64,000 nt of DNA from NCBI GenBank assembly GCA_944332025.1, contig CALVJB010000001.1:21629-85628 (forward strand), in the 5' to 3' direction. The stretch comes from an uncultured Bacilli bacterium. Lineage in GTDB: Bacteria; Bacillota_I; Bacilli_A; RF39; UBA660. The notes beneath the pieces are model-generated. The model saw only the letters and a list, made by a program, of their open reading frames with translations. It was not told the DNA's origin and did no database searches. The stretch's first letter is position 1, and the number at the start of each line of letters is the position of its first letter. Below, one piece after another: positions 1 through 64,000 of the stretch. Made by a program: the position numbers and the translations under genes.

Positions 1-314
1 TCTTTACGATTTTGTTTTTTACTGTAATCTCTTGGTACTGGAGTTCCATATCTTCCTCCACCTACCCATTGTACAGCTCTAATTGAACCTTGACGTGCAT
101 GTCCAGTTCCTTTTTGTCTCCAAGGTTTACGTCCTCCACCGCTAACTTCTGAACGGTTTTTAGTAGAGTGTGTTCCTTGTCTTAATGATGCTCTTGCTAA
201 TATAATTGCATCATATAATACTTTATCATTTGGGGTAATAGAAAATATTTCTTCATTTAATTTTAATTCATTTACTTTTTCACCTTTAAGATTTAAAAGA
301 TCTATCTTTTTCAT
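1..314 (-). CDS. rplD: 50S ribosomal protein L4, 5' part (gene runs off the left edge)
   Basis: Absent from the ORF track because it is open at the edge. The reverse complement from the ATG at 312-314 reads [17 protein letters not shown]...[33 protein letters not shown], the L4 signature. A GGAGG RBS lies upstream, and it follows rpsJ-rplC as in the S10 operon. Confidence 0.9.
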
Positions 315-367
315 ACTTTTTCCTCCTTTCACTACATAACATAATTTTATTTAAACTGTAGTGATGA

Positions 368-1141
368 TTATTCGTTTGTTGTTTCTGTTGACTCAGTAGT
401 TGCAGCTTCTACTACTTCTTCAGTATTAGTATTTTCTTCTACTTCAGTAGTAACTTCAGCTTCTTTCATCTCTTCATAAGTGATTAAGTCTTTAGCAGTA
501 TTTTTCTTACCTGGCTTCTTAACAGCTGTTTTAATTACTACTAGCCCTTCTTTTGGTCCAGGCACATTACCTTTAATTAAAATTACATTATTTTCTAAGT
601 CTACTGCTACTACTTCTAAGTTTTGAACAGTAGAGTTTACATTACCCATTTGTCCTGGTAATTTCTTACCTTTTAATACGTGCATTGGTCTCATTGTTCC
701 TAAAGAACCAACTCCACGATGATATTGTGAACCATGTCCCATAGGTCCACGGCTCCCGTTGTGACGTTTGATTACACCTTGGAAACCTTTTCCTTTGCTT
801 ACTCCACTAACGTCTACAATTTCGCCAGCTTCGAATACGCTAGCATCTAATACTTGTCCTAAAGTGTAATCAGCTACATTTACGCCTTTTATTTCTCTTA
901 AGAAGCGCTTAGGTTCAGTATTAGCTTTAGTGGTATGACCCATCTTTGGTTTGTTACTTAGTTTTTCTCTAACTGTTTTATAACCTAATTGGATTGCTTC
1001 ATAACCATCTGTTTCATTAGTTTTGATTTGTGTAACAACATTAGGCTCAACTTCTACAACAGTTACAGGAATAAGTTTACCATCAGTAGTGAATACTTGA
1101 GTCATTCCTTTTTTTGTACCTAAGATTCCTTTCATTTTCAT
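368..1141 (-). CDS. rplC: 50S ribosomal protein L3, with an unusual ~45 aa acidic C-terminal tail
   Basis: 257 aa. Contains [19 protein letters not shown] and [23 protein letters not shown], typical of L3. Positioned between S10 and L4. Confidence 0.95.
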
Positions 1142-1152
1142 TTCCTCCTATT

Positions 1153-1464
1153 TTAGATTGTTTTGATTTTGATATCGACACCACTTGGTAAATCAAGATG
1201 TGCTAATGCATCAATCGTTTCTTTACTTGGGCTTTTAATGTCAATTAATCTCTTGTGTGTTCTTCTTTCGAACTGTTCACGACTATCTTTATATTTGTGA
1301 ACAGCTCTTAAAATTGTGAATTTCTCAATTTCTGTTGGTAGAGGTACAGGTCCAACTATATCTCCTCCAGTTCTTTTGATTGTTTCAACAATTTTAGTTA
1401 CAGCATTGTCAAGTATCTTATGATCATATGCTTTTAACTTAATACGAATCTTTTGTGTTGACAC
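1153..1464 (-). CDS. rpsJ: 30S ribosomal protein S10
   Basis: 103 aa. [15 protein letters not shown]...HKRLIDI is typical of S10. GTG start at 1462-1464 preceded by GGGAGG. Confidence 0.95.
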
Positions 1465-1583
1465 TATTTACGTCCTCCCTTCGCCTATATCTAGTATAGA
1501 CTTGCTCCGTGTGAATAACCCGATAGCTGATTAACAACTTAACCTGGCGTATCGACAACCTCCCACATCTAAGCAGTCACACG
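1465..1583 (-). promoter_or_regulatory. Long GC-enriched 5' UTR of the S10 operon (candidate r-protein autoregulatory leader)
   Basis: ~118 nt between the predicted -10 box and the rpsJ start. It is visibly more G+C rich than the flanks (e.g. gggaggttgtcgatacgccaggttaag on the minus strand). No family assignment is possible by eye. Confidence 0.3.
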
Positions 1584-1589
1584 TAATTA

Positions 1590-1618
1590 ATATTATCATA
1601 GAAATCCCCAGAATACAA
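1590..1618 (-). promoter_or_regulatory. Sigma-A-type promoter of the S10 operon
   Basis: The minus strand reads TTGTAT (1613-1618), a 17 nt spacer, then TAATAT (1590-1595). Confidence 0.5.
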
Positions 1619-1722
1619 GCATTTTTTGAAATTTTTTTGGTAAAAAATTTGACATTTATATCTTATATAACTGATGATGGGATAAATAAACTGTGTAAAG
1701 CTTATAAATGTGTTTACAAAAA

Positions 1723-1749
1723 AGAGCGCTTAATTAACATTAGCGCTCT
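1723..1749. terminator. GC-rich hairpin flanked by A-run and T-run (bidirectional terminator or insulator)
   Basis: agagcgct (1723-1730) pairs with agcgctct (1742-1749). An A-run precedes it and tatatattttt follows. No obvious gene ends here on either strand. Confidence 0.4.
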
Positions 1750-1914
1750 ATATATTTTTCCGAAAACTCGTTTATAGAAATAAAATTCTAAGGGCTCGTT
1801 TCTAACCAAACAAAATAATTACATAAATTTATGAAAATATTCAAAGGTTTTATGTTACCTAATTTTGATAGACTTCTTTATCAATATCACTATATTTAGT
1901 GTACTGTATATCAT

Positions 1915-2277
1915 TTGTTATTTCAATACTTTTTTGTAAATAAGTACAGCAAATATCTCCCTACTGTTGGAGCGACTGTGCCAGAGGAGATTAAAGAATT
2001 ATTAAAGTATGAACATAAACTTACTGATGAAGAGAAAGATAGATATAAAAATGAGTGGATAAAATTAGCAGATGAAAATAGTGAAATAAGGCTTTTCCAA
2101 AATGGTAAAATTATTAGTACTAATTATGACTATTTATATAGTTATATTGATAAGTACTATGATAAAAATAATATAAGGCGGACTGTTGCTACTCTTATGG
2201 GGAATGATACTGAAAATAATTTAAGTTCTGATGTTTATAACTTTTTAATTGAGAGAAAAACTAAAAATAAAATATAG
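1915..2277 (+). CDS. Hypothetical protein, possibly a truncated remnant (resembles the C-terminal DUF3658-type part of DUF1835 proteins, from memory)
   Basis: 120 aa ORF with a TTG start and no clear RBS. The segment W..L.....RLFQNGKIIS.NYDYLYSYI recalls the DUF3658 pattern. There is no room upstream for the N-terminal domain. Confidence 0.3.
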   Translation: MLFQYFFVNKYSKYLPTVGATVPEEIKELLKYEHKLTDEEKDRYKNEWIKLADENSEIRLFQNGKIISTNYDYLYSYIDKYYDKNNIRRTVATLMGNDTENNLSSDVYNFLIERKTKNKI

Positions 2278-2370
2278 GAATTAGTCATCTATATTTGAAT
2301 TTAGTCTGTGCTTATGTTATATATAATATTAATTAGATAAAATATATTTAATCTCTAAGGAGGGATAACT

Positions 2371-2889
2371 ATGGATACTGATATTAAAGCTTATGAAATG
2401 TTTTGGAGCCTATATAAAAGTAATGACGATTTCCACAATCTTGTGGATAAAGGGATGAAAGAAAATAAGATTCGTTTCTTTGATGAAAATGAATGGAGTA
2501 AAATACGTTCTCAAAACTTTGTTTCTCCTTCTAAAGAAATGAATGAGTTTATAGATATGTTTCTTCTAGGTTATAATATCGGTAATTGTGTTGGAACTAC
2601 TAGACAATTAAGTTACTCTTATTATAATGCTGATATCGTCTCTGGAATACTTCCAATTTTAAAGGGGACTTTAAATGCAGAAAAAGAAGGTGGTCATTGT
2701 TGGTTAGAAACTCCTGACAATATAATTGACACTTCTTTAATGCTTGTAATAGATAAGTCTTTAAAGAGTGATTTCGGTTATATTGAGGAGCAACGACTTA
2801 CATGTTATCAACTTGCTAGGATGCCATTATATCAAGCTAGAAAAGAGTTTGTAAATGATAGAGATATACATAATAGCAGAAAAAAGTAA
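2371..2889 (+). CDS. Hypothetical protein with a transglutaminase/papain-like Cys...His...Asp arrangement
   Basis: 172 aa with a strong RBS (AAGGAGG). GNCVGTT, then GGHCWLETPDNIIDTS, matches the order and context of the transglutaminase-core catalytic triad. Confidence 0.4.
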   Translation: MDTDIKAYEMFWSLYKSNDDFHNLVDKGMKENKIRFFDENEWSKIRSQNFVSPSKEMNEFIDMFLLGYNIGNCVGTTRQLSYSYYNADIVSGILPILKGTLNAEKEGGHCWLETPDNIIDTSLMLVIDKSLKSDFGYIEEQRLTCYQLARMPLYQARKEFVNDRDIHNSRKK

Positions 2890-3800
2890 TGAAAGTATGT
2901 GATACAATGAAAAGACTCATAGATTTACATATTCATAGTAATTTATCTGATGGAGAATTATCTCCTAAAGAAATTATTGATAGAGCTGTTAATAATGGGG
3001 TTAGTGTTATTGCAATAGCAGATCATGATACAACTCTTGCTTATGATGATGAGTTATTTAATTATGCAAAAGAAAATAATGTTAAATTAATTACAGCTGT
3101 TGAGATATCCACTAGAACTAACAAATGTGGGATTCATGTCTTAGGATATAACTTTGATATTAATAATAAAAGGTTTACTGATAAGTTATACTCGATTAGA
3201 AATGCTAGGCATATTTATTTACATGATGTTGCGGCTAAATTAAAAGAGTTGAGTTATATCATTGATGTTGATTCTTTAGATAAGATTGATGCTGTTACTA
3301 AAGCTCATATTGCTACTAATATTGTAGAAAATAAAGATAATGAAAAGTTACTGTTAAAAACTTTTGGTTATGTTCCAGAAAGAGGAGAATTTATTGAAAC
3401 AATTATGAACGAAGGATGTCCTTGCTATGTAGAAAAAGAAGCTATTAGTCCTAAGGAAGCTAGTGATTTAATAAGAGAAGCTGGTGGTAAAGTAGTTCTT
3501 GCTCATCCTGTTGCATATAAATATGAAGATGGCTTAACTGATGATGATATATTAAATCTAGTTAAAGAAATGAAGCCTGATGGTATTGAAGCTAATTACG
3601 TTTATTTAGATAGAAATGGTAATAAAATCAATGAAAGTACTCATTGGAATAACTTTGCTAAACATCATAATCTAATAACGACAATAGGTTCTGACTTTCA
3701 TAAGAATGACGGTATTCACTCTGACATTGGTTTAGTTAATGAAGATATTGTACTAAATGATAATGAGCTTAACTATATTATTGATAATCTTTTAAAATAA
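2889..3800 (+). CDS. PHP-domain metal-dependent phosphoesterase (TrpH/YciV-like)
   Basis: LIDLHIHSNLSDG ... IAIADHDT ... GIHVLGY ... LAHP ... GSDFH are PHP motifs. Its start overlaps the stop of the previous ORF (TAATG). An alternative start is M7 at 2907. Confidence 0.85.
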   Translation: MKVCDTMKRLIDLHIHSNLSDGELSPKEIIDRAVNNGVSVIAIADHDTTLAYDDELFNYAKENNVKLITAVEISTRTNKCGIHVLGYNFDINNKRFTDKLYSIRNARHIYLHDVAAKLKELSYIIDVDSLDKIDAVTKAHIATNIVENKDNEKLLLKTFGYVPERGEFIETIMNEGCPCYVEKEAISPKEASDLIREAGGKVVLAHPVAYKYEDGLTDDDILNLVKEMKPDGIEANYVYLDRNGNKINESTHWNNFAKHHNLITTIGSDFHKNDGIHSDIGLVNEDIVLNDNELNYIIDNLLK

Positions 3801-3824
3801 AGAAAGTGCATAATAACACTTTCT
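3801..3824. terminator. Bidirectional intrinsic terminator between convergent genes
   Basis: agaaagtg (3801-3808) pairs with cactttct (3817-3824), followed by ATTTTTT. It sits between the PHP stop (3800) and the stop of the minus-strand ATPase gene (3823). Confidence 0.7.
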
Positions 3825-5019
3825 ATTTTTTATCTAATAACCAGTCTAATATGTTTATTTTTCTTATTCCGTTATATGAGACTTCTGGTTCTATATCTCC
3901 TACTAGCAAAAATTTTTGATTATGGTCTTTTATACTATCAAGTGATTTTAATTCTCTTTCTAATGTTTTTTCATCTTTAACACTTTCACTTACTTGATAA
4001 TATTCAATACCCTTACTATTTATAGCGACAAAATCCACTTCTAGTTCATCTACTTTACCTATATAAACATCATAACCACGTCTTAAGAGTTCTAAATAAA
4101 CAACATTTTCTAAAATATGACCTGTATGATTTCCTTTTCTTCCTAGTATAAAATATCTTAATCCAAGATCTGCTACATAATATTTATCACCTGTTTTTAA
4201 ATACTGTTTCCCTTTTATATCATATCTAGTAGCTTTATAGAAAATAAACGACTCTAGTAAAGATGTGATGTAATTTTCAACTGTATGTATACTTATTGTT
4301 CGTCCATTTGATACTAAAGTATCTTTTATTTTATTAGTAGAAGTTATATTACCAATATTATCTAATAAAAAACTAACTACGCTTTGAAACATTAGCATAT
4401 CTGGAAACTTTCTACGTGCCACTATATCTTTTAATATTATTGAATCATATATTCCTTTAATGTATTTGTCTACATCATCTATATTATCAAAGTTAAGAAC
4501 ATAAGGAAATGATCCCCAAGATATGTATTTTTGAAATAACCTATCTATATTATCATCATTATTATTTGCAGATACAAATTCTTTAAAAGATAATGGAAGC
4601 ATTTTTATTTCTATATATCTTCCTGATAAAAGAGTAGCTAATTCTCCTGACAAAAGATTAGCATTAGAGCCAGTTATATATAAATCAATGTTTTTATTTA
4701 AATATAAACCGTCACAAGCTTTTTGAAATTCTGGTACTACTTGAACTTCGTCTATAAATACATAGGCTTTCTTTGAACTATCTATCTTATTTAATACATA
4801 GTTATATAATTTTAAATAACTATCTAGTTCATAATAAATTGGGTCCTCTAAATTTATTCTTATTATTTGTTTTTTTTCTATTCCAGAATTCAATAAGAAT
4901 TCATTGTATAAATCAAATAAAGTTGACTTGCCACACCTTCGAATTCCAGTTATTACTTTTATTAAGTCTTTGTCTTTAAAATGTTTTAATTGGTCTAAAT
5001 ATTCATCTCTTGGAATCAT
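3823..5019 (-). CDS. AAA-type ATPase with DUF4143-like C-terminal region (COG1373-type)
   Basis: 398 aa. Walker A GIRRCGKST and Walker B-like YVFIDEVQ. The overall layout is shared with the paralog at 8466-9743. Confidence 0.7.
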   Translation of the reverse strand: MIPRDEYLDQLKHFKDKDLIKVITGIRRCGKSTLFDLYNEFLLNSGIEKKQIIRINLEDPIYYELDSYLKLYNYVLNKIDSSKKAYVFIDEVQVVPEFQKACDGLYLNKNIDLYITGSNANLLSGELATLLSGRYIEIKMLPLSFKEFVSANNNDDNIDRLFQKYISWGSFPYVLNFDNIDDVDKYIKGIYDSIILKDIVARRKFPDMLMFQSVVSFLLDNIGNITSTNKIKDTLVSNGRTISIHTVENYITSLLESFIFYKATRYDIKGKQYLKTGDKYYVADLGLRYFILGRKGNHTGHILENVVYLELLRRGYDVYIGKVDELEVDFVAINSKGIEYYQVSESVKDEKTLERELKSLDSIKDHNQKFLLVGDIEPEVSYNGIRKINILDWLLDKK

Positions 5020-5125
5020 TTTCTATATCACCGCCTTTTCTTATATTATATTTAATGAAAAGATGTTTGTCAAGTTTTTGCAGTAAGCGCGCAAAAAAAT
5101 ATTATTTTCGACATTTTTTTGCACA

Positions 5126-6334
5126 TTATCTTCTTTCAATATTATAATCTTCTTCTTTCTTACTAGCTCTTATAACACTACCTTTTCCATATTTTTTAAT
5201 AATACTATCCATTACTTCCTCTACCTTATCTACTACTTTTACATCTGATTCTTCAAACAAAGACATCTGACTAACTGCTTTCTCTTTTAAATCACCTAAT
5301 CTTACTCCTATATTTCTAATAGGATCTTCTTTCCAGCTAGCTTCAAAAATTGTTTTAACTCCTTTATAGATTTCTTCTGTTACATTAGTAGGATTATCTA
5401 AAGTAATTTGATGAGAATAGTTTTTAAATAAATTATTTCTATAAGTAACAGCTATAGTTCCTGTATATAGTTTTTGACTTCTTAAAGTGAAAGAGACTTC
5501 TTCTGTTTCACTAAATAATATTTTTAATAAGTCTTCTTTTCTCGTTACATCATAAGGCAATGTTCTTGAGATACTAATACACTTATTTTTAGCATTTCTA
5601 GGTTCTACTTTACTATAATCTATTCCTAAAGCTGCTTCTTTAAAGTAATCACCCTGGCTTTTAAAATGTCTTCTTAATAAATTGATATTAGACTCAGCTA
5701 AATCTCTAATAGTATATATTCCTAAGTCATTTAATTTTTTAGCAGAACTTTTACCTAACATAAATAAATCATTTACTTTTAAAGGCCACATTTTAGTTTC
5801 AACTTCATTTAAATAAAGAGTATGTACTTTATCTGGCTTTTCAAAGTCACTAGCCATTTTTGCACAGAGTTTATTCTCTCCTATTCCAACATTAACAGTA
5901 AAGCCAAACTTTTCTTTGATTTCATCTTTTATTTTATGGGCTAGAGATACATAATCATTACCATAAAGAAGTGTAGTACCTGTAAGGTCAAGAAAACATT
6001 CATCAATAGAGTATTGTTCTATTACAGGAGTATACTGTGATAGATAATTATATAACTTTTTAGATTGTTCTTTATAAAAAGCATAGTTAGGAGGAAATAC
6101 TTGTAAGGCTTTACATTTACTTCTAGCACTATATAATGTTTCTGCTGTTACAATACCATATTTCTTAGCGATAGGACTTTTAGCAAGAACAATACCTCGT
6201 CTTGCTTTTTCATCTCCACCTATAACACTAGGAATCTTTCTAATATCTTGTTTATAGCCGTGATTTAAAAGATAGATAGCAGTCCAAGATAAAAAGGCAT
6301 TATTAACATCGATATGAAAAATAATTCGCTGCAT
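5126..6334 (-). CDS. dinB: Y-family DNA polymerase IV
   Basis: 402 aa. IFHIDVNNAFLSW, SIDECFLDLTG and a GIGENKLCAKMASD-type segment are typical of DinB/UmuC. Confidence 0.85.
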   Translation of the reverse strand: MQRIIFHIDVNNAFLSWTAIYLLNHGYKQDIRKIPSVIGGDEKARRGIVLAKSPIAKKYGIVTAETLYSARSKCKALQVFPPNYAFYKEQSKKLYNYLSQYTPVIEQYSIDECFLDLTGTTLLYGNDYVSLAHKIKDEIKEKFGFTVNVGIGENKLCAKMASDFEKPDKVHTLYLNEVETKMWPLKVNDLFMLGKSSAKKLNDLGIYTIRDLAESNINLLRRHFKSQGDYFKEAALGIDYSKVEPRNAKNKCISISRTLPYDVTRKEDLLKILFSETEEVSFTLRSQKLYTGTIAVTYRNNLFKNYSHQITLDNPTNVTEEIYKGVKTIFEASWKEDPIRNIGVRLGDLKEKAVSQMSLFEESDVKVVDKVEEVMDSIIKKYGKGSVIRASKKEEDYNIERR

Positions 6335-6409
6335 AGTTGTCCCTCCTCTTTACTCTATTATATAATACGTTAGTTCTATTTAAAAGAGAAAAAAATAACC
6401 AATTAATGG

Positions 6410-6916
6410 TTACTTTGTTCTATTAGGATTCATCATTTTAGTAAATGTTCTTCCTTTTTCTTCAATAGATTTATCTTCTTGTGGAAAATCTTCCATAAAT
6501 TTAACCCATTTATCTGCTACTTCTCTATATGACATATCGCTTCTAGTTGGTTTAGCAAAAAAACTTTCTTTCCATATAACTCTGTCATGTGGATAATTCC
6601 TACTGCGAACATCTTCTAATCTTTTTCTACATGCTACACATTCACAAGTCCAATAAACCTTCCCTTCATATGTATCTTCAGTATATCCTAAAAAATACCA
6701 GGCAGGATGAGGACACCTTTCTTGTCGTTCTACTAGTATTATACCTTGTAAAGTCATTGCTTCTTTAGCAGATGAATCAAGTTTTTTTTCTATACCAAGA
6801 TATTTTTTCACATTATCATCTTCAAGCAGTTTTTTTCTTTGTCTAATTAGTTTTCCCCTACCTACTTTTAACTCTAATAACTTATCTTCATATGATTTTA
6901 GTTCTTCATCTGTCAT
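6410..6916 (-). CDS. Hypothetical Cys-rich protein
   Basis: 168 aa. N-terminal coiled-coil-like segment, then CPHP...C.C..C (CPHPAWYF...WTCECVACRK), a possible zinc site. RBS AGGAGGG. Confidence 0.5.
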   Translation of the reverse strand: MTDEELKSYEDKLLELKVGRGKLIRQRKKLLEDDNVKKYLGIEKKLDSSAKEAMTLQGIILVERQERCPHPAWYFLGYTEDTYEGKVYWTCECVACRKRLEDVRSRNYPHDRVIWKESFFAKPTRSDMSYREVADKWVKFMEDFPQEDKSIEEKGRTFTKMMNPNRTK

Positions 6917-6956
6917 AATTAAACCCTCCTACTTATAGGATAGCTCATCTAACCAT

Positions 6957-8453
6957 TTAAATCAAGTTATTACCAGTCATTTCTTCTGGTTTCTCTATAT
7001 CCATATATTTTAGTATTGTTGGAGCGATATCTCCTAATTTACCTGTTTTTATTTCTTTTATATTATGGTCTGTAATAATAAATGGAACAGGACTAGTTGT
7101 GTGAGCAGTTATTACATCTCCTTTATCGTCTTCCATAATTTCAGAGTTACCATGGTCTGCTGTTATAAACATTGTAAAGTCTTTTTCCTTACTTGCTTCA
7201 TATAGTCTTCCTACATTTTCATTAACAGCTTTAACAGCTTCAACAACTTTATCAAATTTACCGGTATGTCCTACCATATCACAGTTTGCAAAGTTTAAAA
7301 TGATTAAATCATATTTATCCATAACTTCTATTAGTTTATCTGTTACTTCATAAGCACTCATAGCAGGATACATATCATAAGTTGCTACATCTTTTCTTGG
7401 AATAATTATTTTATCTGTATTAGGAATATCTTTTTCTTCTCCTCCATCAAAGAAGTATGTAACATGTGGATATTTACTAGCTTCTGCTATTCTTAGAATC
7501 TTTAATCCAATTGAGGCAGCATATTCTCCTAATGTATTAGTTAAGTGCATTGGTGGAAAAGCAGGAGTTGCAATAACTGTATGTTCTGGAGTCATCATAG
7601 TAACTAGTTTTACATTTTTAAAATCTACTCTTGGAAACTCTTTGAAGTCTTTATTAGTTAGAGCAGTGAAAGTTTGAGTAATACGGTCTGGTCTAAAGTT
7701 AAGCATTACCATACCATCATTTTCTTTTAAAGTTCCATCATCTATTAATTTAGCAGGTACAATGAATTCATCCATAATATTTTGTTTATAAGAGTCTTCT
7801 ATATAATTTTTATATGAATCTATTTTTACTCCTTCTCCATGAACTAATAAATCATAATACTTCTTAGTAACATCCCACATTCTTTCTCTATCCATAGAAT
7901 AATATCTTCCAGAAATATCAGCTAGTTTACCAAAGCCTAGTTCATTAAGTTTATTTGTTAGAGAATCTAGGAAAGTAAGTGCGACGTCTGGAAGAGTATC
8001 TCTACCATCAAGAAACGCATGAACATAGACATTATGAAAGTTTTCTTTTTTACATAGGTCTAACATTGCAAAGAAGTGATTAATATGAGAATGAACTCCT
8101 CCATCACTTAATAGTCCAAATAAATGTAGAGATGAATTATTTTCTTTACAGTGATTAATTATATCTAGTAAAACTTCATTTTTAAAGAAACTACCATCTT
8201 CAATAGCATGATTAATTTGCATAAGAGGTTGGTCTACAACACGTCCTGCTCCTATATTTAAATGTCCTACTTCACTGTTACCCATTTGTCCAGCTGGAAG
8301 TCCAACTGCTTCACCACTAGCTTCCAAAGTAGTATGAGGGTATTCCTTCCATAGATTTATTATGTTTTCTGGGTTAGCTGCAATAACGGCATTACCTTTC
8401 TTCTCTTCTCTATATCCAAAACCATCTATTATTGTTAATAATACTTTTTTCAT
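6957..8453 (-). CDS. gpmI: 2,3-bisphosphoglycerate-independent phosphoglycerate mutase
   Basis: 498 aa. LTIIDGFGYRE, NSEVGHLNIGAGR, FLDGRDT and ITADHGN are iPGM motifs. Confidence 0.93.
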   Translation of the reverse strand: MKKVLLTIIDGFGYREEKKGNAVIAANPENIINLWKEYPHTTLEASGEAVGLPAGQMGNSEVGHLNIGAGRVVDQPLMQINHAIEDGSFFKNEVLLDIINHCKENNSSLHLFGLLSDGGVHSHINHFFAMLDLCKKENFHNVYVHAFLDGRDTLPDVALTFLDSLTNKLNELGFGKLADISGRYYSMDRERMWDVTKKYYDLLVHGEGVKIDSYKNYIEDSYKQNIMDEFIVPAKLIDDGTLKENDGMVMLNFRPDRITQTFTALTNKDFKEFPRVDFKNVKLVTMMTPEHTVIATPAFPPMHLTNTLGEYAASIGLKILRIAEASKYPHVTYFFDGGEEKDIPNTDKIIIPRKDVATYDMYPAMSAYEVTDKLIEVMDKYDLIILNFANCDMVGHTGKFDKVVEAVKAVNENVGRLYEASKEKDFTMFITADHGNSEIMEDDKGDVITAHTTSPVPFIITDHNIKEIKTGKLGDIAPTILKYMDIEKPEEMTGNNLI

Positions 8454-8465
8454 TTTACACTCTCC

Positions 8466-9743
8466 TTAATATAATTGTTCATTTAAACAGAATATTGCAT
8501 ATATAGGTAGATACCTAACATTTTTCTTTGTTGAAAAGTTACTTTCTGTAATACGATAGGCATTTGTTACAATATATTTTTTCATAAAGACTGATAGACT
8601 CTTTACTTTAGAACCTTGTTTAGTTGCAAGTTCTATAGGAATAATCTTACCCATCCTATTTTGAATAACAAAGTTTACTTCTGCTTTTCCTTCTGACTGA
8701 TAATAGTATAGGGAATAACCTGCTTCTACTAAAGTATGAGCGATATGATTTTCATATAAGGCTTGTTTAATATTATCATCTACTCTTAGTCTATCTTTAG
8801 TTAAGTTATATCTCATACTTAAAAGTCCATCATCTGGTAGATATAATTTAAAACTATCAAGTTCTCTACAACTAGATAAAGGAGACTTTGCTACTCTTAT
8901 TTTATATGAACGATAGACTAATTGGTTAGTTACTAAAAAGTTAATTGAGTTCTCATACTCTTTAGCTCTTCTTCCATAGCCCAAAACACCATATTGAAAC
9001 TTTTTATTATCTTTTTCTAGTTGTTTAGGAATACTTTCCATTACTTCGATACCACGTTCTATATCTATTAAGTTTTTACTATTTAATAGTTCACTTTTAT
9101 TTATATCAAAGACTCTTTCTTTAATACTATCAAGATATCCATAATGTTTTTTAGTAGCGAATGCTTCTACTACTTCAGGAAGTCCTCCTGTTATTAAATA
9201 GTCATAAAAGAAATCTAAAGCTTTAGTATGAACACTACAACTTCTATGATTATCATAAGCATATCTTATTTTATCTGCTGTTTCTTTTTCTCCAATAGCC
9301 CACAAGAATTCTTCATAGTCCATTTCTGTCATTATTTTATATTGAAATTCTTCTCCTCTAAACTTTAATAGAGAATCTCTACTTGATGTTATAGCGATAA
9401 CATGATAATCATTTTTATCATAACCAAATAGTTTTATACCTTTAATAATCTCTTCATCTGTAACATTATCAAAGATTATTAGAGTATCATTTTTAACAAT
9501 AGGAACTTCTGATATTATACTTAACGCTTCTGCTAGCCTTGTAATAGACCTTTCTTTTTTAAATAAGTCTTTTAAAATAGTATTATGGTCAGTATTAAAA
9601 TAAGCGACATATTGATAGTTAGCTTTACCAAAGTCTAAAGCTGTATAGGTTTTACCTACTTGTCTTGTTCCAATGATTAATAATGGTTTTCTTATTAAGT
9701 CTGTTTTCCATTTCAATAAGAATTTATTAATTTTTCGTTCCAT
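8466..9743 (-). CDS. AAA-type ATPase with DUF4143-like C-terminal region (second copy)
   Basis: 425 aa. Walker A GTRQVGKTY and LIIFDNV. Same architecture as 3823-5019. Confidence 0.65.
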   Translation of the reverse strand: MERKINKFLLKWKTDLIRKPLLIIGTRQVGKTYTALDFGKANYQYVAYFNTDHNTILKDLFKKERSITRLAEALSIISEVPIVKNDTLIIFDNVTDEEIIKGIKLFGYDKNDYHVIAITSSRDSLLKFRGEEFQYKIMTEMDYEEFLWAIGEKETADKIRYAYDNHRSCSVHTKALDFFYDYLITGGLPEVVEAFATKKHYGYLDSIKERVFDINKSELLNSKNLIDIERGIEVMESIPKQLEKDNKKFQYGVLGYGRRAKEYENSINFLVTNQLVYRSYKIRVAKSPLSSCRELDSFKLYLPDDGLLSMRYNLTKDRLRVDDNIKQALYENHIAHTLVEAGYSLYYYQSEGKAEVNFVIQNRMGKIIPIELATKQGSKVKSLSVFMKKYIVTNAYRITESNFSTKKNVRYLPIYAIFCLNEQLY

Positions 9744-9822
9744 TTAGTGTAGTCACCTCCCACATCTTCTAATATAAGTATATATTTATTCTTTTGTTTA
9801 GTCAATATTTTTGCAAAATAAA

Positions 9823-9843
9823 AAGACTACTACTGCTCGTCTT
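9823..9843 (-). terminator. Candidate intrinsic terminator after spo0A
   Basis: The minus strand reads aagac-gagcagtagta-gtctt followed by TTTATTTTG. The stem is short. Confidence 0.35.
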
Positions 9844-9853
9844 AATAATATTA

Positions 9854-10630
9854 TTACTGCCTAATTGCATCTTGATGAAATTCAAGACGAAGTTTATCTG
9901 CGACTGTGACAATAAATTCTGAATTAGTTGGTTTTGCTTTATCAATATCAACACTATGTCCAAAGATTTCTTCCATTAACTGCCAATTACCTCTATTCCA
10001 ACTTACTTCAATGGCATGTCTTATAGCACGTTCTACACGAGAGACTGTTGTATCAAATTTCTCTGCTATATCAGGATATAGTTCTTTAGTAATTCCACCT
10101 ATTACTTCAGGATGTTCATAAAGGACTGTTATACCTTCTCTTATATATTGATAACCTTTAATATGAGATGGTACACCTAATTCATGTAATATCTTTGTTA
10201 TTGATACTTGTAAGTTATTATATTTCATATCAATAGTTTTCTTATCATAATCGTTCTTACTACTACACTCTAATATTCTCTTTTCAAGTTCTGTTAATTC
10301 AAAAGGTTTCAATATAAAGTAACTAATACCTAATTCACTTGCTTCTCTTATAACTTCTTGAGTATTAAATGATGTTAAAACTATTACTTTCTTATCTAGT
10401 CTTTTTTCTTTCATATCTTTTAGAACACTCATACCATCTTTATTAGGCATAATTAGGTCTAGAACAATTACATCATAATCTTCTTGGCTATTTTCTATTA
10501 GGTTTAATCCCTCTACTCCATCATTCGCAGTTAAAGTAACTTCTATTTCTTTATTATCTTTAAAGTACTCCTTCACCATTTTAACTAGTTCAATATTATC
10601 ATCAATCATTAATACGTTGGTCTTTTTCAT
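9854..10630 (-). CDS. spo0A: Sporulation master regulator Spo0A (receiver domain plus Spo0A-specific DNA-binding domain)
   Basis: Receiver motifs [16 protein letters not shown] and ILKPF. The C-terminal segment [24 protein letters not shown]...[21 protein letters not shown] is the Spo0A signature. The start was trimmed to the ATG at 10628-10630, behind GGAAGGAGAG. Confidence 0.9.
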
Positions 10631-10712
10631 TTTCTCTCCTTCCATATACTACCACGCATCTTAATTATATAACAGATAAGAAAAATTTGATAGAGTAAAA
10701 AAAGAGAGATTT

Positions 10713-10719
10713 TGTCGAA
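10713..10719 (+). promoter_or_regulatory. Perfect 0A-box heptamer TGTCGAA upstream of spo0A
   Basis: Exact TGTCGAA, 83 nt upstream of the spo0A ATG, in the 10631-10732 intergenic region. Confidence 0.4.
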
Positions 10720-10732
10720 AAAGAAAAAAGTT

Positions 10733-11236
10733 TTAATTTTTTCTAATTAAAACTTTGCCATATTCATCTCTTTCTAAAGTTGGTAATAATGCAGAAATAG
10801 TAAACATTTTATCCTCGTCTGAATCATCAAATGCATATCCATCCTTTTCTACAATTTCTTGTAGATAAGATTTGCGATAGAAAATATACTCATCTTCTTC
10901 TTTCAAGAAGTATAAAATAGGGTCATTACTATTTTTTAAGAATTGCATAGAATTATCTATCTTTATTCTATTTAAGTTTAGGGATTCTAGTTGATTAAAA
11001 AGTTTTTCATATAATTCAGAATCAGGAATATCATTTTCATAGTCAATTGTTATTCCTATATCTGTAAATAAATGATTGTTAGCACTACTTTCTATATCAG
11101 GTGTAATTACTTCTACATATAATTCAGTAGCTCCCTTTTTTAGAAATTCTTCAACTTTTTCTATTTCTTCACTTACCTCTTTTATTGCTTCTTCTCTTAT
11201 TTTAATTAATTCTTCACTATTTGGCATAACTATCAC
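10733..11236 (-). CDS. Hypothetical acidic protein
   Basis: 167 aa ORF with no recognisable motif. Co-oriented and tightly packed between tpiA and spo0A. Confidence 0.5.
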   Translation of the reverse strand: MIVMPNSEELIKIREEAIKEVSEEIEKVEEFLKKGATELYVEVITPDIESSANNHLFTDIGITIDYENDIPDSELYEKLFNQLESLNLNRIKIDNSMQFLKNSNDPILYFLKEEDEYIFYRKSYLQEIVEKDGYAFDDSDEDKMFTISALLPTLERDEYGKVLIRKN

Positions 11237-11248
11237 TTCCTTAGCTTA

Positions 11249-11950
11249 CTATTGTAACTTATCAAGAAACTCTTGTAAAGAAGAAAGCTTTAAAGATATT
11301 CCTCCTAATAGAAAGCCATCTATATCTTTAACTTGTTTTAATTCTTCAATATTATTTTCATTAGCACTACCACCGTATAACACTTTCTTATGATATGTTT
11401 CTTTTAACATAGTAGTTACTTTTTCAATATCTAGATTTGTGGGAACAATACCTGTTCCAATAGCAAATATAGGTTCATAGGCAATGATAAAGTCTTTAGA
11501 CTTATCTATATCACTTAATAGATAATCCATGTCTTTTTTTATTTTATCAACATAAGTACCACTTTCATGTTCTTCTAAAGTGTCTCCTATACAGATAATT
11601 GGTATTAAGTCATTAGAAAAAGCTTGTTCTAATTTTTGTTTACTAATATCAAGATTTTCATTCATCTTAGTAGTTCTTTCACTATGATTAATTAATGTAT
11701 AAGTAGCCCCTAATGATTTAATGGCTTTTGCAGTAACTTCTCCTGTATAGGCCCCCATTGTTTTACTACTTACATCTTCTGAAGCATATGTTATGTTATC
11801 TGGTATTAATGGTAAGTAACAGACACTTGGTATTAAAATCATTTCATGATTATAGGTATTTAAGTTTTTATAATCTTCTAAGTACTTTAGTATCTCATCT
11901 TTCGTAAAATTACTCTTGTGATTTAAGGCTACTATCATTTTTCTTTCCAT
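11249..11950 (-). CDS. tpiA: Triosephosphate isomerase (short, divergent)
   Basis: ALNHKSN (Asn/Lys), INHSERT (His), YEPIFAIGTG (Glu) and YGGS are TIM catalytic and phosphate-loop motifs in divergent contexts. An alternative start is M5 at 11938. The 5' end overlaps the GT4 gene's 3' end. Confidence 0.8.
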   Translation of the reverse strand: MERKMIVALNHKSNFTKDEILKYLEDYKNLNTYNHEMILIPSVCYLPLIPDNITYASEDVSSKTMGAYTGEVTAKAIKSLGATYTLINHSERTTKMNENLDISKQKLEQAFSNDLIPIICIGDTLEEHESGTYVDKIKKDMDYLLSDIDKSKDFIIAYEPIFAIGTGIVPTNLDIEKVTTMLKETYHKKVLYGGSANENNIEELKQVKDIDGFLLGGISLKLSSLQEFLDKLQ

Positions 11951-13178
11951 CCTTCCATTTATTTTTTATTTTTTCCACAATTCTTGTGGATAAAGCTTGT
12001 TTTTTATTGTGTTTTGTTATCGCTACTTTATAAACTTCTAAGACAGAGTCAGCAAAGCTTGATAAAGAATATTTCTTAACAGATCCTTCGGCTTTATCTG
12101 TTAAATTATCAAGTTCTAATTTATTAGTAGATAACTCTTCTACTATTTCTAAGCATTCTTTTTCATCTTTAAAGATACGGCCATTAAAGTTATCAACAAC
12201 TGCACTCTTAAAGGCATCATCATCAATACATATTACTGGTAAGGATGCTGCTAAGGCTTCTATTACTGTTAGGCCTTGCGTTTCTGTAGTTGATGCTGTT
12301 ATAAAAGCATTAGAGACATGATAATAGTTTGGCATATCAATCCAAGCAACTTTACCTGTAAACTTTATTCTATCTTCAAGTCCTCTTTCTTTAACTTCTT
12401 TTTTATACTTTTCTTCATCTGGACCATAACCTACTATTAGTAGTTTGATATTCTTATTTTTAGTCTTTTCTATAACATCAAAAAGAAATGGTACGTTTTT
12501 CTCTTGAGCAAGTCTTCCCACAAATAGCATGACAAAGTCTTTCCTTTTATATCCTAGATAACGTCTTAAACGGGTTACTTTTAGTTTGTCACTGTTTTCT
12601 TTATAAAACCTTGAGGCATCTAATCCTGTAGGTACTATATATATATCTTTGTCATAATGATATTCATCTCTAAACAAGTGATATGTCTTTACAGTTGGAA
12701 CGATAAAAGCATCTGCTGTATTATCACAATAGAACTTACTTAAATATTCTATTGCTTTTTTACATCCCATATCAAAGAATTTAATATTTCTTGAAACATA
12801 CCAAGTATAGTCTTTATACATTGTATGATAAGTATGAACTAGGGGAATATTATATTGTTTAGCGAAAAGTCTTGCAAATATTCCCATACTAAGTTCTGTA
12901 TGTGAATGTATTATTTCTAAGTCCCATGACTTTATTCTATTAATTACTTTTAAAGGATAAATACTAGACATTCTATAATCATATATTCCTAAAGGAATAC
13001 CCGGTATTCTTAGTATTCTTTCTTTTTCATCATAATCATAGGTCTTACTATCTTGTCCTACGGTAACTATATAAACGGTATGACCTTTCTGTTCAAGAGC
13101 TTTCTTTAGTGTTTCTACACTAGTTACTACTCCATTGACAGAAGGTACATATGCATCTGTAAATAGACCTATTCTCAT
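11910..13178 (-). CDS. GT4-family glycosyltransferase, resembles diacylglycerol alpha-glucosyltransferase (glycolipid synthase) type
   Basis: 422 aa. The N-terminus MRIGLFTDAYVPSVNGVVTSVETL..GHTVYIVT and the C-terminal E..G...IEA motif (TETQGLTVIEALA) are typical of GT4. The specific substrate is inferred only. Confidence 0.7.
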   Translation of the reverse strand: MRIGLFTDAYVPSVNGVVTSVETLKKALEQKGHTVYIVTVGQDSKTYDYDEKERILRIPGIPLGIYDYRMSSIYPLKVINRIKSWDLEIIHSHTELSMGIFARLFAKQYNIPLVHTYHTMYKDYTWYVSRNIKFFDMGCKKAIEYLSKFYCDNTADAFIVPTVKTYHLFRDEYHYDKDIYIVPTGLDASRFYKENSDKLKVTRLRRYLGYKRKDFVMLFVGRLAQEKNVPFLFDVIEKTKNKNIKLLIVGYGPDEEKYKKEVKERGLEDRIKFTGKVAWIDMPNYYHVSNAFITASTTETQGLTVIEALAASLPVICIDDDAFKSAVVDNFNGRIFKDEKECLEIVEELSTNKLELDNLTDKAEGSVKKYSLSSFADSVLEVYKVAITKHNKKQALSTRIVEKIKNKWKDGKKNDSSLKSQE

Positions 13179-13203
13179 AATTTTTCCTCCCTTTAGTAAT
13201 ATT

Positions 13204-14382
13204 TTATTTTTCAGGTATATTTTTTAGTCCTGGTAGTTCTTTTCCTTCAAGATATTCTAAGGTAGCACCTCCACCTGTTGAGATATGATATAGTTTATCT
13301 GTTACGTTACAAGATGAAGCTGCTGCAACTATATCTCCTCCGCCAAGTACTGTTTTAGCATTAATTTCTGTTAAGTAAGTTAATACATCATTTGTACCTT
13401 TAACATAGTTTTTAAATTCATATACACCTAGTGGTCCATTCCACATAACTGTTTTAGCATTACTTAAGTTATTCTTAAAGATATTAACAGTATTAGGGCC
13501 AATATCTAAGCCCATCTCATTATCAGTTAGTTCTGTTATATCTTTAACAGTTCCTTCAGTATCCTCATATTTATCATTGCAAACTACATCTACTGGTAAT
13601 ATTATTTTATCTTCATTTTCTTTTAATATTTTTTTACAGAAGTCAAGAGACTCTTCATCTAAAAGGGAATTACCAATATTATAACCTTCTGCTTTTAAGA
13701 AAGTAAAAGCCATACCTCCTCCAATTAGAATCTTATCACATTTAGGAAGTAAGTTTTCAATTAGTCCTATCTTATCACTTACTTTAGCACCTCCTAATAT
13801 TATCATAAATGGTCTATCAGGATTAAAAAGATAAGATAAGGCATTTAATTCTTTTTCCACAAGTAGTCCTACACAACTTGGTAAGTATGTACTTATACCT
13901 ACATTTGAAGCATGAGCACGATGTAGAGTACCAAAGGCATCGTTAATAAAGATATCTCCTAAACTTGCCCAGTATTTTGCAAGTTCCATATCACAACCGC
14001 TTTCTTTTTTACCATCTAAATCTTCATAACGAGTATTTTGCATTAGAACGATATCTCCATCTTTCATATTAGAAGTAGCTTGCTCTAACTCTTCTCCTCT
14101 TGTAGAGTTTACAAAAGTTACATTTTTATCTAGTAGTTCACTAAGTCTAGTTGCAACAACACTAAGGTCATTCTTAGTTTTATCTTCTTCTGTTTTTACA
14201 CGTCCTAAGTGAGACATTAAAATTATTTTAGCATTATGTTCTAGGCAATATTTAATAGTAGGTAAACTCTTTACTATTCTTGTGTCATCTTTAATAACTC
14301 CTTCTTTAATAGGTACATTAAAATCACATCTAATTATTACTTTTTTATTATCAATATTTAAATCTTTAACAGTTTTCTTCAT
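13204..14382 (-). CDS. pgk: Phosphoglycerate kinase
   Basis: 392 aa. RCDFNVP, SHLGRV, GGAKVSDKI and TGGGA are PGK motifs. Confidence 0.95.
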   Translation of the reverse strand: MKKTVKDLNIDNKKVIIRCDFNVPIKEGVIKDDTRIVKSLPTIKYCLEHNAKIILMSHLGRVKTEEDKTKNDLSVVATRLSELLDKNVTFVNSTRGEELEQATSNMKDGDIVLMQNTRYEDLDGKKESGCDMELAKYWASLGDIFINDAFGTLHRAHASNVGISTYLPSCVGLLVEKELNALSYLFNPDRPFMIILGGAKVSDKIGLIENLLPKCDKILIGGGMAFTFLKAEGYNIGNSLLDEESLDFCKKILKENEDKIILPVDVVCNDKYEDTEGTVKDITELTDNEMGLDIGPNTVNIFKNNLSNAKTVMWNGPLGVYEFKNYVKGTNDVLTYLTEINAKTVLGGGDIVAAASSCNVTDKLYHISTGGGATLEYLEGKELPGLKNIPEK

Positions 14383-14403
14383 ATATATAATCCTCCTAAT
14401 AAT

Positions 14404-14432
14404 ATTGTAGTCTTTTTCTGATATTTTTTCAA
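14404..14432 (-). promoter_or_regulatory. Candidate sigma-A promoter for pgk
   Basis: The minus strand reads TTGAAA (14427-14432), a 17 nt spacer, then TACAAT (14404-14409). Confidence 0.45.
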
Positions 14433-14474
14433 TATTGACTATTCTTTATAACAGTATTGTAATGTCAAAAGAAA

Positions 14475-14491
14475 AAGAGCTTCAAGCTCTT
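14475..14491 (-). terminator. Short hairpin terminator or attenuator directly after gap
   Basis: aagagc (14475-14480) pairs with gctctt (14486-14491), overlapping the gap stop codon. On the minus strand TTTCTTTTG follows. Confidence 0.45.
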
Positions 14492-15494
14492 ATAGATTTG
14501 CAACGTATTTTGCTACTCTAACGTACTGTGCTGTATAACTCATTTCATTATCATACCATGCGACTACTTTAACTAGTTGTTCTCCATCTACTTCACTAAT
14601 TGATGTAAGTAGACTATCAACTAAACTACCATAGTGCATTCCTATTGTATCACTTGATACGATTGGATCTGTTGTATATCCTAGAGTTTCATTAGTATTA
14701 TTTTTTAATACTTCATTGATTTCTTCAACTGTAGTATTTTTATTAAGTTTTAATACTAAGTCAACAACTGAACCTGTAGTTACAGGAACTCTCATGGCTG
14801 CTCCTTCCATCTTTCCTTCAAGGTTAGGTAATACTTTACCGATAGCAGAAGCTGCACCAGTTGATGCTGGTACGATATTAGCAGCACTTGCTCTACCACG
14901 ACGTGCTTTTATTCCTTTTTTATGAGCAACATCTAGTGTAGCTTGGTCATTTGTGTAAGCATGTACTGTTGTCATATATCCTTGTTTAATACCAAAGTTA
15001 TCATCTAATACTTTTAAAACAGGAGCTAGACAGTTAGTAGTACAACTAGCAGCAGAGATAATCTTTTCACTTCCATCTAATATATCATGATTAACATTAT
15101 AGACAATAGTTTTAACATCTCCTTTAGCAGGTGCAGATATAATAACTTTTTTAGCACCAGCATTAATATGAGCCATAGCTTTCTCATCACTTGTAAATTT
15201 ACCAGTACATTCTAGTACAATATCAATATCTAAATCTTTCCAAGGTAATAGATTAGGATCTGTTTCTGCATATACTTTAATCTTCTTATCTCCTACTACA
15301 ATATTATCTCCTTCAAAAGATATTTCATTTTCTTTATATCTTCTGTGAGAAGTATCATATTTAAGTAAGTAAGCAAGTTGTTCTGCATCTGTTAAATCAT
15401 TAATAGCTACTACTTCCATTTCTGGATCCTCATCAAGCAATCTAAAAGCTAACCTTCCTATTCTTCCAAACCCATTAATTGCAACTTTTTTCAT
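14490..15494 (-). CDS. gap: Glyceraldehyde-3-phosphate dehydrogenase
   Basis: [14 protein letters not shown] and SCTTNCLAP motifs. The start was trimmed from the ORF-track start to the ATG at 15492-15494, behind AGAGGAGGAA. Confidence 0.95.
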
Positions 15495-15498
15495 ATTC

Positions 15499-15684
15499 TT
15501 ATTCCTCCTCTTCATCACTTGGTACAAACATACCATCTTCTTTTTCCACAGTTTTTACTGGGGAATCTTTTTCTATTCCATTATTGTAGGCTAAAACCAT
15601 AACAGCGATAAGTACAACAACAAATATTCCTATAAATATTAGCATTGTACTCATACCAAAACCTCTATTATTAAGTTTACCCAT
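15499..15684 (-). CDS. Small single-pass membrane protein with acidic tail
   Basis: 61 aa. Good RBS (AAGGTGA), one clear TM segment ([19 protein letters not shown]) and a C-terminal DEEEE tail. Confidence 0.5.
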
Positions 15685-15699
15685 TTTATCACCTTCTTA

Positions 15700-16302
15700 T
15701 TAAATTATTTCAACGGCAGCGAATTTATTGATAATTTCTTGATATATTTGGTACCAAGAATATACTCTAATAACATTTTTACCTGTACATTCTTGATTAT
15801 ATGGAGCATCAAAAACCATAACAGGAATTATTTTAGAAATATCATCTACATTGCTAGCTTTATCTTCTATCATTAAATCAAGTCCAATACTTAAACATTT
15901 TTCTCTTTTATTACTAGTATTAATTACTATCTCATCATATTCAATATTATATTTATCTAACCAAGCTTTAACATAGTAATCTATCATACCACTGTATTGG
16001 TGATTTAAGTATTGATTATCTCTTGCTGATAATATAATTATTTTGTGTCCATCTTTACGTAGTTTATGAATAACTTCACTAGCATATGGTCTTATTGGAA
16101 TGGCGATTAATAAATCAAAGATGTATTGACGCCAAAATTCATTATTTTCTTCACTACTTAAGTGGAATTGATCTTCCATATAATAACCTTTAGGATTTAA
16201 ACCACGATTTATATTTTGTTCTAAACAGAACTTAGATCCACAGGCAAAATGCCATTCTGCTATATCATTTAATACGCCATCTAAATCAACACCTATACGC
16301 AT
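15700..16302 (-). CDS. HAD-superfamily 5'(3')-nucleotidase-like hydrolase
   Basis: MRIGVDLDGVLND is the DxDxV/T motif I. Size and layout resemble NT5C/YorS-type nucleotidases. Start set at the ATG at 16300-16302, behind GAAGGGA. Confidence 0.5.
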   Translation of the reverse strand: MRIGVDLDGVLNDIAEWHFACGSKFCLEQNINRGLNPKGYYMEDQFHLSSEENNEFWRQYIFDLLIAIPIRPYASEVIHKLRKDGHKIIILSARDNQYLNHQYSGMIDYYVKAWLDKYNIEYDEIVINTSNKREKCLSIGLDLMIEDKASNVDDISKIIPVMVFDAPYNQECTGKNVIRVYSWYQIYQEIINKFAAVEII

Positions 16303-16455
16303 TTTTACCAATCCCTTCTTTTATTATTGTAACAGAGGTTATAAAAAAATTAAAGGTAGTTTGTAAAAAGTTTACATATAAAATATTAGATTCTACTTTT
16401 TATATTACTTAACCTTTATTAATATTAAAACTTTTTTGTAACAGTAGTTTATTTT

Positions 16456-17277
16456 CTATTCTTTAAATTTTTCATTTTCTCCAATAGAAAACTTAGATTT
16501 ATTTAAGCCTGTAAATCTACCATTGAATCTACTTCCTTTTTCTTTTATGTTATCAGCAATATAATTAGTACCATCTTCATATATTAACAAAAATGCTATA
16601 GTTATATGCTCATGCTCTTCATCTTCACAAAAACTTATAAGTCTTTTCCCTGGATAATTGAGTGGAATATCCGCTTGCATAAGATAATCATTTATAATAT
16701 GTTGATATGTAGGATTAGCTTTTGTTACTTTTTGCAGTTTAACTTTCCAAAATTCATCACCACTTGCAAACAATAGAATACCTACTTCTTTTTTATCATA
16801 ATCTATAAGAATATGATTATATTTATATTCAGGCATATCAAATATACCATCTAAAATAATATTATTTTCATTAAAGCTTATCTTTTCTTCAGCATTATTC
16901 ACCATTTGTTTTGCACTTATTTTTTCTATAAATTTTTCTATTTGATATGAATAAGAATTAATGACTAAAAGTGATAATAAAATTAGAGCAATTATGCCAC
17001 ATACTTTGATATATTTTTTTGTATTAATATTTTTAAATCTCTTAACTTTATTTTTAAGTATATAACAGACTTGAAAAATTAAACAAATAGGAATAACAGG
17101 GATAATAGTAAAGGTATATAGAACATATACAATACTAAATACAAAGGCATCAAACCCATAAATTACAGTGAAGAGAAATGGGAATCCTAAAAAGGAACTT
17201 ATTATGCCATAAATTAATACTAATAAATATGGCAAAAATGAAATAATAAATAAAGTTTTTACTACTTTGCTTTTCAT
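16456..17277 (-). CDS. Hypothetical multi-pass membrane protein
   Basis: Several hydrophobic segments, then a soluble C-terminal domain. Start trimmed to the ATG behind GGAGG (M13 of the track ORF). Confidence 0.5.
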   Translation of the reverse strand: MKSKVVKTLFIISFLPYLLVLIYGIISSFLGFPFLFTVIYGFDAFVFSIVYVLYTFTIIPVIPICLIFQVCYILKNKVKRFKNINTKKYIKVCGIIALILLSLLVINSYSYQIEKFIEKISAKQMVNNAEEKISFNENNIILDGIFDMPEYKYNHILIDYDKKEVGILLFASGDEFWKVKLQKVTKANPTYQHIINDYLMQADIPLNYPGKRLISFCEDEEHEHITIAFLLIYEDGTNYIADNIKEKGSRFNGRFTGLNKSKFSIGENEKFKE

Positions 17278-17367
17278 ACTAAACCTCCATTTGAATATAC
17301 TGCTGTTTAACAATAACCATCTTATACTATTATTCTAACATACTTTCATACTTTTTTATAAAAAAAA

Positions 17368-17386
17368 GAATAGGCTTAACCTATTC
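17368..17386 (-). terminator. Intrinsic terminator after rpoC
   Basis: gaatagg (17368-17374) pairs with cctattc (17380-17386), overlapping the stop codon. On the minus strand TTTTTTTT follows. Confidence 0.7.
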
Positions 17387-20300
17387 CATAAATTCATCTT
17401 CTAGTTTTTCTAATGGTTCTTCATCAGCGAACTCATCTTCTAGAGTATATTCTACATCACGGTATTTCTTTAGACCTGTTCCTGCTGGTATTAATTTACC
17501 AATTAGAACGTTTTCTTTTAATCCTTCAAGATGGTCTACTTTACCATGAATTGCAGCATCTGTTAAGATTCTTGTTGTCTCTTGGAATGAAGCTGCTGAT
17601 AAGAATGAATCTGTTTCAAGAGAAGCTTTAGTAATACCAAGTAGTACTGGACGACCTGTTGCAGGACGTTTACCACTAATGATTACTTCTTTATTACCTT
17701 CTGTAAACTCTCTAAAGTTAACTAGAGAACCAGGTAAGAATTTAGTATCTCCTCCTTCAACGATTCTAATCTTAGAAATCATACGACGAGCGATAATTTC
17801 GATATGTTTATCAGCAATATCAACACCTTGAGAACGATATGTATTTTGTACTTCTTTTAAGATGTACTCTTGTGTTGTAATTGGATCTGTTACATCTAGT
17901 AATTCTTTAGGTGAGATAGCTCCTTCTGTTAATTTATCTCCACAAGAAACTGTATCGCCTTTTTCAATACATAGTTTAGCACCATAGTTAGTTGTATGTT
18001 CTTTAGTTTCAACTTTGTTTGTAATACTGATTTTATATTTACCATGATCTTCAGCGATTTTTGTAACTTTACCATCAATTTCGGCAATAGTTGCTTTACC
18101 TTTAGGATTACGTGCTTCGAATAACTCTTGAACACGTGGAAGACCTTGAGTAATATCTTCACCACCAGCAACTCCTCCTGTATGGAAGGTACGCATTGTT
18201 AACTGAGTACCAGGTTCACCAATTGATTGAGCAGCCATAACTCCAACTGCTTCACCAATTTCAACAATGTTACCTGTTGCAAGGTTTCTACCATAACATT
18301 TACGGCATACACCTTTTTCAGTGTTACATGTAAGAATTGATCTAATTTCAACTTCTTCTATACCTGCTGCAACTATTTTATCAGCAAGTGCTTCTGTGAT
18401 ATATTCATCTTTATCAACAATTACTTCTTTTGTTTCTGGATTAATTACTTTCTTGCTAGCAAATCTACCAACAATACGGTCATATAGACTTTCAATAACT
18501 GCTCCTGTTTTCTCATTAACAAAGTCACGAGCTACAACTCCTTGTTCTGTACCACAATCATCTTCTTTAACGATGATATCTTGAGATACATCAACAAGAC
18601 GACGTGTTAAGTAACCTGAGTCTGCAGTTTTTAATGCTGTATCGGCACTACCTTTACGAGCAGAGTGTGTTGATAAGAAGAATTCTGATACTGATAGTCC
18701 TTCTTTAAAGTTTGAGATAACTGGTATTTCAATTGGGTCTCCATTAGGTTTTTGCATTAGTCCACGCATACCAGCAACTTGAGTAAACTGAGAAATACTA
18801 CCACGTGCTTTAGAGTGCATCATGATGAAGATTGGGTTATCTACTTGTTCTTTAGAGATATCTTCAAGTTCAGCTTGAACTTTATCTTTAACTCCATACC
18901 AAGTTTCAATAACTTTCTCATGACGTTCTTCTTCAGTGATTAAACCACGAGTATATTGTTTATTAATCTTATTAACTAAAGCTTGTCCTTCATCTATATA
19001 TTCTTGTTTATGTTCACTAGTTGCAACATCGCTCATTGATATTGTGATACCAGCGATAGTTGAATAATAGAATCCTAAATCTTTCATCTTATCAAGCATT
19101 TCTGATGTTTCTGTAGTCTTATAACGTTTAAATACTTGGTCGATTACTTTTTCAAGTGTTCCTTTTGCAAAAGGTTTTACTAAAGGCATTTTACTAATTT
19201 CTTCTTTAATATTAGCACCTTTAGGTAAGAAATACTTATTAGGTGTAATATTTTGAATATTATCATCAGTTGGTTCATTAATATATGGGAATGAATCTGG
19301 TAGGATTTCATTAAATTTAATTTTACCAACAGTTGTTATTAAGTATTTACCTTTTTGTGATGATGTAAATAACTTGTATTTAAATGAATCTACAGGAACG
19401 GCAATTCTTGTATGAAGAGTTATTTCACGTCTTTCATAAGCCATTAGAGCTTCGTTAGCATTTTTGAATACTCTTCCTTCTCCATCTTCACCTGATTTTT
19501 CCATAGTTATATAGTAGTTACCTAAAACCATGTCTTGTGCTGGAGTAACGATTGGTTTTCCATCAGATGGTTTCAAGATGTTTCCTGAACCTAACATTAG
19601 AGTTCTTGCTTCTGCCCCAGCTTCTTCAGAAAGTGGTACATGGACTGCCATTTGGTCTCCATCGAAGTCAGCATTGAAAGCAGGACAAACTAATGGGTGT
19701 AGTCTTATCGCTTTACCACCTACTAAGATTGGTTCAAATGCTTGGATACCTAATCTATGTAGTGTAGGGGCACGGTTTAATAATACAGGATGTTCTTTAA
19801 TTACATCTTCTACAATATCCCAAACTACTGGATCTCTATTTTCAATAAGACGTTTAGCAGCTTTGATATTGTGAGCGATATCACGTTCTACTAGGCCATT
19901 GATAACGTGTGGTTTAAATAATTCTAGAGCCATTTCTTTTGGAATACCACATTGATACATCTTTAGTGATGGTCCAACAACGATAACTGAACGACCAGAA
20001 TAGTCAACACGTTTACCAAGTAAGTTTTGACGGAAACGTCCTTGTTTACCTTTTAACATGCTAGAAAGTGATTTTAAAGCACGATTTCCTGCACCTGTTA
20101 CACTTCTACCACGACGTCCATTATCAAATAGAGCATCAACTGCTTCTTGTAACATACGTTTTTCATTTTGAATGATGATACCAGGGGCACCTAAATCTAT
20201 AAGTTTCTTTAAACGATTATTACGGTTAATAACACGACGATATAAGTCATTTAAATCACTTGTTGCAAAACGTCCACCGTCTAATTGAATCATTGGACGA

Positions 20301-21013
20301 AGTTCTGGAGGTATTACGGGAATACAATCTAGAATCATCCATTCAGGTTTTTGATCAGAACGATAGAATGCATCTAGAACATCTAGTCTTTTTAATAGTC
20401 TTGTTCTTTTTTGTCCTTGAGCATTTTCTAGTTCCTTATTTATTTCATCAATATCATGTTTTAAGTCTACTTTCTTAAGTAGTTCTTTAATCGCTTCTGC
20501 ACCCATACCTACTTTGAATCCGTTACCATATTTTTCATAGTATGCACGATATTCTTTTTCTGATAGGGTTTGTTTGTTTTCTAAAGGAGCATTACCTTTA
20601 TCAATTACAACATAACTAACAAAGTATAATACTTCTTCTAGGTCTCTAGGACTCATATCAAGAACAAGTCCCATTCTTGAAGGAACTCCTTTAAAGAACC
20701 AGATATGAGAGACAGGACTAGCAAGTTCAATGTGTCCCATTCTCTCACGTCTTACTTTAGATTGAGTTACTTCAACACCACAACGGTCACAAACTATATT
20801 TTTATAACGAACTCTTTTGTATTTTCCACAAGCACATTCATAATCTTTAGTTGGTCCAAAGATTTTTTCACAGAATAAACCATCACGTTCTGGACGAAGA
20901 GTACGGTAGTTAATTGTTTCTGGTTTCTTTACTTCACCGTAACTCCATTCACGAATTTTTTCAGGAGAAGCGATACCAATTTTAATAGCATCAAATTTAT
21001 TTACTTCTATCAT
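17381..21013 (-). CDS. rpoC: DNA-directed RNA polymerase subunit beta'
   Basis: 1210 aa. Contains [12 protein letters not shown] (the catalytic motif), zinc-finger cysteines and full-length collinearity with beta'. Confidence 0.98.
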
Positions 21014-24000
21014 TATTCTTCATCTCCTTTACTAAGTTCGTCTTTTACATTTATTATATCTTCTTCAAAAGTATCTTCTTCGAAGTCTTCATCATCTGTT
21101 TCTTCGTCATCTTCAGTTTCAGAAGTTTCTTCTTTAGCATCTTCTGTATTTATCTTAGTGATGTTTACTTCTTCATTTAGTGGTTCTCCCACATCATCAT
21201 CACTTTCTTCTATTTGTTTTAAGCCAAGAGACTCTCCATCTTCATTGATTATTGAAATATCAAGTCCTAAGGCTTGGAATTCTTTCATTAATACTCTAAA
21301 TGATTCTGGAACTCCTGCTCTATTTACTTCTTCACCTTTAACTATCGCTTCATAGACTTTAACACGACCAATGACATCATCTGATTTAACGGTCATCATT
21401 TCTTGAAGGGTATAGGCTGCACCATATGCATATAGAGCCCAAACTTCCATTTCTCCGAATCTTTGTCCACCAAATTGAGCTTTACCTCCAAGTGGTTGTT
21501 GAGTTACTAATGAGTAAGGTCCAGTACTTCTTGCATGTAGTTTATCATCTACCATGTGGTGTAGTTTAATCATATACATTACACCAACAGAGATACGGTT
21601 ATCGAATGGTTCTCCTGTACGTCCATCGTATAGAACTGTTTTACCATCTTTATCCATTCCAGCTTCTTCCATGATTTCTTCAATATCATCGATATGAGCA
21701 CCATCGAATACTGGAGTTGCGATATGTACGCCTAATTTCTTAGCAGCCATACCCATATGTAATTCTAGGATTTGTCCTAAGTTCATACGAGATGGAACAC
21801 CTTGTGGGTTAAGCATGATATCTACTGGACGACCATCTGGTAAGTAAGGCATATCTTCTTGAGGTAATATTAAGGAAATTACACCTTTATTACCATGACG
21901 ACCTGACATTTTATCTCCTACTTGAATCTTACGTTTTTGAATGATGTAAACTCTAATTACTTTAGATACACCTGCTGGTAGTTCATCATTATCTTTACGA
22001 GAGTAAATCTTAATATCGTGAACTATACCATCTCCACCGTGAGGAACACGAAGGGAAGTATCTCTTACTTCACGAGTCTTTTCACCAAATATTGCATGTA
22101 ATAGTTTTTCTTCGCTAGATAATTCAGCCATTCCTTTTGGAGTTACTTTACCAACTAAGATATCTCCTTCTTTAACTTCAGTACCGATTGTTACGATACC
22201 ATTTTCATCAAGATTCTTCTTAGCTTCTTCACTAACGTTTGGAATATCACGAGTAATTTCTTCTGGTCCTAGTTTAGTTTCACGGCATTGCATCTCATAG
22301 TCTTCTAGATGAAGTGATGTATATTTATCATCTTTAACTAGATTTTCATTAAGGATTACAGCATCCTCATAGTTATATCCATTGTAAGTCATGAAAGCGA
22401 CTACAACGTTTTTACCTAAAGCAAGTTCTCCATTATCACAACTGTTACCATCAGCGATAATGTCACCCATTTTAACTTTATCACCAACTCTAACGATTGG
22501 TCTTTGATGTGAACAAATACTAGAGTTTGCAAGTTCAAAGTTTGCTAGATAATATGTATCTTTTCCTTTGGCATTAGCGACAATTATCTTCTTAGCATCA
22601 ACATAGTCAACAATACCATCTGCTTTAGCGATAATACATACTCCTGAATCTTTAGCAGCGACATGTTCAACACCTGTTCCAATGAATGGAGCTTCTGTTT
22701 TTAATAGTGGCATGGCTTGACGTTGCATGTTAGCACCCATCAAGGCACGAGTTGCATCGTCATGCTCTAGGAATGGAATACAACTTGTTGTTACTGATAC
22801 AACTTGTTGAGGTGATACATCGATATAGTCAACTTGTTCTGGTTTTGCAAGAATATTTTCATCACGGAATCTTGCAGCGACTGTTTTATCAATAATTACA
22901 TTATCTTCATTTGTATTTACTGTTGATTCAGAAATAATATAGTCTTGTTCTTCATCTGCTGTGAAGTAAACTACTTCATCTGTTATTTTACAATCAACAA
23001 CTTTACGATATGGAGTCATTATAAATCCATATTCATCTATTTTGGCATAACTTGCAAGTGAAGTTATAAGTCCAATGTTTTGTCCTTCTGGTGACTCGAT
23101 AGGACAGATTCTACCATAGTGTGATGCATTAACGTCACGTACTTCTACACCTGCTCTATCACGAGAAAGTCCACCTGGTCCTAAAGCTGATAAACGACGT
23201 TTATTAGTAAGTTCAGCGATAGGGTTAGTTTGGTCCATGAATTGTGATAATTGAGATGAACCAAAGAACTCTTTCATAGCAGCAGTTACTGGTCTAATGT
23301 TGATTAATGTCTTAGGTGTTACTTCTTCCATTTCTTGAGTAGTCATTCTCTCCCGAATAACACGTTCCATACGAGAAATACCAATTCTAAATTGATTTTG
23401 TAGTAATTCTCCTACTTGTCTAATACGACGGTTACCTAAATGGTCGATTTCATCATAATTACCAACACCATGTAAAAGGTTTAAGTAATAAGAAGTTGCA
23501 GCATAAACATCTGATATTGTTAAACGTTTAGAATCTATTGTTTGGTCATTACCAATAACAATTAGTTTCTTCTTCTTATCAAATGGATCATAAATAGTAA
23601 CTTTTTGAATCTTGTTATAGGTATCAAGTTCATCATTAATTTTAACTTCTTCTACACCATAACCATTAGCAAATATTTCTCTTAAATCTTCTAAAACATC
23701 TTTAGTTACAACTGTTCCTTTAGCAAATTTAGTTTCTCCATCTACTACGATATCTTCTGCTAATGTTTGATTCAATAGACGGTCAACGATATTTAATTTA
23801 CGATTAAATTTATAACGTCCTACTTTTGCTAAATCATATCTAAATTCATCAAAGAATCTAGTTATAATATGGTTTTTAGATGAATCTAGTGTTGCTGGTT
23901 CACCTGGTCTTAATTTTTCATATATTTCAATTAATGCTTCATCTAAGTTCTTAGTAGCATCTTTAGCGATAGTATTCTTAAGGAAATCGTCTTCTCCAAA

Positions 24001-24630
24001 TAGTTTTAAGATATCGTCATCACTAGAAAGACCAAAAGCACGTAATAATGTTGTTAAGGTTACTTTTCTAGTTCTATCTATTCTTACATATAATACATCT
24101 CTAGCATCTGCTTCAAATTCTAGCCATGTACCACGTGTAGGAATGATTTGAGATGTGATTAACTCACGTCCATTCTTATCAATTTCTCTATTATAATAGA
24201 CACTTGGTGAACGAACTAATTGTGAAACAATAACACGTTCTGCTCCGTTTATTATAAATGTTCCACTATCAGTCATGATAGGCATATCACCTAAGAAGAT
24301 TTCTTGTTCTTTTACTTCGCCTGTCTCACGATTAAAAAGACGCACTTCTACCTTTAGTGGTGCTGCATAAGTAGTTTCTCTATCTTTACTAGCTTTGATA
24401 GAATATCTTGGTTCTTCAAAATGATAATCACCAAACTCTAAAGATAGTGTACCTGAAAAGTTTTCAACTGGAAATAAGTCTTCAAAAACTTCTTTAATTC
24501 CTGTTGTAATAAACCAATCATATGATTTCTTTTGAATCTCTAATAAATCCTTTAGCTCATAAGTATTTCTTATTCTTGAATAATTTCTTCTTTCACGTTT
24601 TTTTCCATATTTTACAATTTTATATGACAC
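21013..24630 (-). CDS. rpoB: DNA-directed RNA polymerase subunit beta, with ~70 aa acidic C-terminal extension
   Basis: 1205 aa with typical beta motifs ([22 protein letters not shown]). GTG start. Its stop overlaps the rpoC ATG (TAATG). Confidence 0.98.
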
Positions 24631-24725
24631 TAAAATTCACCCCATTACCATAGTTTTTTTACATTTATTATTCCAAAAAATAATACATTGCCAATTTATA
24701 TTATTAACATAACTTTATCAACAAG

Positions 24726-25316
24726 TCAACACTTTTTTGCACTAATTATATAAAAACCTTTACTTTTCTTAACAATACTTACATCATAATATTTTTTTAA
24801 GTCGAGAATTGTCGATTTCGCTCCCTGTTCTTTCCTTATCACTAAGTACAAAGTCCCATCAGGTTCTAAATGATTTCTAGCATTTAGCAAGATATCATAG
24901 ACTATTTTTTTACCTGCTCTAATCGGAGGATTTGTAATAATAGTCTTATACTTTTTCGTGACATTTTCATAACAGTCACTTGCGAATACATTTATATTAA
25001 TACATTTATTTTCTTTTACATTTCTTTTGGATAGATGTAAGGCTCTTTTATTAACATCTATCATATCTACATCTAAATTAGTCTTTTTATTAACAATAAT
25101 GCCTAGCACCCCATAGCCACAACCAACATCTAGTACTGGTCCTTTTAATTCTTCATACGGCAGAGACTCTAAAAGTAATCTACTACCATAATCTAGACCG
25201 TGTTTAGCGAAGACGCCATTATCTGTATAAAAAATAAAATTCTGATTAAAGAGTGTTGTTGTAGTCTTTTTTAAATTACTAGGGAGATTCTGGTCATTTT
25301 CAAAATAATGACTCAT
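24726..25316 (-). CDS. Class I SAM-dependent methyltransferase (RsmC/YbxB-like, MTS domain)
   Basis: VLDVGCGYGVLG (SAM motif I) and ITNPPIRAGK (NPPxH/R-type motif IV). It sits directly upstream of rpoB, like B. subtilis ybxB. Start trimmed to the ATG behind GAGGTGA. Confidence 0.75.
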   Translation of the reverse strand: MSHYFENDQNLPSNLKKTTTTLFNQNFIFYTDNGVFAKHGLDYGSRLLLESLPYEELKGPVLDVGCGYGVLGIIVNKKTNLDVDMIDVNKRALHLSKRNVKENKCININVFASDCYENVTKKYKTIITNPPIRAGKKIVYDILLNARNHLEPDGTLYLVIRKEQGAKSTILDLKKYYDVSIVKKSKGFYIISAKKC

Positions 25317-25406
25317 TAACATCACCTCAAACAAAGAAAGAGACAAGCCATTATACAAAAGTATATAGTTTGTCTCCTTTCGTAGTGTTATAATACACTA
25401 TTTTTT

Positions 25407-26348
25407 CTATTTCGTCAACACTTTTTTTCGAAGTTCTTCTCTAAAATAGTCATTTGACAGTTTAGAAGATATATCAAGATAATCAGAACTTCTTAAATAT
25501 TCTTTTTCAATATCATCATCATAAAAAGCATAGTTAGTAAATTCTTCTTTAAATATTGAGAAGAAAATATTAATATCTTCTTTATCAAACTTACCCCGTG
25601 AATAGAATTCAACTAAAACATTCACATAAACATCAACTAAATAATTTGATAATATATTCATAATTTGGATAGATTTTTTTATATTATTTCTATATATACT
25701 TAGTTTATCCACAAAACTAATGAATGCAATTGCCTCTTCTTCAGATGAAAACTTTGATAAGAATTTAATTATTGCATACAAATTATTAGAAGTATAGAAA
25801 TTTTGCATATTTTTTTCTCCTAATATTAGCTCAGTTTTCCTAGCAATATTTGCTTCTATCATATACGAAACTACACTATCAAAGTATCGATTCGCTAATA
25901 AATCTGTGTATCCTTCACTTAATCTTCTCGCTATATCAGTATCTATATTTATATAATTAAAGCCAGAATATATTGAGAAAATATTTTCCTTATAAGTGGT
26001 AAAAGCATGAAACAATTCATGATATATGGAATCATCTATATTTTTTCCTGTATATATTTTTTTATTTAAACTATTATAAATTGCCTCACTAGTTGGTTGC
26101 ATTAAAGTTTGTAATATTGTCTTTTGTTTAAGATCTAATGTCTTTAATTTTTTATTTGGATTTCTAAAATTAAAGTTAGTGCTAGTTTTTTTAACAAACT
26201 CTTTTATGTATGGTTTATATTTTTCATCTATTGTTAATTCATCAATATTTACTGTTATCTCCTGTTTATCTTTAATATGCTCTACAGGCTTTATATTTTT
26301 AAGTAAATATTTAAATTTTATTTTATTAATCTTTAAATTATTTACCAT
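25407..26348 (-). CDS. Hypothetical protein with an HExxH motif (possible zinc metallopeptidase)
   Basis: 313 aa. The only recognisable element is IYHELFHAFT. Confidence 0.4.
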   Translation of the reverse strand: MVNNLKINKIKFKYLLKNIKPVEHIKDKQEITVNIDELTIDEKYKPYIKEFVKKTSTNFNFRNPNKKLKTLDLKQKTILQTLMQPTSEAIYNSLNKKIYTGKNIDDSIYHELFHAFTTYKENIFSIYSGFNYINIDTDIARRLSEGYTDLLANRYFDSVVSYMIEANIARKTELILGEKNMQNFYTSNNLYAIIKFLSKFSSEEEAIAFISFVDKLSIYRNNIKKSIQIMNILSNYLVDVYVNVLVEFYSRGKFDKEDINIFFSIFKEEFTNYAFYDDDIEKEYLRSSDYLDISSKLSNDYFREELRKKVLTK

Positions 26349-26411
26349 TATTATAAGTCCTCTTTTCTAATGTGTTTTATATTAACACAAATTAAATAGA
26401 AAGAAAAGCCT

Positions 26412-27050
26412 CTAATAGCATGTTATTCTTATAATAATAGTTATCATTGTAACTAGAAAATATAATGTAGATATCATAAATACAAGATAACTTATAGTAT
26501 GATGATTTAATAATTTATTTTTAATAGTAGTTATTACAAACTTAAGCATGGTAAATATTACAAGTATTACTATTGGTATTAATAATAAAGATAGGTAAAT
26601 TCTATATCCATTATTTGATAATGCTAGTGGTAGAAAAAATGGGAAACAAACACTAACACCTACAAAGATACTGAAATATAAGTTTAATATTAATGATAGC
26701 GATGAGAAGTTTTTGTAGTATAGAAATAATGCTAGAGGTATAAATATTATTAACCATAAAGGATAATTAGTTATAACTTTGAAAAGAAAAGGATATTCTT
26801 CAATATAAGTAAAATAATAATAACTTAAGGCGTATGCTAGTAATATTATGATAATGCTTATAACTAAAAGGGGAATTTCTTTCTTAAAGCTAAACTTCTT
26901 ATTTCTTACATCATCTTTAAAACTTTCATAAGAACTTTTCTTTAAATCTACTTCTTTTATATCTTTATATATTTCTTTATTAATTGTTCCACAATATGGG
27001 CAACTAAATAAGTTATCTTTATATTCTTTTTTACAATTAGAACATTTCAT
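26412..27050 (-). CDS. Membrane protein with N-terminal zinc-ribbon
   Basis: MKCSNCKKEY..FSCPYCGT (CxxC...CxxC), followed by about 5 TM segments. Confidence 0.55.
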   Translation of the reverse strand: MKCSNCKKEYKDNLFSCPYCGTINKEIYKDIKEVDLKKSSYESFKDDVRNKKFSFKKEIPLLVISIIIILLAYALSYYYFTYIEEYPFLFKVITNYPLWLIIFIPLALFLYYKNFSSLSLILNLYFSIFVGVSVCFPFFLPLALSNNGYRIYLSLLLIPIVILVIFTMLKFVITTIKNKLLNHHTISYLVFMISTLYFLVTMITIIIRITCY

Positions 27051-27055
27051 AATAC

Positions 27056-27850
27056 TTAATCAATAAAAACAGCTCCTGCTATAAATCTACCATTTTTATT
27101 AATGTCTCCTTTCTTATAAGCTACATGGGAATAGAAATCATTATCTGTTCTTGTATCTTTATCAGAAATTATCATATTTTCTTTTTGTAGACCTTTTGAT
27201 AATAACTGATTTACAATAGCTTTTCTTAAATCTATATAATAAAAATCTTCTCTTTGTTCAATTGCATTTTTCCAAGCATCTTTATTTGATGCCACTGGTG
27301 GATATTTATCATAATCATAACTTTCTTTTGAAATGCATGGAGTAATATATGCTTTTATATATTGTGGTTTAACATTGCTTTCCTTTATTAAGGCATCTAC
27401 CATTTGTTGAGGCAATAGTCTATTTATATATTCACCTCCACAATGAGCAAGTGCTATCATACATTTTTCTTCATTTATTTTTGCTAATAAAATTAATATT
27501 GGACAATCTGCTACTTTATCTACTACTAAAATGTTTTTTATATTGCTATCCATAATTATGAAATCATCATGAAAATATTTCTCACCTTTTAAATATTTGG
27601 TAACATTTTCTTTTGTTAATATTTCATAAGTTCCATCTTGATAATTAAACGTTTCATCTTGTTCTTCATAAATTGATTTTTGAACTGGTATTAATATATT
27701 AACATTATTTAGATTATACTTTTGTAAAAAGTTCTTCTTATTTAATTCAAACTTATTTTTTCTTTCTTCTTCTGTTAAATTAGGATAAAATATTTCATCA
27801 TCCGACATGATACCATCTTCTCTTTTTGAATAAATAATTTTAAGTTCCAT
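27056..27850 (-). CDS. YfiH/PgeF (DUF152, Cu-oxidase_4) family protein, divergent
   Basis: VADCPILIL, ALAHCGGEY, ITPCIS..SYDY and a C-terminal FYSH....NGRF match the order of conserved PgeF-family blocks. Confidence 0.5.
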   Translation of the reverse strand: MELKIIYSKREDGIMSDDEIFYPNLTEEERKNKFELNKKNFLQKYNLNNVNILIPVQKSIYEEQDETFNYQDGTYEILTKENVTKYLKGEKYFHDDFIIMDSNIKNILVVDKVADCPILILLAKINEEKCMIALAHCGGEYINRLLPQQMVDALIKESNVKPQYIKAYITPCISKESYDYDKYPPVASNKDAWKNAIEQREDFYYIDLRKAIVNQLLSKGLQKENMIISDKDTRTDNDFYSHVAYKKGDINKNGRFIAGAVFID

Positions 27851-27915
27851 AATTTTCTCCTTTGTTTAAGTATAACAATTTTTACTAAAAAGAAAAAGAG
27901 GTTTGTTTTCCTCTT

Positions 27916-28611
27916 CTATTGATTATTACTTGCATCGTTTATTATAGGAGCTAAATCATAAAGTGTTCCATGTTTAGTTTGAGCTAGTATTGTAACACTA
28001 CTACTTGCTCCAGATGTAGCATTAGCAGAATAGAACTTAGCAACATCTTTTATATTTGATATAGTTTGATATGTTGTAAGTCCTTCTACTCCATTAATAG
28101 ATAATGTTTGGTATACAAGAATATAAGCAATTGTTCCATCTTCCATTAAGAATAAGATAACATCACCTGTTGCATCTTGTCCAATACTACCAAATAAAAC
28201 ATCATTTACTTTGTTATTAAAAGTTATTGTTTGGTTTTCTAAAACACCTTCCTCTACACCAGTTAAGTCCCAGTTTAAAGTATAAGTATTAGAGAGATTA
28301 GCTCTGTTATAACTTAAAGTTGCAATTTTTCCTGTTTCATCAATTGCAATATCAATAGTTCCACTGTAATCTGCTAAAGTGTATGAGTTTGTACTACCAT
28401 TACTGACATTATTAGTATCAAAATCTAGTGAATTTATCGTAGTATTTTCAACTTTTTGACTTTCATCAGTTTTATTATTTCTTTCAACATGTAACCTATA
28501 GTCAGCACTGTATATACTAACAAATACAATAATACAGATGAAAAGTGCTAGTAATAAACCTATACAAATGTTGAGACCAATGTTTTTTTTCTTTTTCTCC
28601 TTTTTTTCCAT
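27916..28611 (-). CDS. Hypothetical N-terminally anchored extracytoplasmic protein
   Basis: 231 aa. Lys-rich N-terminus, one TM segment (IGLNICIGLLLALFICIIVFVSIY), then a Ser/Thr/Asn-rich soluble domain. RBS GAGGAGGA. Confidence 0.55.
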   Translation of the reverse strand: MEKKEKKKKNIGLNICIGLLLALFICIIVFVSIYSADYRLHVERNNKTDESQKVENTTINSLDFDTNNVSNGSTNSYTLADYSGTIDIAIDETGKIATLSYNRANLSNTYTLNWDLTGVEEGVLENQTITFNNKVNDVLFGSIGQDATGDVILFLMEDGTIAYILVYQTLSINGVEGLTTYQTISNIKDVAKFYSANATSGASSSVTILAQTKHGTLYDLAPIINDASNNQ

Positions 28612-28720
28612 AAATGTCCTCCTCTATTATTAAATTAACATAAATGAGAAATAAATTAAATAAAAAAAGAGGCTTTATGTGTAAACTTTGTGATAAATTA
28701 TATAAAATTCAAATAAAAAA

Positions 28721-28748
28721 GAAGCTAAGATACTAATTACTTAACTTC
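28721..28748 (-). terminator. Intrinsic terminator after rplL
   Basis: The minus strand reads gaagttaag-taattagtat-cttagcttc (one mismatch), followed by TTTTTTATTTG. It overlaps the stop codon. Confidence 0.55.
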
Positions 28749-29111
28749 AACAGTAGCACCAGCTTCTTCTAATTTAGCTTTGATTTCATTAGCTTCTTCA
28801 ACAGAAATGTTTTCTTTAATTGGTGAACCAGCATTATCAACTAAATCCTTAGATTCTTTTAAGCCTAGTCCTGTAATTTCACGAACTACTTTGATTACTG
28901 CAACTTTAGCAGCTCCTGCATCAGTAATTGATACTGTAACTGTAGATGGAGCAGCATCTTCTTGAGCACCAGCAGCTCCTGAAGCAGCAACTGCAACAGC
29001 TGATGGATCTACACCAAACTCTTCTTTCATTGCGTCTACTAATTCTTTAATTTCTAAAAGATTCATTTCTTTTAATGAGCTAATAAATTCTTCTTTTGTT
29101 AATTTTGCCAT
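28737..29111 (-). CDS. rplL: 50S ribosomal protein L7/L12
   Basis: [34 protein letters not shown] ... VKEAKDLV-type C-terminal domain. Start trimmed to the ATG behind AAGGAGGAAA. Confidence 0.95.
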
Positions 29112-29130
29112 TCTATTTTCCTCCTTATAA

Positions 29131-29625
29131 TTAATTTTCTTCTTTTTGTTCACTATATAAATTTAAGCAGATAGATAGGTCGCGAACAAGTCCTATCATA
29201 CCACCTGCAAGCATAGTAAGTAAGCCATCTCTTGATGGAATCTTTGCATATTCACTAAGTTTAGCTTGATCTGCAACTTCTCCATCAACATAACCAATCT
29301 TTAATGTTAATGCTTCATGATCTTTAGCAAAATCTGATAATACTTTGATTGGAGCTATTTGGTCAGTACTATAAGCAAATGCACTTGGTCCTTCTAAAGC
29401 TTCTTTAACATCAATGTTTAAATCATTGAATGCTCTAGCCATTAAAGTATTTTTATATACTTTATAAGTAGCACCTGCATCTCTTAGGGCACGTCTTAGC
29501 TCTTTAATCTCAGCATCTGTTAGACCACGATAATCAAATAATACGAAAGTCGCACTATTATTAACATTATCTTTGATTTCATCAATAACTTCTTGCTTCT
29601 TTGCTAAGATTTTTTGATTAGCCAT
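29131..29625 (-). CDS. rplJ: 50S ribosomal protein L10
   Basis: 164 aa. [25 protein letters not shown]... is typical of L10. It lies upstream of rplL. Confidence 0.93.
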
Positions 29626-29798
29626 TTTTCCCTCCTATTTTTTAGTCAGTTTAAATAGTCCCTAGAAAGTTAAAAGTTCTCGAGATTTTCCCCAAGAACT
29701 TTTATTTATAGTAATTAGTCCTCGGTAGGATTTACGTTTTTACCTACTGTCTTGGGTACTTGTTAACTGATTTCTTTCTTATTATATTCTATAATCTT
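29626..29798 (-). promoter_or_regulatory. rplJ leader (candidate L10-leader-type autoregulatory RNA)
   Basis: A 173 nt untranslated gap between rplA and rplJ. Stems visible by eye are 29673-29680/29695-29702 and gtagg/cctac around 29725-29747. cccaaga (29691-29697) can alternatively pair with tcttggg (29750-29756). Firmicutes are known to carry an L10 leader at this position. Confidence 0.45.
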
Positions 29799-30497
29799 CT
29801 ATTTGTCAAAAGAATTAATTTGAATCTTAATTCCAGGACCCATAGTAGATGAAATAGATATATTTTTAATATAGTCTCCTTTTACTGTAGCAGGTTTAAT
29901 TTTGATAATTTGACTAACTACAGCATTTAGGTTTGCTAATAGGTCTTCTTCAGTAAATGATACTTTGCCAATGATAGTATGGATATTACCAAAACTATCT
30001 GTACGATATTCAACACGTCCTGCTTTAGCATCTGTTACTGCTTTAGCAACATCTGTTGTTACAGTTCCTGTTTTAGGGTTAGGCATTAATCCTTTAGGTC
30101 CAAGGATACGTCCTAACTTACCTAGTAAAGGCATCATATCTGGAGTTGCAATCATAGTATCAAATTCAAACCAATTTTCATTAGCAATTTTATCTAGATA
30201 ATCTTGATCTCCAACATAGTCTGCTCCAGCTTCTGTAGCTTTTTTAGCATTATCACCTTTAGCGATTACTAAAACACGATTTGTTTTACCTGTTCCTTTT
30301 GGTAGAACAATAGCACCTCTTAGTTGTTGATCTGCTTTTTTAGTATCAAGATTTAAGTTCATTGCAACTTCTACTGAAGAATCAAACTTTGTAATACTAG
30401 TTTCTTTAACTAATTTTACTGCTTCTTCTTTAGTATATAGTTTGTTCTTTTCTACTTTAGTAGCAGCTTCACTATATTTTCTACTTCTTCTTTTCAT
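29799..30497 (-). CDS. rplA: 50S ribosomal protein L1
   Basis: 232 aa. [16 protein letters not shown]... and [15 protein letters not shown] are L1 motifs. Confidence 0.95.
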
Positions 30498-30579
30498 TAT
30501 TTTTCCTCCTTATGTGGTTATTCGGGTAAGCAATTAGTGTTACATCCTCCCACATAGGTATAACCTATATGTTTAGCTT

Positions 30580-31020
30580 TTAATCTTCTTTCTTTTCTTC
30601 TACGGCAACACCCATGTTTTTAGCTGTGCCAATTACTGTCTTCTTAGCTGCTTCAATATCATAGCAGTTTAAATCTGGTAATTTAGTTTCGGCTATTTCT
30701 GTTACTTGGGCATCTGTTAAGGTTGCAACTGTTTCATTCTTTCCTTTAGTTGAACCTTTATTGATTTTAGCAACTTTCTTAATTAAGAATGGTGTAGGTG
30801 GAGTCTTAATTATAAAGTCAAAGCTTCTATCATCATAAATAGAAATTTCAACTGGTAAAATATCTCCCATCTTATCCCTAGTTGCATCATTATATTTAGT
30901 ACAAAATTCCTGTAAATTGATTCCAGCAGGTCCTAAAACTGTTCCAACTGGTGGTGCAGGTGTTGCTTTCCCTGCAGGAATTTGTAACTTTATTTTCTTT
31001 ACAACTTCTTTCTTTGCCAC
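30580..31020 (-). CDS. rplK: 50S ribosomal protein L11
   Basis: VAKKEVVKKIKLQIPAGKATPAPPVGTVLGPAGINLQEF is the L11 N-terminus. GTG start at 31018-31020. The longer track ORF upstream is 5' UTR. Confidence 0.9.
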   Translation of the reverse strand: MAKKEVVKKIKLQIPAGKATPAPPVGTVLGPAGINLQEFCTKYNDATRDKMGDILPVEISIYDDRSFDFIIKTPPTPFLIKKVAKINKGSTKGKNETVATLTDAQVTEIAETKLPDLNCYDIEAAKKTVIGTAKNMGVAVEEKKED

Positions 31021-31167
31021 GAAAAACACATCCTTTCTTACTCGTTTTCGCGAGTGGTTATAATAGCTTTTCAATATCAAGATTGTTTAATCTCGACGTT
31101 TTGCATTTAATGCACTTTTTGCTTCCCACTAATATTAATCTATATATAAAATTAATATAGCCCCTAA

Positions 31168-31196
31168 ATAATAGCATACTTTTTCTTATTTGACAA
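31168..31196 (-). promoter_or_regulatory. Candidate sigma-A promoter for rplK-rplA
   Basis: The minus strand reads TTGTCA (31191-31196), a 17 nt spacer, then TATTAT (31168-31173), immediately after the nusG stop. This gives a ~140 nt leader before the rplK GTG. Confidence 0.45.
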
Positions 31197-31203
31197 GAGA
31201 AAA

Positions 31204-31737
31204 CTATGCTTTTTCTATTTGAGTTAATTCAACTTCAACTTGAGTTTCTTGTCCAAATAAGTCAACATTAAGAACAATTTTCTCATTAGCACTATCAACT
31301 TCTTCGATAACTCCATACATTCCTGTGAATGGTCCACCGATGATTTTAACTTTAGTACCAGGTTGTAATTCTTTATCAATATCAATTCTGCTAATACCCA
31401 TATTTCTTAAGATATGGTCTACTTCACTAGGTTGTAATGGTGTAGGTTTAGCACCTTTACCACTCGATCCGATAAATCCTGTAACTCCTGGAGTATTACG
31501 AACTATATACCAAGCTTCATCTGTCATAATCATTTCTACTAAGATATATCCTGGGAATAGTTTTTTTACTTTAGTCTTTTTAACTCCATCTTTAATCTCA
31601 GTTTCTTCTTGTTCTGGAACAATTACTCTAAATATATAATCTTGCATATTCATTGATTCAGCACGCATTAAAAGTTTTTCTTGAACTTTCTTTTCATGTC
31701 CTGAATAAGTATTAACGACATACCATTGTTTTTCCAT
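31204..31737 (-). CDS. nusG: Transcription termination/antitermination factor NusG
   Basis: MEKQWYVVNTYSGHEKKV ... a KOW segment (GTKVKIIGGPFTGMYGVIEEV). Start taken at M3 of the track ORF. Confidence 0.93.
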   Translation of the reverse strand: MEKQWYVVNTYSGHEKKVQEKLLMRAESMNMQDYIFRVIVPEQEETEIKDGVKKTKVKKLFPGYILVEMIMTDEAWYIVRNTPGVTGFIGSSGKGAKPTPLQPSEVDHILRNMGISRIDIDKELQPGTKVKIIGGPFTGMYGVIEEVDSANEKIVLNVDLFGQETQVEVELTQIEKA

Positions 31738-31750
31738 AACCATTTCCTTC

Positions 31751-32047
31751 CTATTTACCTAATGAATGAAGTGCTGCTATTATTACATCTATTAAATAGA
31801 AGAATAATGAGCAACAAATAATAAATATTATAGTGGCAATAGAGTATTTAACCATTTCTTTTCTTGAAGGCCATTTTACTCTTTTAAATTCTGTTTTAAC
31901 ACCACTAAAAAAGTTAGCTATTTTGGTAAATACACTTACCTTTTCTTTCTTTTTACCTTTAGAAGAAGTCTTTTTGTTTTCTTTTTTAGATACTTCTTTT
32001 AAAGATTCTTTTTTAATTTCTTTAGTTTCTTCTTTTTTCTTTGCCAT
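31751..32047 (-). CDS. secE: Preprotein translocase subunit SecE with a long Lys-rich N-terminal extension
   Basis: The C-terminal FFSGVKTEFKRVKWPSRKEMVKYSIATIIFIICCSLFFYLIDVII is the SecE core, and the gene lies upstream of nusG. ATG at 32045-32047 behind AAGGAAG. Confidence 0.85.
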   Translation of the reverse strand: MAKKKEETKEIKKESLKEVSKKENKKTSSKGKKKEKVSVFTKIANFFSGVKTEFKRVKWPSRKEMVKYSIATIIFIICCSLFFYLIDVIIAALHSLGK

Positions 32048-32082
32048 ATACACATCTTCCTTTGTATTTTTTTCTAAAAGAA

Positions 32083-32125
32083 AAACACTTCTCAGTGCTT
32101 AAGCTTACATTACCACAAAGTGTTT
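32083..32125 (-). terminator. Intrinsic terminator after the radical SAM gene
   Basis: aaacactt (32083-32090) pairs with aagtgttt (32118-32125). T-runs flank it on both strands. Confidence 0.55.
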
Positions 32126-32145
32126 TTTTAGTCAATACATTTTTG

Positions 32146-32985
32146 TCATTTCTTAAATCTATTTTTATAATAACAGCTTTGACACAGTTTTTCAACACAT
32201 TTATTATCTCTAAATCCATCTATAATTTTTTTAGTTTTCTCTTTTTCTAATATGTCTTTTAAATTTTCTTCAAAGATATTTCCCAGATTAATAATACCAT
32301 CATCATCTAAACAACATGCTGTTACTGTGCCATCCGATAGTATGGCTAGTTGACTTTTTAAGCCTTCACAAAAACCATTAGTTTTATCATTTGTCGCAAC
32401 AGGCCATTCAAAAAGATTATCTTTATCCACATATTTGTTGATATCTATTTTAGTATTTTTATTCTTTTTAATTTTTTCAACAGTTTCTGTGGATAAACAA
32501 TAATACTCTTTAAGTTTTTCCACTACTTTTGTAGATTTTTCATCTATTTTATTTTCTTTTTGAGCCCAAAGTCTATATATTATTATCTTATCCTGTGGAA
32601 AAATAGAAACTGCTTTAAATACATCATTAAGATAATTTAAATTATTTACTTCAGCATTTAAAGATATATGTATCTTAGATAATGATTTATGTTTAACTAG
32701 CTCTTTTATTTTAGCTTTTAATAGTGTTCCATTAGTAGTTAGACTTATACTTATATTATTGTCATCACAGATATTTAAAATTTCATTTAAATTAGAATGT
32801 AGTAAAGGTTCTCCTTTTACATGAAGACAGATAGTATTAGTATAGTCTTTTACTTTAGATATTACTTCTTTAAATTCACTTACTGACATTTCTTTTAAAG
32901 GTCTTGTTGATTTTTTACAGAATGAGCAAGATAGATTACATTTATTTGTGATTTCTATATAAATACGATTAAATCTTTTCTTCAT
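32146..32985 (-). CDS. Radical SAM protein with C-terminal SPASM/twitch-like Cys cluster
   Basis: IEITNKCNLSCSFCKK is CxxxCxxC. C-terminal segment: CEGL...LSDGTVTACCLDD...LGNIFEE...C....CQSC. Its start is 2 nt from the uvrB stop. Confidence 0.75.
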   Translation of the reverse strand: MKKRFNRIYIEITNKCNLSCSFCKKSTRPLKEMSVSEFKEVISKVKDYTNTICLHVKGEPLLHSNLNEILNICDDNNISISLTTNGTLLKAKIKELVKHKSLSKIHISLNAEVNNLNYLNDVFKAVSIFPQDKIIIYRLWAQKENKIDEKSTKVVEKLKEYYCLSTETVEKIKKNKNTKIDINKYVDKDNLFEWPVATNDKTNGFCEGLKSQLAILSDGTVTACCLDDDGIINLGNIFEENLKDILEKEKTKKIIDGFRDNKCVEKLCQSCYYKNRFKK

Positions 32986-32987
32986 AA

Positions 32988-34940
32988 CTATTCACTCTTC
33001 ATTTCAAATAAAGCATTTCTTAACTCCATAGCTCGTTCAAAGTCAAGATTCTTAGCTGCTTCTTTCATTTCTTGTTCAATTCTCTCTAGTTCTAACATCT
33101 TTTCTTTCTTAGTTAATTTCTTCTTAGGTTTAGTAGAGTCTTTTGTATCGATGTTACTAATAACTTCTCTTATTTCTTTTTCTATTGTTTTAGGAACTAT
33201 ACCGTGTTCTTTATTGTAAGCTTCTTGAATTTCACGACGACGTTTTGTCTCTTTAATTGCTTTATCCATAGATTCTGTAATATTATCTCCATACATAATA
33301 ACGTGTCCATTAGCATTTCTTGCACAACGTCCAATTGTTTGGATAAGACTTCGCTCACTTCTTAAGAATCCTTCTTTATCGGCGTCTAATATAGCGATTA
33401 ATGATACTTCTGGGATATCTATACCTTCACGTAATAGGTTTATTCCAACAACAACATCATAAATACCACATCTTAAGTCGTGAATGATTTGCAAACGCTC
33501 TAGGGTTTTAATTTCTGTGTGAAGATATGCTACTTTGATGTCTAAATCTTTTAAGTAGTTAGTTAACTCTTCACTCATTCTAATAGTTAAGGTTGTAATT
33601 AAGACTCTTTCATTTTTCTTAATACGTTCATTTATCTCTCCTACTAAGTCATCTATTTGTCCTTCTGTTTTTCTAACTTCAATAGTTGGGTCAAGTAGTC
33701 CTGTTGGTCTAATGATTTGTTCAACAAACTTACCATGTGTTTTTTCAAGTTCATAATCACCTGGTGTTGCAGATACATATATAGCTTGTTTTATTTTCTT
33801 TTCAAATTCATCAAACTTTAAAGGACGGTTATCAAGGGCACTAGGTAGACGAAATCCATAATCAACTAAGTTTTGTTTTCTTGCTCTATCTCCATTATAC
33901 ATTCCTCTTACTTGAGGTAGAGTTACGTGGGATTCATCTACTATTAAAAGATAATCATCACCAAAGAAATCCATTAGGGTTGTAGGAGTTTCTCCAGGTT
34001 TACGTCCTGCCATAGGTGCAGAATAGTTTTCAATACCGTGACAGAAACCTGTTTCTTCTAACATCTCTAAATCATAGTTAGTTCGTTGCTCAAGACGTTC
34101 TGCTGCTAGTAACTTATTTTGGTTTTTAAGTTCTTCTAATCGTTCTCCTAACTCTTTTTTTATCCTTTTAATCGCTTCTTTTAATTTATCATCACTAATT
34201 ACAAAGTGGCTAGCTGGGAAGATACTAACATTTTTCTTATTAGATATTACTGTTCCTGTTAAAACATCTATTTCACTAATTCTATCTATTTCACTACCAA
34301 AGAATTCTATTCTATAACCTGTTTGATTTTGATTAGTAGGAATTATTTCTAAGACATCTCCTCTTACTCTAAAAGTACCACGATGGAAATCTAAATCATT
34401 TCTTGCATATTGCATTTCTACAAGTTTCACTAGGACTTCATTTCTATCTATTTCTTCTCCTATACTTAGTGTTAACATTTTATTTTTATATTCATCTACT
34501 TCACCAATACCATAGATACAAGAAACACTTGCGACAACGATAGTATCTTTTGATGATAGTAATGCAGATGTTGCAGCATGGCGAAGTTCATCTATTTCAT
34601 CGTTTATAGAAGAGTCTTTTTCAATATAAGTATCAGTACTAGGAACATAAGCTTCCGGCTGGTAATAATCATAATAAGAGACAAAGTAACAAACATGATT
34701 CATAGGGAATAATTCTTTCATTTCACTATAAAGTTGTCCTGCTAGAGTTTTATTATGAGCGAGTATTAGAGTTGGTTTATTAACTTCCTTAATAACATTA
34801 GCCATGGTAAAAGTTTTACCTGTTCCTGTCGCACCTAATAAGACTTGTTCTTTTTTACCTTCTTTAATTCCTTCTACTAACTCTTTTATCGCTTCTGGTT
34901 GGTCTCCACTTGGCTTGAATTTTGATACTAATTTGAACAT
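32988..34940 (-). CDS. uvrB: Excinuclease ABC subunit B
   Basis: 650 aa. [12 protein letters not shown], a DESH box (VDESHVT), the helicase C domain and the C-terminal UVR motif ([14 protein letters not shown]). Confidence 0.97.
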
Positions 34941-35111
34941 ATTTTCCCTCCTTTTTTTAGATTAATTTTTATTTGATTTTGGTTTGTATTTTAGGCTAAT
35001 ATTGTCATTTTTTTCACAGAATACACTGCTCGGCCACATTTTTACTATGTAACACTATATAACACATATTAATACTCGGTAACCTATTCTAACACTTATT
35101 ATATAAGAAAA

Positions 35112-35138
35112 CAAGAAACTTATGCTAGTAGTTTCTTG
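35112..35138 (-). terminator. Intrinsic terminator downstream of the integrase remnant
   Basis: caagaaact (35112-35120) pairs with agtttcttg (35130-35138). On the minus strand TTTTCTT follows. Confidence 0.55.
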
Positions 35139-35145
35139 ATATTAT

Positions 35146-35700
35146 TTATAGTTCTTGTAAAAATTCACTAAAAATTGAAGGTGTATCCAAATCAGTTATA
35201 ATATTATCATCATTATAATTAGTTTTAGTAATAACTTTTTCTATAAAATTATTTAATTCTTCGTTACAATCAATTACGATTTTATCTTTATCAAAATAAA
35301 CAGTTGAGGTAATGATGGTTGAAGCGTGTCCTAATATTTCTGATATTGCTTTTAAGTTTTTATTATTTTTTAGCAGTAATGTAGTATATGTATGCCTTAA
35401 ATCATGAAACTTAATATCTGGTAACCCATTATCTTTTAGTAGCTTTTTATAATATGGTGTAATAAACCCCTTGCTTCTAGGCTTACCATAAGTAGAACAA
35501 CATATATAATTCCCATCAAAAAATGGATTAGTTTTATCGTTTATTCTTCTACTTCTATTTTTGTCATATCTACTTTTAGCTTCTAAAATAGCTTCGAAAA
35601 CTAAATCTGGTATATCTAGCACTCTATCACTACTATATGTTTTTAATTTAATTTCTTGTTTTGTATATGTTTTAGGTTTACATTCCTTTATTTTTAACAT
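35146..35700 (-). pseudogene. Truncated tyrosine recombinase (phage-type integrase), C-terminal catalytic half only
   Basis: Contains K..S.R.L.IP, FHDLRHTYTTLLL (HxxR) and GHAS....VY (His/Tyr), but lacks the N-terminal core-binding domain and Arg-I region. There is no RBS, and the ATG is abutted by a terminator hairpin. Confidence 0.7.
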
Positions 35701-35704
35701 TAAA

Positions 35705-35732
35705 AAGAACAGAATACATTTATCCTGTTCTT
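35705..35732 (-). terminator. Hairpin terminator abutting the 5' end of the integrase remnant
   Basis: aagaacag (35705-35712) pairs with ctgttctt (35725-35732). On the minus strand the stem runs into TTTTTA and then directly into the remnant's ATG. Confidence 0.45.
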
Positions 35733-35929
35733 AAGGTATTATGAAAGAAAGTAATTTTATTATTACTTATGTTTTTATTAAAACTACCTCCAGGTAACAA
35801 GTTGTAAACGGGTGCTTTGACATTTTCTTACCTTCTTTCTTTTTACTATCTTAATAGTATCACAATATAATTTAACTTACAATTACTACTTTGTTTTTTC
35901 TGACAAAATTTTACTTTATTTACTATGAG

Positions 35930-36229
35930 TTAAGATATTTTCATGTTATTTCCTACTTTACTATCTAGATTTAGTAAAACTACTCCATTATTAGTTACAA
36001 CTCCTAGCACTAAAACTTCACTTGATACCTTCTGATATATGAATAGGTTTAAAGTTAAATACTGCTAATATTTGGTTGTCTATTATGTCTTCTTTATTCC
36101 TAAAGGTCCAAAGTCTATTTTTAATTTATAACCTTTCGTCTTTGTACCTTTATTAATACTAGCATCTATTATCGTACCAACTCTAAAATTTATTTTATTA
36201 AACTCTTCTAATGTTATCATATTTCTCAT
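35930..36229 (-). pseudogene. Frameshifted CsaA-like tRNA-binding-domain gene
   Basis: Hand translation of the minus strand gives three pieces in three frames:
- Frame 1: MRNMITLEEFNKINFRVGTIIDASINKGTKTKGYKLKIDFGPLGIKKT*.
- Next frame: DIIDNQILAVFNFKPIHISEGIK*.
- Third frame: SSEVLVLGVVTNNGVVLLNLDSKVGNNMKIS*.
Together they are collinear with CsaA/tRNA_bind proteins (F..VD.RVG.I..A......K.AYKL.IDFG...G.K.S...VVAVVNF.P..I....SEVLVLG). No piece is long enough to appear in the ORF track. Confidence 0.6.
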
Positions 36230-36265
36230 TGATATTAAAAGCATAGGTTTGTACCTATGCTATAA

Positions 36266-37453
36266 CTATTTATTATACCACCAAGTTCTTAAACTACTTG
36301 GGAATCCTACATATTGTCGTGGATTAATAGTTCTCTTTTGATATTCGCCCCAACTACAACCTCCACCTGAAGTCCAGTGACAAGTGGCAACTTCTAAGTG
36401 TAGGTGAGCTCCAAAGGAATATCCTGTATTACCCATATTACCTATATGAGTATTAGTTGTTACATATTGCCCCTCATATATATTTCCATATGAACTTAAA
36501 TGAGCATAAGTAGAATAGATATATCTTCCACCCACATTATGTCTTATAGCAACGCATAAGGCATCGTATTCATCATGATATATTCTTGTAATGACCCCTT
36601 CAGCGATAGGATATATAGCAATAGTTTTGTTTGTATTAGATAAATCTATCCCTAGATGTCCTCCATAACCTGACCAATTTTGAGTTACATATCCACTTGC
36701 CATAGGTCTTGAAAAACCACTTACTGAAGGAATTGAAGTACTGCTGTTTTGCTCTACACGATATTGACATGCATATATATCTTCATTAGTACCACATCCT
36801 AAATTTTTATAATAAGTTAAGTTTGATTTAGCTTCTTTCAATTGTTGCTCTATACTAGGCATACTATCTCTAATGGCAGATGACTCGGCATTGATTCTTT
36901 CTTTTTCAGTTTCTAATTCTTTTGTTAATTGATTCAATTCTTCTTGCTTGGAAGCTAGTTCATCTTTTCTTTTTTGATTTTCTTCAATCAATGCAGTTAA
37001 TTCATCCATTATTTGATCATTGTATTCAGTTAGTTGCTCAACTATTGCCATACGATAGACCATATCAGTAATATCTGTTGCTCCAAAGATATATTCTAAA
37101 TATGCATTTTCTCCTTCACTAACTTGAAGGTATTGAAATAAACTTTTACTTTGTTCACTTTTCTCAGCAATTTCATTATTTGATTCATCTATTTCTGCTT
37201 GTAAAGTTGCTGATTCTTCTTCTAAAGTTTGGATCTGTCCTTCTATCTCTTTTATTCTATTTTTAATTTTCTCTACTTCTGCATCATTAGTTGCTATTTG
37301 TTTTTCTTTTTCTTCCAATTGACTTGTAAATTCATTAATTTCATTTTCAAAATCTTTAATTGTTTTAGCACTTACATTTATAGGAATAATACTTATTACA
37401 AATATAGCAGTTGTAATTGTTACGCATATCTTATTTAATATTTTTTTCTTCAT
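36266..37453 (-). CDS. Coiled-coil M23 (LytM-type) peptidoglycan endopeptidase, probable FtsEX-controlled hydrolase
   Basis: 395 aa. Signal/anchor segment, ~190 aa of heptad-rich coiled coil, then GGHLGIDL (HxxxD) and GNTGYSFGAHLHLEV (HxH), so the catalytic metal ligands are intact. It lies immediately downstream of ftsEX. Confidence 0.85.
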   Translation of the reverse strand: MKKKILNKICVTITTAIFVISIIPINVSAKTIKDFENEINEFTSQLEEKEKQIATNDAEVEKIKNRIKEIEGQIQTLEEESATLQAEIDESNNEIAEKSEQSKSLFQYLQVSEGENAYLEYIFGATDITDMVYRMAIVEQLTEYNDQIMDELTALIEENQKRKDELASKQEELNQLTKELETEKERINAESSAIRDSMPSIEQQLKEAKSNLTYYKNLGCGTNEDIYACQYRVEQNSSTSIPSVSGFSRPMASGYVTQNWSGYGGHLGIDLSNTNKTIAIYPIAEGVITRIYHDEYDALCVAIRHNVGGRYIYSTYAHLSSYGNIYEGQYVTTNTHIGNMGNTGYSFGAHLHLEVATCHWTSGGGCSWGEYQKRTINPRQYVGFPSSLRTWWYNK

Positions 37454-37455
37454 AA

Positions 37456-38355
37456 TTACACCTTCAAATACTTTCTGACTGCTGAAGCTGATCCTATCAT
37501 ACCTACAATTATTCCTATTACTAAGACTATACCTGATACCATATAAATGAATGGCTCTGGTTCAATCAATGAGATCATTCTACTATATAGATATCCATCA
37601 AAGTGGTTATATAAAGCAATATAGCCAAAACAAACTGTTAGAATTGGAATAATTGAACCTAGTATTCCTAATATCATTCCTTCTACTATAAATGGAGTTT
37701 TAATAGTGAAGTTTGATGCTCCAACAAGTCTCATAATAGATATTTCTCTTTTTCTTGAGAATATTGTTAATTTAATTGTATTTATAATTAAAAATACTGT
37801 TACTAGCACTAATGCTATTACCATTCCATAAGATATATTTTGTGCAGCTTCGAAAGCAGAAATTAAATTATCTACCATGCCTTCTCCATACCTAACTGTA
37901 CTTACTTTATCTAATCTTTCTATTTTTTTTGCAGTGTTCGATATCTTTTCTACATCTGTTACCTTTACCTGAAATGTATCTTTCAGAGGATTATCTTCAT
38001 CACTCCAGGTACTCATAACTTCTTCAAATACATCACTTTCACTACTCATCTCTTCTTTTATAGCTGATTTACTTTGATAGGTTAAAGACTCAACATTTGT
38101 CATATTTTCTAATCTTTCCCTTATGTTATTTACTTCTTCTTCTGTGGTATCATTATCTAGAAAAACAACTATTGTTAAGTCCTTTTCCATTTCTCTTGTA
38201 AAGTTTTGAACATTAAAAGTAACTATTATAGATATTGCTACTATAATTAATGTAATTGTAATACATGAGATAGATGCTAGGGAAAGGCTAAAGTTTCTAA
38301 AAACACTTTTAAAAGCATCTCTTATACTTCTTCTTAACATTCTAAAAAATTTCAT
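37456..38355 (-). CDS. ftsX: Cell division ABC transporter permease-like protein FtsX
   Basis: 299 aa with 4 TM segments and a large extracellular loop 1. Its ATG overlaps the ftsE stop (ATGA). Confidence 0.9.
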   Translation of the reverse strand: MKFFRMLRRSIRDAFKSVFRNFSLSLASISCITITLIIVAISIIVTFNVQNFTREMEKDLTIVVFLDNDTTEEEVNNIRERLENMTNVESLTYQSKSAIKEEMSSESDVFEEVMSTWSDEDNPLKDTFQVKVTDVEKISNTAKKIERLDKVSTVRYGEGMVDNLISAFEAAQNISYGMVIALVLVTVFLIINTIKLTIFSRKREISIMRLVGASNFTIKTPFIVEGMILGILGSIIPILTVCFGYIALYNHFDGYLYSRMISLIEPEPFIYMVSGIVLVIGIIVGMIGSASAVRKYLKV

Positions 38356-39041
38356 TCTTCATAGCCTCCTTTCTCAAGATGTTTAATAAGTCTACCATCT
38401 TTTAGGAGGATTATTTCTTTTTGCATTTTATTAACTATTTCCTTATCATGAGTTGCCATAATGATTGTAGTTCCACACGTTTTATTTATTTCTTCTAGAA
38501 CTTTAACTATTTCCATACTACGATCTGGATCAAGGTTTCCTGTTGGCTCGTCGCAAAGTAAAATTCTTGGTTCATTAACAATCGCTCTTGCTATGGCAAC
38601 ACGTTGTTGTTCTCCTCCTGATAGTTGATCTGGATAATTATGAATTTTACCTTTAAGGCCTACTAATTCTAAGGCTTTTAAAGTTTTTTTCCTTGTCTCT
38701 GCTTTAGTTGCACCAATCGCTTCCATAGTAAAAGCAACATTTTCATAGACTGTTAATTTTGGCAAAAGACGGTAGTCTTGAAAAACAATTCCAAGTTTAC
38801 GTCTTAATTTATATACCTTACTATTTCTTAATTTTGCAACGTTAATACCACCAACTATAATTTCTCCACTAGTTGGTTTTTCTTCACGATATAACATCTT
38901 GATAAAAGTACTTTTACCAGATCCTGAACCACCTATTACAAAGACAAAAGAACCTTTCTTTATATTAAGGCTTAAGTCATAGATAGCAGTTACACCATTT
39001 TTATATTGTTTATTTACATTTTTAACTCTAATTAAATCCAT
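38352..39041 (-). CDS. ftsE: Cell division ATP-binding protein FtsE
   Basis: GGSGSGKST, LSGGEQQRVAIARA and LLCDEPTGNLD. The start was chosen at the ATG (MDLIRVKNV...) behind AGGA. The track ORF extends to 39074. Confidence 0.9.
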   Translation of the reverse strand: MDLIRVKNVNKQYKNGVTAIYDLSLNIKKGSFVFVIGGSGSGKSTFIKMLYREEKPTSGEIIVGGINVAKLRNSKVYKLRRKLGIVFQDYRLLPKLTVYENVAFTMEAIGATKAETRKKTLKALELVGLKGKIHNYPDQLSGGEQQRVAIARAIVNEPRILLCDEPTGNLDPDRSMEIVKVLEEINKTCGTTIIMATHDKEIVNKMQKEIILLKDGRLIKHLEKGGYEE

Positions 39042-39172
39042 TAACATCATCCTATTCATAGAACAGTATAACATATTTCGACAATGTATGTATATAGTAA
39101 ATTATTGGTAGTTTGACAAATATGAGTAAAAAAAAGCTATTAAACGTAGCTTTTTTCCACTTTTTTCTAGTC

Positions 39173-40405
39173 TTATAACATTTTAGTTTCATCAGCATAT
39201 TCATCTAAAAAATCATCATATTCTTCGTCAAAGTAATTATCATCAAAAATTACGTCATCATAATTATCTAAAGTGTTTATTAGATCTATTATATCTACTC
39301 TATCTACATCATAATATAATGTCATTTCTTGATAGTTTTCTATACTTTGTATAAATTGTTGATTAAAGTTTTGTGTTAAACTTATAATCTCTTCTATAGA
39401 TAATTTTGATATAAGTTTTTTTATTATTTTATTTAGTTTAGTACCAGAAGTACTATTAATACTTAAATATATTTCTTCTTTTAATTCTTTCTTTTCTTCA
39501 TTACTCATTGATGAGTTTTCTATTAAATAAAATGTATGACTTAAATCTTCTTTTATACCTTCTTCATATATTAATTTGTTTTCATTCGCTTGAATATCTG
39601 ATCCCATATGTGGTTCAAATGCAAATGTTTTACCCAGTATTTCTTTTCCGATGCATATATCATAAATTAATTTAGCCATTTGTGATGCTTTATTAGGTAA
39701 ATTAAAGGCATCTGACTCTATTTCTCCTTTTATATAGTTAAATTTTTGATCAGAAAGTCCATAACTATTAATAATAAAAGCATCTTTTCCAAGCATATGC
39801 AACACTTTTATAACAGCTTCTTGTTGGGGTAATAATGTAGAATCATAGATAAACACTTGTAAATTTTCTAGAGTACTACTGTATTTAGAGTTGTCTTTTA
39901 TTTTTTCATATTGTTCTTTAGACATAAGAATTTTAGAAATTAAAACATTATTAGAAAAATATGTATCTTCTGCTCTTAATGATTCAAGAGACTCATTTTC
40001 TAATTGAGGTTCTAATTCAGAGAAAACAACATATTCTCGATTAGTAAAGTCATTTCCTTCTACATTAGTCACTAATCCGTTTATGCAAAAATGAGTTGTT
40101 GGTCTTAAATTTCTATATTTTAATTCTGTAAGTTTCTCTATTTCTTTAAATTCATTAGAAAGTGGTTCATACATTTCTCTTATTTTTTTATTTATTTCTA
40201 TTCCAAGAATTGTGGATATTCCATTCATGATAACTGTTTTATTATTGTATGGTGTTTCCACAATGCAATTAGTTGGAAATCCTGTGGTTGTTCTAACAAG
40301 AACACAATCTTTTACTGAATATTTATCAATCTTTATTTCCTCATTATTTGCACTTATAGAAACATTTATATATTTTTCGTTTGTTATATCTATTACATTT
40401 TTCAT
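39173..40405 (-). CDS. Hypothetical protein with a strongly acidic C-terminal tail
   Basis: 410 aa. RBS GAAGGAGAAGG. No recognisable catalytic motif. The C-terminus is DDNYFDEEYDDFLDEYADE. Confidence 0.5.
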   Translation of the reverse strand: MKNVIDITNEKYINVSISANNEEIKIDKYSVKDCVLVRTTTGFPTNCIVETPYNNKTVIMNGISTILGIEINKKIREMYEPLSNEFKEIEKLTELKYRNLRPTTHFCINGLVTNVEGNDFTNREYVVFSELEPQLENESLESLRAEDTYFSNNVLISKILMSKEQYEKIKDNSKYSSTLENLQVFIYDSTLLPQQEAVIKVLHMLGKDAFIINSYGLSDQKFNYIKGEIESDAFNLPNKASQMAKLIYDICIGKEILGKTFAFEPHMGSDIQANENKLIYEEGIKEDLSHTFYLIENSSMSNEEKKELKEEIYLSINSTSGTKLNKIIKKLISKLSIEEIISLTQNFNQQFIQSIENYQEMTLYYDVDRVDIIDLINTLDNYDDVIFDDNYFDEEYDDFLDEYADETKML

Positions 40406-40435
40406 AATACACCTTCTCCTTCTTTTAATACTAAA

Positions 40436-41281
40436 CTACTTTCCTCCGCCTACTTCATAAGCATCTGTTACGACAAAGAAAGCTTTAGGGTCAATTTCTT
40501 TGATACCTTCTTTTAATTTAAAATAATCTCGTGTTGGTACAACTGCTAGTAATACTCTTCTTTTCTTTTGTAAGAAGCCACCTTTAACATCAAATATTGT
40601 AACTGTATGATGTAATTTATTTATTAGATATTCTTTTACTTGTTCTTCTTTACTTGTTGTTATATAGAAAGCTTTATTTTTAGATATTCCTAGTATTACT
40701 TTATCTATTACAAATCCACTAATATATATAATTATAAAAGCATATAACATCATATTAAAGCCAAAGTAGACACCACCGATTAGAACAACTATAAAGTTAA
40801 TTACCATAGTTGTTTTAGCAAGAGATATATGAAAGTATTTATAGACTATTTGGCTAATTATATTTAGTCCGCCATTACTAAAACCTACTTTGTACATGAG
40901 ACCATTAGTTATTCCTAGTAGTATTCCTATTAAGATACTCATTAAGATTAAGTCACTAGTATCTATTACAATATATCTTGCTAAAGGTTCTGTTAGAGAT
41001 ACAAATAAAGGATAAACTAGGGTTGCAACCAGAGAACCTGCTGTTTGATCTAATCCTAGAAATAGATAACTTAGTCCTAATAAAATAAGTGAACCTACTA
41101 AAATAACTAATGAGGGAGATATATCAAAGATGTGATTTAATATTATGGCAACTCCATTCATTCCTCCTGTTACTAAGTCTGTTGGGTATAGTAAAAGATT
41201 AAATACTAATGATGAGATAAAAAGACTAAATATTAAAACTCCATATCTATACCATAGTTTAGTCTTATCTATTTTTACCAC
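40436..41281 (-). CDS. YitT-family membrane protein (DUF2179 C-terminal domain)
   Basis: 281 aa. Five or so TM segments, then VTIFDVKGGF...VVPTRDYFKLKEGIKEIDPKAFFVVTDAYEVGGG. GTG start behind GGTGGTG. Confidence 0.8.
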   Translation of the reverse strand: MVKIDKTKLWYRYGVLIFSLFISSLVFNLLLYPTDLVTGGMNGVAIILNHIFDISPSLVILVGSLILLGLSYLFLGLDQTAGSLVATLVYPLFVSLTEPLARYIVIDTSDLILMSILIGILLGITNGLMYKVGFSNGGLNIISQIVYKYFHISLAKTTMVINFIVVLIGGVYFGFNMMLYAFIIIYISGFVIDKVILGISKNKAFYITTSKEEQVKEYLINKLHHTVTIFDVKGGFLQKKRRVLLAVVPTRDYFKLKEGIKEIDPKAFFVVTDAYEVGGGK

Positions 41282-41283
41282 TA

Positions 41284-42132
41284 CTAAGCACCACCTTTTA
41301 CTTCATAGGAATCCATGGCAACAAAGAAAGCATTTTTATCTATATTATGGATTCCTTCTTTTAATTTATAGTATTCTCTTGTTGGAACAACACTCATAAG
41401 AACAGTTTGATTTTCACTGTTAAAACCACCTTTAGCATTGAACTCTGTAACACCATGTTTAAGTTCATTTATAACAAAGTCTTTAACTTCTTTTTCTTTA
41501 CTAGTAATAATATAAAATGCTTTAGAATCAGATATTCCTAAGACTACTTTATCTGTTAGGGTAGAGATTAGATAAAGTATAATTAATGAATACATTAAGT
41601 GATTAAAACCAAAGACAAAGGCTCCTATTAGAATGATAGTTCCATCAGTAAAGAACATACTGTTACCAAGACTAATTTTAAATATTTTAGAGACTATCAT
41701 ATTCAATATGTCTGTTCCACCTGTTGAATAACCTGCTCTAAATATAAGACCAGCTCCTAGACCTTGTAATACTCCACCAAAGACAGCGATTAGTATCATT
41801 TCACTTTCTTTAAAACTTATATAAGTAGATAAATGTTCTGTTAGACTTACAAATATTGGAAAAAGAATAGAACCAAGTATTGTCGCTTTAGTTTTTTCTT
41901 TTCCTAAAACTAGGAATGATAATATAATTAGGAAAACGTTAGCGACAGAGATAATGGTTGAAGGATTTAATCCAAAGAAATGTTTTAATATTAAAGAAAA
42001 ACCACTTACTCCTCCTGCTACTAAGTTATTAGGTGACATGAAAAGATTAAAGGCTAGGGCTACTAAGAAGCAACCTATGATAAATTCTATTAATTCTTTA
42101 ATTCTAATTTTTTGCTTTATTGCTTTCTTCAT
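41284..42132 (-). CDS. YitT-family membrane protein, tandem paralog
   Basis: 282 aa, collinear with 40436-41281 (VTEFNAKGGF...VVPTREYYKLKEGIHNIDKNAFFVAMDSYEVKGG). Confidence 0.8.
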   Translation of the reverse strand: MKKAIKQKIRIKELIEFIIGCFLVALAFNLFMSPNNLVAGGVSGFSLILKHFFGLNPSTIISVANVFLIILSFLVLGKEKTKATILGSILFPIFVSLTEHLSTYISFKESEMILIAVFGGVLQGLGAGLIFRAGYSTGGTDILNMIVSKIFKISLGNSMFFTDGTIILIGAFVFGFNHLMYSLIILYLISTLTDKVVLGISDSKAFYIITSKEKEVKDFVINELKHGVTEFNAKGGFNSENQTVLMSVVPTREYYKLKEGIHNIDKNAFFVAMDSYEVKGGA

Positions 42133-43229
42133 TTAGTCCTCCTTTTAGACTACTTTCAATAAACTCATCTATCTCTCCATCTAATACTCCTTTAGTATTA
42201 CTAGTTTCATAATTAGTTCTATGGTCTTTAACTAGAGAATATGGGTGTAAAATATAACTTCTTATTTGACTACCAAAATCTATATTAGATTGAATACCTT
42301 TTTCTTTAGCAAGTTCTTGTTCCTTTTTTTGTTCTTCTAATACATATAACTTACTTTTTAATACTTGTAAAGCGGTTTCTTTATTTTGAATTTGACTTCT
42401 TTCATTTTGACAAGTTACAACTATTTTAGTAGGTAAGTGAGTAATACGTACGGCACTATCAGTGGTGTTTACTCCTTGTCCACCGGCACCTGTTGAACGA
42501 TAGACATCTATTTTTAAGTCTTTTTCATTTATATCTATCTTAATATCTTTAGATATTTCTGGAGTTACATCGATGCTTGCAAAAGAAGTATGACGACGAT
42601 TAGATGAGTCAAAGGGAGATAGTCTAACTAGACGATGGACTCCTTTTTCATTTTTTAAATAGCCATAAGCATATTCACCTTTTACTTTGAAAGAGACACT
42701 CTTAATTCCTGCTTCTTCACCTGCTTGATAGTCAAGTAGTTCTATTTTAAAGTTCTTTTTCTCACAGTATCTTGTATACATTCTATAAAGCATATTAGCC
42801 CAGTCACAAGACTCAGTTCCTCCTGCACCAGGATGTATTTCAATGATACAGTTATTTTTATCATATGGTTTATTAAATAGTAGATAGATACTTAAACTCT
42901 TTAAATCTTCTTTAATAGTTTTATTATCTTCCTCAATTGTTTGTAATAATTCTTTATCACTTTCTTCATCTAACATCTCTAGTAATTCTATAGAGTCAAA
43001 TATTTTTTTCTTTAAGTCTATTAACTTAGATGTTCTTTCCTTTAAACTCTTTAACTCACTAATAGTAGTCTCTGCTTTACTAGGATCACTCCAAAAATCT
43101 TCTTTAGTAGTTTCTTTTTCTAGTTCTTCTAGTTCTTTAAGTTTTTTATCAGTGTCAAAGTGACCTCCATAAACTTAGTATTTCTTCTTTTTCACTTGTT
43201 AATTCTCTTAATAATTCATTTTTATTCAT
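42104..43229 (-). CDS. prfB: Peptide chain release factor 2, expressed via programmed +1 frameshift (join 43229..43158 and 43156..42104)
   Basis: The track ORF (42104-42976) contains SPF (RLSPFDS) and the GGQ motif (STGAGGQGVNTT). ATG at 43227-43229 opens MNKNELLRELTSEKEEILSLWRSL, then an in-frame TGA. The +1 frame from GAC (43156-43154) is continuous with the downstream ORF. Confidence 0.93.
43154..43168 (-). promoter_or_regulatory. RF2 autoregulatory frameshift site
   Basis: The minus strand reads GGAGG-TCA-CTT-TGA-C. This is an internal Shine-Dalgarno 3 nt before the canonical CUU UGA C shift site. Confidence 0.9.
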
Positions 43230-43252
43230 TCTTACCAACTCTCTTTATTAGT

Positions 43253-43281
43253 ATTATACAAGATATTTATTTTTATAACAA
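43253..43281 (-). promoter_or_regulatory. Strong sigma-A promoter for prfB
   Basis: The minus strand reads TTGTTA (43276-43281), a 17 nt spacer ending in TG, then TATAAT (43253-43258). Confidence 0.6.
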
Positions 43282-43377
43282 AATATTTTTTGTATATTTT
43301 ATAGAAACTTGCATATATTATTAGTGAGGAAGGTTCACTGTTAAGTGTGAAGATCCTCTATATTATAGATTGAACTG

Positions 43378-45102
43378 TTAGATATTTCTAGCAGTTCTTT
43401 TTGTTGTATTAATAGATATATCAGTAGTTTTATCTTCACTATTAACAATATCTTCTGTATCTTCTTTCATAGACTTTTGTAACTCTTCTACTTTTATACT
43501 ATCTTTTAAGATATTAGACTTTTCTATTTCTTCTAAAGCTTTAGTTAATTTAGTTATATCGTCTTTTACCCAATTGATAAGGTCTAATGTATTTTTTTCA
43601 TATTCAGTTATATCTCTTTGATAGTAATAATCCATTTCACTTATGTCATTAGGAATATAATTAAGTTTTGTAATACTTTCAAATTCTGATTCTATAGAGT
43701 TAATTTCTTTAGTTAAGTCATGTATTTTTTCTGCTATACCTTGATTATCTTTCTTTAACGACTCCATTTTATTTATGGATTCTTGTAAATCATTTTTATA
43801 TTGTTTAATTCTCTTTCTAAATATTATTCTTTTAATAAAATTACTAGAGCTTTCTTTAATTAATTCATTTATACTTTCTTGATGTTTTTCTTCGCTAGTA
43901 ATATTTCTACTATTTTCTTCTAAATTAAAAGTATATTCATTTTTCTTTTGATATTTTTCTTTTCTATTATTAATTAAATTATTTAAATGGTCTTTTGATG
44001 AAATTATATTTTTTGTTATTTCTATTTCTTCTAAACTTTCATTATAATTATTTAGTTGTTTTTCCTTTTCTAGTAGTTCTTTTTTATTTTTAGAATAAGT
44101 AAAACTTGTAATTACTTTAAGAATGTCATCATAAGATGTGCATTTTTCTAATTTCATATCAAGTTCATTTTTATCTATATACCTAATATCTTTACAACAT
44201 TTTAATAATAACTCATAATTTGGAAATAATTCATTTACTAGAGTTCTGTCTTGATACTGAAGTTTATTTAAATAATCAAGTATATCATTAAATGTTTTCT
44301 TATTCTTAAAACTATTTTTTATAAGAATATATAACTTTTCTTCTAAGTTATCTAAAGTCATAGTTTCTATTTTATCGCTTTGTATATATAGTTCTTTTAA
44401 TATATCAAATAGTTTCTTTATGTTCTTATAATTTGGTATAAGTTCTTTAAATATATCTTTGTAATAATCATCATTTATATATGATTTACATTTACCTAGT
44501 AATAATGATAACTCATCAACATTTCTATAAGGGGCATTTAAGTTTGATAATATATTATTAATTACTTCTTCTTTAGGTAAAGTTGTACCTATAATTTTTT
44601 CTTCTTCAATATCTATATTATGAGTAATTTCAGACTTAATTTTATCTTTTAGCATTTCTATATCTTCTTTACTTGTTATATCACCTTTGCTTTCTTTACC
44701 GGGTGGCTCGTATAAATCTATTTTAATTTTTCTAGTGTTTTCTTCATTGTCATTAAACTTTTCTACAATATTTAGTTCATTTATTATAAATTCAGCTTGA
44801 CTATAACTCAATTTTCCATCATCGGGCATAAAGATAACTAATTCAACACCAGTTGAAGCCATCATAGCATTTCTTGGTCTTACATCAAAATATCTTCTTT
44901 GATTATCATTATATATTTCTGTTTCTATATTACCTGCTATTTCATTATGAGTAGCAAAGTCATTTCTAAGAACTTGACTATAAAAAATACACTGTTTATC
45001 TGTTATTACCCATACCCCTCTTGTCCTTTTATCATTTTCATTACAATAATCAAAATAATCTTCAGCTTTTAATTTTAAACTTCTTTCATCGATTTTTTGC
45101 AT
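43378..45102 (-). CDS. Hypothetical large coiled-coil protein
   Basis: 574-577 aa. A ~130 aa N-terminal globular part, followed by Lys/Glu/Asn-rich helical repeats. No catalytic motif was recognised. Start taken at M4 behind AAAGGA. Confidence 0.5.
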   Translation of the reverse strand: MQKIDERSLKLKAEDYFDYCNENDKRTRGVWVITDKQCIFYSQVLRNDFATHNEIAGNIETEIYNDNQRRYFDVRPRNAMMASTGVELVIFMPDDGKLSYSQAEFIINELNIVEKFNDNEENTRKIKIDLYEPPGKESKGDITSKEDIEMLKDKIKSEITHNIDIEEEKIIGTTLPKEEVINNILSNLNAPYRNVDELSLLLGKCKSYINDDYYKDIFKELIPNYKNIKKLFDILKELYIQSDKIETMTLDNLEEKLYILIKNSFKNKKTFNDILDYLNKLQYQDRTLVNELFPNYELLLKCCKDIRYIDKNELDMKLEKCTSYDDILKVITSFTYSKNKKELLEKEKQLNNYNESLEEIEITKNIISSKDHLNNLINNRKEKYQKKNEYTFNLEENSRNITSEEKHQESINELIKESSSNFIKRIIFRKRIKQYKNDLQESINKMESLKKDNQGIAEKIHDLTKEINSIESEFESITKLNYIPNDISEMDYYYQRDITEYEKNTLDLINWVKDDITKLTKALEEIEKSNILKDSIKVEELQKSMKEDTEDIVNSEDKTTDISINTTKRTARNI

Positions 45103-45175
45103 AACTTTCATCCTTTATTTTTCTTATCTTTAAGATACCATAAATATATTCTTATTTCAATTGTAAAGATAACTA

Positions 45176-45200
45176 AAAAGACTCGCCTCCCGAGTCTTTT
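45176..45200 (-). terminator. GC-rich hairpin terminator after the ProRS-like gene
   Basis: aaaagactcg (45176-45185) pairs with cgagtctttt (45191-45200) with loop cctcc. It overlaps the stop codon. Confidence 0.65.
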
Positions 45201-46473
45201 ATAAATTCTTAAAGTAATCAACTATTTCATCTACTTTAACTATATCAGTAGAATTATCTTTTGTATTTTCAATAGAATAATTTTCTCCATCAAATTTATT
45301 ACCTAATATAATCATTTTAGGTGTACCTAATACATATACATCATTAATTCTATTACCAATAGTTAGATTCTCTCTATCATCGATAATAGCATTGATATTA
45401 TTATCAGCTAATTCTTTATATAATTCTTCTGCTTTATCTTTATTGTTTTCATTATAAATAATTTGTACTTTATAAGGAGCGATTTTATAAGGTAGAGCGA
45501 AGCCTTTAATTTTATCATCTTTTCTAATAACATTATTTTCTATTAGACAAGCGATTATTCTACCTAGCCCTATACCATAGCATCCCATATAATATGGCTT
45601 ATTATTACCATTTTCATCTATATAGAACAATTTCATGCTTTCTGAATATTTTGTTCCTAATTGGAAATTATTACCTAACTCTACTGCTTGATACTCTTTT
45701 AATTTACTAGTATCAGTTATATTTAATTGTTTTAAATAGTCATCTTTATTATCAAATTCTAATACTTCTTTGTTAATACCTAGATTTTGTTCTTCATCAT
45801 AAAGGACAGTATCTTCTCCAAGTTTAGTTGCTGCCTGGAACTCTTCGGCAACACTTCCACCTATTACACCATTATCGCTTACTGTAGGCATTATTTTAAT
45901 ACCTAGTCTTTTAAAGATATTTAAGTAAGCTTCATGCATTAGGTCATATGTTTTTCTCATATCTTCTTCTGTTTTATCAAAAGAATATGCATCCATCATG
46001 ACAAATGTTCTTGGTCTAAAAAGATAACCTCTAGTTCTTATTTCTTTTCTAAACTTTTCTCCTATTTGATAATATATAGCAGGTAGGTTTTTATATGAAG
46101 GAAGTCTATTAGCACCAAATAGGGTTGCACATTCTTCTGCTGTAGGAGCAAGTCCATATTCTCCTAGATTATTATCTAGAGTAAACATAATATCTCCTTC
46201 TTTAGTATACATATCCCATCTATTAGATTGTTCCCATATTTTCTTAGGTTGTAGTTTAGGAAACTCTACTTGAATACAACCTACTTTATCTAATTCTTCA
46301 ATAATAATATTTTCAACAATTCGCTCTAATTTAGTCCAAAGATTTCCATATCCATAAATACCACTTTCATATTGATAAAGTTCTCCAAGCTTCATTAAAA
46401 TATCTTGACCAGAATAGTTCTTATCAATATCATTTAAGTTAATCTTTTTAATATTTAATCTACTAAGTCTCAT
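45199..46473 (-). CDS. Bacterial-type prolyl-tRNA synthetase-like class IIa enzyme lacking the INS editing domain
   Basis: Motif 2 region YQIGEKFRKEIRTRGYLFRPRTFVMMDAYSF, motif 3 MGCYGIGLGRIIA and a C-terminal anticodon-binding-type domain. Only ~130 aa separate motifs 2 and 3. Start trimmed to M19 (MRLSRL...) behind AAGAGGA, because the track extension covers a promoter. Confidence 0.7.
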   Translation of the reverse strand: MRLSRLNIKKINLNDIDKNYSGQDILMKLGELYQYESGIYGYGNLWTKLERIVENIIIEELDKVGCIQVEFPKLQPKKIWEQSNRWDMYTKEGDIMFTLDNNLGEYGLAPTAEECATLFGANRLPSYKNLPAIYYQIGEKFRKEIRTRGYLFRPRTFVMMDAYSFDKTEEDMRKTYDLMHEAYLNIFKRLGIKIMPTVSDNGVIGGSVAEEFQAATKLGEDTVLYDEEQNLGINKEVLEFDNKDDYLKQLNITDTSKLKEYQAVELGNNFQLGTKYSESMKLFYIDENGNNKPYYMGCYGIGLGRIIACLIENNVIRKDDKIKGFALPYKIAPYKVQIIYNENNKDKAEELYKELADNNINAIIDDRENLTIGNRINDVYVLGTPKMIILGNKFDGENYSIENTKDNSTDIVKVDEIVDYFKNL

Positions 46474-46498
46474 AATAATTCCTCTTTTCTTTAATGAT

Positions 46499-46527
46499 AT
46501 TATATGGGTATTTTTCTTGTACGTCAA
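46499..46527 (-). promoter_or_regulatory. Near-consensus sigma-A promoter for the ProRS-like gene
   Basis: The minus strand reads TTGACG (46522-46527), a 17 nt spacer, then TATAAT (46499-46504). Confidence 0.65.
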
Positions 46528-46546
46528 ATTAAAATGTAAAGAATTA

Positions 46547-47128
46547 TTATTTATTGTCTTTTAATTTAATTATTGCAATAATTATAACTATTAAAGAAGT
46601 TATAAGTAAAATAATATATATAATAATATTATCATTTGTTTCTGGTATTTCTTCTATTTGACTATTCTCTTTTTGAGCTAGAAAATCCCAAACAACTTCA
46701 TGTTCTATATTTTCTATTTCATTTGATGCTTCTTTTGGTACTGTCACAACTACTTTTAAAACAATATCTGCCTCATCTGAAAATGACCCTAATTTTATAT
46801 ATTCATCAGAAGTATTTATTTCTCTATCATCAATATAAGTTTTTATAGTAATATATGGTGGTAGAACATCCAGATTTTTTATTTTTATAAATAAAGTCGT
46901 GACATCGCTGATATTACGTATTCTTAAAGAAATATCTTGCTCTTTTTTATCTCCTGGCATTAAGTTTTTTAATTCTGGAAAAAGATCTTTATTATCACTA
47001 TTTATAAATTTAATTTGATTTTTTCTACCATCATAATATATTGTTGGATTTTTTTCGAGTGTATAACCTATTTTCGTGATAGAAAAAGCTAATACTAATA
47101 TACTAACTAATATAATTATTTTTTTCAT
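46547..47128 (-). CDS. TasA/camelysin-fold-like protein with N-terminal signal and C-terminal membrane anchor
   Basis: 193 aa. N-terminal hydrophobic signal. LFPELKNLMPGDKKEQDISLRIRN resembles the nL.PGD block of TasA/camelysin. C-terminal IPETNDN, then a 20 aa hydrophobic segment, then KLKDNK. Confidence 0.5.
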   Translation of the reverse strand: MKKIIILVSILVLAFSITKIGYTLEKNPTIYYDGRKNQIKFINSDNKDLFPELKNLMPGDKKEQDISLRIRNISDVTTLFIKIKNLDVLPPYITIKTYIDDREINTSDEYIKLGSFSDEADIVLKVVVTVPKEASNEIENIEHEVVWDFLAQKENSQIEEIPETNDNIIIYIILLITSLIVIIIAIIKLKDNK

Positions 47129-47679
47129 TGGTTCTCCTTTAAGTTAATTTCATTATTTATAATGTTTACATTCCATGCTTCCTCTACAGCTTTTTTAGGA
47201 TTTGCTTGAATAGATTGAACAGTAATATTAAGATTAACATTATTCTTTAATTTTATAAAATCGTTTATAAAGATATCAGTATTTTCGTTTGGATTTACGA
47301 TGTTTTGATAGTAATAATAACCGTCTTCAGCTTTTAACCAGTTAGAGGTGTTATTTATTGATATATTATAATCAGTATTTTCGTTTGGTGTTGTGGCTAG
47401 AACATTTTGATTTTCATCTTCTAGTTCAATAGTTATGTATGCTCTAATGTATATTGGTACATTACCAGTATTTTGTATATATATATTTTCATTTGTAGTT
47501 TCATTTTTAATTTCAGTTTTAACCTCACCTATAACGAATTCATTTTCTATAGAATTTGTTAATACTAAATAGGCCATTGAACCCATAATTAATAGAAAGA
47601 GAAATGGGATAATAATAATTAATACTTTATTTTTAGTGCGAAAAAGGTGATAAAGTTTATTTTTTGTCTTTTTATTCAT
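47125..47679 (-). CDS. SipW-dependent-type signal peptide protein (TasA/camelysin-like)
   Basis: 184 aa. Basic N-terminus, a TM segment, then MGSMAYLVLTNSIENEFVIGEVKTEI, which resembles the GT.AYFTD....N.F..G block of SipW substrates. Overlaps the next gene by 4 nt. Confidence 0.55.
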   Translation of the reverse strand: MNKKTKNKLYHLFRTKNKVLIIIIPFLFLLIMGSMAYLVLTNSIENEFVIGEVKTEIKNETTNENIYIQNTGNVPIYIRAYITIELEDENQNVLATTPNENTDYNISINNTSNWLKAEDGYYYYQNIVNPNENTDIFINDFIKLKNNVNLNITVQSIQANPKKAVEEAWNVNIINNEINLKENQ

Positions 47680-47692
47680 AAGCTATCACCTC

Positions 47693-50600
47693 CTAGTTAT
47701 TTGTAGTAAAATCAAACCATTTTGGATTTTCTTTTACTGGTATTAAATTTATATTTTCATTATTATAATTACTGCTTACAGAAATATCTTGTTCTAAAAT
47801 GTTACTATATCTCCAAGACCAAGTATCTTTTTCAACTATTTTATATTTTCCATATGGCAATTTTAAAGTTTTTGGACTTTCTGCTGTTATTAATATTTCA
47901 TTTATTAGATCGTCATCATATAGTTGTATTATAAAAGTTTCATTTTTATCTGCTTCAATATTAATATTAATTGTTCCAAACAAGTCGAGTGTGGATAATC
48001 CATTTTCGTTTGTTTTTCCAGTAGCTAAACTTACTAGAGGTAAGTCTTTGTTTTGATATAATGTAATATCAATATTTGGTGGGTATTCTATACTTTGACT
48101 ATTTGAATTATATGCTGTGTCTTCTAATTTAAAAGTTATAGTTGGATCTTGATAATCAATATTTAAGTACGCAGACATTTTATTAGCAGATATTGACACA
48201 TCAATATCATTAGCACTTTTACTGTTATTAATAGTTAGAGGATTACCCTTGGAATCCGTAGCACTTATTGTTCTTATAATAGGATATAAATCCATATTTT
48301 GTTTAATCTCTAATTTATAAAAATCATCCCATTTAATAATTGTTCCATCTTTTTCCCATTGCCAGTTTTGAAATATCTCGTTAGGGTCTAAAGTGGCGTT
48401 TATTTCTTGATAAGGTTCAAAATCAATAATTGTTTCTATTTTGTTTCCTTCACTATCAATTACTTCACTGACAAATGAACGATTTTCATCTTGAGTTATT
48501 TCAGATGTGTAGATTATATTACCATTTTTATCGTGATAATTTACTTTATAATACTTTAAATAAACAGCTGTATAAGTAGTATCTTTTAAAGACTCATCTT
48601 TTTGAAGCAGATAGGTTTGATTTTCTGTTATTAAATTTCCTTTATTGTTATTATCTTGATAATTTTGATACCAACCAATAAATTTATAACCTTCTATTTT
48701 TTCAGCATTTATTTGAGTTTTATCATAGCCTACTTTTGTAATGTTTCTAATTTGATTTGGATCTAGACCACTAGAAAGTAAATAATCATCAATATTGGAA
48801 TTTACCTTTACTTTAATATTAATATATACAGGCCATAATTCTAATGAATTATTTATAATGGATGAAGAGTTTATTATATTTATAGAATTTAAGTCTTCAT
48901 CTATTATATGATATTTACCATTTTCAGGAGATTCATTAGTCCATCCATAAAATATATAGTTATCAATATTATAAGTAGGAGATGGCATATTACCTACAAT
49001 ATCTCCAGAATTTTTTATTTCTAATTTTGTTTCAGTATCATTTAAATGATATAACAAGATATTGGTACTATATTTTGCCATAAATGTATACTGTTTACCA
49101 GCTTCAATTTGACAAGTATAAGTTCCATTTGTATTAGGATTTATTATCTCTTCGGTATTGCCACTTACTTTTACTAAGGATGTTAGTTTGTACTTTTCTG
49201 AAGAACCTTCACTTATAAAGGTATCTGTATCAGGTGTTAAAGTAACAGTTGCTTTACCCGTTTCTGTTTCTTCTATCGTATATTTAGGGTTTGAAGGGAT
49301 GTTTATTCCTGGAGCTTTAAAATTGACATTGGTTGTTGTTTCCACATTGTACTTTGCATATACAGGATATACATCTATAGCCTCTTTTATTATTTCATCT
49401 TTAGATAATAAATATGGTTTTACTTTATTTATATCAGAGGTACAATAAGTATCATTTTCCACGTCATATATGTAATTCCACTCTAAAGAATTAGGGGTTA
49501 CTTCTTCTGATGATATCCATCCTAGAAAACTATAGCCATCTATTTTCATTTCTTCTTCTGATGGGGAAGCTTGTAAGGTTACTGTTTTATTTAGACTTTC
49601 TTTACTATCTTCTGGATTTGTATCGACCTCTTCATCTTGATGAAAAAATGGATATTTATATGTATGAGTTATATCTTCTTTCATGAATAAATTATCGTTA
49701 TACTTTCTTGTAACTGTTTTATATGTATTATCTTTTTTGTGAAAAGTTATATCTGCTGTTACCATTGCCATGCCTTTATACTGTATACTTGGATCTAATA
49801 CACCTGTATCCATTGGGTTATTTATATATGTCCAAGCTTTATTTGAGCGTTCTAAGGTCCAAAAGTTTAAATGATATTTTTCACTAATTGGTGTAAAAGT
49901 AAAAACACCTCCTGTAATTGATTTTGAGTCATCAATTGCCCCTGGACCTGGAAAATCTGTTGTTATAAATGCCTGGTAAAAAGTCTCTCCATTTGTATCG
50001 TCTGTTGTATTATGAGAATAAACTTTTAAAGGTTTTACTATATTTCCAGTAAAAGCGTCTGATTTATCGTCATTTCGATTATGGTCTATATGTTCTATAC
50101 CCCAGTGAGTTATTGATTCTTTGATATAACTTGGTCCACCAATGCTTATAAATTCACTATTATATGTTTGATATCTTGTCGTAAATAATTCAGATTCCGT
50201 AAATGATGCACCATTGTGTTGTCTAAAGGCTCTAACATAATATTCTACAGCATATTTGAATTTTGCAGTATAGGTGTGTTTTTGAGTTAAGTCTACGTTT
50301 TTCAATTCATAACTTTGGTCTTTAGATACCTTGACACCATTTTCATACCATCCAAGAAATTCGTATCCTTCTGGAAACTTTCCATCTATACCATTTACAG
50401 AGATAACAACATTATTATTTTCATTAAGTTTTATATTGGTAAAACCAACACCTTCTCTTTGACTTTCATCATTTAAATCGTCTTGTTCATGTCCCTCAAA
50501 AACAGTTGTTATATTTGATATTGAATCAACATAAACAGGATATAAATTCATTGTTTTAGTTATTTTGTCACCAGTTTCATAAAATTCATTTTGGTTTTTT

Positions 50601-52480
50601 AATGAAATCAATTCTGGTGTAGTGATACTGCTATAGCCTCCACCTTTTTCATTTGATTTAATTGTAGTCCAACCAATTAATTTGGCATTAGAACTATTTG
50701 GTTTTGTTAAAGGAGTTTCACAATTTATTTCGTCTTCATAGTCGTACCAATCATTATCTGTAATTTCAAACTTTTCTTTTCCTGTTTTAGGGTCTATAAT
50801 ATTTCCTTCAATATCATGGAACACTACTTTTGCTTGATAGTAAGCGACAAATAGATCATTATTTTTTATATCATTATTTTCTAAGGTAGCTTCGTCTTTG
50901 TATGGTTCATTTTTAAAGACTGTGTCAAAGTATAGATGGTTTTCTTCTGTACTATCAATTATGGAATCTTCTATTTTATACCAAGAAACAAATCTATAAC
51001 CTTCATTAGCTTTTGCTTTAATGGTTACTTTATTTTCTGTTGGTTTTATTCCTTGGATAGCAAATGAATAAGGATTTTTAGTTGATACTTCTTCATCAAC
51101 TAATTCTGTTTTTGATATTGTTACTTCTCCAGCTCCTTCAAAATCAAAAGTAGCAGCAATAGAGCTTCCATGTTTAAGTATTCCTTCATTAGGATCAATT
51201 ATCCATTTATTTACATGATTAGAATTATATTTTGTATTTCTAATAATATTCCCGTGAAGATCATAATTTTCGCTTTTCCAAAAATTTTTATCTATATAAT
51301 TTTCATCACTAAGTGGTCCATATGAAGAAGTAGAATCACTATTTCCTAATACTTTCATATCGACATCTGGATTTAAGCTTGGCTTAAAGTAAGTATTTTC
51401 TACTTTGCCCCCTTCATAAACATTTGTAATACCAGAAATGTTAACATTTTTTTGAATAGTAGGTATTACTAAAATTGAATTATACTGCTCTGATGTTGCT
51501 TTTCCAGCATAATGGCTTCGAATAATTTCGTTTCCATTGCCAAACATAGCACCTGTAATACCTCCGATATGACCAGTATTTCCAGCGCCTACAGAAACAT
51601 ATGTAGCACAATAGAAATTTAGTTCAGTGGTTGAATAACTATCAATAACTTTTGAAGTTCCATTCATTTGTCCAATTATTCCACCAACATATAATGTATT
51701 TCCACCAAGAGCTCCTACAGCGACATCATAGTATATTTTTACTAAGCCACCTTCTACTCTAGAGTATTCTACTTCAGTAGAATTTGAGGTTCCAACTAAT
51801 CCTCCTAAGTATAGACCTTTTCCTGATAATGCTGCTACACCTGCCGTATTGTTAGTATTTACCATAGTGTTTATCGATTCACAATTATATAAAACACTAT
51901 TATTAGCTTCACCAACAATAGCTCCACCTCTAATTCCACCATCTGTTATAAGAGATAAAACATTATTGGCAGCAGCAACAAATAAATGACTATCTTTAAT
52001 AGTAATATTTTCAAAAACAGTTCCTTCAGAATAACCTGCTACTAAACCGCCACGATAATCAGCATCTATATCAGCATTAATAATTGTTAAGTTTTTAATA
52101 ATTGCTCCATCACCAGTATAAGAAAACAGGCCTGTATCAGTTTTGGGTTCAGCTGTTTCTTCATATTTCAAATTGGAAATTGAATATCCTTGACCGTCAA
52201 ATACTCCTTTAAATGGATAATCACTACTTCCAAATGAAATATATGTAAAATCGCTATTTAAAAGTTCTTGTTGATCTTCTTCAGTAATGACTATGTCTTT
52301 GGTTAAAATAAATTTATCTGTTTGGTGACCACTTTGCCTTGTTAGTTCAGCAGCATTTACTAATTCTTCAAAATTACTGATTTCGTATACATCAGGACTA
52401 GCAAAAGAAATTTTAAAAGTACACATTATAACCATGCTAAAAACTATTATGAAAAGCAATCTTTTGTGGTTCCTTAACAT
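47693..52480 (-). CDS. Giant secreted surface protein: signal peptide, GLUG-motif beta-helix region, then multiple Listeria-Bacteroides (Flg_new) type repeats; no LPXTG
   Basis: 1595 aa. Signal peptide ...CTFKISFA/SPDVY. Repeated GGLVG-type motifs (RGGLVAGYS, RGGAIVGEA, LGGLVGTS, VGGIIGQM, IGGITGAM). At least six G(Y/F)xFxGW...LYPVY repeats (GYRFVSWY, GYEFLGWY, GYSFLGWI, YIFYGWT, GYKFIGWY). Confidence 0.75.
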   Translation of the reverse strand: MLRNHKRLLFIIVFSMVIMCTFKISFASPDVYEISNFEELVNAAELTRQSGHQTDKFILTKDIVITEEDQQELLNSDFTYISFGSSDYPFKGVFDGQGYSISNLKYEETAEPKTDTGLFSYTGDGAIIKNLTIINADIDADYRGGLVAGYSEGTVFENITIKDSHLFVAAANNVLSLITDGGIRGGAIVGEANNSVLYNCESINTMVNTNNTAGVAALSGKGLYLGGLVGTSNSTEVEYSRVEGGLVKIYYDVAVGALGGNTLYVGGIIGQMNGTSKVIDSYSTTELNFYCATYVSVGAGNTGHIGGITGAMFGNGNEIIRSHYAGKATSEQYNSILVIPTIQKNVNISGITNVYEGGKVENTYFKPSLNPDVDMKVLGNSDSTSSYGPLSDENYIDKNFWKSENYDLHGNIIRNTKYNSNHVNKWIIDPNEGILKHGSSIAATFDFEGAGEVTISKTELVDEEVSTKNPYSFAIQGIKPTENKVTIKAKANEGYRFVSWYKIEDSIIDSTEENHLYFDTVFKNEPYKDEATLENNDIKNNDLFVAYYQAKVVFHDIEGNIIDPKTGKEKFEITDNDWYDYEDEINCETPLTKPNSSNAKLIGWTTIKSNEKGGGYSSITTPELISLKNQNEFYETGDKITKTMNLYPVYVDSISNITTVFEGHEQDDLNDESQREGVGFTNIKLNENNNVVISVNGIDGKFPEGYEFLGWYENGVKVSKDQSYELKNVDLTQKHTYTAKFKYAVEYYVRAFRQHNGASFTESELFTTRYQTYNSEFISIGGPSYIKESITHWGIEHIDHNRNDDKSDAFTGNIVKPLKVYSHNTTDDTNGETFYQAFITTDFPGPGAIDDSKSITGGVFTFTPISEKYHLNFWTLERSNKAWTYINNPMDTGVLDPSIQYKGMAMVTADITFHKKDNTYKTVTRKYNDNLFMKEDITHTYKYPFFHQDEEVDTNPEDSKESLNKTVTLQASPSEEEMKIDGYSFLGWISSEEVTPNSLEWNYIYDVENDTYCTSDINKVKPYLLSKDEIIKEAIDVYPVYAKYNVETTTNVNFKAPGINIPSNPKYTIEETETGKATVTLTPDTDTFISEGSSEKYKLTSLVKVSGNTEEIINPNTNGTYTCQIEAGKQYTFMAKYSTNILLYHLNDTETKLEIKNSGDIVGNMPSPTYNIDNYIFYGWTNESPENGKYHIIDEDLNSINIINSSSIINNSLELWPVYINIKVKVNSNIDDYLLSSGLDPNQIRNITKVGYDKTQINAEKIEGYKFIGWYQNYQDNNNKGNLITENQTYLLQKDESLKDTTYTAVYLKYYKVNYHDKNGNIIYTSEITQDENRSFVSEVIDSEGNKIETIIDFEPYQEINATLDPNEIFQNWQWEKDGTIIKWDDFYKLEIKQNMDLYPIIRTISATDSKGNPLTINNSKSANDIDVSISANKMSAYLNIDYQDPTITFKLEDTAYNSNSQSIEYPPNIDITLYQNKDLPLVSLATGKTNENGLSTLDLFGTININIEADKNETFIIQLYDDDLINEILITAESPKTLKLPYGKYKIVEKDTWSWRYSNILEQDISVSSNYNNENINLIPVKENPKWFDFTTNN

Positions 52481-52485
52481 TTTAT

Positions 52486-53058
52486 CTACTCCTTATCTGG
52501 CCATCCTTCCGCTTGTAAAACATCTTCAGCATTATTTTTAGATTGTACTGCTTGGAGGTCTGCTTTAAATTTGTAACTACTATCTGGATAATTACTTGAA
52601 ATTTTATCAATATTAAAATTTATTTTTTTTAACAATGTTTCAGTACATTCATTAGGCTTTAAAGCTTTATGATAATAATAATATTCATTTTTGTATATCC
52701 AGCCTTGATTGTTTGTTACATAATCAACCAAATTATTTGCATCAAATTCTTGATTATTTTTATCAAAGCCTTTAGTATTTAAAGAAATTCTTAAATATAT
52801 GTCTTGTTTTCCAACGTTACATGCTTTAATAAAACGATCAACAGATGAATCAGTTGTAATATTAAATTCATTATCATTATTAATTTCTATTTCTTCACCA
52901 TTATTGTCAATAGTAGTTTGAATTAATTTCACTTTAATATTTCCAAATGTAATTATATTGTTTGCAGTTTCATTGGTTGTTTTAAAGGCTATAGTTCCTG
53001 ATATGCATAACAATATAATTAAAAAAAGGAAAATAATCACATATTTATGTTTGTTCAT
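52486..53058 (-). CDS. SipW-dependent-type signal peptide protein (TasA/camelysin-like)
   Basis: 190 aa. N-terminal TM segment, then SGTIAFKTTNETANNIITFGNIKVKLIQ. Confidence 0.55.
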   Translation of the reverse strand: MNKHKYVIIFLFLIILLCISGTIAFKTTNETANNIITFGNIKVKLIQTTIDNNGEEIEINNDNEFNITTDSSVDRFIKACNVGKQDIYLRISLNTKGFDKNNQEFDANNLVDYVTNNQGWIYKNEYYYYHKALKPNECTETLLKKINFNIDKISSNYPDSSYKFKADLQAVQSKNNAEDVLQAEGWPDKE

Positions 53059-53074
53059 ATTTTATCCTTTAATA

Positions 53075-53725
53075 CTAATTAATTCCAAATTCTGTTTTAG
53101 CTGCATTTTCTATGGTTTCATCAGGTATTAGTGTTCCTTCACCATCTTTAGCTTGATGTAAGAATACAGATACTTTAATTTCTGTTTTTTTACTGTCTTC
53201 TACAGTAAAATCACTAAGTTCAGCTGTATCATCAGCTTTGATAGTACTAAATAATGGTGTGATTGTCCATGTGTCTTTACTGTCTTGTCCTTGTAGTCCG
53301 TTAGTATATTTAAATAGTCCACTTGTATATGTTTCACTTTCTAAACCACTTGTTGCTTCTACAGCTTCCCATCCTTCATTTATTGTAAAATATATTTTAT
53401 TTGAAAAATTGTTTTCTACATATACATATACTGCAGCATCTTCACTACCAGCACCTATTCCAACATATGGATCTTTTTCAAAAGATACTCCTGGAAGAAG
53501 CTTGTGTTCCTCTTCGACATTCCAGCTTGGTTCATAAATATTGCCATTGATTGTTATAGATTCTTCTGGATTAGTTGGTGAAGTAGTTGGAGGTTTAAAA
53601 TCACCGACTGTAAATGTGTTTGTGATAGAACTTGTTTTTGTAAGCCAGGCGATTGTTCCTGTTGTAGCGATTACTAATACTAATATTAAACCTATCAATA
53701 ATGTTAGTTTTTTCTTATTTTTCAT
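53075..53725 (-). CDS. SipW-dependent-type signal peptide protein (TasA/camelysin-like)
   Basis: 216 aa. MKNKKKLTLLIGLILVLVIATTGTIAWLTKTSSITNTFTVGDF matches the SipW-cognate signal class. Its start overlaps the sipW stop by 11 nt. Confidence 0.6.
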   Translation of the reverse strand: MKNKKKLTLLIGLILVLVIATTGTIAWLTKTSSITNTFTVGDFKPPTTSPTNPEESITINGNIYEPSWNVEEEHKLLPGVSFEKDPYVGIGAGSEDAAVYVYVENNFSNKIYFTINEGWEAVEATSGLESETYTSGLFKYTNGLQGQDSKDTWTITPLFSTIKADDTAELSDFTVEDSKKTEIKVSVFLHQAKDGEGTLIPDETIENAAKTEFGIN

Positions 53726-54179
53726 TTGGGTACCTCTTTTCTAAAATATAATTTATAAATAACATAAGAATTGTAATAATAATGACAATATAGATTCCTG
53801 GTGGTTCTTTTATTAAGCTTACTATATATCCTAGATAAGGAATACAGAAAACTGGTTTTCCTATCAATGATGAGAATTTCACTGGTTCAGCATCATGAAT
53901 AATATTTCCATTTTCATCTTTATTATTAATACCTTGAGTTTTGAACTCTTGGTTTTGCCTATCTATTTCATAAACTTGATGAGTAGCAACAGAACCATTT
54001 TTGTAAAAAGTTATGATGTCATTTTTCTTAATTGTGTTTGGATCAATATTTTTTACATATATTACTGAACCCACTGGATATAAAGGTTTCATACTACCAC
54101 TTGTAACAACATATGTTTTTATATTCACTAATAATGGAGCAACAGTCAATAAAACCAATATAATTTCTAGTAATATCAA
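53715..54179 (-). CDS. sipW: Signal peptidase I, SipW (archaeal/ER) type
   Basis: VVTSGSMKPLYPVGSVIYVK (catalytic Ser), ATHQV (His), TQGINN and a C-terminal TM segment are collinear with B. subtilis SipW. The TTG start at 54179 is uncertain (see findings). Confidence 0.75.
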   Translation of the reverse strand: MILLEIILVLLTVAPLLVNIKTYVVTSGSMKPLYPVGSVIYVKNIDPNTIKKNDIITFYKNGSVATHQVYEIDRQNQEFKTQGINNKDENGNIIHDAEPVKFSSLIGKPVFCIPYLGYIVSLIKEPPGIYIVIIITILMLFINYILEKRYPNEK

Positions 54180-54429
54180 TAAGTTTAGTATATATGTCCA
54201 GACGCGTTTTAGTTTTAAAATATTGTCATCTCCCTACTTCTTCTTCGCTATTTTGTATCTTTTATAATGATACCATTTTCTACAAAATAATGCAATATGC
54301 TGTTAAACCTGTAGCAATCGCAATAAAAAAATGACACGCAATATAAATAATTTCAAAAATATTGAAAATCTTATATTTAATGTCATTATTTGTATTTAAT
54401 TATTTTTTCCACAGATACTGTGGATATTT

Positions 54430-55491
54430 TTAATTGTTTGATTTTTTTATATATTTTAACTCTCCCATACGTGATGTAGGGATGAAACCAGCTTCACTTG
54501 CAATAACATCAGGAATTCTATTAACAATGGCTGCACAAGTTAATCTTACTGTATCTGGTTTTTCAATTACTAGAGTTGTATCAGGTTCACCATAGATTGT
54601 CCACTCATTTCTATCAAACTCATCTTTATTGTAAACTTTACCAATACATTCTGTTTCTAGAGTAATACCTTCTTTTGTTTCTGTTGTAACAACTGCACTC
54701 ATACCTGTAGCCATGCCGGATTTAACTGTCATTCCTAAAGTAGATGATTCAATATCATAATCATTGAACTGAGGTACACATTTCTGACGTTGGCTTACTA
54801 CTGTTAAACCTAATTTATCGCAAAGCCAACCATTAACATTCCACATATATGATGGAGAGTAAGCACCACTTTCTATTACTTTCATTCTTTCTTCATCACT
54901 TATTTCATCGGCACTAGCTACTTGGGCATCAAACTCTTCTTTTGTTAGCCCTGCTCCATGAGCTTTAGCAAGAGCGATACCATAGTCTTCTACATTATAA
55001 GATGAACTTCCTTTTATCTTAGTAATATTATGACTTGAGCCTATTAGGGTAGTAATCAAATTACCCCAGAAAGCATCTTGATAACCACTACCTGTAATTG
55101 TACAATTATTCTCTTTAGCAAGTTTATCAATTTTTTCTGTTAAAGTAGGGTTAGAATTTATTGGGAAGAATGCTTCTTCACATGTAGTAATAGCATTAAC
55201 TCCACATTTAGCACATACCATTAAGGCATCTTCTACATCTGCAAGTAAACTCATAGTTGTAACGATAACACAATCAGGTCTTAATTCAGTTAGAAGTCCT
55301 TCTACTTTATCAACACTATCAACAACTACTCCTACTTTATCTCCTCCCATTATTTCTCCGATATCTTTTCCTATGACATCTGGATTAATATCTACTGCAC
55401 CAACTATAGTACCACCATTTTCTATGACAAATTTCATAGTATAGACACTCATTTTTCCACAACCATATTGGAATATTCTTAATCCTTTCAT
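54430..55491 (-). CDS. DapB-like NAD(P)-dependent amine dehydrogenase family protein (2,4-diaminopentanoate dehydrogenase-like)
   Basis: N-terminal Rossmann segment RIFQYGCGKMS...GAVD. Length and C-terminal domain layout resemble the Ord/native amine dehydrogenase family, recognised from memory only. Start trimmed to the ATG at 55489-55491. Confidence 0.45.
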   Translation of the reverse strand: MKGLRIFQYGCGKMSVYTMKFVIENGGTIVGAVDINPDVIGKDIGEIMGGDKVGVVVDSVDKVEGLLTELRPDCVIVTTMSLLADVEDALMVCAKCGVNAITTCEEAFFPINSNPTLTEKIDKLAKENNCTITGSGYQDAFWGNLITTLIGSSHNITKIKGSSSYNVEDYGIALAKAHGAGLTKEEFDAQVASADEISDEERMKVIESGAYSPSYMWNVNGWLCDKLGLTVVSQRQKCVPQFNDYDIESSTLGMTVKSGMATGMSAVVTTETKEGITLETECIGKVYNKDEFDRNEWTIYGEPDTTLVIEKPDTVRLTCAAIVNRIPDVIASEAGFIPTSRMGELKYIKKSNN

Positions 55492-55556
55492 TTTTACCAT
55501 CCTTTCTAAATTCATTATAACATTTTAACTCTGTCAAAATATGTAATTAACAAAAA

Positions 55557-55580
55557 AAGTTATACTTTTTTGCATAACTT
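55557..55580 (-). terminator. Intrinsic terminator after the 74 aa gene
   Basis: aagttat (55557-55563) pairs with ataactt (55574-55580). On the minus strand TTTTTTG follows. Confidence 0.5.
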
Positions 55581-55651
55581 TACAGTTTTGTTTTATATAA
55601 ATGTTTTAACTTATTTATATTTAAATGACGTATTGTCTAAATAATTTTTAT

Positions 55652-55876
55652 CTATAATAACATCATATCTACATTTTTATATAACTCACTAATAATAATT
55701 TTGTATTTATCGTTAGAAATTAATTGATATAATTCATCATTATATTCATATACAACCTTAAATTTATGATACTTTTCATTAAACAATAAATAATATATAT
55801 TCCCTTCGAAATCTATTTTATTTAAAACTTTATAATAAATGTCATTGAAAACAACTATGCTATTTAGTTTTTGCAT
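55652..55876 (-). CDS. Small hypothetical protein, translationally coupled partner of the tandem RNxxxH protein
   Basis: 74 aa and rich in Tyr/Asn/Lys. Its ATG lies 17 nt inside the 3' end of the upstream gene. Confidence 0.5.
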   Translation of the reverse strand: MQKLNSIVVFNDIYYKVLNKIDFEGNIYYLLFNEKYHKFKVVYEYNDELYQLISNDKYKIIISELYKNVDMMLL

Positions 55877-57854
55877 TTCGTTTTTCCTCTTTTTCCTCTT
55901 TCATTAGTGAAGTTAAATAAAGTGATATAATGGTGTCCAGTTGGCTTTTTGCAGTTATTTTTTTTAGACAATTAACTACTTTTGAATTATCAGATAATTT
56001 ACTTGTGAAAAAGTCCAACATATATAATCGAAGTTCATTTTTTAAAATAGTGATGACAGTTGCTAATTTGTTTTTTTCCATATACTGTACCATTTGTTCT
56101 GATAAATTATATTCTGAAGAATGTTTATATACATCATTAATCGATATAGGTTCTAGTGATTTTTTTTCATCAATGTTAATTTGTCCAAAAACCTTTTTTT
56201 CATTATGAATAATTGCACAAAGTATTCTTTCTAATTCATTTGAATTATTTAAATAATTACCTAAAATTAATTGTTCAAAATAATTATAATTACTGAAAGT
56301 ATATATTGTTGTAAGGTGGCTATCTTGTTTTAATTTTTGTAAATCTTCTTCGGTTATGCTTTTCTTTATAAGTTCTTCAGATTCAAAGCTATATCTATTT
56401 TTTAAATATAACATTTTTGACAGTAAATACGTATTATCTTTATCTTTAAGATATTCAGAAAAATTATCTATACCAGTTTTTACATTATTATACCATATTT
56501 TAGGTCCTTGCAAAAGAACATCTATATAGTCTTCTTCACTATACTCATATCCATAATATTTGCATATATAATCTAAAATAAATATATTATTATCTGGAAG
56601 ATAAAAGGTTAAAAACTCTCTTATATTATTTGGATTTTCATATAAATAACTAGAAATTTTATGATTTTCTATCATATAATTTAAAACTTCGTTTTCATCC
56701 ATATTGTAGAATTTTCTTCTATATACCGAAAAATACTCAGAAAATGAATTTTTTGATATGGAAAGCGATGTTCTATACATTAAATTGTTCATAATTATAT
56801 GTGTTTCTATAAAAGTAGAAACTCCTTCTTTAAAATAATTATTTAATAAAATTTCATCAATTTTTCCATATGGCATTTCAATGTTAAAATATTTGCCATT
56901 TTTTTTGTCATAATCATTAAATTCAATATAATTTTCTTTAAAAATTACAAATCCATGTGAAACAGCATTTCTTAAATGAGCCATTAACAAATTGTTTGGA
57001 ATAAATATTTCTAGTTCAGTGTCTTTGGCCATAAAACTTGGGTCCCAAACTATATTTTTTGCACCTTCTATATCCTCAATAAAATATCCTTTTTTAGCTA
57101 GTGTTAATATATCTTTTTTATATAATATTTCATCTTCAACCGATTTATATATCATATTATTGTCTTCATAAAATGATTTTATATTACGCTGTGACTCATC
57201 GTTTATTAATCTTGTATCATTAACTTTAACATCTGAAAAATCTATACTATAATCTATAAAATTCATAAATTTATCATAAATACTTTCCTTGTTATAAGAA
57301 AATAATAATGTCATTAATAATATATAACCGTATTTTTTCCCTTTAAGTTCTTTACCACTTGTTATTTTTTCTATCATTTCAAAACATTCTATTACAACAT
57401 TATTATTAGTATTTTCAATACTATTTGAAACTTTTTTTAATAGATTTATTAAATCTTTTTTTTCAATGTGCATAGTAGTATTTCTGTTTTTTTCAGGATT
57501 ATTAGGCATTGTATCATTAGAAATTATTAAATTGTTATCCTTAATTGTTATTCTTCCAGATCCGTGCACAAATGAATTTCTAATTGTTTTTAATATTTTT
57601 CTATTATTTTGTCCCACAATATAATTTGATTCATTTCTTAAAAATGTCACTCTTTTTAATTCTTCAGTGCAATTATATAAACCTCTATCTTGTTTAATAT
57701 AATTATCATTATTTGCAATTAATATAATTAAATAGAGATATAAAATCAGGTTTTCCTTATCATTTGAGTCATTTATGCCATACCCTGAATCATTAATCAA
57801 ACTTATTCCAATACTATATATTAAAGGATTTAATATATTCTTGAAATCTTTCAT
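55860..57854 (-). CDS. Hypothetical protein with two RNxxxHG motifs (candidate tandem-HEPN RNase)
   Basis: 664 aa from the ATG at 57852-57854 behind AAGGTGA; the track ORF starts at GTG 57863. IRNSFVHG is encoded at 57561-57584 and LRNAVSHG at 56952-56975. No other recognisable domain. Confidence 0.6.
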   Translation of the reverse strand: MKDFKNILNPLIYSIGISLINDSGYGINDSNDKENLILYLYLIILIANNDNYIKQDRGLYNCTEELKRVTFLRNESNYIVGQNNRKILKTIRNSFVHGSGRITIKDNNLIISNDTMPNNPEKNRNTTMHIEKKDLINLLKKVSNSIENTNNNVVIECFEMIEKITSGKELKGKKYGYILLMTLLFSYNKESIYDKFMNFIDYSIDFSDVKVNDTRLINDESQRNIKSFYEDNNMIYKSVEDEILYKKDILTLAKKGYFIEDIEGAKNIVWDPSFMAKDTELEIFIPNNLLMAHLRNAVSHGFVIFKENYIEFNDYDKKNGKYFNIEMPYGKIDEILLNNYFKEGVSTFIETHIIMNNLMYRTSLSISKNSFSEYFSVYRRKFYNMDENEVLNYMIENHKISSYLYENPNNIREFLTFYLPDNNIFILDYICKYYGYEYSEEDYIDVLLQGPKIWYNNVKTGIDNFSEYLKDKDNTYLLSKMLYLKNRYSFESEELIKKSITEEDLQKLKQDSHLTTIYTFSNYNYFEQLILGNYLNNSNELERILCAIIHNEKKVFGQINIDEKKSLEPISINDVYKHSSEYNLSEQMVQYMEKNKLATVITILKNELRLYMLDFFTSKLSDNSKVVNCLKKITAKSQLDTIISLYLTSLMKEEKEEKRNAKTK

Positions 57855-57920
57855 GTATATCACCTTATTTAATTATATCACATTTTTTTAATATAACTAT
57901 CTATTTCTATACAAATAAAA

Positions 57921-57944
57921 GCTAGTCTAAATAATACACTAGCC
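57921..57944 (-). terminator. Intrinsic terminator after secA
   Basis: gctagt (57921-57926) pairs with actagc (57939-57944). On the minus strand TTTTATTTG follows. Confidence 0.55.
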
Positions 57945-57979
57945 CTCGTATTTTAAAATTGCAAACTTTTATCAACAAG

Positions 57980-60472
57980 TTACTTTCCACAGCATTGTTT
58001 GTACTTCTTTCCACTCCCACATGGACATGGGTCATTTCTACCTACTTTTTTTACTTTCTTAGGTGTTTTCTTTGTATCTTTAACATCATTAGTCTGTTGA
58101 TTCTTTGCAACTTGTTTTCTTTCAATATTTTGTCTAATTTCTGCTTTAAGTAAGAATACTGTAATATCTCTATCTATTTTTTGAAGCATATCATCAAATA
58201 GTCCATAACCTTCTGTAGTATATGCTCTTAGAGGGTCATCTTGTCCATATTGACGAAGATAGATACCTTCTCTTAAGTGACTCATTACATTAATTTGTTC
58301 CATCCAGTAGTTATCTATAACTTGTAGTGATAAAGCTTTTTCAAATTCATTACTAATTTCTACTGGCACTTCTTTAATCTTAGCTTCATATTCTTCTTTA
58401 GCTTTTTCATAAATATATTCTATTATATCATCAGCATCTCTATTTTCTAATTCAACTTTACTTATATCATTCTTTAGTAAGTTTTCATTAGCAAAGTCTG
58501 TAATACTTTGTAATTCTTCATCAGTAATTGTACTATCTGCATTTCTTGATTTAACTAAATCTGTAACATGATTATGAATAGAGTTTAATACTGTTTCATG
58601 AATAGATTCACTATCTAGGATTTCATTACGTTTACCATACATGATTTCTCTTTGAGTATTCATAACATCATCATATTGTAGTAAATGTTTTCTAGCATCA
58701 AAGTTATTTCCTTCTACACGTTTTTGAGCAGTTCCTATTGCTTTTGTAAAGGTTTTACTTTGAATAGCTTGATCTCCAAAACCAAAGCTTTTCATCATTT
58801 CTCTAATGTGTTCGCTACCGAATCTAATCATTAAGTCATCTTCCATAGAGACAAAGAACTGAGTATAACCTGGGTCTCCTTGACGACCAGAACGTCCTCT
58901 TAACTGATTATCAATACGACGTGATTCATGACGTTCAGTACCTATTACACAAAGTCCTCCAAGTTCTCTTATTTCATCTGATAGTTTGATATCGGTACCA
59001 CGTCCTGCCATGTTAGTAGCGATGGTAACAGAACGATGTTCTCCGATTTTAGAAATAATTTCTGCTTCACGAGCATGGTTTTTAGCATTTAATATTTCAT
59101 GAGGAATATGAGCTTTCTTTAATAAGTCACTAATTAATTCACTAGTTTCAATGGCTATAGTACCAATTAAAACTGGTTGTCCTTTATCGTAACGACTCTT
59201 TACCTCATTAATAATAGCTTTATATTTAGCACTACGTGTAGCAAATACTAAATCTGGGGCATCTACTCTTATTACTGGTTTATTAGTAGGTATTTCTATA
59301 ACATACATATTATAAATATCTCTAAATTCTTCTTCTTCTGTTTTAGCAGTACCAGTCATACCTGATAGTTTCTTATACATTCTAAATAAGTTTTGGAAGG
59401 TAATAGTTGCAAGTGTTTTAGTTTCTTGGTTAATCTTAACTCCTTCTTTAGCTTCTATCGCTTGATGAAGTCCATCACTATAAGCTCTTCCTTTCATTAA
59501 ACGTCCAGTAAATTGGTCTACTATTACTATTTCATCATCTTGAACAACATAGTCTACATCTTTTTTCATAGCATAGTTAGCTCGTAGGGCTTGGTTAATA
59601 TAATGAAGTAAAGTAGCATTTTCTATTTCATATAGATTTTTAATCTTAAACATTTTCTCTGCTTTTTCACTACCTTCATCAGTAAGTGATACACTGATGG
59701 TACTTTTACCTGTCTCATCACAGATATAATCAGTCTCTTCTTTAAGAGATTTTGCAAATTTATCAGCATCTATATATAGGTTGGCACTATGTTGTGCTCC
59801 TCCTGATATTATTAATGGAGTTCTTGCTTCATCTATTAGAATAGAGTCAACCTCATCGACGATAGCGAAGTTTAAAGGACGTTGTACTCTATTTTCTTTT
59901 CTAATTACCATATTATCTCTTAAGTAATCAAAACCTATTTCATTATTAGTTGAATATAAAATATCACAGTTATAAGCTTCTTGTTTCTCTTTAGGAGACA
60001 TATCTCTTGTATTAACACCTACAGTTAAACCAAGAAATCTATGTATTCCTCCCATCCATTCAGCATCACGAGTTGCAAGATATTCATTAACTGTAATAAT
60101 ATGAACACCTTTTCCTTCTAAGGCATTAAGATAGGCAGGCATAACACAAGTTAAAGTTTTACCTTCACCAGTTTTCATTTCTGCTATATTACCATAATGA
60201 ATAGCAAGTGCACCTAGTACTTGAACATAGAATGGTTTTTCTCCTATAACACGATATGCTGCTTCTCTTGCAACAGCGAAACCTTCTACTAAGATATCTT
60301 CTAGTGTTTCTCCGTTTGCTAATCTTTCTTTAAACTCTTCTGTTTTATGTTTTAATTCATCATCACTTAACTTAGTCATCTCTTCATCAAGTGCGACTAT
60401 TTTGTCAGCTTGTGCTGTAAACTTTTTTAATTCTTTATATTCATGATCAAATAGTTTTCTAAATAATCCCAT
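57980..60472 (-). CDS. secA: Preprotein translocase ATPase SecA
   Basis: 830 aa. MKTGEGKTL Walker A, a DEVD box, and the C-terminal zinc motif CPCGSGKKYKQCCG. Start taken at M4 behind AAGGAG. Confidence 0.97.
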   Translation of the reverse strand: MGLFRKLFDHEYKELKKFTAQADKIVALDEEMTKLSDDELKHKTEEFKERLANGETLEDILVEGFAVAREAAYRVIGEKPFYVQVLGALAIHYGNIAEMKTGEGKTLTCVMPAYLNALEGKGVHIITVNEYLATRDAEWMGGIHRFLGLTVGVNTRDMSPKEKQEAYNCDILYSTNNEIGFDYLRDNMVIRKENRVQRPLNFAIVDEVDSILIDEARTPLIISGGAQHSANLYIDADKFAKSLKEETDYICDETGKSTISVSLTDEGSEKAEKMFKIKNLYEIENATLLHYINQALRANYAMKKDVDYVVQDDEIVIVDQFTGRLMKGRAYSDGLHQAIEAKEGVKINQETKTLATITFQNLFRMYKKLSGMTGTAKTEEEEFRDIYNMYVIEIPTNKPVIRVDAPDLVFATRSAKYKAIINEVKSRYDKGQPVLIGTIAIETSELISDLLKKAHIPHEILNAKNHAREAEIISKIGEHRSVTIATNMAGRGTDIKLSDEIRELGGLCVIGTERHESRRIDNQLRGRSGRQGDPGYTQFFVSMEDDLMIRFGSEHIREMMKSFGFGDQAIQSKTFTKAIGTAQKRVEGNNFDARKHLLQYDDVMNTQREIMYGKRNEILDSESIHETVLNSIHNHVTDLVKSRNADSTITDEELQSITDFANENLLKNDISKVELENRDADDIIEYIYEKAKEEYEAKIKEVPVEISNEFEKALSLQVIDNYWMEQINVMSHLREGIYLRQYGQDDPLRAYTTEGYGLFDDMLQKIDRDITVFLLKAEIRQNIERKQVAKNQQTNDVKDTKKTPKKVKKVGRNDPCPCGSGKKYKQCCGK

Positions 60473-60598
60473 TATAAACATCTCCTTGCATATAGTATTT
60501 TATCAAAAAATAAAGATAATAAAAAGGTTTTAAGGTTATTTTGTCAAAAAAAGAATGATATTTTCATACCATTCTCAATTATTTAACTTTATTCAGCT

Positions 60599-61126
60599 TT
60601 ACTCAGCTTCTATTATACCATAGCCACCATTTTTTCTTTTATAAACCACTGCTTCTTTGTCAGTGTCAACATTTTTAAATAAATAAAATTCATGACCTAG
60701 TAATTCTAATTGAAGTATTGCCTCTTCTTCATCCATTGGCTTTACTTCTATTTTCTTATGTTTGATAATATTATTTTCTTCATGTTCCTCTTCTTCAATA
60801 TCTACAATACTAAAGTCAATTCTAGTCTTTGCTTCTTTAGCTTTAATCTTAGTCTTATTCTTTCTTATTTGACGTTCTATAACATCTATAGCTTTATCTA
60901 CTGATGCATAGAAATCATCCTGTGTCTCTTCAGACCTAATAATAAAATTGTGAAGTGGAATTGTAATTTCGACAGTTTGCATATGTCCTTTAACTTTTAC
61001 TACTACGTTAGCACGTACACTATCACTATTTTCTAGATACTTCTCTAGTCTTTTCAATTTCTCATTGATGTAGTCTTTCATAGCAGCAGTTACTTCAATT
61101 TTGTCACCACGAATAATAATTTCCAT
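60599..61126 (-). CDS. hpf: Ribosome hibernation promoting factor, long form
   Basis: MEIIIRGDKIEVTAAMKDYINEKLKRLEKY..., plus the C-terminal dimerisation domain (KPMDEEEAILQLELLGHEFYLFKN). Start trimmed to the ATG behind AAGGAAGGTGA. Confidence 0.92.
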   Translation of the reverse strand: MEIIIRGDKIEVTAAMKDYINEKLKRLEKYLENSDSVRANVVVKVKGHMQTVEITIPLHNFIIRSEETQDDFYASVDKAIDVIERQIRKNKTKIKAKEAKTRIDFSIVDIEEEEHEENNIIKHKKIEVKPMDEEEAILQLELLGHEFYLFKNVDTDKEAVVYKRKNGGYGIIEAE

Positions 61127-61176
61127 ATTATCACCTTCCTTGATATTACTATACCACAAAAGGAGCAAAAAACCAA

Positions 61177-61395
61177 CTATTTTGCTAAAGCTGGTTCTTT
61201 TATTGGTGTAACATCGACTGCTTGATATCCCTTGCTAGTTTCAAGTAATGTAAATTCTACATATTGACCTTCAGACAAAGTTTTATAACCGTCGCAATTA
61301 ATAGTTGAATAATGAACGAAAATATCTTCGTTTTCTTTGTACTCGATAAATCCGTAGCCTTTTTCATTATTAAACCACTTTACTTTTCCAATCAC
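61177..61395 (-). CDS. Cold-shock protein (CSD)
   Basis: IGKVKWFNNEKGYGFIE (RNP1) and DIFVHYS (RNP2). GTG start behind GGAGGTGA. Confidence 0.9.
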   Translation of the reverse strand: MIGKVKWFNNEKGYGFIEYKENEDIFVHYSTINCDGYKTLSEGQYVEFTLLETSKGYQAVDVTPIKEPALAK

Positions 61396-61648
61396 TAGGC
61401 TCACCTCCACATCTTTCTATTCCTTCTTAGGTGGCTACTTCTTTTTCAAACGATGTGAGTCCATTATAACAACGGTTATAAGAATATTTAGAAATTTACC
61501 GTCAATTGTTAATTTGAAGCCTTAAAATGTATTTTTCATGAAAAAATATGTCGAAATTACAGTTAATTGCACGAATTATGTATTTTATGGAAAGTTTATA
61601 TTTTTTAAATATTATAGGTCTATAATGTTTATAGCATAGGAGGATGGT

Positions 61649-62242
61649 ATGAAAGAAGCATTTTTAAATCATACTATGAACTTTATTGCAAGTAATCAAG
61701 GAAACTTAAACGATGAAGAAAAAGAAAAATTACAATATGGCTTAGAAGGTTTATATATGACTATAACTAAGCTTGTAGTAATCTTTCTAGTAGCTTTTCT
61801 TCTAGGATTTATTAAAGAGTTTATTATTACGTTAATACTTTTTAATATAATTAGATTCCCTGGTTTTGGATTTCATGCAAGTAAGTCTATAGTTTGTTTA
61901 ATTACGAGTACACTTTTGATATTAGGACTACCATATTTATTTACTAGTATCGAAGTTAGTCTTAATATTAAGATAATTCTATGTATAGTTTCAGTTATAA
62001 CATTTATAATATGTGCTCCTGCTGATACTTGGAAAAGACCTTTAACTAATGAAAAGAAAAGAGTACTTAGAAAAGTAGTGGCTTGTAGTTTGGCAGTTTT
62101 ATATAGTGTACTTATTATAGTGTTTAATGGTATGGAAATTAGTAATTTATTGATGGCAGCTTTACTTATTGAAACAATTTTAATATCTCCTATTATGTAT
62201 TTAATATTTAAAGAGCCATATAGAAATTATAAAAAGGTTTAA
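61649..62242 (+). CDS. agrB: Accessory gene regulator protein B (AgrD-processing membrane peptidase)
   Basis: 197 aa polytopic membrane protein with IRFPGFGFHAS (the conserved His region) and a later Cys. It is followed by an AgrD-like small ORF. Confidence 0.85.
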   Translation: MKEAFLNHTMNFIASNQGNLNDEEKEKLQYGLEGLYMTITKLVVIFLVAFLLGFIKEFIITLILFNIIRFPGFGFHASKSIVCLITSTLLILGLPYLFTSIEVSLNIKIILCIVSVITFIICAPADTWKRPLTNEKKRVLRKVVACSLAVLYSVLIIVFNGMEISNLLMAALLIETILISPIMYLIFKEPYRNYKKV

Positions 62243-62290
62243 ACATTTTATGTTTAAATAAATAGTAATAAAGAAAGGAATGAGAAGGAA

Positions 62291-62410
62291 ATGAAAAAAA
62301 GAATGGCTAAAGTTCTAGCAGCTGTTGCTATGTTAGCTACTGCAAGTGCTAGTATGGGATGTGTTTGGTTCTGTGCAGCTGAACCTAGAGCATTAAAAAA
62401 TATGGACTAA
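62291..62410 (+). CDS. agrD: Autoinducing peptide precursor AgrD
   Basis: Absent from the ORF track because it is only 39 aa. Sequence MKKRMAKVLAAVAMLATASASMGCVWFCAAEPRALKNMD. RBS GAAGGAA. It has an amphipathic leader, a Cys-containing core and a charged tail with EP, 49 nt after agrB. Confidence 0.8.
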   Translation: MKKRMAKVLAAVAMLATASASMGCVWFCAAEPRALKNMD

Positions 62411-62434
62411 AAAATTCGCTTAAAAACGAATTTT
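62411..62434. terminator. Bidirectional terminator between agrD and the convergent kinase gene
   Basis: aaaattcg (62411-62418) pairs with cgaatttt (62427-62434), flanked by A/T runs. Confidence 0.65.
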
Positions 62435-62435
62435 T

Positions 62436-63719
62436 TTATTTTATATAGATTTTTTGTATAAAATAATCATTTAAAAATACTTGTTCTGATTTTAACCATT
62501 TTGTTTTTGATAATACTTTATTTGCATAATACAAACCTTTCCCATGTTCTCCTCCTTTAGTAGTAAAGCCAGTTTTCTTCATTGTTTTTAAAGGAACTAA
62601 TTCCTTGTAAGTGTTTGAAATTGTAAAATTAATTATTTTGTTTAATTCATAAACTTCTAAGGTTACAGTTTTCCTTTTTGACATTTCAGCTGCTTCTAAG
62701 GCGTTATCTAAATATATTCCTAAAATAATACATAATTGGCGAAGACGTTTTTCTGATATTTTTTTTAATAATGTATTAACTTTTGGACTTACTTCTATTA
62801 TTAATTTAACATTTTTATTCTTGGCTAGTGCTACTTTATAATACAGTAATCCTTTTAGTCCACCTTTAGGTATATTCTTTAAATCTTCAATTGCTTGCTC
62901 ATCAATGATAATACTGAATTTTAGCATTTCATCTATTTTATTGATTACTTTCTTATTATTTGTCATGTTCCTAATAATTGACAAATTATTTTTTAATTCA
63001 TGTCTATACATCTGTTCATCATCTATCCAATTTTCAAATGTTTGAACATAATCAAATAAAATTTCATACTTATCTTTTAATCTACCATAATTATTTAATT
63101 CTGAAATATAAAAATAATATAAAATAAAAAGAAAGAAAATACTCAATATGGTTATTATATAGTGTGTATTTAATTTAAATATTTCTGTGATATTAAAGAA
63201 TGCTATTATAATGGTAAATAAGCATATTACAACAAATGTAATAATATTATAATTAGGAGTTTTTTCAATTTTTTTGTGTAAATAATTAATTTTATTTTTT
63301 ATACTTGGAATCATAGAAATTAAAAAGGCTATACATCCTATTAAAACAGTATTTAAAATAACTATATAATTTGTTGTTCTCAATTCCTCATATGTCAAAA
63401 ATAAGGAATTTATAGTTGCTATTAGTATATCTACAACGCCTATTAAAATCATTCCATAACTGCAAATATAAATAGATGATAATAAGTTAATTTTAAAGTA
63501 ATTCCTAAATAGCATAATTGCTAAAATATAGGTTATTAATGAAGTAAACATATTATATTCTGTAGTGTAAAAAAGTAAAGTCGGGATAGATAAAACCAAA
63601 ACTATTAGAATAGTTTGAAGGGTTATCTTGTGTTTTAATTTTAAACTTTTTTGTACAATAAGCAATAGAATTATTTCTAAAAATATTGTTCCTATGAATT
63701 TAGCTATTATTAGTGACAT
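62436..63719 (-). CDS. agrC: AgrC-like sensor histidine kinase (HPK10 type, GHKL ATPase)
   Basis: Six or seven N-terminal TM segments, the H-box YRHELKNNL, and C-terminal N and G boxes (LDNALEA, GGEHGKGLY). Start at the ATG at 63717-63719; the track uses TTG 63725. Confidence 0.8.
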   Translation of the reverse strand: MSLIIAKFIGTIFLEIILLLIVQKSLKLKHKITLQTILIVLVLSIPTLLFYTTEYNMFTSLITYILAIMLFRNYFKINLLSSIYICSYGMILIGVVDILIATINSLFLTYEELRTTNYIVILNTVLIGCIAFLISMIPSIKNKINYLHKKIEKTPNYNIITFVVICLFTIIIAFFNITEIFKLNTHYIITILSIFFLFILYYFYISELNNYGRLKDKYEILFDYVQTFENWIDDEQMYRHELKNNLSIIRNMTNNKKVINKIDEMLKFSIIIDEQAIEDLKNIPKGGLKGLLYYKVALAKNKNVKLIIEVSPKVNTLLKKISEKRLRQLCIILGIYLDNALEAAEMSKRKTVTLEVYELNKIINFTISNTYKELVPLKTMKKTGFTTKGGEHGKGLYYANKVLSKTKWLKSEQVFLNDYFIQKIYIK

Positions 63720-64000
63720 ACTCAATCAACTCCTTCTTACCTGACCTAGATATTAAGTTAGTAGTAACACCATTATCAAATAGTACTTCATTTTCTTTTA
63801 TATCGTAACTTCTTATTTTATCTGTATTTAAAATTAGACTCTTATGTACTTTTAAGAATCTCTTATCTAATTCTTTTGATATGGCATTTAATGTGAATGG
63901 TGCTTTAAATGTACCATAGTCAGTATGTATTATACATCTTTTACTATCTTGTTCTTTTTCAATAAAGATTATGTTCTTTAGCTCTATTTTGTATAAAGTA
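63700..64000 (-). CDS. agrA: LytTR-family response regulator, 3' part (gene runs off the right edge)
   Basis: Hand translation of the minus strand gives ...LYKIELKNIIFIEKEQDSKRCIIHTDYGTFKAPFTLNAISKELDKRFLKVHKSLILNTDKIRSYDIKENEVLFDNGVTTNLISRSGKKELIEYVTNNS*, a LytTR DNA-binding domain. It overlaps the kinase start by 20 nt. Confidence 0.8.
   Translation of the reverse strand, partial: TLYKIELKNIIFIEKEQDSKRCIIHTDYGTFKAPFTLNAISKELDKRFLKVHKSLILNTDKIRSYDIKENEVLFDNGVTTNLISRSGKKELIEYVTNNS

Follow-up and report, generated by a model that had tools for sequence, protein, structure and literature searches.

A candidate mobile two-gene module pairing a tandem-HEPN protein with a small partner protein in an uncultured Bacilli bacterium

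To our knowledge, the active site of the characterised HEPN nucleases requires two Rx4-6H motifs to be brought together, and among the HEPN nucleases that we reviewed Cas13 alone has both halves in one chain, while the others dimerise. RnlA-RnlB and LsoA-LsoB are type II toxin-antitoxin systems with a HEPN toxin, which are found on chromosomes or mobile elements and act in phage exclusion. For Cas13, an origin by fusion of two defence HEPN genes co-occurring with a non-coding RNA (ncRNA) has been proposed (PMC12165695). DARNA/PD-T7-3 is an abortive-infection tRNase (bioRxiv 10.64898/2026.02.22.705581), and the pEK499_p136 family (PF18736) has been linked to R-M, ART, Macro and Pgl neighbourhoods (PMC3710099).

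Here we analyse a gene pair located in a 64-kb window, the whole stretch of DNA under study, from an uncultured Bacilli bacterium. The large gene encodes a protein with two predicted pEK499_p136-type HEPN domains in a single chain, and the small gene is coupled to it. The balance of probability tips, by a small amount, towards a new single-chain tandem-HEPN RNase toxin that is restrained by its partner and carried in a mobile two-gene module.

Layout of the gene pair and its small partner

Both ORFs of the initial annotation are present on the minus strand as described, with a correctly noted overlap (Table 1). A longer version of the large ORF, 55860..57863(-), begins at GTG 57863, which falls within the AAGGTG ribosome-binding site, and the N-termini of homologues read MKDFK/MQDYK; judged by these features, translation likely starts at ATG 57854 and yields the product of 664 aa. 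The pair is a transcription unit of its own, with its own promoter and terminator, and the secA terminator insulates it from transcription arriving upstream. That two terminators bracket the pair, as first read from the letters, was confirmed by folding: both hairpins fold well, with a U-tract behind each. Promoter and terminators fill the intergenic spaces of 116 and 136 nt. The identical TGTGATATAAT also occurs upstream of a 48 % homologue (locus L001), and TGnTAnnnT elements lie 26-56 nt 5' of the start in seven of 12 loci.

Table 1. Features of the gene pair and their coordinates in the window.
Feature	Positions	Strand	Remarks
Large gene, 664-aa tandem-HEPN protein	55860..57854	-	stop codon included; ORF listing
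Partner gene, 74-aa protein	55652..55876	-	ORF listing; overlaps 3' end of large gene by 17 nt
Extended -10 promoter TGTGATATAAT of the two-gene unit	57872..57882	-	direct sequence reading
Ribosome-binding site AAGGTG	57861..57866	-	6 nt 5' of ATG 57854
Intrinsic terminator of the gene pair	55549..55592	-	-12.8 kcal/mol, z -4.2, then U7
secA terminator	57909..57951	-	-14.5 kcal/mol, z -4.0, then U-tract
HEPN-1, aa 1-150	57405..57854	-	core aa 31-142 aligned to pEK499_p136
Motif 1, IRNSFVHG (R92, H97), aa 91-98	57561..57584	-	18-sequence family alignment
HEPN-2, aa 151-345	56820..57404	-	includes conserved 'YNKES' helix, aa 177-197
Insert of ~75 aa within HEPN-2, aa ~206-280	57015..57239	-	mixed helix and strand (AF2 model)
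Motif 2, LRNAVSHG (R295, H300, G301), aa 294-301	56952..56975	-	18-sequence family alignment
C-terminal all-helical region, aa 346-664	55863..56819	-	~320 aa, orphan

The coupling of the small ORF to the large gene, proposed initially for the window, is conserved. A partner-family HMM matched downstream of eight of the nine distinct large-protein members, overlapping or abutting the large gene, and three of these partners that had been left out of HMM building were recovered with E values of 1.8e-17, 3.3e-8 and 6.4e-7. The reverse search, starting from the partner, found a gene for 690-745 aa immediately upstream at every locus, and the junction between the two genes measured -41 to +2 nt in 9/9 loci. 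The window partner shares 42 % identity with the ORF that lies downstream of the homologue P0002. Two co-transcribed, coupled genes whose pairing is kept across divergent homologues form an organisation like that of type II toxin-antitoxin systems, and the pair looks like a toxin-antitoxin or anti-phage module.

The partners are acidic (pI 4.1-4.6 in most members), and the partner search returned 54 proteins at E <= 0.01, with no Pfam annotation besides one marginal match. Their similarity to DUF1292 (PF06949) stays under the gathering cut-off of 24 bits: the best score was 19.6 bits (P0045, E 0.0018, profile positions 7-71 of 75), and the window partner scored 11.6 bits. We know of no established function for DUF1292. 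A HEPN-MNT pairing was also looked for; the partner has no NTP_transf match, and no minimal nucleotidyltransferase gene recurs nearby at the loci compared.

An obligate co-factor, i.e. a small protein that is required as a sensor or adaptor and activates or targets an RNase of the same architecture, comparable with some type VI accessory proteins, would account for linkage and coupling equally well. The homologue P0013 (locus L016) has no partner ORF downstream, and at the P0012 loci the large gene is intact and the partner frame is without a canonical in-frame start; both cases are awkward for an essential antitoxin and more readily tolerated with an activating partner, and the weak similarity to DUF1292 also speaks for a co-factor. 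Against it, at loci L020 and L027 the large gene is frameshifted and the adjacent partner intact, which fits an antitoxin better, and RnlB and LsoB, which are likewise small, acidic and encoded downstream of a HEPN toxin, act as inhibitors. An activating or targeting role of the partner is, in our assessment, unlikely, and the case for a large protein acting as a toxin or in abortive infection, with the partner as its antitoxin, is circumstantial.

Genomic surroundings of the homologous loci

The GC content of the gene pair is 21-22 %, compared with 30-32 % in the flanking genes. The flanks differ from locus to locus: the window pair lies downstream of secA and is flanked by secA and hpf, other loci are flanked by adhE and mfd or by spo0A and rpsI, and some lie near a relaxase and a recombinase, or near an nSTAND3 NTPase and ORF6N. 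The same pair in L017 and L019 has different downstream neighbours. The neighbours are, for the most part, housekeeping rather than defence genes. No other family recurs across the 13 loci as a third conserved gene. The locus scan was carried out with a sub-clade alignment, and no stretch of the 18-sequence alignment was conserved enough.

A survey of homologue neighbourhoods for defence islands had been suggested at the outset. It revealed variable accessory positions; the association with defence islands was weak. Since the housekeeping neighbours are different each time, they point to a movable accessory cassette rather than to a conserved housekeeping context. A self-contained, horizontally mobile two-gene module is the best explanation of the locus.

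An antisense ORF that is conserved inside the large gene was rejected as a mere consequence of coding-strand conservation. The pseudogenes of L020 and L027 were seen in metagenome assemblies, so that sequencing or assembly errors may explain part of them.

The pair might instead be a lineage-specific housekeeping enzyme of RNA processing or turnover with its small subunit, outside any conflict system. Its chromosomal location between core genes would suit such a role, as would the results of the searches, in which phage and plasmid collections gave no tblastn match, viral-contig collections no match in two scans, and PADLOC no system. The family of the large protein, however, is extremely rare, patchy and unnamed, with 23 representative relatives among 1.84 billion proteins in an exhaustive profile search; its position is different in each genome, its GC content is below that of its neighbours, pseudogenised copies exist, and the pEK499_p136 family is tied to R-M and Pgl systems (PMC3710099). 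Taken together, a housekeeping function appears quite improbable.

HEPN domains, motif conservation and searches for guide RNA

The motifs IRNSFVHG and LRNAVSHG were confirmed at the positions given in Table 1, 203 residues apart. Shuffling the large protein 20,000 times gave two RNxxxHG motifs in no case, and at least two RNxxxH motifs in 0.025 % of the shuffles. Both motifs are conserved among homologues: in the family alignment (18 sequences, 20-48 % identity), R295, H300 and G301 of motif 2 and H97 of motif 1 are invariant in 18/18 sequences, and motif 1 retains R-N-x3-H in 15 members, R92 being replaced by T or S in three divergent ones (P0017, P0021 and P0022). The invariance of R/H/G in motif 2, together with the retention of R-N-x3-H in motif 1, indicates selection on catalytic residues, while the loss of R92 in three of the 18 members speaks against a composite site in which all four residues are obligatory, and would allow HEPN-2:HEPN-2 homodimers. 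The sequence RNTTMH, regarded earlier as a possible chance match, reads RNTTIK in the 48 % homologue; it was rejected as a third Rx4H motif, as was R543x6H, neither being conserved in the family.

The degeneration of motif 1 in some members, and the report that some HEPN proteins degrade cyclic oligoadenylates (introduction, bioRxiv 10.64898/2026.02.22.705581), would agree with HEPN domains that are non-catalytic or act on substrates other than bulk RNA, such as cyclic oligonucleotides, the protein then being a scaffold or signalling component. This is very improbable in view of the motif conservation described above, and a cyclase or CARF/SAVED partner was absent from every locus compared.

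Profile-profile comparison assigned both motif regions to HEPN, and to one Pfam family, pEK499_p136 (PF18736). For these comparisons, the family profile was aligned with 18-21 bona fide PF18736 proteins using hhalign. HEPN-1 matched 21 PF18736 proteins with a probability of 92.5 % (E 4.7e-7, 98 columns), and HEPN-2 matched with 97.8 % (E 9e-13; E 1.3e-10 in a separate run). When the insert was excised, the probability for HEPN-2 was 98.4 % (E ~1e-14, 84-102 columns), and the alignment to the single-domain pEK499_p136 proteins covered the whole domain. In the homologue P0023, the region equivalent to HEPN-1 passes the PF18736 gathering threshold by itself (29.2 bits, cut-off 26.6), and P0012 is precomputed in Pfam as PF18736. 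The window large protein alone had no match in Pfam, NCBIfam, PHROGs or PDB in single-sequence searches. The likeness to Abi_2 and Cas13 HEPN domains seen in the initial annotation was corrected to the pEK499_p136 type, and the internal duplication that it proposed is significant at the profile level, where HEPN-1 and HEPN-2 match each other (hhalign E 3.3e-7), but not in pairwise sequence comparison (score 52, shuffles 42.5 +/- 6.8).

An AF2 model of the large protein was built from the 18-sequence alignment (pLDDT 79.5, pTM 0.78) and used instead of one from a 3-sequence alignment, which was unusable (pLDDT 47). In the model, helices flank each motif, and each motif caps a helix that is followed by a beta-meander and another helix. 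Whole-chain Foldseek searches against PDB and BFVD matched no HEPN structure and returned noise only (E >= 0.2), and a PDB search with the PF18736 alignment found no solved relative; the HEPN fold, a four-helix up-down bundle, therefore rests on the sequence profiles.

The rest of the protein could not be placed in any family at first sight, and our searches of aa 346-664 agree: the region gave no HEPN signal in hhalign and no match in Pfam, NCBIfam, PDB or Foldseek, and in the exhaustive search no protein aligned with this region only, except for one fragment of the same gene. C-terminal transmembrane segments were considered and rejected, as only a few members, the window protein not among them, have stretches of marginal hydrophobicity.

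The reading of the locus as free of CRISPR elements was upheld. The 64-kb window contains no CRISPR array or tandem repeats, no CRISPR repeat families of Rfam and no cas genes were found, and positions 55300-58100 gave no Rfam ncRNA match even at E <= 1. Membership in Cas13 was rejected (no PDB match, whether the query was the single protein or the profile, no Foldseek match, no array), as was membership in Abi_2 (no match in 18/18 members, no RF03085 match at E <= 1). Against the PADLOC v2 models, members had weak matches only, at E ~0.002-0.004 and none to a characterised system: the RT-associated HEPN model (RTasHEPN) matched 3/18 members (best E 0.0038), with a weak match at aa 86-108 in the window protein, and the candidate model PDC-M13C matched a single member (E 0.0022). 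A nuclease guided by an unrecognised RNA, as in Cas13, or held by an RNA antitoxin, as in AbiF, is the least probable of the readings considered, for although a tandem HEPN in one chain is otherwise a hallmark of Cas13, and Cas13 has itself been derived from fused defence HEPN genes co-occurring with ncRNA (PMC12165695), the locus has no repeats, arrays or Rfam match, its intergenic spaces are taken up by promoter and terminators, similarity to Cas13 or Abi_2 was found neither in sequence nor in fold, and a conserved protein partner holds the position of the regulator.

Proposed mode of action and relation to known systems

In the mechanism that we favour, the large protein would be an RNase composed of two pEK499_p136-type HEPN domains and a family-specific helical C-terminal domain of ~320 aa. 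One chain would supply both motifs, most likely as an intramolecular pseudo-dimer by analogy with Cas13, HEPN-2 being the strictly conserved, presumably catalytic half and HEPN-1 its more divergent partner half. The acidic small protein, translated by coupling from the shared mRNA, most likely keeps the large protein inactive by binding it, as an antitoxin or immunity protein would. A signal from stress or from a phage, perceived probably by the C-terminal domain or by way of the partner being lost, would then unleash RNA cleavage and arrest growth.

A broader interpretation is possible, albeit tentative: outside CRISPR, the pair may have arrived independently at the same solution as Cas13, in that two pEK499_p136-type domains, in place of AbiD/F-type ones, form a switchable intramolecular RNase site, control by a guide RNA gives way to control by a protein antitoxin of a new kind and by an orphan helical sensor domain, and the whole serves as a new abortive-infection anti-phage system of gut Firmicutes. 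If so, a CRISPR-independent tandem HEPN from another HEPN family would mean that such fusion arose more than once, and a system as compact as this (664 aa and 74 aa) would be suited to studying the off/on control of an intramolecular HEPN site. The defence and toxin-antitoxin systems of gut and rumen Firmicutes would also be joined by a new toxin/partner pair, whose acidic partner has an uncharacterised fold and whose large protein includes an orphan domain that may act as a sensor. Should the pair be merely another HEPN toxin-antitoxin pair, the gain would be incremental, i.e. a new architecture for PF18736.

Among the nearest known groups are the pEK499_p136 proteins, to which both motif regions align across the preceding helix, h-R-N-A-x-x-H-G, the beta-meander and the following helix. 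The PF18736 members retrieved are, however, single-domain proteins of ~175 aa, whereas the window family has two domains per chain and adds the ~75-aa insert in HEPN-2, the 320-aa orphan C-terminus and a dedicated partner gene; the window protein itself lies under Pfam detection, and the R-M, ART, Macro and Pgl neighbours of the family (PMC3710099) were not found at the loci compared here.

In gene order, the pair resembles RnlA-RnlB and LsoA-LsoB, in which a large HEPN gene is likewise followed by a small co-transcribed partner gene. It differs in that Pfam and NCBIfam searches revealed no homology to the RnlA or RnlB families, RnlA, which dimerises, has one HEPN domain where the window protein has two, and the window partner is of a different, DUF1292-like family, by a similarity below threshold.

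Cas13, including the compact Cas13an, shares the two RNxxxH HEPN domains in a single polypeptide, which suggests an intramolecular composite RNase site (PMC12165695). The window locus, by contrast, is without a CRISPR array, cas gene or repeat and has a protein partner in place of crRNA, no similarity in sequence or fold links its family to any Cas13 in PDB, and the HEPN subtype of Cas13an groups with AbiD/F, while the window domains are pEK499_p136-type. The comparison with Cas13 and Abi_2 is an analogy only.

In DARNA/PD-T7-3, too, an N-terminal HEPN precedes a helical domain of ~300 aa, which is not catalytic but acts as a sensor (bioRxiv 10.64898/2026.02.22.705581); this offers a plausible model, by analogy, for the role of the orphan C-terminal domain. 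Unlike the window pair, DARNA consists of a single gene, whose product has one HEPN domain and assembles into dodecamers, and the window family has no PADLOC PD-T7-3 match and no match among PDB sequences. Finally, AbiD/AbiF (Abi_2) are RNxxxH HEPN abortive-infection effectors restrained by a co-encoded antitoxin; in AbiF this regulator is the ncRNA RF03085, whereas in the window pair its position is occupied by a protein.

The gene pair and its two motifs

The large gene and the 74-aa partner gene downstream of secA overlap by 17 nt, as the initial annotation had it and the ORF coordinates confirm, and the ribosome-binding site of the small ORF, GAGG, lies within the 3' end of the large gene. 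Since the GTG at 57863 falls within the ribosome-binding site AAGGTG, which is followed at 6 nt by the ATG at 57854, and the N-termini of the homologues read MKDFK or MQDYK, the large protein was taken to be 664 aa long. The two bracketing hairpins, rightly called terminators, fold stably (z of -4.0 and -4.2) and are each followed by a U-tract, and an extended -10 element (TGTGATATAAT) is located 26 nt 5' of the start codon. With its own -10 element and the bracketing terminators, the pair is thus an independent transcription unit.

Features of the window in and around the gene pair
Feature	Position	Strand	Basis
S10-Clostridia ribosomal-protein leader	1481-1579		Rfam gathering match
rpoB/rpoC-sized ORFs	17381-24630		adjoin ribosomal-protein leaders
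L10 ribosomal-protein leader	29661-29774		Rfam gathering match
Secreted/surface gene block	47693-54179
Gene for 361-aa protein, downstream of pair	54430-55515		2,4-diaminopentanoate dehydrogenase C-terminal domain, E 1.1e-8
Partner ORF, 74 aa	55652-55876	minus	ORF calling
Large ORF, as listed	55860-57863	minus	ORF calling
agr-like quorum-sensing pair	61649-63725		GC about 22 %
AgrB	61649-62242	plus	E 1.6e-32
Membrane GHKL histidine kinase	62436-63725	minus

The large protein carries IRNSFVHG at aa 91-98 (motif 1) and LRNAVSHG at aa 294-301 (motif 2). Both RNxxxHG motifs lie where they had been reported; two such motifs occurred in 0/20,000 shuffles of the protein, and at least two RNxxxH motifs in 0.025 % of the 20,000. 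A word-indexed search of 5.8 billion proteins returned no more than a copy with 98 % identity and a single homologue with 48 %. When 1.84 billion cluster representatives were searched exhaustively with HMMER, 23 proteins were obtained at E <= 1e-3. The window protein was aligned with its 17 longest relatives (456-889 aa, mostly 650-890; 20-48 % identity). When conservation was checked in these 18 sequences, R295, H300 and G301 of motif 2 and H97 of motif 1 were invariant, and at position 92 three divergent members (P0017, P0021 and P0022) have T or S instead of R. Further conserved positions are N188 and E190 in the 'CYNKES' helix, D205, S207, P286, E343 and P408. RNTTMH, already suspected of being a chance match, varies among the homologues, and both it and R543x6H, neither of them conserved in the alignment, were rejected as chance. 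Several short database proteins (P0006, P0019 and P0020; 121-143 aa), which match only at the N-terminus or motif 2 and then run into unrelated sequence, could stem from chimeric contig ends or else represent copies that were truncated or disrupted.

Relation of the motif regions to PF18736

The window protein alone had no match in Pfam, NCBIfam or PDB; its sole match, to a PADLOC RT-associated HEPN model, was weak and lay precisely at motif 1. Among its relatives, the motif-1 region of P0023 scored 29.2 bits against the gathering cut-off of 26.6 for Pfam PF18736 (pEK499_p136), P0012 carries a precomputed PF18736 assignment, and P0024 (173 aa), a bona fide PF18736 protein, matches the family profile at motif 2. 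In profile-profile comparison with 21 single-domain PF18736 proteins, matches were obtained for HEPN-1 (aa 1-150; probability 92.5 %, E 4.7e-7, 98 columns) and HEPN-2 (aa 151-350; 97.8 %, E 9e-13, 49 columns). With the insert of HEPN-2 excised, the alignment extended over the 'YNKES' helix (98.4 %, E about 1e-14, 84-102 columns), and a second hhalign run of HEPN-2 agreed (E 1.3e-10). The insert spans aa ~206-280. Its location agrees with that of a variable insert which the HEPN census places between helices 2 and 3 (PMC3710099). The C-terminal 314 aa did not match the PF18736 profile. The profile comparison bears out the initial annotation of both motif regions as HEPN and, at the level of sequence, assigns them to the pEK499_p136 domains.

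HEPN-1 and HEPN-2 also match each other (93 %, E 3.3e-7, 58 columns); the proposed internal duplication thus holds at the profile level but not in pairwise comparison, where the halves are without significant similarity. As HEPN-2 resembles free-standing PF18736 proteins more closely than it does HEPN-1, the comparison does not discriminate between a duplication and a fusion of two genes. In a confident AF2 model built from the 18-sequence alignment (pLDDT 79.5, pTM 0.78), the helices that end at the motifs, 84-96 and 287-299, are each followed by a three-stranded beta-meander and a helix, so the two halves are laid out alike. Whole-chain Foldseek of the model against PDB and BFVD gave a best E of 0.2, and no solved PF18736 structure detectable by sequence was found.

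The partner gene and genomic surroundings

At P0002, P0003, P0005 and P0010, the large gene is overlapped or directly adjoined at its 3' end by a small ORF, and the P0002 partner is 42 % identical to that of the window. An HMM trained on five partners recovered the ORF downstream of three untrained members (loci L011, E 1.8e-17; L015, 3.3e-8; L012, 6.4e-7). The view of the small ORF as a coupled partner is upheld by its presence in 8/9 distinct members, with junctions of -41 to +2 nt; the exception, P0013, has a convergent gene downstream instead. All-against-all clustering of neighbours at 13 loci revealed no other gene recurring beside the pair. The partner profile found 54 proteins, none Pfam-annotated save one marginal match, and a 690-745-aa gene lies directly upstream at all loci of the three partners examined on long contigs. 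Most partners are acidic (pI 4.1-4.6; 5.7 in the window), and their likeness to DUF1292 is below threshold (best 19.6 bits, cut-off 24).

Downstream of P0012 (L012:3050-3310; also L013 and L014), the partner frame is open for ~72 codons with no in-frame ATG, GTG or TTG before codon ~30, and a good RBS and ATG (GAGGTGATGAAAAATA...) are shifted out of this frame by one base, at an A5 run. Three independent assemblies agree exactly on the sequence. It could reflect slippage, phase variation or a start codon of a non-canonical kind; alternatively, the partner may be in decay next to an intact large gene. At L022:3880-6532 (= L004:3079-5626), three unannotated genes (654, 148 and 82 aa) separate the pair from rpsI-rplM; L021 lacks this cassette at the same position, which marks the position as a variable hotspot. 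Of the three products, the one of 82 aa shows weak likeness to the partner family (HMM E 0.0096).

In the window, csp-hpf-secA is followed by the pair, then by the DAP-dehydrogenase-like gene, a metabolic gene without relation to the pair, and the surface-protein gene block. GC is 21-22 % in the pair against 30-32 % in the flanking genes. The ribosomal-protein leaders and rpoB/rpoC-sized ORFs identify the window as core chromosome of a low-GC Firmicute. The surface block includes a 1595-aa protein with InlB B-repeats, two ~200-aa ORFs whose N-termini look like signal peptides, and a 154-aa ORF containing SGSMKP, by eye a motif typical of signal peptidases; these three smaller ORFs had no Pfam match at 1e-3. 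An agr-like pair is also present.

At other loci, the pair is flanked by adhE and mfd or by spo0A and rpsI. Some loci of the family have conflict-related or mobile genes nearby. At L017 the pair adjoins gerA genes, and genes for a serine recombinase and a Mob_Pre relaxase lie at a distance of 3-5 kb (L017:13689-17133); the identical pair at L019 has different downstream neighbours. At L023:10693-16123, ORF6N and a 1201-aa nSTAND3 NTPase lie 2 kb from the pair, and HTH genes are present there too. The large gene is frameshifted by a 4-nt deletion at L020:7817-10041 and carries at least two frameshifts and an in-frame stop at L027:10001-12226, both with an intact downstream partner; assembly error may account for these disruptions.

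Proposed mechanism and known systems

In HEPN nucleases, two Rx4-6H motifs together form the active site. Such two-motif sites have been described (PMC12165695; DARNA preprint), and in the large protein one chain supplies both. What the domains are, that the motifs are conserved, that the genes occur as a pair and that a guide RNA is absent is established here; from this we infer the remaining mechanism. The most economical model would be an intramolecular pseudo-dimer with HEPN-2 as the constrained catalytic half. That three members lack R92 speaks seriously against a site that must contain all four residues, and would allow for HEPN-2 homodimers instead.

The coupled, acidic, downstream partner may hold the large protein inactive in an RnlA-RnlB-type arrangement, and large-gene decay by an intact partner would fit toxin loss. 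We lean, by a little, towards such a toxin with an inhibitory partner; that the partner is an activator or adaptor seems rather unlikely. Relatives were found neither in phage or plasmid records nor in IMG/VR contigs, PADLOC gave weak matches alone, none to a characterised system, and the link of the pair to defence contexts is weak; a housekeeping RNase is nonetheless a doubtful reading of a pair with such variable neighbours. Non-RNase or non-catalytic roles, beside motifs this conserved, are quite improbable. Least credible is an RNA-guided or RNA-regulated nuclease: the claimed lack of a CRISPR array was correct, and neither a tandem array nor an Rfam family, even at E <= 1, was found near the locus in the window.

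The pEK499_p136 family is known just from a 2013 computational census, which linked it to R-M, ART/Macro and Pgl operons (PMC3710099). The members retrieved consist of one such domain, with a length of about 175 aa, whereas the large protein has two. No description of the tandem architecture, insert, orphan C-terminal domain or dedicated partner was found in the literature searched. In DARNA/PD-T7-3, a helical C-terminal domain binds ssDNA and switches on the HEPN tRNase (DARNA preprint); by analogy, the helical orphan domain at the C-terminus of the large protein may act as a sensor. Membership of Cas13, Abi_2, RnlA, HEPN-MNT and DARNA was rejected, as their defining features were looked for and are lacking. 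RnlA-RnlB-type HEPN toxin-antitoxin pairs share the organisation with a coupled downstream partner, and, judged from sequence, the pair is best classed as a putative HEPN toxin or abortive-infection-like module. Outside type VI CRISPR, tandem HEPN domains on a single chain are unusual, and they are relevant to the origin of Cas13-like architectures.
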